NCBI GenBank assembly: GCA_030390025.1
Contig: CM059432.1
Coordinates: 79,052,001-79,116,000, forward strand
DNA: 64,000 nt
From: Squalus acanthias
Lineage: Eukaryota
Direction: 5' to 3'
In this document: piece by piece, positions 1-64,000 of the stretch
Numbering within the stretch: position 1 is the first letter of the stretch
Layout of the letters: each line of letters begins with the position of its first letter
Notes under the pieces: generated by a model
What the model saw: the letters and a program-made list of their open reading frames with translations, nothing else
What the model was told of the DNA's origin: nothing
The model's database searches: none
Position numbers and translations under genes: made by a program

Positions 1-2655
1 TCTCACATTGAACAACTTCTCCTTTGACTCCACTCATTTCTTCCAAATCAAAGGTGTTGCTATGGGTACCCGCATGGGTCCTATCTATGCCTGGCTTTTC
101 GTGGGATATGTGGAACACTCTTTGTTCCAGTCCTACTCGGGTCCCCTCCCTCACCTCTTTTTCCGGTACATTGATGACTGTATCGGTGCCGTCTCCTGCT
201 CTCGCCCTGAACTAGAACATTTCATTCACTATACTTCCAATTTCCACCCTTCCCTCACCTTCACATGGTCCATCTCCGACTCTTCCCTTCCCTTACTCGA
301 CTTCTCCGTCTCCATCTCTGGGGATAGGTTATTGGCTAACATTCACTACAAGCCCACTGACTCCCACAGCTACCTGGACTACACTTCCTCCCACCCAGCC
401 TCCTGTAAGGACTCTATTCCATTCTCCCAGTTTCTCCGTCTCCGCCGCATCTGCCCTGACGATGCCTCCTTCCATACCAGTGCTTCCGACAAGTCTTCCT
501 TTTTTCTCAACTGAGGATTCCCCTCTACTGTGTTTGACACGGCCCTCGACCGTATCCATTCTATCTCCTGCACTTCTGCCCTCACCCCTGCCCCTCCCTC
601 CCGGAACCACGATAGAGTTCCCCTTGTCCTCATCTTTCACCCCACCAGCCTCCACATTCATAGAAACATGGAAACAAAGAAGATAGGAGCAGGAGTAGGC
701 CATTCAGCCCCTCGAGCCTGCTCCGCCATTCGATGAGATCATGGCTGATCATCCAAACTCAGTACCCTATACCTGCCTTCTCCCCATATCCCTTGATACC
801 TTTAGCTTTAAGAAATATATCTAACTCATTCTTGAATATATTTAATGACTTGGCCTCAACTACCTTCTGTGGTAGAGAATTCCACAGGTTCACCAATCTC
901 TGGGTGAAGAAATTCTTCCTCATTTCTGTCCTAAATGGCTTACCCCTTATCCTTAGATTATGACCCCTGGTTCCGGACTCTCCGACCATCGGGAACATTC
1001 TTCCTGCATCTAGTTTGTCCAGACCTGTCAGAATTTTATATGTTTCGATGAGATCCCTCTCATTCTTCTATACTCCAGCGAGTATAAGCCCAATCGACCC
1101 AATCTCTCCTCATATGTCATTCCTGCCATCCCAGGTATCAGCCTTGTGAATCTTCGCTGAACTCCTTCCATGGCAAGAACATCCTTCCTCAGATAAGGCG
1201 ACCAAAACTGCACACAGTACTCAAGGTGTGGTCTCACCAAGGCCCTGTACAACTGCAGCAGGACATCCCTGTTCCTATACTCAAACCCTTTCGCTATGAA
1301 GGGCAACATACCATTTGCCTTCTTCACTGCCTGCTGCACCTGCATGCTTACCTTCAGTGACTGGTGCACAAGGACACCCAGGTCTCATTGCACTTCCCCT
1401 TCTCCCAATCTATTGCCATTCAGATAATAGTCTGCCTTTCTGTTTTTGACACCAAAGTGAATAACCTCGCATTTATCCACGTTATATTGCATCTGCCACG
1501 CTTCTGCCCACTCACCCAACCTGTCCAAATCATCCTGGAGTTTCTCAGTATCCTCCTCGGAGCACACACGCCCACCCAGCTTTGTGTCATCTGCAAACTT
1601 GGAGACATTACATTTAGTTCCCTTATCCAGATCATTAATGTATATTGTGAATAGCTGCGGTCCAAGGACCGAACCCTGCGGTACCCCTCTAGTCGATCAT
1701 CCTCCGCCATTTCCGCCACCTCCAGCGTGATCCCACCACCAAACGCATCTTCCCCTCACCTCCCCTTTCAGCATTCCGTAGGGAGCGCTACCTCCGCGAC
1801 ACCCTAGTCCACTCCTCTACCACCCCCAGCACCCCTTCCACTTCGCCCAGCACCTTCCCGTGCAAGTGCAGGAGATGCTACACCTGCCCTTATACCTCCC
1901 CCCTTCCCACTGTCCAGGGCCCCAAACACCCCTTCCAGGTGAAACAGCGATTTAAGTGTACTTCCTGCAATTTAGTATACTGTATTCGCTGCTCACGATG
2001 TGGTCTCCTCTACATTGGGGAGACCAAACGCAGATTGGGTGACCGCTTTGCGGAACACCTCCGTTCAGTCCGTAAGGGGGACCCCGAGCTCCCGGTGGCC
2101 TGTCACTTTAATTCTCCGCTCCAGTCCCACTCTGACCTTACTGTCCTCGGCCTCTTGCATTGTTCCATGGAAGCTCATCGTAAGCTCGAGGAACAGCACC
2201 TCATCTTTCGTTTAGGCACGCTACAGGCCTCTGGACTCAACATAGAGTTCAACAATTTCAGATCATTATTTATATATATATATATATATTTTATTTTTTC
2301 ATCCACCCTTTTGTTTGGCCCCTTTTTTTCTTCCCTCCCTGAAGCTGGCAGCTGTCCTTCATTCCGCCAGCGCATTTCACACTTCATCTAGCCTCAACCT
2401 GTCACATTACCACCTCCTCTTGTCTTGAATATCTCTCAATGTCTCTTAATCTCTCCTGCCTTCTATACTACCACTGACCTTCCCTTTTGTTCTTTCATCC
2501 CCTCCCCCTTTTCCCAGCATTATACTTGCTTTAAATCTATTTCATTTCCTGCTTTTTTCCAGTTTTGACGAAGGGTCTTCGACCTGAAACGTTAACTCTG
2601 TTTCTCTCTCCACGGATACTGCCTGGCCTGCTGAGTTTTTCCAGCGTTTTCTGAT
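1..2655 (+). mobile_element. Penelope-like retroelement (RT C-terminus, GIY-YIG endonuclease, terminal repeat), interrupted by a CR1
   Basis: The RT segment reads GVAMGTRMGP...FFRYIDDC...YKPTDSHSYLDYTSSHP (8-514). The GIY-YIG segment reads NLVYCIRCSRCGLLYIGETKRRLGDRFAEH (1939 onward). The terminal repeat with a hammerhead-like motif is at ~2560-2655. Confidence 0.92.
661..1694 (-). mobile_element. CR1 LINE 3' fragment nested in the Penelope element
   Basis: Minus-strand CR1 RT C-terminus (WQMQYNVDKC, LVRPHLEYCVQFWSP, FFTQRLVNLWNSLP) with a microsatellite-type tail at ~661. Penelope sequence resumes at ~1695. Confidence 0.92.
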
Positions 2656-4096
2656 GTTTCAATCCTCCTTGGATATTGAAGTGGTGCCAGAGCACAGGAG
2701 GATTGCAAATGTTACACTCCTGTTCAAAAAAGGGGAGAGGGATAAACCTAGTAACTACAGGCCAGTCTAATATCAGTGGTGGGAAAACTACGAGAAAATT
2801 GTCACGGATAAAATTAATTCTTGCTTGGAGAAGGATGGGTTAATAAGGGACAGTCTGCATGGATTTGTTAAAGGCAAATCGTGTCTGACTAACCCGATTG
2901 AGTTATTTGATGAAGTAATAGAGGGTTGGTGAAGGTAATGCAGAAGATGTATATATGGACTTTCAAAAGGCATTTGACAAAGTATCTCATAACAGACTTA
3001 TTCATAAAATAGAAGCACATGATATTAAAAGGGACGGTGGTAACCTGGGTATGAAATTGGCTAAGTGATAGGAGGCGGAGAGTAGTAGTGACTGAATGTT
3101 TTTTTGACTGGAGAGAAGTATGCAGCGGGGTCCCCCAAGAGTTGGTATTAGGACCATTGTTTTCTTGTTATATATAAAAATGACCTGGACTTGGGTATAG
3201 GGAGTATAATTTCGAAGTTTGCAAAAATACAAAACTTGGCAACATAGTAAATAGTGAGCATGATAGTAGCAGACTTCAGGAGGACATAGACAGACTGATG
3301 AAATGGGCAATCACATGGCAGATGCAATTTCATGCAGATAAGTGTGAAGTGATGCACTTTGGGAGAAACAACATGGAGAGTCAGTATAATATAAATGGTA
3401 CTATTGAGGGAGGTGCAAGAAGAGGGACCTGGGAGTAGATATTCACAAATCTCTGAAGGTGGCAGGGCAAGTTGATAAGGCGGTTAAAGCATATGGGATA
3501 CTTGGCTTTGTAAATAGAGGCATTGAATACAAAAACCAAGAAAGTCATGCTAAACATTTACAAATCTCTGGAAAGGCCTCAGCTGGAGTATGGTGTACAA
3601 TTCTAGGCACTACAGTTTAGGAAGAATATCAAGGCCCAGGAAAGGGTATAAAGGATGTTTTCCAGGATTATACCAGGGATGAGGGACTTCAGTTATGTGG
3701 AGAGATTGGAGAAGTTGGGATTGTTCTCCTTTGAGCAGAGAAGGTTAAAGGGAGACCTAACAGGTATGCCAAATTATGAGGAGTAGGGAGAAACTATTTC
3801 CTCTGGCAAGTGGGTCGGTAACCAGAGGGCACAGATTTAAAATAATTGGCAAAAGAACTAGAGGGGAAATGAGGAGAAATTTCCTCACACAGAGGGTTAA
3901 GATCTGGGACGCACTACTTGAAAGAGTGGTGGAATCAGATTCCATAGGAACTTTATAAGGCAATTGGACTTGAAGAGGACTAATTTGCAGGTTTATGGGG
4001 AAAAAGCTGGTGTATGGGACTAAACTGGACAGCTTAAAGAACTGGCATAGGCATGACGTGCTGAATACCTCCTTCTGTGCTGTAAGATTCTATGAT
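2656..4096 (+). mobile_element. Degenerate CR1 LINE
   Basis: CR1 RT nucleotide motifs (gcatggatttgttaaaggcaaatcgtgtctgactaac; tatggactttcaaaaggcatttgacaa) and a 3' tail ...gtaagattctatgat. Many frameshifts. Confidence 0.88.
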
Positions 4097-4984
4097 ACTT
4101 TAAACAGAAAGCAGTTAATACTGAATTATTGTGACATAACTGAACTGCCTTTGTAAGCTCTTATTTATTTCATCAACTAACCCGATCAAGTAAACATCTG
4201 AATAGACAATGTTTTGGTACTACTAACTATGATTAGAAGGTTAATAAACAATTGCTAGTTCATGACTTTGTTGCCAAACTTCTTCGATAATTGGCAAGAA
4301 AGGGTTAATTCACTCAGTAGCTTCTGTGGATTCTGATAGAAGGTTGGTAACATAAATGCTAATATAATCTGAACTAGTTGATGCAAGATAGCTCAGAGAG
4401 CTAAATTTAGGCATGATTAACTCCTAGGTATAAACTGGGTTTCTTGACGAAGAGTTAAGGTGATGGTTAAGGTTAAGGTTTCATCTGGTGTCCTTGGTTA
4501 ATATTCTTGTCAGGGTATCGACCTCAGTGTTCTTGCACTCTCCTGATGTTAATTAGCTCGTTCTCAATATGCACAGTAATGCATCCAAGCCAGTATCCTT
4601 TGTGATGCCATCACCACTTTCTGTTCAACTCTTATCCTTCCTTCTCCAATTTTATGCTCTCTCATTTTAGGTCTATAGAGAAGAACATTTGGGAATGAAC
4701 CTTACACATTCAACACAGGTAAGGATTTGAAATAAGTGCATTAAACTATTTTGGAGGACCCCCTCTCCTCCCCTAGCAGAATTTGGCTGTGATGGGAAAA
4801 ATTATATTTAGTTCCGTGTCACTGTCAATCCTTCTAAATATAAATGAGATATTTGGAAAATAATGATCCACCTATGACATGCCGGAAAATTTCCAAACCT
4901 TACAGTTCTTTTGAAAATACTACACTGCAAAATATTGCAACTTTATCACATTACAATGGGAAATGGTACAGGGTTGTGTAAAAG

Positions 4985-7676
4985 TAACAGATTCCCGGGG
5001 AGCCGCCATGATGCTTTCATCCTGATATCTTTGGATCTACAAGCAGACTTGGAGGGGTGGCTGCTAGGAGGCAAAAGGATACCCCTTCAAATTTGGTTGA
5101 TGACACCCGTGAGAACCCCAACTAACAAAGCCCAAGAGCGGTATAATAAAAGCCATATGCCCACCAGATGTGTAATTGAGTAAGCGATCGGCATGCTCAA
5201 GATGCGTTTCAGATGCCTGGACAGATCTGGAGATGCCCTTCAGTACTTGCCAGCCAGGGTTTCCAGAATTATCGTGATGTACTGCGCTCTGCACAACACT
5301 GCACAGCAGCGAGGACTGGAGCTGCAGGAGGAGCAAGGCGCAGAGCATACATCGTTTGCAGACGAATCTGAGGAAGAGGAAGAGGACGACACCAATGCAG
5401 CACCAGCTGCTCACATTGCTGCCCAGGTGCCAGGATTCCCTTATTACTGCAAAATTCACTTAGTTACCACCACTGGACCGATGTAACTACCATATCCAAT
5501 CTCCACCCCCACCCCCCCCAATCCCTCAATGCCACCGACACAAAAATAGACCTGCAAACAACCAAACGCCCATTGCACATGCTCCCATTGGTCCCCGTCA
5601 ATTCATGTCATCCCATTCATCAACAAGCAACTGGAAAGGAGAGTTGCCACTCAGCAACCAAGAAATTGTCCAAAGTAATAAATTATATGCGATTCTACTA
5701 AGCAACAGAAACTTCACAACATAACATTTTCTCATACACCCTTGGTGAACTACAAAGCTTTACTCTTCCTTTTCCTACCACTCCTACATAGTGTAACTCT
5801 TGCGCCTTCAGCAGAGGTAGACAGGCAGCTCAGATCCTATTTGCCAACGACCTCTGGGTTTTGAAGCCCGCGAGGGCCCCACCAAAGACTGCTCCTACTG
5901 TACAGGGGCAGACTCGGCCATCGGGAGGAGGCAGCATGTTGGGTACTGACTGAGGGAAGGGCAACGGGTGAGAAGAGGGAGCGCTTTGAGTGAAGTCCCC
6001 ACTTCCATATCCCTTTTCGCCATCATCCCTCTCATGGGCCAGCCACACTTCATTGCTACCACTCTGCTGGAGAGCAGCTTGGTGCAGATCAGTGATGCAC
6101 TGCAAGGCCAAGGCTAAGGTATCATCCTATTTAAGGCGCCAGCCATGTTAGCATCCAGAGTCTGAACGGCCGTGGTCAAGGCATGCATGGACTCACTTGA
6201 TTGCCGCAATTGATGTTCCACAGAGTTGGTCACTCTATCTATGCAACACAACATCGTCATAATGCCCCGCGGCATCAACGCACTCATGCTTGAGGCGGAC
6301 TCCTCCATTCCCTCTGCAATCGTGGACAGTGTGCTTGGAAGACCTGCCAATACATTGCACATTTTCTGCTGCCCCTCAATGATTATCCTTTTCATTGAAG
6401 GCCCCCAGGGTACAGCATCTGTGTCCAGCTGAGCAGAACTTGGCGAGGGCTGTGCCCTCAGACGCAGACTCTCCACAGCTGTCCCTGCCACCACTGTCTG
6501 CTCTTGCTCACTTGTGAAGCATGAATCACCAGGTGAAATCGCAACTATCTGCCTAACTGGACACACCCAAGTGCAAGAATCTGAGCTGGTGCATGGTAAG
6601 CATTAGTACTGTGACGGTGCACCCTCAGAAGGAATCAGCTCCTCTGAGGATTTGTCGTCCAAGACATCCACTGACTGCTGCTGCACGTGTGAAGGCCCTG
6701 GTGGAGAGAGCAAGGCAAGAATGTTGCAACTTATCATTATGAAGATGATCATCTTTCACTCACTGCTGAAATCAAGTCAACATAACTGAGTGTTGTATGA
6801 CATGTGTGTGGATTATATTTGATTCCGTCACCATGTAGCTGGGAGGTCCCCCTCTCTGCTGGCCAGGGACACCGAGACGCCACTCATTTCCAGTGCTTCC
6901 TCCTCACCAGTTATGAGATCTGTGAAGGACCACCTCTGACTCTCTCCTTCTCCCTTGTGTTTTGCGCTCTCGTATCTTGCAATGGGGGAAAGAACAGACT
7001 TATGAGTGACTGTAATGGATGGATGGATGAAGTGCATTTGCTGAGGGTGACTATCAGGGAGAGGCAAGAAATTGCATAAGGATAAGGGTGAGTGGCAGAT
7101 GGATAGATGGGGATGTAAGGAAGTGCACAGACAGGGAATGATGGGTGCACCTTCAAGGTAAGTGGCCATGAGGAGTGATGTGATGGCTCTTCCTCACACC
7201 CACTTGAAAAGGCAAAGTGGGGTGGGGGATATGTGCATAGCAGGATGTAGGTGAATGCGCAACTGTACTCAGCTTTCCTGACCTGGTTAGGTCATTAAAG
7301 TGCTTCCTGCACTGAAGCCAGGAGCATGGCACAATGCTCCTGCTGCTAACCTCCTAGGCCACCCATCCTCCACACCGTCTTTGTAGCAGCAGGTTTCTTC
7401 CTCCCGTTGCTGGGGAAGAGTATTTCTATCCGGCTTCTCACTGTCACAGCAGTACATCAAGGGAGGCATTATTAAAGCAAGGCGCAGCCTTTAACCGTCA
7501 TGAATCTATTCTGAAATTTCTTCCAACGCCTCTAAATTCCATCTTTAGATTGGCCCTTTAAATACTGGTGTACAGATCACGTCATGCGGCTTCGCACCAC
7601 GCCCGCTACTTATTTCCGGGTTTCCCACCCGATATCCAAGCCGCTCCCAACGCACCTCGCAGTTAATATCGGGGCT
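4985..7676. mobile_element. PIF/Harbinger DNA transposon remnant (transposase on +, Myb/SANT-like gene on -)
   Basis: Plus strand: FPGSRHDAFIL...GWLLG...WLMTP...YNKSH..TRCVIE*AIGMLKMRFRCLD...CALHN (HARBI1-type DDE C-terminus). Minus strand ~7270-7495: APCFNNASLDVLL..VRSRIEILFP...W...VA*EVSS...WLQCRKHFNDL (Myb/SANT-like). Candidate right TIR aatatcggggc at ~7665-7675. Confidence 0.88.
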
Positions 7677-9179
7677 ATAGTTTCATTAAATGCAACAATG
7701 TTCCCGGAGGACGGATGCGCAGAGACTCGACAAGTTGTTCATCGAAAATCAGCTTCTATGTCTACTACTTTAATCTTATCAACCATTGCTTTAACCTAGG
7801 TTTCTCAATCAAAAAAGCTACTTTTTCCTAACAATCTTTTGAGAACAGTGAACAACAGGCCAATTGTGAAGCTACATTGAAAGACCTAAACTAACATACA
7901 GTATTAAATGGTCAATCATTTTACTATAGCCTTCACTCTGCAACATCACCTGCCTAAACCCCTCAGCCTAATCTATTCTTCAATGTCGATATAAACACAC
8001 ACACGTACTGTATTCATTTCACTCACATTAAAAAAGTACTTCCCCATCAATTACGCCCACCAATGACCAGACTTTAAACAATTAGAATTGTTCTTACAAT
8101 CATAGCCATGAAGAACACAACCAATTTCTTTGTTCTTTTCAGAAGATGCCATATCATGTTAAGTCTACCTCACTTATTTTGTTATAACTTCAAAAAAGTT
8201 TATATTATTTTCTGTTTACACACAGGTAATAAACAAAATACATAGTGGATCTGCTGGAAAAAAATGTTTTATGTAATAGCAGATGCAACTACACACACAA
8301 GAAAAATATTCAGCATGTCTCTTGAACTATTTAGTTTTCTGAAACAAAAATTCATAGCCTAGTTAAGTTCCTGAAAACAATTCTACATTTTTACCTCCTG
8401 AATGGAGCAAATTTTTCCAGAAATGTGAAGTTGTTACTGAAAATATATAACCGCCCAGCAAGTCTTATGCAGTATCATTCTGTGTTGCATAACTTAAATA
8501 TTCTACTTCCCACTCAACCTTATGAAATGGGTTAGGGAAAAAATCTCCACATAATCTATGATGGAATTTGAAATTCTCAAATGGAAATGTTTTCATATAT
8601 TTCACTTTATTGTTGCTCCTGATCTTGTGCGCTCCTTGCCTCCCAACAACTGCTCCTCGGACCAGCTCCCTCAGCTGCACTGATCCTGTGGAGTTACCCC
8701 TCACCCTCCCATGGCTCCCTGGACTTCACAACTCATGGTCCTTAGCTTTCACTCCCATTGCCCCTTGTTCCTCTGCTGGTATACCAAATCCAAACGGTGG
8801 GCACTAACATCGGAGGCTACGACACATCTCCACTGCACCCATGGATCAACCTCCCTCCCCACAACTGTCTCCAAAACCTGGACATTAGTTTATTATGTTC
8901 CACCTTGTCCACAAGTCAAATTCTTCCCACCACAGGACCTCAGACTTTAACTCTGGACTCTTTCTTATCGTCTCCTCCCTGCCCTCAGTTTACAACCAGA
9001 GGATGTCTCTCCCAGTCTCTGCTATACCTACGTAACCTGAAATTTGTGTATCCATTCACGTGCACATTTTTGCAGCTGCTCCAGACCCAAGCCCATTACT
9101 TCCATCTTGCTTTTCTGGCCCCTCTCGAGCCCTTCCCTCTCGTCTCCTCCCCTGCTGTCATTTAGTCATACCACTTTCA

Positions 9180-10162
9180 ATTCCCTCTTCAGGTAATTTC
9201 CCGTCAAGCCCTACCTCAACCCATTTGATGTGGTTGAACATGCCATCTTCCTCTATCATCTAGTTCCTGGGACTGCCTTTGCATGGTTCCATTCCTACTT
9301 ATCAGCCAGTAGCTCTTCAGCAATGCCTTCTTTTCCCTGCCCCACATTGCCACCTCCAGGGTCTACCAAGATCTATCTTTGGTTCTTTCCTCTTCCTTAC
9401 CTACATGCTGTCCCTCAGTGACGGCATCGCAGGCATGGAGTCAAACTTTTATATGTATGCTAATAACAGCCAGCTCTACCTCTCAAATTACTTATCCTGA
9501 ACCCTCAACTGCTTCCATGTTGTCAGACTGCTTGTCCAACATTCCAGAATGAGTCACGACCTCCTCCAACTAAAGGTTGGCAAGCCATTGTCTTGAACCT
9601 ATGCCAAAAACTTCACTCCCTTGTCCTCAACTCCATCCCCCTCATTGGTCACTATCAGGCCAAACTAGACTATTCAAAATTTTTGCAAAACAGAGCGTTA
9701 AACTCCACATCCTATCCATCACCAAGACTGCTTACTTCCACAACACTGCCCACTTTTGACCCTAACTCAGCCTTTCCGCTGCTGAAGTCTTTATACGTGC
9801 CTTTATCGCTTCAACACAACTACTCTCAACATTCACCTCCATCCTTTCTATCCTGCACTGGCTCGCAATCCCCAAATCCTTGTCCTTATTTACAAATCTC
9901 CATCCTATCTCTGCAATCTTCTTCAGCCTTATATCCCCTCCTGAATACCCTGCTCCTCTAACTCTGACCTACTATGCATCATCATCTCCCTTTGCCAGGA
10001 GTTCTACTCTGCCTCCCTAAACATCCATGTCACTACTTCCACTTTTAAAAAACAGCTCAAACCCCATCACTTCTTCTTATCCCTCTAATCGCTTTCTTTT
10101 TGGCTTGAGCCCATTTTCATTATGCCCATTTGTGAAGTGCCTTGCAAAGTTTTTTTTACATT
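9180..10162 (+). mobile_element. Highly degenerate L2-like LINE 3' portion
   Basis: Homologous to the better preserved copies at 38515-39730 and 49110-54255 (ctacatgctg..., cagctctacc, ttgtcagactgcttgtccaac, tail tgtgaagtgccttg). Confidence 0.75.
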
Positions 10163-10167
10163 AAGGA

Positions 10168-10590
10168 GTCTTGGCTCAGTGGTACCACTCGTGCCTCCAA
10201 GTCAGATGGTTGCAGGGTCAAGTCCCACTCCAGAAACTGAGCACATAATCTAAGCTCCCTCTAGCCCTGAGGGAGCGCTGCACTGTCAGAAGTGCCATCT
10301 TTCAGACGAGATGTTAAATCGAACCCCCTGTCTGCCCCCCTCAGGTGGACATAAAGACCCCATGGCACTATTGAAGAACTACAGATAGCTCTCCTGGTGT
10401 CCTGGAGAGCATTCATCCCTCAACCATTACCACCAAAACAGATTACCTGGTTATTTATCTGTTGCTGTTTGTGGGACCTTGCCGTGTGCAAATCGGCTGC
10501 AGCTTCCTACATTACAACAGTGACTACACTTAAAAGTACTTAATTGGCTGTGAACCGCTCAGGATGCCTCATTAAGGTCGCAGTCGCACA
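10168..10590 (+). mobile_element. tRNA-derived SINE with Deu-type central domain (SacSINE1/AmnSINE1-like), near full length
   Basis: A-box TGGCTCAGTGG and B-box-like GGGTCAAGTCCC. The central gagggagcgctgcactgtc...caggtggacataaagaccccatggcact and a 3' ttgctgtttgtgggaccttgc...ttggctgtgaa tail are recognisable. The family name is from recall. Confidence 0.8.
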
Positions 10591-11469
10591 ATTGTAATGC
10601 TTTATTTTACTTTTGAAAAAAGTAGTGATTCCACAAGATTTACAGTTTTCAATTGCAGTTCCAGCTATTGTAAGAAAATTGTTAAATTGATTAGAATTTC
10701 AACTTAAAGATGCACTTTAAAAAGAAAAAGTGGCTTATGAGCACTTTCTCAGTAATAGATTGAGACAGATAACAGCATCATAACTAGTTGCAGAATCTGT
10801 AGAACAGATTCAAGCAATGCCATTCAAGGTCAGCAATAAAATACACAACTAGATTATTGCTAGAAGTACATGGCAGTTGTCTTTACAAATAGCATTTATT
10901 CAATAAGAAAGTTTAACAAATCAAAGTAGTCATATTTTAAGCAGTGATTTTTAATACTTGCACCTTGCAAACCACTAAACTGTTACATTAATGGCCACTG
11001 TGGTTATCTTATGCAGCATAGCACCATCTGGTGCTTACACAAACAAAGTTCGGAGTTTACACAACACAGCAAATTTTGAGACATTTTAGATTATAAAGAT
11101 TTGGGAAAGAGCACAAGCATTGCATGAGTTATTGTTCAGAAAGTAATGGACTCAAACAGTAATTCCAGACAAGCTAATTTTTAGTGAATATTTACTGATT
11201 ATACATTATTTTCAAGGTAAACAGAGAAAGCAACAAACTAGGGAAAATGATAGGAGCAGCATGGGGCAAGGACAACAGAAAACGAAGAAAAAGGGGGCAA
11301 GGAAAAGAACAGACAACTCTAGATCAGACGAAACACGTCACAAAAGACTAAATTGCTTGATGGTTTTGCTATACCTCAAACCAAAACCCACTGCACACTA
11401 CATTCCCTCCTATGTTCTCCAGTCTTTTGATTCTGGTTCCCTGTGCAATTCACGACACACCATTTTTTA

Positions 11470-13115
11470 GTGACAGAACCTCAGGGAATTATAGACATAT
11501 TAGTCGAACGTCTGTTGTGGGGAGGTTTCTAGAATCTGTCATTACAACAACAACAAGTATTTATATAGCGCCTTTACGTATTAAAACGTCCCAAGGCGCT
11601 GCACAGGAGTATTATAAGACAAAAAATTTGAAACCAAGCCACCTAAGGAGAAATTAGGGCAGGTGACCAAAAGCTTGGTCAAAGAGGTAGGTTTTAAGGG
11701 GCGTCTTAAAGGTGGAAAGAGAGGTAGCGAGGCGGAAAGGTACAGGCAGGGAATTCCAGAGCTTAGGGCCGAGGCAACAGAAGGCATGGCCTTCTGTTAT
11801 TAGGGACAGAGTGACTGAGCACTTGGACAAATATGAACTGATCAGAGAGCCAGCATGGATTTGTAAAGGCTAAGTCATATCTAACTAACCTAGTTGAATT
11901 TTTTGAGGCGACTGACAGGGCTGATAAGCAAGTGTCTATAGATGTTATTCGTATGGACTTCCAGAAGGAAGTCAATATGTTCTACACAAGAAATTGTTAA
12001 CAAAATTGAAAATGTGTGGAATTGGAGGCAACCTATTGACATGGGTAGGGAATTGGTTAGGACACAAGAGACAAAGAGTAGCGATATTGGGTATGTACTA
12101 ATTGGCAGGGTGTGACTGGTGGTATCCCCCAGCTACCTGTACGGGGACCTCAGCTTTTAACTACATTTATCAACGACTTGGATGAAGGAAGAGTCGTATA
12201 TCCAAGTTTGCTGATGACATGAAGTTGGGTGGCACAGTAAATAGTATAGATAGAAGAAAGTTGCAAAGGGTCACTGATAGATTAAATGAGTGGGAAAAAA
12301 TGTGGCAGAGGAACTTCAGTGTGGGAAAGCGTGAGGTCATCCATTTTGGACCTAGGAAAGATAGTTCAGAGTATTTTCTAAATGGTGAAAAGTTAGGAAC
12401 TGTGGAGGAGCAGAGAGATTCAGGGATCTATGTACAGAAATCACTAAAAACTAGTAGACAGGTACAAAAAAAATCAAAAAAGGCGAATGGAATGCTAGCC
12501 TTTATCTCAAGGGGGCTGGAATACAAAAGAGGCAAAAAGTTATGTTACAGTGAGATAAAGCTCCGGTTCGACCCCATTTAAAGAACTTCATTCAGTTCTG
12601 GGCACTGCACAGCAGAAAGGATATACTGGCCTTGGAGTGGGTGCTGCACAGATTCACCAAAATGCTAATGGAGCTCAAAGGGTTAACTTATGATGACAAG
12701 TTGCATAGACTAGGCTTGTATTCCCTCAAGTATTGACGATTAAGGGGTGATATAATGGAGGTATTTAAGATGATTAATGGATTTGATACAGTGGATAAAG
12801 AGAAACTATTTCCTCTGGTGTGGGAGTCCAGAACAAGAGGGCAAGATTTTAAAATTAGAGCTAGGCTGTTCAGGGGTGAAGTCAGGAAGTACTGCTTCAC
12901 GCAAAGGGTGGAAGTAGTCTTGATCTCTCCCCTGAAAAGCTGTTGCGGCTAGATGAATTGAAAAGTTCAAACTGAGATTAATACATTTTTGTTAAGCAAG
13001 GGTATTAAGGGATATGGAACCAAGGCGAGTAAATGGAGTTAAGATACAGATCAGCCATGATCTAACTGAATTGCAGAAAAGGCTTGCGGAGTTGCATGGC
13101 CTACTCCTGTTCCTA
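11470..13115 (+). mobile_element. Degenerate CR1 LINE with a nested L2-like 3' fragment (~11542-11790, minus)
   Basis: CR1 motifs (KFADDMKLGG, KKANGMLAFISRG, 3' gcctactcctgttcct). The insert acaacaacaa...tttatatagcgcc...ggcaacagaaggc matches the L2-like tail seen at 38515. Confidence 0.85.
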
Positions 13116-13216
13116 ATCAGACAAAATTGAATGCCGAGCCAAAGATGATATTAGCAGGGGTGACGAAAGCTAGGTCAAAGAGGTTGATGCCAAAAAAATT
13201 CTTCAAAATAATATTA

Positions 13217-13716
13217 TAAGAACATAAGAAATAGGAGCAGAAGTAGGCCAATCGGCCCCTCGAGCCTGCTCCGCCATTCAATAAGATCATGGCTGATCTG
13301 ATCCTCACCTCAAATCTAAAGAACACAAGAAGTAGGAGCAGGACCCGGCCACTCAGCCCCTGGGCCCGCTACGCCACCCACAGGGCCTCGACCGATCCGA
13401 ACTCAGCCTCATGTCCAATTTCCTGCCCGCTCCCCGTAACCCCTAATTCCCTTTACTTCTAGGAAACTGTCTATTTCTGTTTTAAATTTATTTAATGATG
13501 TAGCTTCCTGGGGCAGCAAATTCCACAGACCTACTACCCTCTGAGTGAAGAAGTTTCTCCTCATCTCAGTTTTGAAAGAGCAGCCCCTTATTCTAAGATT
13601 ATGCCCCCTAGTTCTAGTTTCACCCATCCTTGGGAACATCCTTACCGCATCCACCCGATCAAGCCCCTTCACAATCTTATATGTTTCAATAAGATCGCCT
13701 CTCATTCTTCTGAACA
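13217..13716 (-). mobile_element. CR1 LINE 3' fragment
   Basis: RRMRGDLIETYKI...RNFFTQRVVGLWN on the minus strand, with tail aagaacataagaaataggagc. Confidence 0.9.
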
Positions 13717-14779
13717 TTATGCAGACATAATGGACCTGAGAGGATACTTACAATGTGTAAATTGGGTAGGCTGAGGGCAGAGTTTGGGGCAGGACACAGT
13801 TACACTGGGTCTCCATTCCATTTTTTGGCAGACGAAAAATTCTGATACAGGTGAAGGTTGGCGCTTCTTTAGGCCATTGCGGTCCAACTCATGTTGACAT
13901 AAGAGGCAGAACTGGCAGGATGACATCAACCACCACAAATCCCACCTCATTTGCACCCCATGCAAAGTAGATCTGCAAGATTCAGGTGTACTTGCGTGCC
14001 AAAGGTGACATGCTGGCAGAATTGGCACATACAATGCAGATTCCCTAACTGCAATCGATTGCAGAGGAAAGTGGATGTTGAAAAATAGTCACTTTTTAAA
14101 AAAAAAACTTAGATCTTCAACTAGAACAGCCTACCCTTTCCTCTCTCCCCCCCCCCCCCCGCCGAAGTGTCAAGTGCCACTCCAAAATCCCTGTGGAGAA
14201 GACGTCCAGGGAGAATTGTGAAGCAGTGGGCGCCAGTTATGCAAATAACCCCATTCCTGGGATTTGGAACACGGTCAGCACTGGGTCATACTGGTGAGCA
14301 GAAGTTCCACCCTGCCACACTTCTACTGTCAGATTCCTCCTGGAATTTTGGGCCTCCAGGAATTTCAGACCCAGTACTACCTTTATTTTCAATTAAATAA
14401 TACAAAGCACAGAAATCTGGTAAATACTAAAAAGTATTCACATAAACTCACATTTACATACTGAAAATCCATAATGGGTCAATTATGCTTTATAAGGGCA
14501 ATTCCAGAATGAATGTAAAGGCCTCTACTTCTGAACAGCATATCCAGTGTGAATCTTTGTTGACCCTCAAACAGGGTGTCCAGGACATGATTCAAACAAC
14601 AACTTTGCAAAAGACTTCCTTGTTTAACGCCAAGGCTGCTATTCAACTGCAAAGGTGTTGAATCCAACAAAGTCTATTACATTTTAAATGCATTCCCATC
14701 CAACAATATCTCAAGTCTCACAATTCACATAAAATACCACAACCAAATACTAAATGCATAATCTCAATGGACCTTGGGC

Positions 14780-15885
14780 ATGCATCAAGGCAGCATTTGA
14801 CCGAGTGTGGCATCAAGGAGCCCTAGTAAAACTGAAGTCAATGGGAATCGGGGGGAAAAACTCTCCATTGGCTGAAGTCATACCTAGCACAAAGGAAGAT
14901 GGTTGTGGTTGTTGGAGGTCAATCACCCAGGACAGGAGTTCCTCAGGGCAGTGTCCTAGGCCCAACCATCTTCAGCTGCTTCATCAATGACCTTCCCTCC
15001 AAAATAAGGTCAGAAATGGGGATGTTTGCTGATGACTGCAGAGTGGTCAGTGCCATTCGCATCTCCTCAGATAATGAAGCAGTCCATGCCCGCTTGCAAC
15101 AAGACCCGGACGACATTCAGGCTTGGGCTGATAAGTGGCAGGTAACATTCACGCCACAGAAGTGCCAGGCAATGACCATCTCCAACAAGAGAGAGTCTAA
15201 CCACCGCCCCTTGACATTCAACAGCATTACCATCGCCAAATCCCCCACCATCAACATCCTGGGGGTAACCATTGACCAGAAACTTAACTGGACCAGCCAC
15301 ATAAATACTGTGGCAACAAGAGCAGGTCAGAGGCTAGGTATTCTGCAGCGAGTGTCTCACCTCCTGACTCCCCAAAGCCTTTCCACCATCTACAAGGCAC
15401 AAGTAAGGAGTGTGATGGAATACTCTCCACTTGCCTGGGTGAGTGCAGCTCCAACAACACTCAAGAAGCTCGATACCATCCAGGACAAAGCAGCTCGCTT
15501 GATTGGCACTCCCTCCACCACTGGCGTTCCGTGGCTGCAGTGTGCACCATCTACAAGATGCACTGCAGCAACTCGCCAAGGCTTCTTCAGCAGCACCTCC
15601 CAAACCCACCACCTCTACCGCCTAGAAGGACAAGGGCAGCAGGCGCATGGGAACACCACCACCTCCAAGTTCCCCTCCATGTCACACACCATCCTGACTT
15701 AGAAGTATATCGCCATTCCTTCATCGTCGCTGGGTCAAAATCCTGGTACTCCCTCCCTAACAGCATTGTGGGAGTACCTTCAACACACAGACTGCAGCGG
15801 TTCAAGAAGGTGGTTCACCACCACCTTCTCAAGGGCAATTAGGGATGGGCAATAAATGCTGGCCTTGCCAGCTACGCCCACAAAA
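14780..15885 (+). mobile_element. CR1/L2-group LINE, third family ('family C'), 3' RT fragment
   Basis: KAAFDRVWHQG...GVPQGSVLGPTIFSCFINDL...MFADD...YKAQVRSVMEYS, with a 3' end gggcaataaatgctggccttgcc. Four more copies occur in the window. Confidence 0.88.
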
Positions 15886-17139
15886 AACAAAATTATGCAA
15901 ATTCCAGTAGATGTCATCCACTTCACAACTTGGTGTCAACCATACACAAATCGTTTATTTCATAGCAGGGAAGGCTACTGTTAAGGAAACAAGCCGATGT
16001 GATCACAATAGACAGTCTAATTAAAAAATTAAACCAGCCATTTAAGTTTGTGAAATTGTGACATTATTTCAGCAATTAAATTATTTTGGGGATAACCGAT
16101 TGTGTCTTAATGCCTTCATACTGCATTAAACAGTATTTATTCAGCATAGAAACTGATTATTAAGTTATATGTTAAAAAAGGTGCAATCGGTTTGGTTAAT
16201 CGGTCATCTCAGATAAATAGCGTTCAGGTAAACAGTTTGGCTGTGACGAGGTAAATCACTCAATGAGGGGAAAACTAACTTATCTGATTCATATTAAATA
16301 GATTTCATTTCTGTAATTTAGTTTACGGGAGAATAAATAAACAAACCTGCATTCTACTTAACTGCTATTTGTTAAACTATTCTGAAGAGCATATTTAACA
16401 ATCTTTCAATATAATACATCTCTTGAGGATTCCACTGAATGCAAGAACACAAAAATCGAGAACTTAATTGGAAAATGGCCCGTCTTGTTCCACTCCCCTC
16501 ATTCTAATCCAGCATAAGAAACAAAACGTGAACAATTGTATTCTATCAAATCTATTTTTTTATCGTAAACGTCAGATCATGGCTAATCTAACCCTGCAAT
16601 AAACCAGACAGCTAAAAACTGCAACGATTTCGGTTGAATCGCAGCTATTGGCTAACTATTGCCAATTTTATTTTTTGGCCGGCTTCTCTGATCAGTTTCA
16701 CAACGATGTTATGCAGTACGCCCAGTTATGATGTGGCAAATTATATGTACAAGAACATAGGGATGACAATCAACAGATTAAAGTTTTCAAAAATACTTTA
16801 TCTCTAATTCGCGCGTTACACCTGGTGTACTTTGCAAATTTCACTTTGAGTTTAGCAGCTCTGCAAGCAACTTTTCTTGCTGGATGTGAACATGCGTAAA
16901 GTTTACTTTAAGTTTTTTTTGCAAAACACCTAATCATAACATTGTTATTATTCTTAAGCACGTTACCTCAAAAAGGACGCCATAAAAAGTTTTTTTTTAC
17001 ATCATATGCGAATAGTTGCTGACTTCGCAGCCCCACTGTAACCTGCTGCAGACAGCTGGCAGCAAGAGCAGCTTTCACTAGTGATAAAATAAAGAGAAGA
17101 CAGTCCAATCCTCTGGTCAAGGAGCCCTGATCACGGTGA

Positions 17140-17780
17140 TTGCTTTAAGTGAGAAGCCGCCGGCTGCGCACTCACCTCCGAGCTCGCTTGGCCATCATTC
17201 ACAAGGACCGTTTCTCTCCGGTACAAACACTCGCTCACTCACACGGGGGCTCCGGGGTGGTTAGTGTCCGATAATTAATACATCGGGGGGGTCCGGCCGG
17301 CTGAGGGTCGCTGCTGGCTGACTCAATGCCAGCAGTGGAGTCACCATATCCCCACCCTCCGTGTGTCTCGACTCCTGTCCGCCGGTCCTTCAGCCGCTGT
17401 CAGACTCCGGCTCCGTTTTCTATATCCCGCCAAATCTCGCGCCCAGCCTCCCTCTCAACTATTCCCCGACAACATTTGAATGTGCGCACGCGTCCTGACC
17501 GTTCATAGGCCGAGAATCAGCCAAGGGCGGGGCGGGGCAGCTGGTGCGCGAGCGCGCACGTCATATTGCGCGGGGAGGGGGCGGGGCGCCGCCGCAGTGC
17601 ACTGTGGGCGTTGTAGTTCGCGTTTGGCGTTCGTTCTGAGCGCCTTGAACTGGTTTCCCTTCGCGGCATGAGATGAATAGCAACAGCGCCATCTTGTGTG
17701 CTGCTCGCACAGTGCATGGATTTAGAAACTGGGCACAGGTCTTGCAGCCCCGTGATTGGCTCTGTGCGGTGTGAAGTTAT
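17140..17780 (-). promoter_or_regulatory. CpG-island promoter/5' UTR of MYBL1
   Basis: High CpG density. Motifs: E2F site TTTGGCGGGA (17434-17425), CHR hexamer TTTGAA (17475-17480), GC boxes GGGCGGGGC (~17525-17537 and ~17578-17587), ZNF143-type motif (17593-17619), YY1/CTCF-like CACAAGATGGCGCTG (~17684-17698), CCAAT (~17755-17759). Confidence 0.85.
17176..17195 (-). CDS. MYBL1: MYBL1 (A-MYB) first coding exon, 20 nt
   Basis: The minus strand reads ATG GCC AAG CGA GCT CGG AG|gtgagt = MAKRARS, with a perfect donor inside a CpG island. Mammalian A-MYB starts MAKRSRS, and MYBL1 lies directly downstream of VCPIP1 on the same strand in human. A second in-frame ATG sits immediately upstream (17198). 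Confidence 0.88.
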
Positions 17781-18214
17781 GCGTCTGCTCCAGTCGATCT
17801 CCCCTGCTGTTGCGCACAGTAAATTCTAGAATATAGTCCCTCTCTTGCTGATCCCTGTGCCTGTGCTATCTTTGTGTTGCTGTTTCTGTCTTCCCACCCC
17901 CCTTTCCTTCCAGATGGGAGATGATGGGTGCTATGGTGTGGCGGGAAAAGAAATGAGCAACGGCTGTAGGCTGCTTTTGAGGTGGAATTTGAGGAGAAAA
18001 TAACTTTTCGCAGCTCCCTTCTCATCCTCCTCTAATCATGTTATGCTTCCCCCACCCCTCACTCCCATTATGTTCCCTTCCCCTTCTCCTTTCCATTATC
18101 TATCCCCCTTCCAACCATTTCCTCAATCCCATCACTACTCCTGAATAATCTCTTTTGAACTAGCTACTCAACACCTGCTTTCTCCCTTTTTCAGTTCCAT
18201 CCCTCCCTCTGAGG

Positions 18215-18955
18215 GCAGATGGCGAATTTGCAAGGAGGTGTTTTGAGGAGAGGGGTGATAATTGTGGTTTTGAAATGGATGGGGCCAGTACCTGATGAGG
18301 GAACTATTTAAAATGTCAGCTACCATGGGGACCAGAAAGGGAAGGCGAATGGTTAGTTTAGTGGGAATGGGGTCAAGAGAGCTGGAGGTGCATCAAATGG
18401 ACACGATGAGCTTGGATAGGGCATGAAGGGGAGATAGGACAGAAACTAGAGAAGGCACAGGTTCAGTGCGAGGGCAGGGGGAGGTTTGGCTTGGTGGGCA
18501 AAAAGGGGGGAGGGCAGCTGAATAGATAGTCTCCATCTTAGTGACAAAAAAGTCAATGTTTGTTGTTGGAGGTGAGGATGGAGGAGGCAGGAGAGAGGGG
18601 TTTCAGGAAATGATTAGTAGTAGAGAAAATAAGTTGTGGGTTAGCTTTGCACTGCAGGATGATTTTGGAGTAGTGTGCAGTTTTGGGCGAGGGTGAGGCC
18701 CGATAGCGCTTAATGTGGTCTTTCCACATCTGGTGATGGATATAAACCAGTTATGCGGCAGATACATTCAAGTCTACACCTCTGACTTGAGAGAGCAAAG
18801 ATTGAGGCCAAAGCAGGTGGAATGACCGGGATGGGAGTGAGTAAAGGTTTTGCTCGGAACAAAGGCATCAAAGGTGGAGGAGAATGAATGTTTGAGCAGA
18901 TCGGCAGCTACAGAAGTATCATGGCAAATGGAGCATCAATGGCTAGGCAGTGTTA
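18215..18955 (-). mobile_element. Degenerate L2-like LINE internal fragment
   Basis: The reverse complement resembles 49500-50230 (tttgtcactaagat, cactactccaaaatcatcc, accacctttgatgcc). Confidence 0.7.
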
Positions 18956-18957
18956 GT

Positions 18958-19025
18958 TAGCTGTGGCTCGGTGGTAGCACTCTTGCTTATGCGTCAGAAG
19001 GCTGAGGGTTCAAGCCCTATTCCTC
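18958..19025 (+). mobile_element. SINE tRNA-like head only
   Basis: gctgtggctcggtggtagcactcttgc...agaaggctgagggttcaagccc carries A and B boxes and matches the head at 43782. Confidence 0.7.
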
Positions 19026-19479
19026 TATTTATCACAACACATCAACTTTTCACCATCATGGGTTGTTTATAAAATAACTGAATCATTCAAAATGCTTTTT
19101 CAAAAAAAATCATTCACCATTTTTCTCAGTAACTGACATTTTTAATGTGGAAAATAAGGTATAAAACAAAATAAAATATATTTTTTTTACAGTAACATAA
19201 AATTTACCCATTAAATTGCCCTTTGTGATTTCACTAAAGTTTTTACTGTGTCAAAACATTGGGCTTCAACTGGATTATTTCTACCTCCCAACAATTGGAG
19301 AGAGCATTCTATGCATTCTGAATTAGTGCAGTATACAGAATTGTACACCATCCCCCCTGCCATGCTGTAAATTCCTAATTGCACCAGATGGTTTCCCCCC
19401 ACCTCCACCCACCCTGCCAAAGCTTCCAACTCCCCTCCCCAGACTAGCTGCACCCCAGGACCACATGAGCCAGAACTTC

Positions 19480-19792
19480 CCCCGCACTCCCAGAATCCAG
19501 GACCCTATCTCATTGCTTATAAACCCCTAGACTTAATTCCAGTTCTCCCTGATCCCAGGGCCACCCCAGTGTTCACAGACCTGGGACCTCTCTCACTGAT
19601 ACACCCAGGATCCCTCGCCTCGTGATCCCAAATCCTGGAACCCCCCTCTGTAGTGTTAGTGGAACCCTGCCACCCTCCCAGTACTCCCAGACCCTAGTGC
19701 CCACCTCATAGTACTCCTAGACACTGAGATCCTACACCAGTACTGTTGAACTCTGGGCTCCCTTCTCAGTGCTCCCAGATCCGAGGACTGCC
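19480..19792. repeat. Degenerate ~27-31 bp minisatellite
   Basis: Successive units such as gtactcccagaccctagtgcccacctcata / gtactcctagacactgagatcctacacca / gtactgttgaactctgggctcccttctca / gtgctcccagatccgaggac. Confidence 0.6.
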
Positions 19793-19811
19793 CAGAATGC
19801 TGCTAATTTAG

Positions 19812-19960
19812 GTGTCAGCCTGGGCTCAATGGCAAAACTCTCACCTGAGTCAGAAAGTCATGGGCTCAAGCCCTATTCCAGGGACTTGAGCACATAATCG
19901 AGGCTGACACTTCAGTGCAGTACTGAGGAGTGCTACACTGTCAGAAGTGCTGTCTTTCAG
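19812..19960 (+). mobile_element. Deu-type SINE 5' half
   Basis: gtcagcctgggctcaatgg...gggctcaagccc...gtgcagtactgaggagtgctacactgtcagaagtgctgtctttcag, homologous to the copies at 10168 and 43782. Confidence 0.78.
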
Positions 19961-20672
19961 ATAACCACCTCTCCTTGACGTTCAATGGCATTACCATCAT
20001 CGAATTCTCCACCATTAAGATCCTGGGGGTCACCATTGACCAGGAACTTAACTGGGCCAGCCACATAAATACTGTGGCTACAAGAGCAGGTCAGAGGCTG
20101 GGAATTCTGCAGTGAGTGACTCACCTCCTGACTCCCTAAAGCCTACATCTACAAGGCACAAGTCAGGAGTGTGATGGAATACTTTCCATTTGCCTGGATG
20201 AGTGCAGCTCCAACAACACTCAAGAAGCTCGACACCATCTAGGACAAAGCAGCCCACTTGATTGGCACCCCATCCACTACCTACACAACCGGCACACCGT
20301 GGCTGCAGTATGTACCATCAATAAGATGCACTGCAGCAACTCGCCAAGGCTTCTTCGACAGCACCTCCCAAACCCACGACCTCTACCACCTAGAAGGACA
20401 AGGGCAGCAGGCGCATGGGAACACCACCATCTCCAAGTTCCCCTCCAAGTCTCACACCATCCTGGCTTGGAAATATATCGCCATTCCTTCATCGTCGCTG
20501 GGTTAAAATCCTGGAACTCCCTACCTAACAGCACTGTGGAAGTACCTTCACCACACGGACTGCAGCGGTTCAAGAAGGCGGCTCACCACCACCTTCTCAA
20601 GGGAAATTAGGGATGGGCAATAAATGCTGGCCTTGCCAGCAATGCCCACAACCTGTGAATGAATAATTTAAA
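19961..20672 (+). mobile_element. Family C LINE 3' fragment
   Basis: Closely similar to 15197-15885 (LTFNGITI...DQELNWASHINTVATRAGQRLG; tail gtgaatgaataa). Confidence 0.88.
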
Positions 20673-21244
20673 AAAATTAGAAGCAAGCAAAAAGCTGTAG
20701 AAAAAGTTATAAAAGTGCTGAAAATAAATGTTTTATAGTGTGACAAAGAGCTGCAATACCCAGGCATGAGAGAAGTAGGCATGACAAAATTATAATACAA
20801 TAGTGTGTGAATTGGACAGTGTGTTATACACAAAACATTTAATATATTATAGATATACATAAGCACCTATCTATTGTTCTCTATTTTTATGTCAAATTAG
20901 GAAAGGGGAATTATTGCCAGATTTGCAGATTGGCCAAAATGCAGAAATCCATTTTACTCCAGCAAAAGACATTCCTGGAACCAGATTCTTAATATTGGCA
21001 ACTATGTTGGTGATCAATCTCTGTAGCTTATGTCATATCTTCTGTGGAGGAGCGTGGGAGGCCATCTACCTATTCATCTCAATCAGTTTATACAATACTA
21101 GATGCCTTCCTATCAAGGTGTTGTGAGCAATGTCAAACTTGTACGTCCGTTAACCAATCCATTGGCCTTTTGGCCTTGTATCCTGGGCAGTGAAGCTCAG
21201 ATACCAACCTTTCTGGTAGTTCAGGTAAACATAAAAGAGACCAT

Positions 21245-21678
21245 AATACAAAAGCAAAATACTGCATTAGGATGTAATAGGTTTCAAGCAAATACAGAGG
21301 CAGGGAATTGAAATTGTTGAACAGATCATAACCTCTGCCCCCATTTTTTTGACAGCTGTTGCTCATGATTCTGATATTCCCATTTCCACCTCCTCTAGAC
21401 CCATCTTTTGTTTCTTTATGTGTCTCATTACCATCTCCTTTCGCCTTGCACCAACATCTCGTCATTTAATCTCTCCTTCCTTCCATCTATCAGACTTTCC
21501 CTTTTGTTCTTTCCTCCCACCCCCTTTCTCTGCCTCTGTACTTGCTTGAAACCTATTACATCTCTAACCTTTTGCAGCTCTGACAAAAGATCATCGACCT
21601 GAAACGTTACCTCTGTTTCTCTCTCCACAGATGCTCCCTGACCTGTTGAGTATTTCCAGCATTTTCTGTTTTTATTAT
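21245..21678 (+). mobile_element. Penelope terminal-repeat insertion with a short inverted end
   Basis: An inverted stub aatacaaaagcaaaatactgc is followed by the terminal repeat containing ctgacaaaagatcatcgacctgaaacgtt. The flanking direct repeat aagagaccat lies at 21235-21244 and 21679-21688. Confidence 0.8.
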
Positions 21679-21814
21679 AAGAGACCATGACACTTGTCAA
21701 GAGAATAGGGAATTTTCCTAGTGTCCTGGTCAACATGAGAACAGTGACTGTTCTCCTACAACCCAATCACCCTTCCATACTTCCACAACCATACCTCAAG
21801 CCCCTGCCCCACAA

Positions 21815-22065
21815 TTATAGAATCTTACAGCACAGGAGACCATTTGGCCAATCGTGCCTGTACCAGCTCTTTGAAAGAACTATCTAATTAGTGCCACTCC
21901 CCTGCTCTTTCCCCATAGCCCTGCAAATTTTTCCTTTTCAAGTATATATCCAATTCCCTTTTTAAAGTTATTATTGAATCTGCTTCCACCCCCCTTTCAA
22001 ACAGTGCATTCCAGATCATAACAACTCACTACTTTAAAAAAAATTCCCCTCATCTCCCCTCTTTT
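21815..22065 (-). mobile_element. CR1 3' end
   Basis: atagaatcttacagcacagg...ccccatagccctgcaaatt...tgaatctgcttccacc is the reverse complement of the tail seen at 33700-33925. Confidence 0.8.
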
Positions 22066-22089
22066 TTTTGCCATTATTTTTATATGCAT

Positions 22090-23356
22090 TTCAAAAGACC
22101 AGGTTAGTGGATGAGGGTAATCTGGTAGATATTTCTGAACTTTTAGAAAGTTTTTGATTAAAATACCTCACAAGAGGCAGCTCGATAGGATAGAATCTTG
22201 TGGAATTAGTGGTAATCTGCTGTGGTTGATTAAGAATTTGCTGAATGCCCATCGACAGAAAGTTGTTGTCAATGGATTTGGATCTGCTTGGTATTGGGAA
22301 ATGATTCACAAGTTTGCGAACAATACCAAGATATATGCGCATGGTAGGATTGTAGAGGATGCTTTACTACTGCAAGCACATACTGATGTATTGGAAGAAT
22401 GGCAAATTATGTTTAACTTAGAAAAGTGTTGTGTTATGCACTTGGGCAGATCAAATGCTGAATATACTTACACCCCATCAGGAACAGAATTAAAGCCAGT
22501 GGTGAAAGAAAGAGATCTGGGTATTTTAGTGCATCATCACTTGCTACAGCTTTACGACCAATGCCGTGAAGACATAGCTTAAAGCAAACAGGCTTCTAGA
22601 TTGTATTCACATGACGATTCACTATAAAACAAAGCATACCATTTTGTCCTTGTAGAAGAATTTGGTTAGGCCTCAGTTAGAATACTGTGTCCAGTTTGGT
22701 CTCCTCACACAGTGGGGGATATTGGAGCTCTGGAAAGGGTGCAGAGGAGGCCCACAAGATTAATATCTAGTTTAAAACAACATAGTTACTCAAATAAGCT
22801 CAAAGAACTGGGTCTGTATACTATAGAAAAGCATTGACTTCGGGGGGATTTGATTTGAGATTTATAAAATAATGAAGGGACTAGATGATGTTATGTGGAC
22901 CAATTATTTCAACTGAATAGGTTAGGAAGGACTAGGGGTTACACGTACAAGTTATGTAAGGGTAGAACCAGGTTGGATCTTAGGTGGTTCTTCTTTTCCC
23001 AGGAAAAAATGGACCTGTAGAATAGGTTGCTGGCTCATGTGATGAACGCTGATTTTCTGTATTCCTTCAAGGAAGAGCTGGACCCGTTTCTGGCTGGGGT
23101 GGAGATCACCTCGTACAAGAGGTAGGTTTTCTATAATATAATTCAGTGTCTATGTGATCTCCTGGACTAGCTTTGATCGCCTAAAGGGGTCCGAGAAGAA
23201 TTTTCTAGTTTTTTTTCCCTAATTGGCCTGGGTTTATATATGGTTTTTCGCATCTCCCAGAAGATGTGTCTGTATTGTGATGCACTAGACATCACAACTA
23301 TATGGGATAGGCTAGATTGACTAGTGGCTCTTTTCCTGTCCGTCATTTTCGTATGT
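22090..23356 (+). mobile_element. Degenerate CR1-type LINE (distinct subfamily)
   Basis: KIPHKR...QKVVVNG...KFANNTK...WQIMFNLEKCCVMHLG...ERDLG, and ttggttaggcctcagttagaatactgtgtccagttt. Confidence 0.82.
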
Positions 23357-23719
23357 GGCACAATGGCACAACAAAATCAACAATGAGTTTTAGAGGCCAT
23401 GCCACCCCAAAACTGATGCATGTTTTGAAACAAGAGTTTGGAGATTTTGTTATAAATGAATCATAATTCAAACAGTTTAAGTAAATCTAGTTCCTACAGA
23501 TTGAACACAGAGTTTGCAATATTAACAGAAGTATTTTCTCTCAATTCGCAAGAGCTGCATAAATGCAACTAATGTAAATGGAAGAATGATGGTATTACCT
23601 GTGAAAGCACTGTTTGGGGTGCAAAGATGAAAATATCAGGCTTTCCTCTGTAGGACCAACACATGAAGAAAGAAAATATAGGTAAAACAGTTTGAAATAT
23701 TAAAAACATTCTTGGACAA

Positions 23720-26700
23720 TATGGACGTGAAACATTTTAATTTATTGCACCTTCAATATATGCTCATAACTCATGCTAACAGCAAGCTGGTACTTATAGA
23801 ATGTACCACTTTTTTTTAATAAGCATTCAAGAAAAGAACTCCAAGTACTGTACAAGTCACTTATAGTACTGTACAATATATACTATTATAATACACAGGT
23901 GTTACATTATAGAGCAATTCATTTTAGATATTTAGTACAGCAACCACAAATATAAACAAACCAAATTTGCTGAACAATTGCCAGTGTCATCCTGTTATCA
24001 TAAATGTGTCAGTACATTTCTTATATCTATTATCAAGTGTTTTCATTTTCTTTTAAACAGGGACATTTTCTCCATTAAAAATAAACCATATATACAGTAC
24101 ACTATCCATACATACTCAGGGAGAGTTACTTCAACATGTTCTAATAACTGGATGGCAAACACTGCAAAAAAGTCCAGCTTTTGTGGGATATTTAACTTTA
24201 GGCCTGCTTTGCACTCTCAATTTATCTAAATTCTCATATTTTGTTTTTCGGTTATATCACTCTCTACAGAATGCTCCATCCAACAATACTTTGCATGAGT
24301 TCTGCTATTGCATTTAAAAGGATAATAAAGTTGAAAATCCCATGGAAAGATGGCAATGAATTTTAATGTACATGCTTAATGGAGCTGTCTTGTAATCCTC
24401 ACAAATTACCTAAAAACAAATTCAGAAGCAAATGAATCATTAATGTAGCTTAAGGCCCAAACTGACGGCACACAAAATCTGACTTTTATTTTAATCAATA
24501 TCTTTGTCTGAAAGCACATTCATTTTGCATGCTAAGAATGTAAATGTTCATGAAGTGTGTAAAGTATTCAGCAAGTCTCTAAGCATCTTTCAAAATGATT
24601 CAATTGCCATAACGATCACTATAAATTAAATGAAATCTGCCTATTAAAAAGCAAAATTAAGTTAATAAGATTAACAGACTACAATACTGGCTATTCAAAG
24701 CACAGTCTAAATGAAAAGCAGAAACTCTCAACTTTATGTTTTCGCAAAGGGGAAATCATTGAGGTTTATTCCCAGAGAGTCTTTTTAACATTTTGTGTAA
24801 TAGTGGATTTATGAATCCTTTTTTTAAAAAATAAGTAAGGCAGACTTATTTTTATGTAGTTTTACTGATTAAGGTTTGTGCATTCTGATTTTACATACAA
24901 GGAGTAAAAACTACCTTATTCATATAGTGGCAATATTAGAGTTTGCATTTCAAAATCAGAATATATTTGGTAGTTTTTCCCTTGCCCATTACAACTTAGT
25001 CTTGTTAAAACTGTTCACTACACACTGCCACTGTAAAATCACCTGCTACAGTTTATAACCACTCTGCTTGACTGCAATAATACTACCATTATCAGTGACT
25101 GTGCACACTACAGTATGGCATCTTTAATAGTGGAGAAAGACGTCTGTTTTTCCTCAGAATTATCAATCATACTAAGAGGAATATAGCGCCCAACATGTTT
25201 GATACAATTTGATGTTTTGAATGAGGTTAAAGGAATTCAAATTGTGATTTTAAAAAAAATTGTAGTGCTTATTTTTCTTTTACTTGCACCATAGCTAAAT
25301 ATTTGTGATGATACTTTTAAACTCAAGAAAAATGGATGAAGTAAGATAAGATGATCAATACTAAACAAAACTGTGAATTAAGCAACAGGAAAATAAATGT
25401 CCAGTGAATTTGATACGTTACTTTTGAAACCTGCAAAGCTCTACAGTTTTGTTCTAAAGCATTGTAATTTCCAATCCCTGTCAGTTGCTGTGAGTGTAAT
25501 GTAAAGCTTGTTGTACTTATTTTCCTTTACAACAATGGGTATGATCTCCAGTCTGACAACAGCCTGTGGACTCACATTGCTGGCTGACATCTGTAATGGA
25601 AAATAAAAAACACAACTAACATTTCAGACCTCAAATGGTTATTTTTAAAAAGAAGAAATTGTGTCTTTCCTCCCTTCACTTAGCTCCAAAGTTAGATTAA
25701 TTTTGGGGAGTACTTTCGAGAACTGCACCGAAAGCTTTTAGATCAAAGAAAGTGATTTGTGGTGGAAGTCTGAAAAATGCTGAACCCAAGTCCTTGGTTC
25801 TTTCCCAGAAAACAATATAATCTTTCAGTGCAGCTTATTCTTTTTTTTCCCCCCAAGATAGCTATTAAAATTTAGGACAGAGAGCTATTTTTCTTTCAAT
25901 TCTACTATATCACATACTATCTAGACCAAAAACTAAAGATCTTTACATTAGTACAGAATTTTCTAAAGACTGAAAATGAACCTATGCTCAAACAAATATG
26001 AATTGCAAGTATGGAACTGGTCAGTTTCACAGCAACTTGTATTCCATCCCTACTCAAGCACTCAGCCAAAACAATCTGCATACCATGGAAATAAACAAAG
26101 TGAAGCATTCAAATATTTTAACTGCAGGTCATTTTGTCATCACCAATTGGACTACTCCTGCACTAAGATCATAGTTTAGTTTGTCATGAAAAATTAAACT
26201 TTAAGTGAACCTCAAATCCATCAAGAATCTCTCTGTGGTAAGGCAATTAATACCTTTATTTTGCATCATGACTAATCACAATAGATGACTTAGATTATTT
26301 CTGCAAAGTGCTAAACCAAAAATATAAACAACTTGTATTATGCTAGGCCCTAGCCCTACCCCTAGAAGCCAGGGCAGTGAAGTGTGTGTTTGGATCTTTC
26401 TAAAGAGCAATATATTTATTTTGTGTTAATGGATGTACACCATATATGATCTTATGCAACTTCACATTTCAGTATTTTATTTCTAGCACAAACGTCACCA
26501 TCAACTAATATTGCTAAAATCAAATTTTGAATGCATCAGGAAAATGTATTCTTATGAGACTCATCTCTTTTTACCAAAGAGCTCTTACTGAGAGCTGCAT
26601 CAACAACAAAATCTCATCCAAGTTTTAGCTAATAATTATGGTTCTGTAGACTAATTTGGGCAGCAGTAAGGCAGAAGCTGTCATTTGGATCACCAAGAAA

Positions 26701-28063
26701 AATCTTGCTATCATGCAACGCATAGGGGGATTAAATCTGATTCTGTCTTTTGAACACGATGAGCTCCTTTTGCCATGGCACGACTCTTGTACAAAGCCCA
26801 GCTCTGCCTGCATGGGGAAAAAATTAGACAAATAGTTAAATTCAATGTTGACCGTGCAAATTTATTTTCCCCCCTCACTTTTTTCTTTCTTTTTCCAGGA
26901 ATTTACAACAATACTTCTTCATCTAGCCAGAGGCACAGGATGGCTGGACAACATAGTTCCACATAACTGAATATTAATGCTGCTCTCAGATTAGCCAATA
27001 TGTGTACCAATTTAGGTGTGGAATTATTAGTTTTGCTTTCTTCATCTGCCCCATCATTCCCCTCCTCCAATCCTGTGGACAACTGTGCAGGGGCAAATAA
27101 TCTTAGGACTCAACCACAACACTTTCTGGTTGGGAATCAAACATTCGAGTTATCAGACTGTCTACAGAGTGCTGGAGTGTGCTACTAGAGCAATAACACA
27201 TTGAAGGTTCACAAAATATAGTAAACCAGCTCAGAGGCTTACAAACACCATCTAATTACTGAAATGTGTTAATGTGTTTATCTCTTTCAACTACAATCCC
27301 CACTGTTAAATAAACACATCAAATTAGAGTTGTAGACATGTTTACCCTATTTTAAATGAACTGTTATTTCCCCTACATTTGGGGGTCATGCAGTTTATGG
27401 CTTCTTAAAATCTCATCATGTGATATGAATTGAAACACTATTGTTCCATGGGACCTTAACTGAATTCGGTTTATTTCACTCTTAAAAAGAATGGCATCAT
27501 CTGTATGTTCATGACAAATATTTGTATTGTTCTCACCCCAACCTCAGGTGTTATTAAAAATCTTACATTTGCATATATTTCCTGACTACAAAGCCTGACT
27601 TTCTGTTGTCGCATTTTTGTAACACTTTTTGTGCCAACCTTTTGCCATTATAAATTCCTATGGCTATATTTATAATAGGTTTTGTCTATGTAAACTCATA
27701 TTAGACGTCTTACCTCTGTGTGCACTGTGTCAACTTTTCCAATGACAAATTCCTATGTCCATATTTATAAGGGAAACTGCCTAGGTAAACACCCTCCCAC
27801 AACTGGCACAATTGTTGGACCTCAGATTTGCATCTTCCAGCTTCTCAATCTGTACTGCAGAGAAACTCCTATGTTCCAACCAATTCTATTTCTCTACTTC
27901 ACAAATAGCCATACATTTTGCGAATAATAATTATAAAATAAAAGTATTATATAAAAATAAAGACAGAATACAAGTGAAATGTTCTGCAGTTGTAAAGAAC
28001 TTACAATAGCTTGGGTACGTTTTCAGACTTACCAAGCTTCATAGTATCCATTTGTATATGAAG
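23720..28063 (-). other. VCPIP1: Probable VCPIP1 3' UTR (~4.3 kb)
   Basis: An AT-rich stretch with no recognisable TE, running from the stop codon to an AATAAA (minus strand, 23746-23741). The end point is inferred. Confidence 0.65.
23741..23746 (-). terminator. Candidate polyadenylation signal of VCPIP1
   Basis: AATAAA on the minus strand near the end of the TE-free block, followed by GT/T-rich sequence. Other AATAAA hexamers exist upstream. Confidence 0.5.
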
Positions 28064-28983
28064 TCAAGAGTGATCCATAGGTTCAATTGTCCCCTCTATT
28101 TCCTGACTATCCATTTCTTCAAGATCTTCATTCAAAAGGTTTCCATCGTGTGCGTTGCTTGATGGTATGGATGGATGTGGTAACAGTTCCACACCAACAG
28201 CTGTTGTTTCCATGCCCAAATTCTCATTGTCACCTGCTTGTGGAGTGACTGACAGTGGCTCCAGTGCTTCAGTTTGAAGGCTTTCAGTTCTCATTATTAA
28301 TTGGACTGAGGAAGTTGTAGAGTGTACTTTTGTTTCAGGGACATCACTAGGTATTGATTGTTCTGCATTTTGATCCCTCAAGTGTTTATCCATGGAGGCT
28401 TGAATGGAAGATACCATCTCTTGCAACTTCTTACGTTGTATTTCAATTAAAGTGGAGTCAAGTTGCCTACCGTCTCGCATTGTTACAAAACCAGGCGCCA
28501 TTCGTATTAGCTGACTATCCCCACTGCTGGACTTGGGTGGGGAAGCCCCTTGCTTGGGACTAGACTTGCCAACACCATAATTAAGATCTGTTCCCGAAGA
28601 ACTACCAATGCTTTGTTTCCTAGGCACCTGCAATTCCCTGCTATGCCTCTGCTCCAACTGTGGGCTACTTGAAGCAGTCCCAAGGGAATGGCCTTTTCCC
28701 TGGAAAGCTGTGACATTTGGCATTTGTTCAGATTTTTTTCGCACCACTCCTCCACTGCCAAGTTTCATCCCTCCATGCGAAGAGGGACTTCCTTCCCTAC
28801 TTCTTGACCCTCCCTCAGACCGTAACTGACTTAAGGCCTCTTTGATCAGATTGTCAATGTCAGGACCAATGGTGATGTGCCCTGCTGGATCAATGCACAG
28901 TTCCAGCCTATCGTCTGTTCCATTGTACACAAATGTCTTACCAGGAAGATGGGGAAGAGTGAAGTGCTTGCCATCTGCTAAAC
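28064..28983 (-). CDS. VCPIP1: VCPIP1 exon 3 CDS (C-terminal region to stop)
   Basis: Acceptor tacgcag|GT TTA GCA GAT GGC gives (G)LADGKHFTLPHLPGKTFVYNGTDDRLELC...EEMDSQEIEGTIEPMDHS*. This is 920 nt, making the total CDS 3615 nt = 1204 aa + stop. Confidence 0.97.
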
Positions 28984-29089
28984 CTGCGTATAAGAATGGG
29001 CACCAAGAACAAAATATTAGAATCAGTTGATACAGTTTAAAACAACCTAGTACTTATGATCTCCATTTCAAAAAATTCATTGCATTGTA

Positions 29090-29635
29090 ATAAGAACATA
29101 AGAATTAGGAGCAGCAGTAGGCCATATGGCCCCTCGAGCCTGCTCTGCCATTCATTAAGATCATGGTTGATCTTCAACCTCAACTCCACTTTCCCGCCCG
29201 ATCGCCCTAGAGTCCAAAAATCAATCTATCTCAGTCTTGAATATACTCAACAATTCAGCATCCAGTATGCTTTTTGTGTCTTCTACTGTGAAGACAGAAA
29301 CAAAATATTTGTTTAAAGTCTCTGCCATTTCCTTATTCCCCATTATAATTTCTCCTGTCTCAGCCTCTAAGGGACCAATGCTTACTTCTGCTACTCTCTT
29401 CCTTTTTACATACTTGTAGAAGCTCTTACAATGTTTTTATATTTCTTGCTAGTTTACTCTCATATTCTATTTTTTCCCCTTTTTATCAATTTTTTGGTCA
29501 TCCTTTGCTGGCTTCTAAAGCTGTCCCAATCCTCAGGCTCACTACTATTCTTCGCAACATTATAAGTCTCTTCTTTTAATCTAATACTATCCTTAACTTC
29601 TTTAGTTAGCCATGGATGGATCACTTTTCCCGTAA
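29090..29635 (-). mobile_element. Internally deleted CR1 (3' end joined to an upstream ORF2 piece)
   Basis: The tail taagaacataagaattaggagc is followed by ttctactgtgaagacag...tctgccatttcc, typical of the CR1 inter-domain region. Confidence 0.75.
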
Positions 29636-29894
29636 TTCAAGAAAATTGTAATTTCACTGGTAGTAATAAATTTTCACTTATGTGTTTCAATGTAGCATCT
29701 CTATAAAGATTCAAAATCCTGTTTTTAAAAAAAAGAAACACGGGGGAGAGCACTAGCTGCAACTGATTAATCAACGTCAATAGATCTACAATAGGCTACA
29801 GGTTACTATAACCACGAACCTGAACTGCATTTAAATAGTCGTTCTATCACCAAATTTAACTGGAATACCAACCAAATACTGATGAAGGCACCCT

Positions 29895-30200
29895 TGAACG
29901 GCCCTCATCTCCGCTCCCTTAAGTCCAAGGGACGCAGACTTGAATGTTTATGGCTGACAACTGCTTTAGCAATTCATCGCCAGATCTGGTTGGATCACAT
30001 AAAGCATTATCGGGTCCTGCTCTTCTCTGTCAAAACTGCTCACTATTCCAGGATCATCCTGGAATGCAAAGATAACCCCCGGCTTCTCTTCACTACAAAC
30101 CTGCTTCTTAAGCCCCTCTCCCCTGCCTCCTCCACCCTCACCTCCAACAAATGCGAGGAGCTCCTGGACTTCTTTGTCACTAAGATTGAGACCATCCGTC
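29895..30200 (+). mobile_element. L2-like LINE internal fragment
   Basis: PHLRSLKSKGRRLE..W...IHRQIWLDHIKHYRVLL, homologous to 49621-49971. Confidence 0.8.
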
Positions 30201-31191
30201 CCACAACTCGTGCCTCATGGTTGTTATTTGTACATTTAGTGCCTAGTTGCCATGCTTCATAGAATGTTATATTCAGCCCATTAAATCTGTGCTGATGTGT
30301 TTTCTTTTGCCACCTAGTCTAATCATACTCTTCTGTTCACTTTCATACCATTTAATAGTCCTCTTTTTCAAGCAACTATCTAATTTCCTTTTAAATTAAT
30401 TTATGGACTCTGAAAGAAAGAATTTGTATTTATATAGTGCTTTTTACGAACTCAGGATGTCCCAAGGCACTTTACAGCCGATTAAATACTTTTTTGAAAT
30501 GTAGACACTGTTGTAATTTAGGACTCTGCTTCAACAATGGTTTGTGGAAGTGAATTCCATATTCCAACTACCCTCTGTGTAACGATATTTTTTCTAACCA
30601 ACCAGGGATGAGTGTGACACAAATTGTTGCACAGCACTCTGGATATACTAGGAGAAGAGCAAAAACTACAACTCCCATGAAACACACACACACAGAATTT
30701 GTTACTAGGAAGCTATAACTCCCCATCCCACATGAAGAGTTCAAATCCTAGGAAAAGAGCAGAAGTCAAGCTGCTATCCTGAATGAGCGAGTGTGGGAAA
30801 CAACGGGGGGAAGAGAGAGAAAACTGGGGGGTGGGGGGAGAAGAGATAATAGAGGAGGGAGGAAGAAAGAGGGGGGGGGCGGGAGAAAGAAAGAAAGCGG
30901 GGTTGAGAGGTGAGGGAGGGCTTGTAACCAATATCCTCTATGAATGGTCAGAATTAGTCAATAGTAACTAACCATTTACAGAAATGATCCGAGAGAACAT
31001 TATTTGCCTGCAATAAGAGCTCTGAAATATGTTTTGGATAAAAAAAACTAACATAATTGATAACTTTATCAGGTTAATGTACAAAAAGCAAATTATCTCA
31101 CATAGTTTCCAAAATTTTACACTGAGCAGCAAATAATTAGTGTCTCCCTCTCTTATGGCAGCTGGACAAATAAATCTTATGTAAGGACAGT

Positions 31192-31382
31192 GGCCTAGAA
31201 ATTCATCTCGGGCTGTGGCATAAAACGGGCAGTATTGGATCGGATCGGCCGCCCGTTATAAGGAGCGCCTGATATTCAGTTACATTTACTGCAATGGAAC
31301 TGAATATCAGGCGCTCCGTATAACGAGCAGCCAATCAGATGCCACCCATTTTGCGCCACCGCCCGAAACGAACTTCTAGGCC
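31192..31382. mobile_element. Fold-back MITE (GGCC-ended, Harbinger-like)
   Basis: TIRs are ggcctagaaattcatctcgggc and gcccgaaacgaacttctaggcc. The interior is also self-complementary (ggagcgcctgatattcagtt ... aactgaatatcaggcgctcc). No clear TSD. Confidence 0.8.
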
Positions 31383-31769
31383 GCGTATCTCTGTCTGCTT
31401 CTCCCACTATGGCCAGGTTTCTGCCGCACTTCCAGCGAAGTTACAGCAGCGGAGCGGGAACAGCGCCAAGGAAATTCCTGGCTAATATTTCCCTCAGCTT
31501 GACACTTCCTGAAATTAAAAAATGAAGTTAATAGCCTTTATTTAAAAGTTAGTTGAAACATCCTTAAATTCATCATCCAGTTTGTATTCAAATCAGTTTC
31601 AAAAACACACAAACTAAAAGATTGTTATGCATAAAGACACAATTTATATTTTTAATGAGAAAATAAATAATAGATTGGAATTTGAAAGATAAATAAAAGC
31701 TGCTGCAGGTATGTAATCCGTACTGTATGTCATATTTGCAGAGGGTATCTGGCCATTTGTTTTCTTTCT

Positions 31770-31771
<2 letters not shown>

Positions 31772-31800
<29 letters not shown>
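31772..31800. repeat. (CA)n microsatellite
   Basis: Direct observation. Confidence 0.95.
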
Positions 31801-31803
<3 letters not shown>

Positions 31804-33029
31804 TTCAAAAACGCTTGATACAAGCTAGCTCTGAATAAAGTTTTTGAAATTTATCCTCCAGCTTTCCCTTCAAATAATTTCAGAAAAACAGGCTAGAGAA
31901 ATATTTTTCAAATCTGGCTGACAAAATACTACCGACCCATGCTAGGAAATGTGCACACTGCACTTATTCAAACTGTAGGATCTACCTTTAGCTGACTGAG
32001 AAACAACTTCGGGCAAAAATAACCTAGTCCAAGTTCAGGTTTTTGGGAGAGCTAAAGACCTTAAACTTATATTAATGTAAGTACTCAAAGACAACTATAG
32101 TTGAAATTAATAACATCATTGTGAAATATGTAAACTTTTAACATCTCATGTTACAATCCTTATTTGGGACATTAGAATTTTCAGTTACTGAGGGAAAAAT
32201 GTTACTTATTTAATTATTTTATCCTCTCCCATCTCATTTGATTGGTAGATTTGACTGGTTATTCAGAATTGCTTGTTTTCCTAAGTCTTTACTAGTTTCT
32301 CATTTGTAGTTTTCCAGCTACTTGGTTTGCTTTTGATTTGAACATTTCCTAACTCTTCCATTCTGATTTGCTGCTGTTTTACTTTGAGCCAAAGTGTGAT
32401 GGCTAGAGTGCGACAGGAAGTAACGGTGTTGCTTACAGGAAATAAGTGTGATGCTTAATATGTTATATAAGTAGAGGTTAAAAGGTCAAAGCTTTGATTT
32501 AAATAGGTGACCATGGAAGTTAAAAACAGAACTGCAAAATATATAAAATCAAATTAAGAAATACTGAAAGCATCAGCATGGATAAAAACAAAAAACATAA
32601 TTTTCAAAACCATTATACTTTTACATATGAAAGCAACCCATTTGAGCACAAAACGTCTCTGCCAGAATCGGGTTATATGCCTCAAAAAAACAAAGGAGTA
32701 GAATCAGTCAACATTGGCACCTATTGCACGACAACTACCAAATAACTGATTTATGAAACTAAATAGGAGTCTTAAGAGTTTTATCAACTTTTAGAAATTA
32801 TAATATCTTGCTACTTCAAATATGGCACTATTTTCTAATAACTGTGCAGAAAAATGGTAGATAAGACAATGAGAAACACGCAGAGTAAAAAACAGCCTTA
32901 TTCCCACAAGTAAAGGGGTGCAGCAAAATTGAGTGCCTTGGACAAGTAGAGAAATTCAAATTAAGCTTAAACTTAAAAAAATATACAAAATCTAGAACTA
33001 ATTACATGAATGAAAATCAAACAGAAAAT

Positions 33030-33926
33030 AGAAAATATAATCTAAATCGTACTATTTTGAGGGGGGTGCAAGAGCAGAGGGATCAGGGGTGCATATTCCA
33101 AATCTTTGAAGGTGGCAGGGCAAGTTGATAAGGTGGTTAAGAAAGCATATGGGATACTTAGCATTGTAAATAGGGGCATTGAATATAAAAACAAGGAAGT
33201 CATGCTAAACCTTTATAAATATCTGGTTAGGCCTCAGGTAGAGTATTGTGTACAATTCTGGGCACCACACTTTAGGAAAGATGTCAAGGTCTTGGAGAGG
33301 GTACAAAAGAGGTTTACCAGGATATCAGGGATGAGGCACTTCAGTTATGTGGAGACATTGGAGAAGCTGGGATTGTTCTCCTTAGAGCAGAGAAGGTTAA
33401 GGGGAGACCTTATTAGAGATGTTCAAAATTATGAGGAGTTTTAATAGAGCAAGTAGGAAGAAACTGTTACCTCTGGCAACTGGGTTGGTAACCAGCGGTC
33501 ATAGATTTAAAATAATTGGCAAAAGAACTAGAGGGGAAATGAGCAATGTACCCTCTAATTTTTTTTTTTAGGTGCGTGGTCCCTTTAAATTTTCTGCGCG
33601 GCATCTTTTCCAGCATTACAGCTGGTGAGCAGCCTGCACGGGACCTCCTGATCACTGCGCGGCCGTGCAGCTTAGAAGGAACGTTGGAAGTGAGGAGAAT
33701 TTTTTCACACAGAGGGTTGTTGCGATCTGGAACGCACTACCTGAAAGGGTGGTGGAATCAGATTCCATAGCAACTTTCAAATGGCAATTGGACATGTACT
33801 GGAAGAGGACTAATTTGTAGGGTTATGGGGAAAAAGCTGGGGCGTGGGACTAAATTGAACAGCTCTTTCAAAGAACCGGCACAGGCCGAATGGCTTCCTT
33901 TTGTACTGTAAGATTCTATGATTCTA
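33030..33926 (+). mobile_element. CR1 LINE 3' fragment
   Basis: KVVKKAYGIL...LVRPQVEYCVQFWAPHFRKD...RRLRGDLI, with tail gattctatgattct. Confidence 0.9.
33544..33686. mobile_element. hAT-type MITE nested in CR1
   Basis: TIRs are caatgtaccctctaa and ttagaaggaacgttg. The 8-bp TSD is gaaatgag (33536-33543) / gaagtgag (33687-33694). Removing the element restores CR1 gaggggaaatgaggagaa as at ~3861-3878. Confidence 0.88.
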
Positions 33927-33934
33927 AGTTTAGA

Positions 33935-34445
33935 AATGTTTAAAAAAGGGAGAAAGGAATAACTCAGGTTAGAATAGACCAGTCAGCCTAACACTGGGGA
34001 AGCATCTAGAAGCCATACTATAGGATAAAATGAATGTGCACTGGAAAGACATGGGCTAATTAAAAACAGACAGCACAGATTTGTAGAAGGAAAACTGTAT
34101 TTAACAAATTTAAAAGAGTGAGGAAATAACAGTGTATTGATAATGGAAATGCAGTGGATGTTGTGTATATAGGTTTTCAAATGGTGCCACACAGGAGGCT
34201 TGTTGATAAAATTATAATACATGGTATTCAAGAGAATGTGGTACCATGGATAGGAAGTTTGTTAAAGGACAAAAAATAGATACTAGTTATTAATGGATGT
34301 TTTTCCAGACTGGAGGGATGTGAACAGTGGTGACCCCCCAGGAGTCAATGTTTGGAACTTGGCACAATATTAACATTTGTAGACAGCATAAAAATAGGGA
34401 GCATAGTTAACTGTGAATAGGACTGTACGTGACTTCCAGTTGTGC
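33935..34445 (+). mobile_element. Old CR1 RT fragment
   Basis: agaccagtcagcctaaca...cagcacagatttgta...gcagtggatgttgtgtatata...gtggtgacccccagg. Confidence 0.7.
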
Positions 34446-34511
34446 CCAGTTTGGAGTGGCCTACTTCAGGAAGACTGTGGAGGTGGTGCAAAAGAAATGG
34501 CCTGTTTCTGT

Positions 34512-34711
34512 AATAAAAACAGAAAATGCTGGAAATACTCAGCAGGTCAGGCAGCATCTGTAGAGAAAGAAACAAACAGAGTTAACGTTTCAGGTCGACG
34601 ACCCTTCGTTTCTCTCTCTACAGAATCTGCCTGACCTGCTGAGTATTTCCAGCGTTTTCTGTTTTTATTTCAGATTTCCAGCATCCGCAGTATTTTGCTT
34701 TTGTATTTGTG
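34512..34711. mobile_element. Short fold-back Penelope terminal-repeat insertion (family 1)
   Basis: Two inverted copies of the terminal repeat, flanked by the 14-bp direct repeat tggcctgtttctgt at 34498-34511 and 34712-34725. Confidence 0.88.
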
Positions 34712-35441
34712 TGGCCTGTTTCTGTGCTGTGTCAGTTTACAAAAGTGTTGCATCAATGCAATAGACTAAGCTACACTATCTAAAGAAATTAGTTACATTT
34801 ACCTTTTTATTCACCAGCAAACAGGTTAATGATGCTCATCTGGTTGTGTTGTGTCCATTAAAGTAGCAGCAAGCTTTAAACATCCATTTAGATGATTGCT
34901 CAGTTGATAAAGTATTAAATTGGTTATTCCTGAATATATATTTTGATTGCCTAAGTGGCAGCTATAAGGTTCCCCAATAACTCCTGCATGAAAACACCCT
35001 ACTAAACTTCCCTCCAACCATATAATTAAACTATGTTATGATTTTTTCACAGAAGTAGTTAAGAGAACATGAAATTAAATGAGGAAATGGACCATGCAGT
35101 ATTGCTATGCACTGGAGCTCGAACACTCAAAGCCATCAGGTAGAATAGAAATTCAATCTTATACACCTCTCAGTTCCCAATCGGAGTTGATATAAGCAGA
35201 AAACCTCCGTGTGGAGACTGTGGCATTTCCTTGCAGGGTGGAAGCGCAAATAAAATAAATTGGATAGGGGCATTCAGCCAGGTGGTACATCATGTCTCCA
35301 AGCAGCTAGCCAAATGTGGCACTGGTAGAGCAGACAGTTTGGCAGCAGAAGTTCATGTCCAGGCATATTAATGAATACTTACACTTGGAAAAATTATGAG
35401 GATATATAAAGTGACGAAAACTGCAACATGATTCGCCTTAC

Positions 35442-35528
35442 CCACATCTTTCTTCATGGTGTTATAGAACACTCCACCTTGTTCAAATAAGTGTGGTAGC
35501 TTCTTTGCGTATGACCAAACATCTTCTC
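35442..35528 (-). CDS. VCPIP1: VCPIP1 exon 2 (87 nt, phase 1-1)
   Basis: Read by hand; it is not in the ORF track. tttag|GA GAA GAT GTT TGG...GAT GTG G|gtaagg encodes (G)EDVWSYAKKLPHLFEQGGVFYNTMKKDV(G), matching the short VCPIP1 middle exon and keeping frame between exons 1 and 3. Confidence 0.97.
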
Positions 35529-36728
35529 CTAAACAATGCAAAAACAAAAGATATATTTATAGTTCCAAGCATCTGATCAATTTTACCACTTAAGGAAAGA
35601 AAATTGTAATAATGACTTATCTCACTATTATCTGATTACAGAATATCTGAATACATTATTGAATGCAACAACCATAATTTCATCCAAAACCAATCTTGCT
35701 TTTAAAAAAAAGTAATTTATATTTTTCATTCTTTGCATTCTCAGTCTTGATCCTATGCATGGCTCTACAAGGTTAGATTGGTAACCCAATCCCAAGCTTC
35801 ATCAAAGTTGCTCTTTAACCAACAACAAGAAACCATGCAAGAATAGTTTGAGTTACTTGTCCTGAGATTTTACCTCAAGATGTGGAAGTGCCTCACTTGA
35901 GCAACTTGGCTAAGACTGCTTCAACAACCTTAAATCAAAATTAAACTGGAAATGTGAGTCATGTTGCTTCTGTCACATTATAACTGAGGCTGTGGACAGG
36001 TGAAAAGAGCCACACCCCAGTAACATAAGAGCCACAAGATGCTAGATAGCCATTCTGACCCATAATAGCTCAATTTTCAATAGTGCAAAATAAATTCACA
36101 TTAGGTTTGTGCACAAAATGCTTTAATTGTGGGTTATAAGCTATCATAAATAATGTGTTTCTTTTGAAAATAACCAAAGCAATATAATTGTAACCTAATG
36201 TTTAACTAATATCTTTAGTTGTCAGTTCCACGGGAACAGTGTCTTCTGGTACTAAACTCCAGTGCCATTGTTTATATGCGAGCCTCGACGGTACTCGATT
36301 GCTGGATGCCACAGACGTGCATCATCAATTTTGTACCTTTACAATTTGTATTCCCGTTTCAGGCTTCAGTACATTTTGTTCTTTCCCTCCAATACAAGTG
36401 AAGCAATGTTGGCTATACTTATTACTTAATTTACAAAGTCTATGTAACTACTTGTTTTCACACAGGCTTAAAAGCAGGGGTGTTCTTATTGGCTTTTTGA
36501 GTGCTGTGTCAGCTTTTGCTTGTTTTCTAGATTCGCATGTATGCATCTATTCAAGGGATAGGTTAGGTGAGCCACTAAGGTGAGTATTATACTTTCAAAG
36601 CAATCCAAAGGCAATATTGAGATGATTGGTAAAAGTTCTCTCGAATTCATATTGACTAGCAAAGACTGACAACACCATAAAATAAATCCCTTTAATAAAG
36701 TGCGTGAAGAGGAATTTAAATCAAACTG

Positions 36729-38359
36729 AAAATGCTGGAACAACTCAGCAGGTCAGGCAGCATCTGTGGAGAGAGAAACAGAGTTAACGTTTCAAGTCGA
36801 TGACCTTTTGTCAGAACTGGAAAAAATTAGAGATGTAACAGATTTTAAGCAAGTGCAGAGGCAGGGAAAGGGGGGAGGGGAGGAGGGGAGGAAAAAACAA
36901 AAGGGAAGGTCTGTGATAGGGTGGAAGGCAGGAAAGATTAAATGACAAAAGGGGTGATGTTGCAAGGCAAAAGGAGATGGTAATGGGACAAGTAAAGAGA
37001 AATCTAGAGGAGGTGTAAATGGGAATAGCAGAATCATCAACAGTTGCTGTCTGAAAAAATGGGGGTAGAGGTTATGATCTGAAATTGCTGAACTCAATGT
37101 TGAGTCCGGAAGGTTGCCTAATCGAAAGAGGAGGTGCTGTTCCTCGAGTTTACATTGAGCTTCATTGGAACAGTGAAGGAGGCCAAGGACGAAGAGGTCA
37201 GAGTGGGAGTGGAGCGGAGAATTAAAGTGACAGACGGAAGCACGGGGTTACACTCGCAGACTGAATGGAATTGTTCCGCAAAGCGGGCAGCCAATCTGCG
37301 TTTGGTCTCCCCAATGAAGAGGAGACCGCATCGTGAGCAGCGAATACAGTATACTAAATTGCAAGAAGTACAAGTAAATCGCTGTTTCACCTGGAAGGAG
37401 TGTTTGGGGCCCTGGACAGTGGGAAGGGAGGGTGTAAAAGGGCAGGTGTTGGAAGGGGAGAGGGTGTTGGGGGCGATTGAGGAGTGGAGCAGGGTGTCAC
37501 GGAGGGAGCGGTCCCTTCAGAATGCTGAAAAGGGGATGTGAGGGGAAGATGTGTTTGGTGGTAGGATCGCGCTGGAGGTGGCGGAAATGGTGGAGGATGA
37601 TACGTTGAATGTGGAGGCTGGTGGGGTGGAAGGTGAGGACTAGGGGAACCCTATCATGATTCTGGGAGGGAGGGGAAGGGGTGAGAGCAGAAATGCGAGA
37701 AATGGAACAGACACAGTTGAGCACCCTGTCAACCACGGTGGAGGGGAATCCTCAGTTGAGGAAAAAAGACATATCAGAAGCACTGTTATGGAATGTGGCA
37801 TCATCAGAGCAGATGCGACGGAGACGGAGAAATTGGGAGAATGGAATAGAGTCCTTACAGGAAGCAGGGTGGGAGGAAGTGTAGTCAAGATACTGGTGGG
37901 AGTCAGTGGGCTTATAGTAGATGTTTGTCGATAGCCTACCCCCAAGAAATGAAGACAGAGAAGTCGAGGAAGGGAAGGGAAGAATCGGAGATGGACCATG
38001 TGAAGGTGAGGGAAGGGTGGAAATTGGAAACAAAGTTGATGAAATTTTCCATACCAGTGCTTCTTTACTTGTCCCATTACCATCTCTTTTCGACTTGCAC
38101 ATTATGCCTTTTGTCATTTAATCTCTCCTGCCTTCCAAACTATCACAGACCTTCCCCATCGTTCTTTCCTCCCTTTCCCTGCCTCTGTACTTGCTTAAAC
38201 CTGCTAAATCTCTCATTTTTTCCAGTTTTGATTAAAGGTCATCGACCTGAAACGTTAACTCTGTTTCTCTCTCCACAAATGCAGCCTGACCTGCTGAGTA
38301 TTTCCAGCATTTTCAGTTTTTATTTCAAATTTCCAGCACCCGCAGTATTTTGCTTTTGT
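36729..38359 (-). mobile_element. 5'-truncated Penelope-like element with an inverted terminal-repeat copy
   Basis: Minus-strand RT C-terminus (YKPTDSHQYLDYTSSHP) and GIY-YIG (NLVYCIRCSRCGLLFIGETKRRL). The terminal repeat at 36729-37040 has an inverted copy at ~38052-38359. The 15-bp TSD atttaaatcaaactg lies at 36714-36728 and 38360-38374. Confidence 0.93.
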
Positions 38360-38514
38360 ATTTAAATCAAACTGTTCAGCTTAACTGAAACAGAACAGTC
38401 TCGTTTTAGCATATTGCTGTTGGTTCCTTTTGTACTTTAAACAGTAACCCTAACTCTAATCAGTAAGTTGGTCTCACTTGCCCCACAAAATGGTTTCTTC
38501 ACAAATGTACATAG

Positions 38515-39728
38515 AACAACTTGTATTTATATAGCACCTTTAACACTTCACAGGAGTATTATAAGACAAAAAAATTTAAAATTTGACACCAAGCCACATA
38601 AGGAGAAATTAGGGCAGAGGTAGGTTTTAAGGAGCGTCTCCTAAAGGAGGAAAGAGAGGTAGAGAGGCGGAGAGGTTTAGGCAGGGAATTCCAGAGCTTA
38701 GGGCCTAGGCAACAGAAGCCACGGCTACCAATGGTTGAGCGATTATAATCAGGGATGCTCAAGAGGGCAGAATTAGAGGAGCGCAGATATCTCGGGGGGT
38801 TGTGGGGCTGGAGGAGATTACAGAGAAAGGGAGGGGCGAGGTCATGGAGGGATTTGAAAACAAGGATGAGAATTTTGATATCGAGGCGTTGCTTAACCGG
38901 GAGCCAATGTAGGTCAGCGAGCACAGGGGTGATGGGTGAACGGGACTTGGTGCAAATTAGGACACGGGCAGCCGAGTTTTGGATGACCTCAAGTTTACGT
39001 AGGGTAGAATATGGGAGGCCAGCCAGGAGTGCATTGGAATAGTCAAGTCTAGAGGTAACATGAATGAGGATTTCAGCAGCAGATGAGCTGAGGCAAATGC
39101 GGAGATTGGTGATGTTATGTAGGTAGAAATAGGCGATCTTAGTTATGCCACGGATATGTGGTCGGAAGCTCATTTCAGGGTCACATATGACACCAAGGTT
39201 GCGGACAGTCTGGTTCAGCCTCAAACAAATGTTAGGGAGAAGGTTGGAGTCAGTGGCTAGGGAACGGAGTTTGTGGCGGGGACCGAAAAAAATGGCTCCA
39301 ATATTTAACTGGAGAAAATTTCTGCTCATCCAGAACTGGATGTCGGACAAGCAGTCTGACAATTTAGAGACCGTGGAGGGGTCGAGAGAAGTGGTGGTGA
39401 GGTAGAGCTGGGTGTCGTCAGCGTAAATGTGGAAACTGACGCTGTGTTTTCGGATGATGTCACCAAGGGGCAACATGTAGATGAGAAATAGGAGGGGGCC
39501 AAGGATAGATCCTTGGGGGACACCAGAGGTAACGATGCGGGAGCGGGAAGAGAAGCCGTTGCAGGTGATTCTCTGGCTATGATTAGATAGATAAGAATGG
39601 AACCAGGCGAGTGCAGTCCCACCCAGCTGGACGACGGTGGAGAGGCGTTGGAGAAGGATGGAGTGGTCAACCGTGTCAAAGGCTGCAGACAAGTCAAGAA
39701 GGACGAGGAGGGATAGTTTACCTTAGCA
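38515..39728 (-). mobile_element. L2-like LINE 3' fragment with 377-aa open RT
   Basis: SAAFDTVDHSILL...[17 protein letters not shown]...YADDTQLY...SRLDYSNALLAG...LHWLPVKQR, with tail tgctatataaatacaagttgtt. Confidence 0.92.
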
Positions 39729-40064
39729 CTGTGCAATATTTTAACGGCTGCAGTTATACTACCCGTTTAGTATCCACACCATGCTTTATTGTACACAAGT
39801 GGTGGAAAAAGCCCCGTCAGTAGCAAGATCACCTACTGGAGAGGATGCTGCCCTCTATTACTAATTACTAACACATAGATTTTCACATATTGAAGACCTG
39901 TTGTTTTATATTGTAGTTATTCTATTGCAACCCGCGTGATACTGTTTTTTCAGAACGGTATTGGTGGATGGCACGAAGTTTCACCACTATTACTGATTAA
40001 CTGCAGCTGCTGGAACAATATGTAGCAATGCACTTTGGCTTAATGTATGTGTGGGTCACCGTGT

Positions 40065-41232
40065 GTTGTGATCCTGACCAACGGTTCCACCACAGACCCA
40101 ATTCACGTATGGACCGGGGTCAAGCAAGGCTGCGTCATCGCACCAACGCTCTTCTCGATCTTCCTGGCTGCAATGCTCCATCTCACCCTCAGTAAGCTCC
40201 CCGCTGGAGTGGAGCTAATTTACAGAACTAACGGGAAACTGTTCCACCTCCGTCACCTCCAGTCCAGATCCAAGGACGTCCCATCCTCTGTCGTCGAATT
40301 ACAGTATGCAGACGACGCTTGCGTCTGCGCACACTCGGAAGTCGAACTCCAAACCATCGTCAACACCTTCACCGAAGCGTACGAGAGCATGGGCCTTACA
40401 CTAAACATCCGCAAGACAACCTCTACCAACCTGCCCCCGCCACACAGTACTGCCCCCCGATTATCAAAATCCATGACAAGGCCTTGGACAACGTGGACCA
40501 CTTTCCATACCTCGGGAGCTTACTGTCAACAAGGGCAGACATCAATGACGAAGTCCAACACCGCCTTCAGTGTGCCAATGCAGCCTTCGGTCGCCTGAGG
40601 AAGAGAGTGTTTGAAGACAAGGACCTCAAACCCGGCACCAAGCTCATGGTCTACAGAGCAGTAGTGACACCCGCCCTCCTGTATGCCTCAGAGACATGGA
40701 CCATGTACAGCAGGCACCTCAAAGCACTGGAGAGGTACCACCAACGCTGCCTCTGCAAGATCCTGCAAATCCATTGGCAGGATAGGCGCACCAACGTCAG
40801 TGTTCTCGCTCAGGTCAACATCCCCAGCATCGAAGCTTTGACCACGCTCGATCAGCTCCGATGGACGGGTCACATTGTCCGCATGCCCGATACGAAACGC
40901 TTCAAGGACACCCTCAAAGCCTCCTTGAAAAAGTGCAACATCCCCACCGACACCTGGGAATCCCTGGCCCAAGACCGCACAAAGTGGAGAAGAAGCATCC
41001 GGGAAGGCGGCGAACACCTCGAGTCTCTTCGCCGGGAGCAAGCGGAAGCCAAGCGCAAGGAGCGCACGTCAACCCAAGCACCCCACCCACCCACCCCTTC
41101 AACCACCGTCTGCCCCACCTGTGACAGAGACTGTAGGTCCCGCATTGGACTCATCAGTCACCTGAGAACTCATTTTTAATATGGAAGCAAGTCATCCTCG
41201 GTCCCGAGGGACTGCCTAAGAAGACGACGACT
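40065..41232 (+). mobile_element. RTE-clade LINE 3' fragment
   Basis: GVKQGCVIAPTLFSIFL...ELQYADDA...FPYLGS...LLYASETW...QLRWTGHIVRM...CPTCDRDCRSRIGLISHLRTH, with a short 3' UTR ending gggactgcctaagaagacgacgac. Confidence 0.92.
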
Positions 41233-42496
41233 CAAGCATCCACTGGACTCCCAGGAACTTCAACATTGCCCCAACCAGATCAAGCACATGGTGAAACCTC
41301 ATGCCATCCACCAATGCTGTTCTTAAAAAAAGCAGTATCACACGGGTTACAATAGCATAACTATAATATATAACAACAGGCTTTCAATACATGAAAGTCT
41401 ATGTGACCGTCTTCTGGAAACATCCACCACTCTTCAGCTGCTTTCAACTGAAAGGTCATAAGGACATGCACATGCTATGCTCTGTGGAAAGTTCAACAGT
41501 TCAGTCCGAAAACTGCAAAGAGATGTTTGATGTGGTAAATTTCCACTATGATGCTTGGCCAGCAAACCAATTAATTTTTCTACAATCTAAATATGCTCAG
41601 CATTTATAAACTGTATGGACACCTGCATCAAGTTCCGTCAAAACAGAACAAACTGGTACTTTAGAAGGACTAGCAACTTAATTTGGACACCCTGTTTGCA
41701 CTTGATCTCAGCCTCAGTTAGAAAATTCCAAATATCTTCCAAACTGATTATATTAATTGTTCAATTTATGTAATTCAATTTTATAAACGTTAATCTGCAA
41801 AACTGAGTGTGTATGAGGCACTGTAGCTCTAATTAGCCAGTTAATCCTTTCATTGTCTTTTCGGATTTACCATGTGTTGAAAGTCTGTGCTGTTTCACTC
41901 CAAAAAAAGTGGCAATACCACCTAGTCCTACAAAGTAGTGCTGGAAAAGCTACTCTTGAACTTTCACCTCAGGGAAGAACTGCTGAAGTGCCCATTCTGT
42001 AATTCTCTTCAAATATCAACGGACTCCAACAATGCTCAAAGTACTTTTAAGGGCTGTGTACTAAACCTTGTAGAGGCCAAATTGAACCAGCTTTATCTGA
42101 ATGCCAACATTTTTCAACTAATGATATGAAATATTCAGCATTTTGTACATTAAACAGTTAGAGCAGATATGCTTTGGTTACTTGTATAAAAAGTTAACCA
42201 TATTAAGTGAAGTACATGCGGAAAAAAAAATTAGGCTACAGGGGCAAATACAAGGAGATCTAAATTTTCTTTGACTGGCCTGATTTTTCACTGTTAAAAA
42301 CTAACTTTTTACTGAGTATTACTCCAAAAATTGTAGCTATTAAACCATTACTCATGCTTAACTGATCCTATCTATCTTCAATGAAACTAACACTAGAGCT
42401 ACCACAGGTTTAATTGGGAAATGATTCAAGGAACTCCAGCAGTCACTTTCAATTCTATGTAAACATGCAAGTCTACTTTGTAGGACTAGGTGGTAT

Positions 42497-43520
42497 TGCT
42501 GTAACTAGTGAGGTACCGCAAGGATCAGTGCTTGGGCCTCAGCTATTCACAATCTACATCAATGATTTGGATGAGGGGACCAAATGTAATATATCCAAGT
42601 TTGCTGATGATACAAAGCTAGGTGGGAATGCAAGTTGTGAGGAGGATGCAAGGAGGCTTCAAGGGGATATAGACAGGCTAAGTGAGTGGGCAAGAACATG
42701 GCAAATGGAATATAATGTGGAGAAATGTGCAGTTATCCACTTTGGTAAGAAAAATAGAAAAGCAGTGTATTTTTTTAAATGGTGAGAGATTGGGAAATGA
42801 CAGTGTTCAGAGGGACCTGGATGTCCTTGTACACGAATCACTGAAAGTTATCAGGTACAGCAAGCAATTAGGAAAGCAAATGGTAAATTGGCCTTTATTA
42901 CAAGAGGATTTGAGTATAAAAGAGTAAAGACGTCTTACTGCAATTATATGGGGCCCTAGTGAGACCACACCTGGAGTATTGTGTACATTTTTGGTCTCCT
43001 TACCTAAGGAAGGAAATACTTGCCACAGAGGGAGTGCAACGAAGGTTCACCAGACTGGTTTCTGGGATGGGGGGATTGTCCTATGAGGCGAGATTGAGTA
43101 GATTAGGCCTATATTCTCTAGAGTTTAGAAGAATGAGAGGTGATCTCATTGAAACACGCAAAATTCTTACAGGGCTTGACAGAGTAGATGCAGGGAGGAT
43201 GTTTCCCCTGGCTGGGGAGTCTAGAACCAGGGGTCACAGTCTCAGAATAAGGGGTCGGCCATTTAGGACTGAGAGGAGGAGAAATTTCTTCACTCAGAGG
43301 GTGGTGAATCTTTGGAATTCTCTACCCCAGAGGGCTTGGAGGCTCATTCGTGAATATATTCAAGACAGCGATCAATATTTTTTGAATATTAAGGGAATCA
43401 AGGGATATGGGGATAGTGCAGGAAAGTGGAGATGAGGTAGAAGATCAGCCATGATCTTATTGAATGGCGGAGCAGGCTCGAAGGGCCAAATGGCCTACTC
43501 CTGCTTCTTATGTTCTTAAG
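42497..43520 (+). mobile_element. CR1 LINE 3' fragment
   Basis: VPQGSVLGPQLFTIYINDL...KFADDTKLGG...RPHLEYCVHFWSP...FFTQRVVNLWNSLP, with tail cttcttatgttctta. Confidence 0.92.
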
Positions 43521-43781
43521 TCAAGTTAAATTTTGAGTATGTTGTAGTATTAGCTGCTACTGTAAAAAAGTATAAGTGTTTGCATAGTGAGAGCTGGGTG
43601 CAGAAGGTCTTTGTATGCACTTCAAGCATAGGTTGTTGCGAGTTCTTAATATGAGAGGGTGTATTTAATGTGTGCTTGTTAATTCTTAATACCTTTAACA
43701 GAAGAACAGGAATCTGACTGAACCTTTACATATGCATAACAGAAGTTAAATTCCAATGGTAAAATACCAATGTTCCCTCTT

Positions 43782-44018
43782 GTCAGCTGTGGCTCAGTGG
43801 TAGCACTCTCACCTGAGTCAGAAGGTTGTGGGTTCAAGTTCCACTCCAGGGACTTCAGCACAAATTCTAGGCTGATACTCCAGTGCAGTACTGAAGGAGT
43901 GCTGCACTGTCAAAAGTGTTGTCTTTCGGATGAGACGTTAAACCAAGGTCTCGTCTGCCCTCTCATGTGGACATTACAGATCCCATGGCACTACTTTGAA
44001 GAAAAGCAGGGAGTTCTC
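43782..44018 (+). mobile_element. Deu-type tRNA-derived SINE, 3'-truncated
   Basis: A-box TGGCTCAGTGG, B-box GGTTCAAGTTCC, and central gtctttcggatgagacgttaaacc...gatcccatggcact. Confidence 0.82.
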
Positions 44019-44597
44019 CTTGCATTTATATAGTGCCTTTAATGTAGTAAAACGTCTCAAGGCGCTTCACAGGAGCATTATCAAACAAAATTTGTAACTG
44101 GACAACATAGGGAGATATTAGGACACATAAACAAAAGCTTAGTGAAAGTAGGAGGTTTTAAGGAGCATCGTAAAGGAGGAGAGAGAGGTAGCGAGGTGGA
44201 GAGGTTTAGGGAGAGAATTCCAGAGCTTGTGGCCTTGGCAGTTGAAGGCACGGCCACCAATGGTGGAGCGAAGGAAATCAGGGATGCTCAAGAGGCCAGA
44301 ATTGGAGGAGTGCAAGAGTTCTCGGAAGGTTGTAAGGTAGGAGGAGGTTACAGAGATAGGATGGGGTGAGGCCATAGAGGGATTTGAAAACAAGGATGAG
44401 AATTTTTTTTAAATCGAGGCGTTGCCAGACTGGGAGCCAGCGTAGGTCAGCGAGGACAAGTGTGAATGGTGAATGGGACTTGGTGCGAGTTAGGATACGG
44501 CAGCAGAGTTTTAGATGAGCTCAAGTTTATGAAGGGTGGAAGATGGGAGGCCAGCCAGGAGAGCGTTGGAATATTCAAGTCTAGAGGTAACAAAAAC
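44019..44597 (-). mobile_element. L2-like LINE 3' fragment
   Basis: Homologous to 38520-39060. Confidence 0.88.
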
Positions 44598-45868
44598 GTT
44601 CAGACAGAAATTTCAGATGATGTAAATAATGTATCATTCCAGAAGACACTATCTGATGCAAGACCAGAGTCAGGTTATTAAATATAATGGGGATTACATT
44701 TTTATTTTTCCATGGACAAAATATTTTAGCTTCATGCTAAATTACCTTTTTCAAATGAAGGTTTTTACTTCCTCTGCTGCTAGTGTAGAAAATGTTGGAG
44801 ATTGCAAAATTCTATGAAATTTTAATAAATACTAGGTGGCTGATTTCATATAATAAAATTCTTTGTTGTATAAGAAAAGACACAAAGTAATGTGCCTGGA
44901 GTAATAATGTACCATTACAGTGTAGCTATTACATGAAATGATACAAGATAACTTAGAATTTAAACTTTTCAGTATTAGCCATTTTTAAAACACAAATAGA
45001 TATTCAGAAATGTTCACGCATTTTGCTAATATAAATTCAGTAATAAAGCAAAAACAAGACCAATAATATTATTATTCAGGAAGCATTGGGACTTTTGATA
45101 GTGAAACAAAAAACCCGGAGGAAAAACTAATAACTTTGTGTACATATTTTCAAAAGGTCTCTTTTACTGCAACATTTCTACAAATTTTTGCTGTGCTATA
45201 GAAAAGTTAAATTTTACATATTCCCAATTTTCAGTACCTCTGCCATGATGTCTCCATCCCTCTCTAGTTACGTTGCAGTGACATGGACGGCTAAAATATG
45301 TCCATGTTAATGATTTCATTACCCACAAGGCTGTGCTGAATATTAAGTTGCATTAGTCACAACTTGAAAACAAATTATTTTTAAATTGTAAATTTTATAT
45401 GTAAATTATTAAATTGTTTTATTATTAATTTTCGTTTCCAAACGGTGGCTATTGCAACTTAATCAGCTGAACACGCACACATAAAGGGAATTGGCTGACT
45501 TAAGAAATTAGCTGGTCATTAATTTTCTTTGCAAAAAGGCAGATAAAAATTACAAAAGATAACATAAGCATGGCAAAGGAATGCTGCTCTGCATTTTTAA
45601 AAATAAATATACTTTGCGATACACGACTCCTTAGAGCTAGCACAGGCACAATGGGCCAAATGGACACCTTCTATGCTGTATGATTCTATGAAATCAATCA
45701 ATTTTCTCACACTGTTTTCAGCCAATATCCTTCTTCATTCTGGTAAGTATATACAATTAAAAATAACACCTACGACAAAACAATTATAAAGGAAACAAAC
45801 ACACAAAGAAATTACAACATTCTGAAAAAAAAGCTTACCCATAAAATTGGTCAATTAACATTAGAAAT

Positions 45869-46048
45869 GATGTGGAGATGCCGGTGTTGGACTGGGGTGG
45901 ACAAATGTGAGAAGTCGCACAACACCAGGTTATAGTCCAACAGCTTTATTTGAAATCACAAGCTTTCGGAGCGGTGCTCCTTCGACCTGACGAAGGAGCA
46001 CCGCTCCGAAAGCTTGTGATTTCAAATAAAGCTGTTGGACTATAACCT
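45869..46048. mobile_element. Short fold-back element (second, probably Penelope-type terminal repeat family) with an intact minimal hammerhead core
   Basis: Perfect 58-bp inverted arms at 45927-45984 and 45991-46048 with a 6-nt loop. The 14-bp flanking direct repeat taacattagaaatg lies at 45856-45869 and 46048-46061. Confidence 0.85.
45985..46018 (+). ncRNA. Candidate minimal type I hammerhead ribozyme motif
   Basis: CTGACGA (45987-45993) - A - stem II GGAGC/acc/GCTCC - GAAA (46008-46011) - GC-TT, with a palindromic AAGCTT stem III. Stem I is short because the 5' side is truncated. Confidence 0.65.
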
Positions 46049-46084
46049 AACATTAGAAATGCCTGCAAGAAATTTTCCCTACTT

Positions 46085-46676
46085 TTTTTTTTAATATTCG
46101 CTCCTGGGATGTGGGTGTCGCAGGCAAGGCCAGCATTTATTGCCCATCCCTAATTGCCCTCGAGAAGGTGGTGGTGAGCCACCTTCTTGAACCGCTGCAG
46201 TCCGTGTGGTGAAGGTACTCCCAACAGTGCTGTTAGGTAGGGAGTTCCAGGATTTTGACCCAGCGACGATGAAGGATCGGCGATATATTTCCAAGTCAGG
46301 ATGGTGTGTGACTTGGAGGGGAACTTGGAGGTGGTGGTGTTCCCATGCGCCTGCTGCCCTTGTCCTTCCAAGTGGTAGAGGTCGCGGGTTTGGGAGGTGC
46401 TGCCAAAGAAGCCTTGGCGATTTGCTGCAGTGCATCTTGTAGATGGCACACACTGCAGCCATGGTACGACGGTGGTGGAGGGAGTGAATGTTTAAGGTGG
46501 TGGATGGGGTGCCAATCAAGCGGGCTGCTTTGTCTTGGATGGTATTGAGCTTCTTGAGTGTTGTTGGAGCTGCACTCATCTAGGCAAGTGGAGAGTACTC
46601 CATCACACTCCTGACTTGTGTCTTGTAGATGGTGGAAAGGCTTTGGGAAGTCAGGAGGTGAGGCACTCGCCGCAGA
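46085..46676 (-). mobile_element. Family C LINE 3' fragment
   Basis: MSAAPTTLKKLNTIQDKAARLIG...AAVCAIYKMHCS on the minus strand, with an A-rich tail at ~46084-46092. Confidence 0.88.
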
Positions 46677-47607
46677 CCTGCTATTGTTGCCTGACCTTCA
46701 GTCCAGGGCCCGGGCTTGAATTTGGAATTGCACCTGGGCCTCGGGTGTTGGGGATTTGCAGTTGCTGCGGACAAATGCTATGTTTATGAGAATCATGGAA
46801 GTTGTAGTTTTCATCTGCTTCTGTGCAACTACAATACCTAGAGTGTTCCTTAGCAAGCAGGCAGAAAATTTACAAACAACTATTAGATGCACATAGTGGA
46901 AAAAAACATAATAAAAGACTATTTTTTCAATGTTTTATTTTGTTCAAACTATTAAATATATGATGTTGTTTGGGAGGGTACTGATGTTGGGATCAGTATT
47001 AGAGGGCATGATTGTTAGCTGCTTTGATGCTGACCTCAGATAGTTGCAGGTCAGTCAGTCAGTCAGACCTGGGCCAAGTCAAATGACTACTTGTTCACAG
47101 TCCTGGTCATTGGAGACTCGACAATGTGGTGCTACACTGACAACAACTTCAGGAAGAACTGCAAATCCACTATGAGCGAGAAAAAAAACTTTTATAATCG
47201 TATAAATAACTGAGAAAAGGAAGAAGATTTTAGTGAAGGAGAGAAGAATGAACAGATAATGTATTTGCCTCTTCAAATAAATACTGCAAATCCAACATGA
47301 GAGGTAGAGGAAAAAGTATTTTATGTAAATAACAGAAAAAAGGTTTTGGGGAGGGAAGAGCAAAGTTATTTACATCTTAAGCAAGCTTTGCAAAGTGATA
47401 GGTATAATAATTGAACTACTATTTACCCATATCAGACCTGTATTTTTCAGTATTAAGGTGCGATGTTTCACCTTGTGTCAGTCATGGGATATGGGCAAAC
47501 CACTGTCTTGTTTAGGCTCCAATGGAACGAAGGTGCATATCAGAAACAGCACTCCAGATCCCAGCCTAATCATGAGCAACAGCATGGGAGACCTACCAGT
47601 AATTAAT

Positions 47608-48316
47608 GGCCCAGATATTCCGATCCCTACGGGTGGGTACGTGCTGTGTACCCACCCGTAGGAACATTGGAGATGCCGGTTTCAGGCATGCACAGCGCAT
47701 GCGCTGAAAACCGGCATTTCCGATCTGTCAAGAATGGTCTTGACAAATCCTCCGGCTGCCCTGGAGAAGGGCCTCTGCGGGCGGATAGTTCCGCTTTTTG
47801 GAGACCCTCCGCCCGCAGAAAACCCTTACAATTCTTACGCCTGGTAAAAGCAGGCGTAAGGCCTGCTTTTACCAGGATAAGAGTTGAAAAAAAGTAAAAA
47901 AAAAATTTTTGCTGATTTATCATTTAAAAATACTTTTTAAAAAGTTTATTTTTAGCCCCGTAAAAAACTTTATTTTTTTCAAAAAATTAAATTTTTGTTT
48001 AAAATACTTAATTTATTGTAATTTCAAGTCATTTTAAAAATGTGATTCTTTAAAACATTTATTTAAAGTTTTACTATGTTTTTGGGGTGATCTCCATTCA
48101 TATATTTGACTGTGATTGGCTCCCCATGGCCCACGTGATCCCAGGGACGCTGCAAAATACATGCGCCCCTGGGATACGTCGGCCCTGCACACTTCAAGTT
48201 TGGAGAGGCCCAGGAGCGGAAGCGTGCGCGTCCCGGGAGCCCTCAGGTAAGGGCGTAGATATTTCCAGATCGCAGGCCTCCGCCCGCGGGAGGCCTGCGA
48301 TCGGAAAATTCGGGCC
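47608..48316. mobile_element. Non-autonomous PIF/Harbinger-superfamily element (709 bp)
   Basis: TIRs are ggcccagatattccgatc and gatcggaaaattcgggcc. A 3-bp AAT flanks both sides (47605-47607, 48317-48319). The arms are GC-rich and palindromic around an AT-rich core. Confidence 0.82.
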
Positions 48317-49104
48317 AATATTAAAATTAGCTGCATTACAGAATGCTGCAATGCAGTATGCAAAGTATGCATATGCAGTGTACTATCGATACTATTTCCA
48401 CAGTGCTTGAAAATGAAAATGAAAATTATGTAGTAATGAATGATTGAGCAAGTGCATTGTAATCAAACTAGCAATATGTGAATGTATTCATGAAGGCAAC
48501 AAAGGTCAAGTATGTCAATCAATGTTTCTTAAGTTTGGCATGGGACCACACAATACATTAAATTATTTACGAATCAAAGAATTTCACTTTTATCAGATAG
48601 GTGCAACTGATAGTTTTGCTGCCCTGTGAGTTGATAATTAATGTACCTAACAATAAATAAATTGCAGTACCATTGATATTGTGCACTCATTTAATACACA
48701 TATACAAATATGCACACAAGATTAGACGAACAGTAGAACTACCTGTGGCTTTTTCATGTAAATACCTTGCTCCGTTCAACAAAACTCTATCTACCTATCT
48801 TCAAAATTATCTCACTGTTTTTTGGAAGGATCAACTTTTTTTTCTATTAAATATATAATTTAATGCTGACAATACCCAGCCTTACCTCTCTACCACCACT
48901 ACACTGAACTCCAAGACTGTTCCTGTGCTACAGCTAATTAACTCTGACATCGTGTTGTGGTAACCAGAATTTTCTCCAACTCAATAATGACAAAACCAAA
49001 TCCATCCCCCCGGCTCCTGCCAAAAACTTCTACTTTAACACCCCTTCCCAACTGCTCACGCAGACTGAATCCAAAAGCTGCAGGTTCTCCGTGTCCTGTA
49101 TCAC

Positions 49105-52100
49105 CCTGCGCTTCACAACAATTTTCTCACTGAGATATCTTCTCTGCTTTCCTCCCTCTGCACCGAGTGACTTCTCATCCTTGGTGATTTCAACCTCCAC
49201 CTCAACTCCTCTTGTTCTCTCTCCTCTGAGTTCACTGCACTCCTTTTCTCCCTTAATCTCTCCCTCCATATAAACTCTCCTTACCCTTATACACGGCCAC
49301 CCCCTCGATCTTGTCATCTCATGTGGCCTCGCTACCCCCACCGTAACTATCACTGATATGGCAATTTTTGATCATTTCCTTATATTGCTCTCTACCAATA
49401 TTCCCCTTTCCCCTCCCAACCCCACTTCTTTCTGTGTCCACCCCTGGAAAAAACTTTCCCTAAAGTCCGTTATTACTGCACTTTCAAATTCCCAACTATC
49501 TAGCCTTTGGCCTACAATTCTTCATGATATTTCTGCAGTTCCTGATTTGCTAAATCATACCCTCTCCACCACCTTTGATGCCCTTGACCCCAATAAAACC
49601 ATTACACGCTCTTACCCTAGTTGTTCCCTCGGTATACCCCTCATCTCCCCTCCCTTAAGTCCAAGGGACGCAGACTTGAACGTCTTTGGCGGACAACTGG
49701 TTTGACCATCCATCACCAGATATGGCTGGATCATAAAAAGCATTATCGGGTCCTGCTCTCCATCGCTAATACTGCCCATTATTCTAAGATCATCTTCTCC
49801 ACCACTAACCGTCTTCTCAAACCATCCTCCCCTGCCTCAACCTCCCTCACCTCCAACAATAAATGCGAGGAGCTCAAGGACTTCTTTATTAAAAAGATCG
49901 AGAACATCCGTTCAACTGCCTCTGCCACTTCCCTCCCTTTCCCTAGCCCACCAGGCCTAACTTCCTTTTAGTTTCCCCCCTGCCCCAAGCCTGAATTTGC
50001 ACATTTCTCTAGTTTCTCTCCTATCTCCCCTCAGGCCCTCTCAAAGCTCATCTTGTCAATGAGACCCACCTCCTGCTCTCTCGATCCTATTCCTACTAAA
50101 TTGCTGACCACCCAACTTCTCTTCCTAGCTCTTATTAGCTGATATTGTTAACAGTACTCTTTCCTCTGGTACTGTCCCCCTCTCCTTTAAATCTGCCGTC
50201 ATCACCCCTCTCCTCAAAAAACCAACCCTTGACGCCTCGGTCTTTGCAAACGATCGTACCATTTCGAACCTCCCTTTCCTCTCCAAAGTCCTTGAACGTG
50301 TTGTCGTCTCCTAAATCCGTGCCCATCTTTCCCGGAACTCCATGTTTGAATCCCTCCAATCAAGTTTCCACACCCACCACAGTACCGAAAAGGCTCTTAC
50401 CAAGGTCACAAATAATATCCTAATTGACTGCGACAAAGGTAAACTACCCCCCCCTCATCCTTCTCGACCTGTCTGCAGTCTTTGACACAGTTGACCACAA
50501 AATTCTACTCCAACACCTCTCCACCGTCATCCAGCTGGCTGGGACAGCACTCGTCTGGTTCCATTCCTATCTTTCCAGCATAGCCATAAAATCACCTGCA
50601 ATGGCTTCTCTTCCTGCTCCCACACCATCACCTCTGGTGTTCCCCATGGATTTATCCTTGGTCCCCTCCTATTTCTCATCTACATGCTGCCCCTGGTGAC
50701 ATCATCCAGCAACACAAGGTGAATTTTCACATGTACACGGATGATACCCAGCTCTACCTCTCCTCCACCTCTCTTGAACACTCCACTGTTTCTATATTGT
50801 CAGACTTTTTTTTAATTCATTCATGGGATGTGGGCATCGCAGGCAAGGCCAGCATTTATTGCCCTTGAGAAGGTGGTGGTGAGCCGCCTTCCTGAACCGC
50901 TGCAGTCCATGTGGTGAAGGTACTCCCACAGTGCTGTTAGGAAGGGAGTTCCAGGATTTTGACCCAACGACGATGAAGGAATGGCGATATATTTCCAAGT
51001 CAGGATGGTGTGTGACTTGGACGAGAACTTGGAGGTGACAGTGTTCCCATGCGCCTGCTGCCCTTGTCCTTCTAGGTGGTAGAGATCGCGGGTTTGGGAG
51101 GTGCTGTTGAAGAAGCCTTGGCGAGTTGCTGCAGTGCATCTTGTAGATGGTACACACTGCAGCCACGGAACGCCGGTGGTGGAGGGAGTGAATGTTTAAA
51201 GTGGTGGATGGGGTGCCAATCAAGTGGGCTGCCTTGTCATGGATGGTGTTGAGCTTCTTGAGTGTTGTTGGAGCTGCACTCATCCAGGCAAGTGGAGAGT
51301 ATTCCATCACACTCCTTACTTGTGCCTTGTAGATGATAGAAAGGCTTTGGGGAGTCAGGAGGTGAGACACTCGCCGCAGAATACCCAGCCTTTGACCTGC
51401 TCTTGTAGCCACAGTATTTATGTGGCTGGTCCAGTTAAGTTTCCGGTCAATGGTGACCCACAGGATGTTGATGGTGGAGGATTCGGCGATGGTAATGCCG
51501 TTGAATGTCAAGGGGCAGTGGTTAGACTCTCTCTTGTTGGAAATAGTCGTTGCCTGGCACTTGTGTGGCACGAATGTTACTTGCCACTTATCAGCCCAAG
51601 CCTGAATGTCATCCAGGTCTTGCTGCATGTGGGCATGGACTGCTTCATTTTCTGAATACTTGCGAATGGAACTGAACACTATGCAATCATCAGCAAACAT
51701 CCCCACTTTTCACCTCATGATGGAGTGAACATTATTGATGAAGCAGCTGAAGATTTCTGGGCCTAGGACACTGCTCTGAGGAACTCCTGCAGCGATGTCC
51801 TCGGGCTGAGATGATTGGCCTCCAACAACCATCTGCCTTTGTGCTAGGTATGAGTCCAGGCAGTGGAGAGTTTTCCTCCTGATTTCCATTGACTTCAATT
51901 TTACTAGGGCTCCTTGATGCCACACTCCGTCAAATGCTGCCTTGATTCAAGGACAGTCACTCTCAGCTCACCTCTGGAATTCAGCTCTTTTGTCCATGTT
52001 TGGATCAAGGCTGCAATGAGGTCTGGAGCTGAGTGGTCCTGGCGGAACCCAAACTGAACATCGGTGAGCAGATTATTAGTGAGCAAGTGGTGCTTGATAG

Positions 52101-54258
52101 CACTGTCGACGACACCTTCCATCACTTTGCTGATGATTGAGGAGAGACTGATGGGGCGGTAATTGGCCGGATTGGATTTGTCCTGCTTTTTGTGGACAGG
52201 ACATACCTGGGCATTTTTCCACATTGTTGGGTAGATGCCAGTGTTGTAGCTGTACTGGAACAGCTTGGCTAGAGGCGCAGCTAGTTCTGGAGCACAAGTC
52301 TTCAGCACGACAGTAGGGATGTTGCCGGGGCCCATAGCCTTTGCTGTATCTGTTTCTTGATATCACGTGGAGTGACTCGAATTGGCTGAAGACCAGCTTC
52401 TGTGATGGTGCGGACCTCAGGTGGACACTGAGATGAATCATCCACTCGCCACTTCTGGCTGAAGAGAGTTGCAAACGCTTCAGCCTTGTCTTTTGCACTT
52501 GCATGCTGGGTTCCGTCATCATTGAGGATGGGAATATTCATGGAACCACCTCCTCCCGTTGGTTGTTTAATTGTCCACCACCATTCACGACTGGATCTGG
52601 TAGGACTGCAGAGCTTTGATCTGCTCCGTTGGTTGTGGGATTGCTTAGCTCTGTCTATAGCATGCTGCTTCCGCTGTTTAACATGCATGTAGTCCTGTGT
52701 TGGCTCCTCATTTTCAGATATGCCTGGTGCTGCTCCTGATATGCTTTTCTACACTCATTGAACTAGGTTGGTCCCATGGCTCGATGGTAATGGTAGAGTG
52801 AGGGATATGCTGGGCCATGAGGTTATAGATTGTGGTGGTGTACAATTCTGCTGCTTTTGGATGCCCAGCCTTGAGCTGCTAGATCTGTGCTGAATCTATC
52901 CCATTTAGCACAGTGGTAGTGCCACACAACACGATGGAGGGTGTCCTCAGTGTGAAGACGGGACTTTGTCTCCACAAGGACTGTGCGGTGGTCACTGCTA
53001 CCAATACTGTCATGGACAGATGCATCTGCGACAGCTAGATTAGTGAGGACAAGGTCAAGTAGGTTTTTCTCTCATGTTAGTTCTCTCACTACCTGCCGCA
53101 GCCCCAGTCTGGCAGCTATGTCCTTCAGGACTTGGCCAGCTCAGTCAGTAGTGGTGCTACCGAGCCACTCTTGGTGATGGACATTGAAGTCACCCACCCA
53201 GAGTACATCCTGTGCCCTTGCTACCTTCAGTGCTTCTTCCAAGTGGTGTTCAACATGAAGAGTACTGATGCATTAGCTGAGGGAGGGCGGTAGGTGGTAA
53301 TCAGCAGGAGGTTTCCTTGCCCATGCTTGACCTGAAGCCATGAGACTTCATGGGGTCCGGAGTCCAACATCCAGCACTGGATGAGCAGAAATTTCCTCCA
53401 ATTAAATATCGAGAAGACCGAAGCCATTGCCTGCGGTCCCCGCCACAAACTCCATTCCACTGCTACCAATTCCATCCCTCTCCCTGGCACCTGACTGAGG
53501 CTGTCCAAGTCTGTTCGCAACCTTGGTGTCATATTTGATCACGAGTTGAGCTTCCTACCTCACATCTACTCCATTACTAAGAATGCCCATTTCCACTTCC
53601 ATTACATCGCCTGTCTCCGCCCTTGCCTCAGCTTACCTACTGCTGAAACCCTCATCCATACTTTCGTTACCTCTAGACTTGACTATTCCAATGCATGCCT
53701 GGCTGGCCTCCCAAGTTTTACCCTCCATAAACTTGAGGTCATCCAAAACTCTGCCACCATGTCCTAACTTGCACCAAGTCTCGCTCACCCATCTCCCCTG
53801 TGCTCGCTGACCTATATTGGCTCCCGGTTAAGCAACGCCTCGATTTTAAAATGCTCATCCCTGTTTTCAAATCCCTCCATGGCCTCACCGCTTCCTGTAT
53901 CTCAGTAATCTCCTGCAGCCCTACAATCCCCCCCGAGATCTCTGCGCTCTGCCAATTCTGGTCTCTTGGAACATCCCCGATTTTAATCGCTCCACCATTG
54001 GCAGCTGTGCCTTCAGCTGCCGAGGTCCTAAGCTCTGGAATTCCCTCCCTAAACCTCTCCGCCTCGCCACTTCTCTTTCCTCCTTTAAGACGCTCCTTAA
54101 AACCTACCTCTTCGACCAAGCTTTTGGTCATCTGCCCCAACATCTCCTTATATGGCTCAGTGCCAAATTTTGTTTTTGAGAACGCTCCTGTGAAGCGCCC
54201 CGAGATGTTTTACTTCGTTAAAGGCGCTATATAAATGTAAATTATGTTGTCGTTGTTG
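49105..54258 (+). mobile_element. Long L2-like LINE (endonuclease C-terminus to 3' tail) split by a family C LINE
   Basis: cttggtgatttcaacctcca (GDFN), cacggccaccccctcgatctt (HGHPLDL) and RT motifs to ...ttgtcagact (50806). It resumes at gtccaacatccagc (~53362) and runs to the tail ggcgctatataaatg. Confidence 0.9.
50807..53361 (-). mobile_element. Family C LINE, longest copy (~2.55 kb), nested in L2
   Basis: Minus-strand ORF pieces from LLITTYRPPS (APE) through NYRPISLSSIISKVME, QFGFR and MFADD to the 3' end. Frameshifted. Confidence 0.9.
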
Positions 54259-54264
54259 TGCCGA

Positions 54265-56010
54265 GTTTCAAATCCTACATCCAGCCCATCACTGGGATTG
54301 CCTATTTCCACCTCTAATATTGACCCCTTCTGTTCCTACTACCTTAGTTCACTGCTACTGAAACTCTCACCCATGCTTTCAAAAGTGCCATCATCACCCT
54401 CTTGAAATACCCATCAGTCCATGTAAATTACCACCCCATCTCCAACCTCCCTTTTTCTCCATAGTCTTTGAACATGTTATTGCCTCCCAAATCTATGCCT
54501 ATCTTTCCCACAACTCTCTCTTTGAATCTCTATCAGATTTCTGCACCTACCATAGCGGCAAAACAGCTCTAATCAAAGTCACAAATGACATCCTCTGTAA
54601 CTATGACTGTGGTGCATTATCCCTTTGTCTTCTCTGCAGCCTTTGATATGGTTGACCACACCACCCTCCTCCAGTGCCCAACTCGGTGGAACCACCCTCG
54701 CTTGTTTCCCCCTTACCTATCCAATCATAGCTAGAGCATCTCCAACAATGGTTTTTCTTCCCACCCCAACACCATTAGCTCTGGAGTCCTTCCAAGCATC
54801 TTCCTCATCTAGATGCTGCTATTTGGTGACATAATTTGCCAACATGGAGTCAGCTTCTGTAAGTACACTGATGATAACCAGCTCCACCTCTCCACCATCT
54901 CTCTCGACCCCTCAACAGCCTCTGTGTTGTCAGACTGCTTGTCCAACATACAGTCTTGGATAAGCCACAATTTCCTCCAGTTGAACATTGGGAAGACCAA
55001 AGCCATTGTCTTAGGCCCCCACCACAAACGCCGTACCCTTGCCATTTATTCCATCCCCTTCTCGAGCACCATCTCAGGCTGAATTAGGCGGTCTCCATAT
55101 TTGGCGTGCTAATCCGACCTCTCTCACAAAGACTCCCTACTTCTACCTCCATAACACTGCCTGCCTCTGCTCCTGTTTCATCCTATCATCTATTGAAACC
55201 CTCACCCAAGCCTTTGTCACCTCCGGGCTCGACTATTGCAATGCTCTTCTGGCCCGCCTCCCATCCTCCGTAAACTTCAGTTCATCCAAAAATCTGATGC
55301 CCGTAATCTATCCCACACCAAGTCCCTCGCACCCATCACTCCTGTCCTGCTGACTTATACTGGTTCCCGGTCCCCCGACACCTCAAATTTAAAACACTCA
55401 TCTTCATGTTTAATAAGCCTTGCACCTCCCATCTCTGTAATCTTCTCCAGGACAACAACCCTCCCCCCAAATTCTCTGTTCCTCGGACACTGGCCTGTTG
55501 TGCATCCCCTCCTCCATTTTAAGATAATTGACAAAAGAACCAGTGGGGAGATGAGGAGAGATTTTCCTTTAATGCAAGTTATATATGATCTAAAATGCAC
55601 TGCCTGAAAGGGAGGAGGATGCAAATTCAATAGGAACTTTCAAAAGAGAATTGGATATATACTTGAAAAGGAAAAATTTGCAGGACTATGGGGATAGAGC
55701 AGGGGAGTGGGACTAATCGCATAGTTCTTTCCAAGAGCCAGCACAGGCACAATAGCTGAACAGCCTCCTACTGTGCTGCCTGATTCAACCCATCATTGGT
55801 GGCTGTCCCTTCATACTGAATTCCCTCCCTAAGGCCTCGCTCTCCTCCTTGAATACTCTCCTTAAACACCATTATGCCCAATAATTCTGCCACCTTTTAA
55901 TATTTCCTTCTTTAGCTCAGCATCCATTTCTTTGATTATGCCTCTGTGAAGTACTTTGGGACATTTTCTACGTTAAAGACACTGTATAAATGTAAGATGC
56001 TGTTGTTTTA
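54265..56010 (+). mobile_element. Older L2-like fragments with an inserted CR1 3' end (~55515-55787)
   Basis: KYTDDNQLHL...NFLQLNIGKTKAI and AFVTSGLDYCNALL; CR1 ttttaagataattgacaaaagaacc...gcctcctactgtgctg; L2 tail tgtgaagtactttgggac...ataaatgtaagatgctgttg. Confidence 0.78.
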
Positions 56011-56397
56011 TCACCTCCAGGCTTGATTTCTTTATTTTTTCATTAGTCTTCTGAGTTCCATCCCACACAAACCTAACTCATCCAGAACTTTGCCACCTAC
56101 ATCCTTTCCCATAATTTGGCCATCTCACTCATAACCCCTGTCTTTATCCATTGGCTTCCTTATGGAAAGCATAATTAAAACACAAATTTAATCCCTGTAA
56201 TTCCTTTTCTTGGGGAAAGCAGAAAGAGGAAACACGAGCAGGTGCACGCACACACAGATAGGCCAACAGGTCCAAACAGGGAATATAAGGTGACCACAAA
56301 TAAAATGTGGCAGAAAGGCCTCTCACAACTTTGTCTCCCAGTCTCATCTCTGGTCACATTTTGTAACAAGAGACATTATAACTGCAGAATTAGGTTC

Positions 56398-56520
56398 CAT
56401 AATGGCCCAGTGGGTAAAAGCACTTGATGGTGTTGCACTGAGACAGAGGGGCCAGCAAGATCCCAAGTTCAATGCCTGGTTTGCGCTAAATTAACCAATC
56501 TCAGCTGGGGGTTTGGCATT
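56398..56520 (+). mobile_element. Degenerate tRNA-derived SINE head (different family)
   Basis: A-box-like TGGCCCAGTGG and B-box-like AAGTTCAATGCC with extended spacing. Confidence 0.45.
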
Positions 56521-56569
56521 GCACAACTAGGTTCACCCACTTTGACCCAAGGAAGGTACAGGGTAATAT

Positions 56570-57472
56570 ATTTTTTTTTAATTCATTCGTGGGATCTGGG
56601 CGTCGCTGGCAACGCCAGCATTTATTGCCCATCCCTAGTTGCCCTTGAGAAGGTGGTGGTGAGCTGCATTCTTGAACCGCTGCAGTCCATGTGGTGAAGG
56701 TACTCCCACAGTGCTGTTAGGGAGGGAGTTCCAGGATTTTGACCCAGCGACGATGAAGGAACGGCGATATACTTCCAAGTCAGGATGGTGTGTGACTTGG
56801 AGGGGAACTTGGAGATGGTGGTGTTCCCATGCGCCTGCTGCCCTTGTCCTTCTAGGTGGAAGAGGTCGCGGGTTTGGGAGGTGCTGCCGAAGAAGCCTTG
56901 GCGAGTTGCTGCAGTGCATCTTGTAGATGGTACACACTGCAGCTACGGTACGCCAGTGGTGGAGGGAGTGAATGTTTAAGGTAGTCGATGGGGTGCCAAT
57001 CAAGCGGGCTGCTTTGTCCTGGATGGTGTTGAGTTTCCGGAGTGTTGTTGGAGCTGCACTCATCCAGGCAAGTGGAGAGTATTCCATCACACTCCTTACT
57101 TGTGCCTTGTAGATGGTGGAAAGGCTTTGGGGAGTCAGGTGGTGAGTCACTCGCTGCAGAATATCTAGCCTCTGACCTGCTCTTGTTGCCACAGTATTTA
57201 CGTGGCTGGTCCAGTTAAGTTTCTGGTCAATGGTGACCCCCAGGATGTTGATGGTGGGGGATTTGGCGATGGTAATGCCGTTGAATGTCAAAGGGCAGTG
57301 GTTAGACTCTCGCTTGTTGGAGATAGTCTTTGCCTGGCACTAATGTTACCTGCCACTTATCAGCCCAAGCCTGAATGTCGTCCAGGTCTTGTTGCATGTG
57401 GGCATGGACTGCTTCATTATCTGAGGAGTTGCGAATGGCACTGAACACTGTGCAGTCATCGGCGAACATCCC
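56570..57472 (-). mobile_element. Family C LINE 3' fragment
   Basis: 218-aa ORF TFNGITIAKSPTINILGVTIDQKLNW...HHHLLKGN, with tail gaatgaattaaaaaaaa. Confidence 0.9.
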
Positions 57473-59054
57473 TATTTAGACAGCATTTCTACTCCGGACC
57501 ACTATCCATATACCTGCTGGAACTGCACATGTATAGAAAAGGTGAGAACCAAGAATGGTCTCAACTGAGATGGTCTGTGTGGTTAAATAGCCCAGTAATA
57601 CAAACACATAGCTGGCTGGGGAACTACTTGGGAAACTGCCGTTCCCTGTAGAACAGAATGTAGCCACCTTAATAGACAGAGAAGTAATGGCAGAAACTGT
57701 TGTTGGGAGCAGAAGAAAATACAACTCCAGTATTACCAGGCTAAAAACATTAATTATAATGTGCCAGGCCATTGATATTCAATTTTCACAGAAAAAACAG
57801 AATTCTAGAATATGGTGTACAAAATATGGGTAAATATTCCAGATACTAATGCAATAATACTTGTTCAGTCACTATAAACCCTAATAATATTCCTAGATTT
57901 AGTGGCACTGTAATAATACAGAAGTTTGAACTTTGGAACATGGCCTATACAAAACTGTAGAGGTTCAAGCCTTCAGCTTACGGGTGTGGCATGTAAAACC
58001 CAATCAGTTTTCGAACAGGCTCTTCAACACTCCACTAATGTTATTCAGCTCTAAATATAGTATTTACAAAGCATGCTAATGACATCTAGTGGCAGGAAGT
58101 CACTAAATCAGTTTATTTTAAAAGTTAAACGCATCTCAATAAATCAAAAATCAATTTTTATTCAATTACTAAAGTTGTACCCCACTGCTTACACAAAATT
58201 AATTTTACCCCAAAAGCTACCCACTGATCAGCATTATAATTTCGACAAAGAAAGAATTTTTAAAAATCTTCAAAAGAAACAAGGTCCACTTACATTAATC
58301 ATGACTCCTGAAAATTTAGATGATTGGATGTACTCATTATCAAACGATGGTAATATTTGTTAATCCATATACAGAAATGTATTTTTGCTAATCACATTTG
58401 AATTTATGTGATATGTGTAACAATCAAACACAGACAGCATAAACGTATTAAGCTCTAGAACATAAAAGTTAATATATCTCTTGTCTTGTCAACACACATC
58501 TAGTGTCAATATTTTTCATAAGACCAAATTGTTACAGTACCATGATGCAGTCTATTCTACTGTCCCAATGCTTTTCACATCACATAGCCATTAGATCAAA
58601 CAACAGCTGGGTGGAGTGACTTGTGGGCTTCAACACATCATGGTACTGATTACATCAACTGCTCTAGCTTCACTCTTGCTGCTTATGACATCATCAGAAC
58701 CCCCCCACCACCTCTCACACACACGCATTGTGTTGCAGCCTTGCAGCACAGTCTATGCCAACTCTTAAAATTAATGTGGATTGTAAATGCACCAGTACCT
58801 GTTTCAGGATATTGGTATCGTAAAGCAAAGGGACCGAATGAGGCAATCATGAAATGTTAACCTTCCATTATCTTTCGCTTACAGGTGTTGATTAAACTAG
58901 TACACATTTACAGCATTTTCTGCTTTTACTTCAGATTTCCACCTTTAGGTTTTTTTTGTTCTTTTTATACCTACTAGTTGTGTGATGCTATCATAATAAT
59001 ATGCCTAGTTAAATGAACTTTAATGAACAAAAATAAGATAACGTAACTTCTCAC

Positions 59055-61662
59055 CCATTAAGGTTGCTAGAAGGCAGAGGGAAGACATTTCAAGATCAAT
59101 ATGGTCTTGCATATCCTTAACAGAAGCGCTACCAGATGCTTCAGGTTCTTCAGTTTTCCAGGAATGAGCTGCAGATGTTGAAGCAGCAGGCACAGGTTCC
59201 TTGCTGTCCTTCAGAATCTCCACAGAAACGCGATCACCATGCTGCAGGGGCAAAACCTCGTTCTCCCGTCCCACTTTAGGAGGATGCAGTTCCTTTGGCG
59301 GAAAGCCATACCGTATGCATTGCAAACGTGGAGGAAGGTTAAATTCTTTAGCTATGCTTTCTTGAAATTCAGAAAATGTTACAGATGCTTGAAGAGTCAG
59401 TGTTGCCTGTCGCCCATCACTAGTGGTTACTCTAATCTTTTTTTCCTTGGTAGCTGATGGGGAATAAGGGGACTTAGTGGGAGTGGCTGGGGCAGATGAT
59501 GAGCCATCTTTAACAATTCCAGAAGAAGATGGTTGGGCTGGTCCCTTCTGATCCTGTCGTAATTGGTCAGTTTTCCGCTTTTGCACAATAGCTGCATGGT
59601 CAGTAATATTCTGCTGAATACCTCGTTCAGTTTTACTCATGTTCAGTTCTTCTTTATGCAGAGTCTTTGATTTCTGACCCATTAAAATAATTTTGGTAGG
59701 TAAATGTGGCTCTGATATTGGCTCATCTTGCAAATCACCAACTCTACGACTATGTGCGCCTTCAACAGTGACTGGAGTATATTCATCAGGATTCTTTTTG
59801 GCTGTATGATGTAATATGGTGTTAACAACTTTCTGAATCAAGATTTCACTTCCAAATTCACCAGGAAAATGCTTGGTGACAAGCTTCATAGCAACATCAT
59901 AAACATTGCTGTTTAGAGCCACTTCACTTTCATATTGAAACCAATAAACAGTTTCTCGCACCACCCTTCCATTCCATTCCAAAGTTATTGGGAATGCTTC
60001 AGGTAAGTTATCATATTCCTTTCCTTCCCAGTAATGCTTGTAGCCACAGCCACATTTGCCTCCAGCAGATCTGGCATTAGTTCGATCTCCATCTAAGTAC
60101 ACAACAGAACCATCCCCTCTAACATGGCGCATGGAAGTACCATGACACCAGTTGCAGGATGTTAAGTGACTCAAATTATAGTCTGGCACCAGTACATCTT
60201 CTTTAGGGTCATATGAGCACACCAGATGGTGAACAGGAAAACTATAATTTTTGTCTGGCTTCAATTGACCATGGGTGCTTGTAGCCAAGTTGTATAACTT
60301 TCCTCCTGGAGCTAGCCACTCTGTAGGCACATGAAGCTCTGAAAGAGCACCACAAATCAAACATTTCTGCAAACGATTTTCAATGACAGCCTTCTTTGCA
60401 GCTTCAGTAACATCCTCAGGCTGTATTCCAATTACCCCTGTCCTTCTGTATATATATTGATGAACATCTGCTACCAGAGAAGGGTGGATGTCATGCTTCT
60501 TCAAGAAAATTTCTTCCATTGCAGCAACTAGCCTCTGCAAGTACTTGTCCTGCAAACTTCGGTCACCTCCTAATAGACAGCTGTCATCTTCAAACTGTAT
60601 GTACTTCCTAATAAGCTCCTGTGGGACACCCCAGGCTTTAGGCAACAATTTCAAAGGAAGCCTGGGTAAAGGACCCCTTTTTATTCCAACCAAAGGTATA
60701 TAATGGTTGCGCCCTGAACTGCTCCATGCAATGCAAATAGGTTTATTAAGCTGTCCATCCTTTCCCCGACATTTTTCTTCAGGAACTAATCCTGGGAGAA
60801 AGGTAGCTGAATAATCACCACAACTTCTCATTCCACTCAGTGAATCTAGCAAAATGATTGGACGATGTAATACATTGGCCAAACCAAATATATGAATATT
60901 ACGTAGACCCAAAGGTACTCCTTCAGGAGGGACAAACAAAGGGTCACACTCATTAATGATATCCTCCCATTCTGCTGCATCAATGAAGTCATGGAATAAT
61001 GCCTTGTAACGATCCAGGTTTACTTTAAAATGCTGTTTGAGATTTTCACGCAAAGCATGCCAGAAAAGCTCTCTGCCCACCAAAGCCCTGGACACAGCAT
61101 GAACTAAACAATGACCATCACCATCAACATGAACAGGGATTAAACATTCTTGATTACTATTCGCCTTCTTAATCTCCTCCAGAGTATCATGGAGGTATAA
61201 CAGACTCCCTGAGCGATCTTTCCCATAGCCCATAGTCCCAATGTGCTCTGGATCAATAAGGAAAGCTCTGTCACCCAACAAGGCACAATCAAACATTTCC
61301 CCTTGGTTCATCTCTCTCAAGAGTTTGGCCTTCCCAGTTTGTTTATCCATGCCATACCGGGTCAGGATAGGAGACAGCAGCTTACAGTGGTAATTGGACA
61401 GTCCCATTACTTTCACCATTTCCGTGCCCTTTTTGGGGGCCGTGACTCCCAGCAAAGCATTCCTCAGCAGGTTGTGCAGTACCACGTCTGGGTCGGTGAC
61501 TTCCTCTACATTGAGCAGATTTCTTTGTTCATGGCGCTGGCCGCATTCGGTGCATTCTATACTGACTCCATAGGCTGGGAAAAACAGTCGAGCCTGGCAC
61601 TTGGGATCCGGACACGTACCCGATAGAATACGTTTGTCTTTTTTCTTAGATCCTTGCAACAT
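59055..61662 (-). CDS. VCPIP1: VCPIP1 exon 1 CDS: deubiquitinating protein VCIP135 (N-terminal Cys cluster, OTU domain, UBX-like region)
   Basis: The long ORF reads KRILSGTCPDPKCQARLFFPA...VHVDGDGHCLVHAVSRAL (OTU Asp/Cys)...AWSSSGRNHYIPL (OTU His), recognisable as VCPIP1. The ATG at 61662 has A at -3. The donor ATG G|GTGAGA lies at 59055/59054, giving 2608 nt and phase 1. Confidence 0.98.
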
Positions 61663-61789
61663 TGTTTCATTGATTATTCCTGGTTATAGTAAAATCAGTC
61701 TGTATATAATTTTAATCGTTAATGCTCACAGTGTCATGGTCAGTCAATAAGAGAGGCTGTTCCTGTCAGTAATGTTCTTTACTGGGAGG

Positions 61790-62130
61790 TGAAACGCGGA
61801 AGTACTCAGTTTCCTTCTCTTTCTCCTTCCACTCGCAGTTTCCGTTATCAAACGAAACGAAACAAGTCTCCTTTACTGAAGGCAGGAGAAACAGCGGCGA
61901 GGATGGAGGGAGTGCAGACACGCATGCGCCGGCAGCGCGATGCACGTCGGGGATCGTAGTTTTCCGTTGAGCGCATTGCCGTTGATATTGCGGATGGAAT
62001 GGCGAGCTTCTGAACTACGATTCCCGGCGGGCATTGAAGGGAGCAGCAAGCTGCCCACCGAGCGGAGGACTCGGACTGCTGGACAAGCGAAAGGTGTGCT
62101 GGGAGTCGAGGTGATGGTTAGGTCACGTTT
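61790..62130. promoter_or_regulatory. CpG-rich, probably bidirectional promoter of VCPIP1
   Basis: CpG-rich block upstream of the ATG. It has an NRF1-like ACGCATGCGC (61920-61929), two opposed ZNF143/SBS-type motifs (61936-61962 minus, 62012-62036 plus) and a YY1-like AATGGCG (61998-62004). Confidence 0.8.
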
Positions 62131-62934
62131 GTTTTTTTTGCTTTTGATGTAGTAATTTTGAAAGTCAGCGATAATAGGAATTGTGTGTTTCCTTGACCCC
62201 GTGACTTGATTAACCCAATTAAAATGATTTTTAAATTATTTTCCTGGCAAGTTCCACTTTACGATATGATGCCCTTAGTTTATGTATATGCAGTGTAGCC
62301 TTTCAAATATGTTTTTCCCCTGTATTGTGAGGACATGAACGAGCTGGTTCGGTGCAGTTGTCAGTTTAGAATGAGCTGTCAGGCCTGCTGCATGGTTACT
62401 AAGGAGAAGCGGATGTCATAGTTACCCGTCATTGTCCTGATTTGATGATGTTTAACGTCTTTCTCTGCGTGCGTGCGAAAGAGTCGCCGACGATGTCACA
62501 GTTTATCGTTCCCTGTTGCGATTTGATGACGCCACAGCAATTTTATTCTCTGTTGTTTAATTAGAGCACTGAAGGTGTCAGGGTTAATTGTGCGTGAGGG
62601 TTGAGAAAGCTTAGTTCCACACCTTTTGCAAAAACAGATTTCATGCCATGTTGGTGACTGCAGTATCATATATTTAGAAAACTGTAAACGTTGGAAATCT
62701 GAAATAAATACAGCAAATAGAGGTGGGCAAACCTAATTTTGTTGGAGAAACATCCTGAAAAAGCTCTGAAGCAAAAATATGTTTTACTTTTATATTTCTA
62801 AGCCACATCCTTGTGGTTCATTCAACCATGCCATCCTTGACAATAAACAGAAACAAAAAATGTTGATACTTCTCATAAAAAAACTCTGTAACTAAGGACA
62901 CTGATACTGGTAAGTCTGAAAAAACTCTCATTGT

Positions 62935-63305
62935 TTTACTTCTGTGTCTCATCTCTTCTGTCTCTCATATCCTTCCCTTCTATAAATGTGTCTCTCCATC
63001 TATGGTCATGTTGCTACTTCTATGTGTTATTCACTTCTTCTCTCCTATCTGTCTCACACACCCTGTGTCACCCACTCTTTTGATGTCTCACACTTCTCAC
63101 CTACCTATCTTTTTGTTTTCCTTTCTCTTCCATCCATTTCCTTTCATTCCCCTCTTTATTTCTCCTCCTTCCCATCACTTTCACATCTTTTCCTTCTCTA
63201 TTTCTCTCCTTTTTATCTTTCCTCCTTTCTCTTCTTCCCCTTTTACTTTTATCTTGTTCATGTGTTTCTTCCCACTGTGTCCCCCCTCTCCACTTTCCTT
63301 TCTTC
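62935..63305. repeat. Pyrimidine-rich (CT) low-complexity tract
   Basis: Direct observation. Confidence 0.75.
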
Positions 63306-63309
63306 TGGA

Positions 63310-64000
63310 AGGAGAAATTGGCACACAGGACTGTAGAGCAACAGTGGGATGTTTAAGAAAAGAAATTGTAAAGATACAGAATAAGTATATTCCAATCGAA
63401 AAGATGAAACTACTAGTAGTTTTAGAATGCCATGGATAAAGAGGCTAGAAACCACTTGAAGAAGGCATATGAGGACTATAAGAATAATAATGAAACAGCT
63501 AAAGCAGATAATGAGAAAATAAGCAGAGGTTAGGAGTGGCTACGGAAAGATAAGAAAGAATATGAAGGGGAAAAAAATCAAAAAACATCAAAAGGAACAG
63601 TATGGTATTTTAGAAATATATCAACAAAAAGAGAATTGTTGAAAACAAAGTAGGACCTCTGAGAGCAAAGGATTGTCAGTTTGTAGAGAATGATAAAAAA
63701 AATAGCAGATGTAGTTAATAAGTACTTCGCATTGGTCTTTACTAAAGAGAAAGATACCAGAGAGGAAGTGAATCCTGAAGTGGTAGAGAATGAGATGAGT
63801 GATATTGTGATGGATCAGGAGAAAAATTTAGATAAAGAAGAAATAGTTAGAAGTAGCGAGCATGGATTTCAAAAAGAGTCGATTGTGCTTGACAAACTTC
63901 ATTGAGTTATTTGAGAGGGTAACAGACATGGTAGATGGGGGAAATGTAGTGGATGCAGCTTACATGGACTTTAGGAGAGCAACATGGGAAATTACTAGAG
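63310..64000 (+). mobile_element. Old CR1 ORF2 fragment running off the window
   Basis: IADVVNKYFALVFTKE, EHGFQK, and gtggatgcagcttacatggactttag. Confidence 0.75.

Follow-up and report, generated by a model that had tools for sequence, protein, structure and literature searches.

A perfect fold-back insertion with a minimal hammerhead motif in a VCPIP1-like intron of Squalus acanthias, a likely product of an endonuclease-bearing Penelope-like element

The 64-kb window of Squalus acanthias DNA considered here (the whole stretch that was analysed, 64,000 nucleotides, to which all positions refer) contains, between positions 45856 and 46061, a short insertion that folds back on itself as a perfect hairpin and carries a hammerhead motif, and the question raised by this locus is what kind of element left it there and whether its ribozyme can still work. 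The insertion lies in intron 1 (approximately 35550-59050, minus strand) of a VCPIP1 (VCIP135)-like gene represented by ORFs at 59020-61683 and 28064-29053 and by a small exon near 35.4-35.5 kb; the ORF at 59020-61683 (minus) matches the Pfam family VCIP135_N with an E-value of 1.2e-84, and also OTU. The surroundings of the insertion in this intron consist of LINE and Penelope-like element (PLE) debris. The 3' end of an abundant LINE (46085-46676) starts 23 nt to the right of the insertion, and other copies of this LINE are found in the window at 14781-15882, 19962-20676, 50806-51949 and 56571-57477.

The insertion is bounded by a direct repeat, TAACATTAGAAATG, found at 45856-45869 and again at 46048-46061 with 14 identical positions out of 14 and with 178 bp in between (45870-46047); a 14-mer repeat at these flanking offsets would arise by chance with p ~2.5e-6. 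The arms of the inverted repeat, at 45927-45984 and 45991-46048, are 58 nt long, 100% complementary and separated by a loop of 6 nt, and none of 30 shuffles of the 2-kb region gave a perfect inverted repeat longer than 10 bp. A sequence-only reading had described a 14-bp direct repeat around an insert of about 180 bp, with a mismatch-free 58-bp inverted repeat and a 6-nt loop, and all of these coordinates hold. On the left side the inverted repeat is not terminal, being preceded by 57 single-copy nt (45870-45926). The 3' end of the repeat family to which the insertion belongs reaches into the left direct repeat by 3 nt (contig pieces and loose ends start at 45867-45868), and at the right T46048 is likewise shared, so that the target-site duplication measures 10-14 bp.

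Between the two copies of this duplication, two pieces of one repeat are placed head-to-head, their 3' ends facing outward. The long arm (45870-45984, minus strand) is a 5'-truncated 3' end of the repeat, running from inside the hammerhead core (CGAAGGAGC, without CUGA) to the fixed 3' end of the family; its 57-nt extension (45870-45926, minus), which is single-copy and found on this arm only, the inverted repeat starting at 45927, holds a likely PLE 'tail' in the sense of PMC11167929 and of the available text of PMC8557442. The short arm (45985-46047, plus strand) is an inverted, 5'-truncated copy that carries the hammerhead motif and ends 57-60 nt before the family 3' end. The two arms meet at a junction (45981-45990) formed by a CTTC microhomology and one extra G (G45984), followed by ACCTGA. 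The identity of the arms and of the two duplication copies suggests a recent insertion event. As a separate observation, host intron RNA read from the minus strand of 45927-46048 is predicted to form a perfect stem of at least 58 bp, which could be a substrate for RNA editing or dicing.

The plus strand of the short arm contains the parts of a minimal type I hammerhead (45987-46019), namely CTGACGA at 45987-45993, an unpaired A (A45994) on the 5' side of stem II, a 5-bp stem II with a 3-nt loop (GGAGC, ACC and GCTCC, 45995-46007), GAAA at 46008-46011, a palindromic 15.2-16.2 segment AAGCTT at 46010-46015 that includes the CTT triplet (46013-46015), with a predicted cut after 46015, and GTGA, the 3' strand of stem I, at 46016-46019. 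The core CUGANGA/GAAA/UH is thus present together with stem II and its G10.1-C11.1 pair, and the earlier assignment to the Penelope-type minimal hammerheads stands. A minimal-hammerhead descriptor gave one match in the 64-kb window (at 45987, plus strand) and a match in 17 of 300 shuffled windows (mean 0.057); by itself the motif is only moderately beyond chance, and it is the context that makes the case. A check with the Rfam hammerhead models, as had been advised, gave no match at gathering score nor at E<=10.

The stem I that had been expected, TCAC/GTGA, is found at the family level, in other copies, in keeping with the 4-5-bp stem I of PLE minimal hammerheads, but in the copy at 45987 this stem is interrupted: CGAC lies opposite GTGA, with 2 contiguous pairs before the junction base G45984. 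The description of the ribozyme core as intact is therefore too strong, since stem I is interrupted and the motif is moreover buried in the hairpin and antisense to the host transcript. When RNA spanning the insert is folded by prediction, the pairing probability of stem II is 0.0 and the hammerhead fold lies 48.6 kcal/mol above the hairpin. The insert has only one hammerhead core, and its minus strand, the one read by the host VCPIP1-like transcript, contains no CUGANGA. Because of the interrupted stem I, the sequestering of the motif by the 58-bp hairpin, the lack of a same-strand dimer partner and the reading of the CUGANGA-free strand in the host pre-mRNA, the ribozyme is probably non-functional in this copy. 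According to the available text of PMC4209133, the single minimal hammerhead (monomer) assayed there did not cleave; cleavage of minimal hammerheads as dimers is treated in the same text and in the available part of the review PMC6765202, and the hammerhead of an Anolis PLE cleaved only when protein was added (PMC11167929).

Sequencing reads show how widespread the inserted repeat is. Contigs from four of the 24 runs listed (X1, X3, X6 and X9; organism A twice, B and D) were placed on 45400-46160 at 87% likeness. Their summed depth over 45868-46049 ranges from 5e4 to 7e6 in all four runs, against 0-58 in the flanking bins (45712-45841 and 46050-46075), and this contrast, in which depth does not stand for copy number, identifies the insert as a piece of a very abundant repeat, present in three organisms. 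In the rest of the window, blastn with the insert gave no match better than E 0.11, and the family is thus distinct from the coding PLE copies found there, as had been proposed. At 45634-45711, about 150 nt to the left of the insertion, there is another short repeat, with a summed depth of up to 2.4e5.

The loose ends of these contigs characterise both ends of the repeat. Those before 45867 are long and mutually discordant (110 contigs in X3, with a median of 255 and an agreement of 0.38; 28 contigs in X6, with a median of 126 and an agreement of 0.43), the pattern expected where a fixed 3' end adjoins many unrelated flanks. The loose ends before 45985, with medians of 11-34, are short and, in X1, X6 and X9, have a common motif ending in CTTC, so that the repeat extends upstream of the hammerhead. 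G45984 is missing from contigs of X1 (14), X3 (11), X6 (2) and X9 (19), and the family therefore reads CTTC-ACCTGA, with a TCAC/GTGA stem I. The evidence on family ends and joints comes from the joints (15 of 232) and loose ends (24 of 1028) that were listed, among which the copies have a fixed 3' end and a variable 5' truncation; in the 15 joints, long arms are cut at 45899-45965, short arms start at 45985-46021 and every joint is different. As inversion junctions vary in this way between copies, the hairpin appears to have formed once and not to multiply as a unit. The joint of an empty allele (45869 to 46062) is absent among the 15 of 232 joints listed, the unique flanks being mostly uncovered even in organism A. 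Summed depth, which is weak evidence, also rises between bins 45868-45893 and 45894-45919 in three of the four runs, which would fit a tail of about 34 nt.

The window contains its own coding PLE family, with which the insertion can be compared; its GIY-YIG match has an E-value of 1.7e-4, just under the curated cut-off, tblastn gives matches to RT+endonuclease proteins, and the family carries a minimal hammerhead of its own. Broken copies of a PLE with RT, a CxxC linker and GIY-YIG occupy 1-2653 and 36713-38363 and are Neptune-like by their linker, as this is described in the available text of PMC8557442. Their hammerhead motifs, with decayed cores, are seen at 2565 (plus), 36814 (minus) and near 38228 (plus). 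The coding family has left a fold-back insertion at 34498-34725, in which arms 91% complementary are separated by a 28-nt asymmetric spacer, only one arm bears a tail, and the duplication of 14 bp is perfect; one of its arms ends at the hammerhead CGAAGG, like the long arm of the studied insert, CUGA is kept by neither arm, and there is no palindromic junction. A similar arrangement is seen at 21232-21688, where a truncated copy of the coding family has on its left a short piece that is inverted and bears a tail, with a duplication of 10-13 bp that contains one mismatch. Since a coding PLE family leaves the same scraps, a separate non-autonomous element is not needed. Imperfect fold-backs without a hammerhead core are also present at 31192-31382 and 47826-47889 (arms 75-88%) and are possibly old elements of DNA-transposon type.

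Pattern and peptide searches of contig collections did not find a link between the family of the insert and an ORF with RT and GIY-YIG. A 22-nt arm pattern had no match in metagenome contigs, pattern scans of the genome-contig and viral-contig collections had none either, and the 30-aa tail frame used as a peptide query gave a single match (E 6.7e-4) to a repetitive protein, which we judged to be due to chance. A degenerate hammerhead pattern retrieved two marine metagenome contigs (L001 and L002) that share 677 nt and have the same stem II and a full TCAC/GTGA stem I, at most about 1 kb from PLE-type RT and GIY-YIG fragments. The RT fragment near their hammerhead matches RVT_1 with an E-value of 1.5e-5, below the cut-off, and the GIY-YIG-type frame is 30% identical to the PLE ORF of the window, its longer homologues including an RT-bearing protein; the hammerhead frame of L002 as a peptide query matched none of 24 candidates. 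As these contigs resemble the insert over no more than 28 nt, of which 24 agree, we regard them as analogues that illustrate the type of motif and not as members of the family; nor does the hammerhead in them lie immediately 3' of the GIY-YIG ORF. L002 also has a 109-nt inverted duplication (1-109 and 983-1091, 94%) between the GIY-YIG-type frame and the hammerhead repeat, another rearranged PLE unit. A test for covariation of the stems had been advised by the sequence-only reading. When the hammerheads of the two families are aligned, seven of nine pairs have changed on either side and pairing holds in 92.6% of cells, compared with 6-39% in slid controls, but the set comprises six motifs and essentially one two-family split (L002 being left out as identical to L001 over 37 nt), so that these figures are descriptive.

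In the available text of PMC3846280 and PMC8557442, the insertion units of endonuclease-positive PLEs (Penelope/Poseidon, Neptune, Nematis) are described with features that the studied insert has as well: 5' truncation, a head-to-head inverted copy, a one-sided extension, a target duplication and a terminal-repeat hammerhead. The insert is an extreme case in that it contains no ORF sequence at all. Its extension of 57-60 nt exceeds the 30-40 nt described for PLE tails in the same texts, and its duplication of 10-14 bp is longer than the 8-10 bp of rotifer copies (available text of PMC3846280). These two lengths weigh against the assignment to PLEs, as do the absence of an Rfam hammerhead match and the failure of the contig-collection searches to tie the family to an RT+GIY-YIG ORF. 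With the PLE minimal hammerheads it has in common the core, the unpaired base between 9 and 10.1, the G10.1-C11.1 pair, the palindromic 15.2-16.2 and, at the family level, a 4-bp stem I; it differs from them in its interrupted stem I and in that only one arm keeps the core, and from those of Schistosoma in having a stem II of 5 bp with a 3-nt loop instead of 7-8 bp. Such minimal hammerheads in pLTRs were described in 2014, in the available text of PMC4209133, as mostly single dispersed or truncated motifs, some of them paired on opposite strands. In Anolis carolinensis, the Poseidon-type PLE PAc (Frangieh et al. 2024, PMC11167929) cleaves both strands of an AT-rich target and extends them, with two internal RT starts that define the tail and a hammerhead just upstream; unlike the insert, PAc is a complete coding element, examined in vitro, and the insert is likened to it by description and not by sequence. 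Among the titles listed from the literature on shark and elasmobranch Penelope elements, none described the family of the insert, which Repbase, Dfam or supplements may list. From these comparisons, the insert behaves like a PLE insertion unit and very probably is one.

The insertion thus consists of two 5'-truncated copies of the end of an abundant repeat, head-to-head within a 10-14-bp duplication, and we consider it highly likely to be the dead-on-arrival product of an endonuclease-bearing PLE with a minimal-hammerhead terminal repeat. What is shown is this anatomy, together with a repeat that is very abundant, ends at one fixed 3' position, extends beyond the 5' side of the hammerhead and has junctions that vary in other copies. 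The view of the insert as a solo terminal-repeat hairpin is upheld. Within this explanation we lean towards twin priming, in which both strands are nicked and two primed cDNAs are joined by microhomology. The GIY-YIG endonuclease would nick the two strands about 14 nt apart, and each 3'-OH would prime reverse transcription on the element RNA, one at its extreme 3' end (with a 3-nt ATG match to the primer) and the other 57-60 nt inside; both cDNAs would stop near the hammerhead, where the 4-nt CTTC/GAAG microhomology would let them join, with one additional base. Such a course agrees with the in vitro cutting and extension of both strands by a PLE protein, starting at two internal sites (PMC11167929). 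According to the available text of PMC8557442, PMC3846280 and PMC8969392, endonuclease-positive PLEs as a rule leave inverted 5'-truncated copies that have a tail on one side. How the inverted structures of PLEs form is named as an open question in PMC11167929 and in the available text of PMC8557442. Fold-back of a single target-primed cDNA does not fit in either of its forms: priming at the tail end would leave TCAGGT in the plus-strand loop, which reads ACCTGA, and priming at the right end would yield a cDNA without the 57-nt extension.

The palindromic shape of the junction can also be read in another way, which we think rather unlikely: an antisense template would fold at the native CTTC-N7-GAAG mini-hairpin, prime itself and be copied to the tail, one arm would lose 57-60 nt, and the product would then integrate. 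The family reads CTTC-ACCTGAC-GAAG exactly at the junction, the minus-strand loop is antisense sequence, and Arkhipova et al. (available text of PMC3846280) ascribe palindromic junctions to self-priming on an antisense template. This course requires an additional trimming step, however, and it does not account well for the 34.5-kb insertion, with its 28-nt asymmetric spacer and no palindromic junction, or for the joints of the family, most of which are asymmetric among the 15 of 232 listed. The source element, for its part, could conceivably be a short non-autonomous family (SINE-like or derived from a retrozyme) that has a defined 5' end of its own and depends on a PLE, acting in trans, for its mobility; the insert would then be a truncated inverted copy of it. 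The failure of the contig-collection searches to find a coding partner, the great abundance of the family in three organisms and the occurrence of pLTR-derived non-LTR retrozymes in vertebrates, including one sampled chondrichthyan (available text of bioRxiv 10.64898/2026.07.22.740005), speak for such a family.

Metazoan non-LTR retrozymes, as covered by the available text of Cervera and De la Pena 2020 (PMC7229834) and of Li et al. (bioRxiv 10.64898/2026.07.22.740005), indeed resemble the insert in being non-coding, in bearing hammerheads and in their relation to PLE terminal repeats, but they are head-to-tail tandems of 150-450-bp units with mostly canonical type I hammerheads on the same strand, whereas the insert is head-to-head, with one minimal core and no tandem. 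No tandem array was found in 44000-48000, and the single core contrasts with the complete hammerheads in at least two consecutive head-to-tail units by which retrozymes are recognised; the minimal PLE type of the hammerhead, the continuation of the repeat upstream as repetitive sequence, the inversion junctions that vary and the similar scraps left by the coding family of the window also make a retrozyme-like or otherwise separate non-autonomous element improbable, contrary to what had been suggested. In favour of a DNA MITE, or of a host gene for a hairpin RNA (pre-miRNA) with a chance hammerhead-like string, one can cite the perfect hairpin (z -26.8), the Rfam miRNA models that match at low E-value and the descriptor match in 17 of 300 shuffled windows. 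The miRNA matches in Rfam all fall far short of the gathering score (71 bits where 249 are required, for example) and are due to generic pairing, snoRNA and group II matches under the gathering threshold were likewise rejected, and a MITE is at odds with the non-terminal left end of the inverted repeat, the one fixed family end, the variable junctions and arm lengths and the duplication of 10-14 bp. This last possibility is hardly credible, and the earlier view of a retro-insertion as opposed to a MITE is upheld.

Within the PLE explanation, the position of the junction raises the further idea that the 5' edge of the hammerhead is a hot spot for breakpoints, where the fold itself or the CTTC-N7-GAAG mini-hairpin around CUGA would stall RT and supply the microhomology for joining; we hold this to be doubtful. 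The studied junction sits on that mini-hairpin, an arm of the 34.5-kb insertion stops at the homologous CGAAGG, and four of the five distinct junctions listed that reach 45985-45986 have three letters or fewer between the arms (from the 12 of 126 rows listed). Against it, 11 of the 15 listed joints start elsewhere (46000-46021), as steep truncation alone would give.

Scraps of this described kind are very numerous, and the value of the present insertion is that of a clean specimen, in which both outer ends and the junction are readable to the base and exclude a simple fold-back of one target-primed cDNA. A genome-wide map of the junctions of such young hairpins could separate twin priming from self-priming. 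For annotation, hairpins of this kind are easily mislabelled as MITEs or pre-miRNAs. If the hot-spot reading is true, the ribozyme motif itself would shape the inverted structures of PLE insertions.
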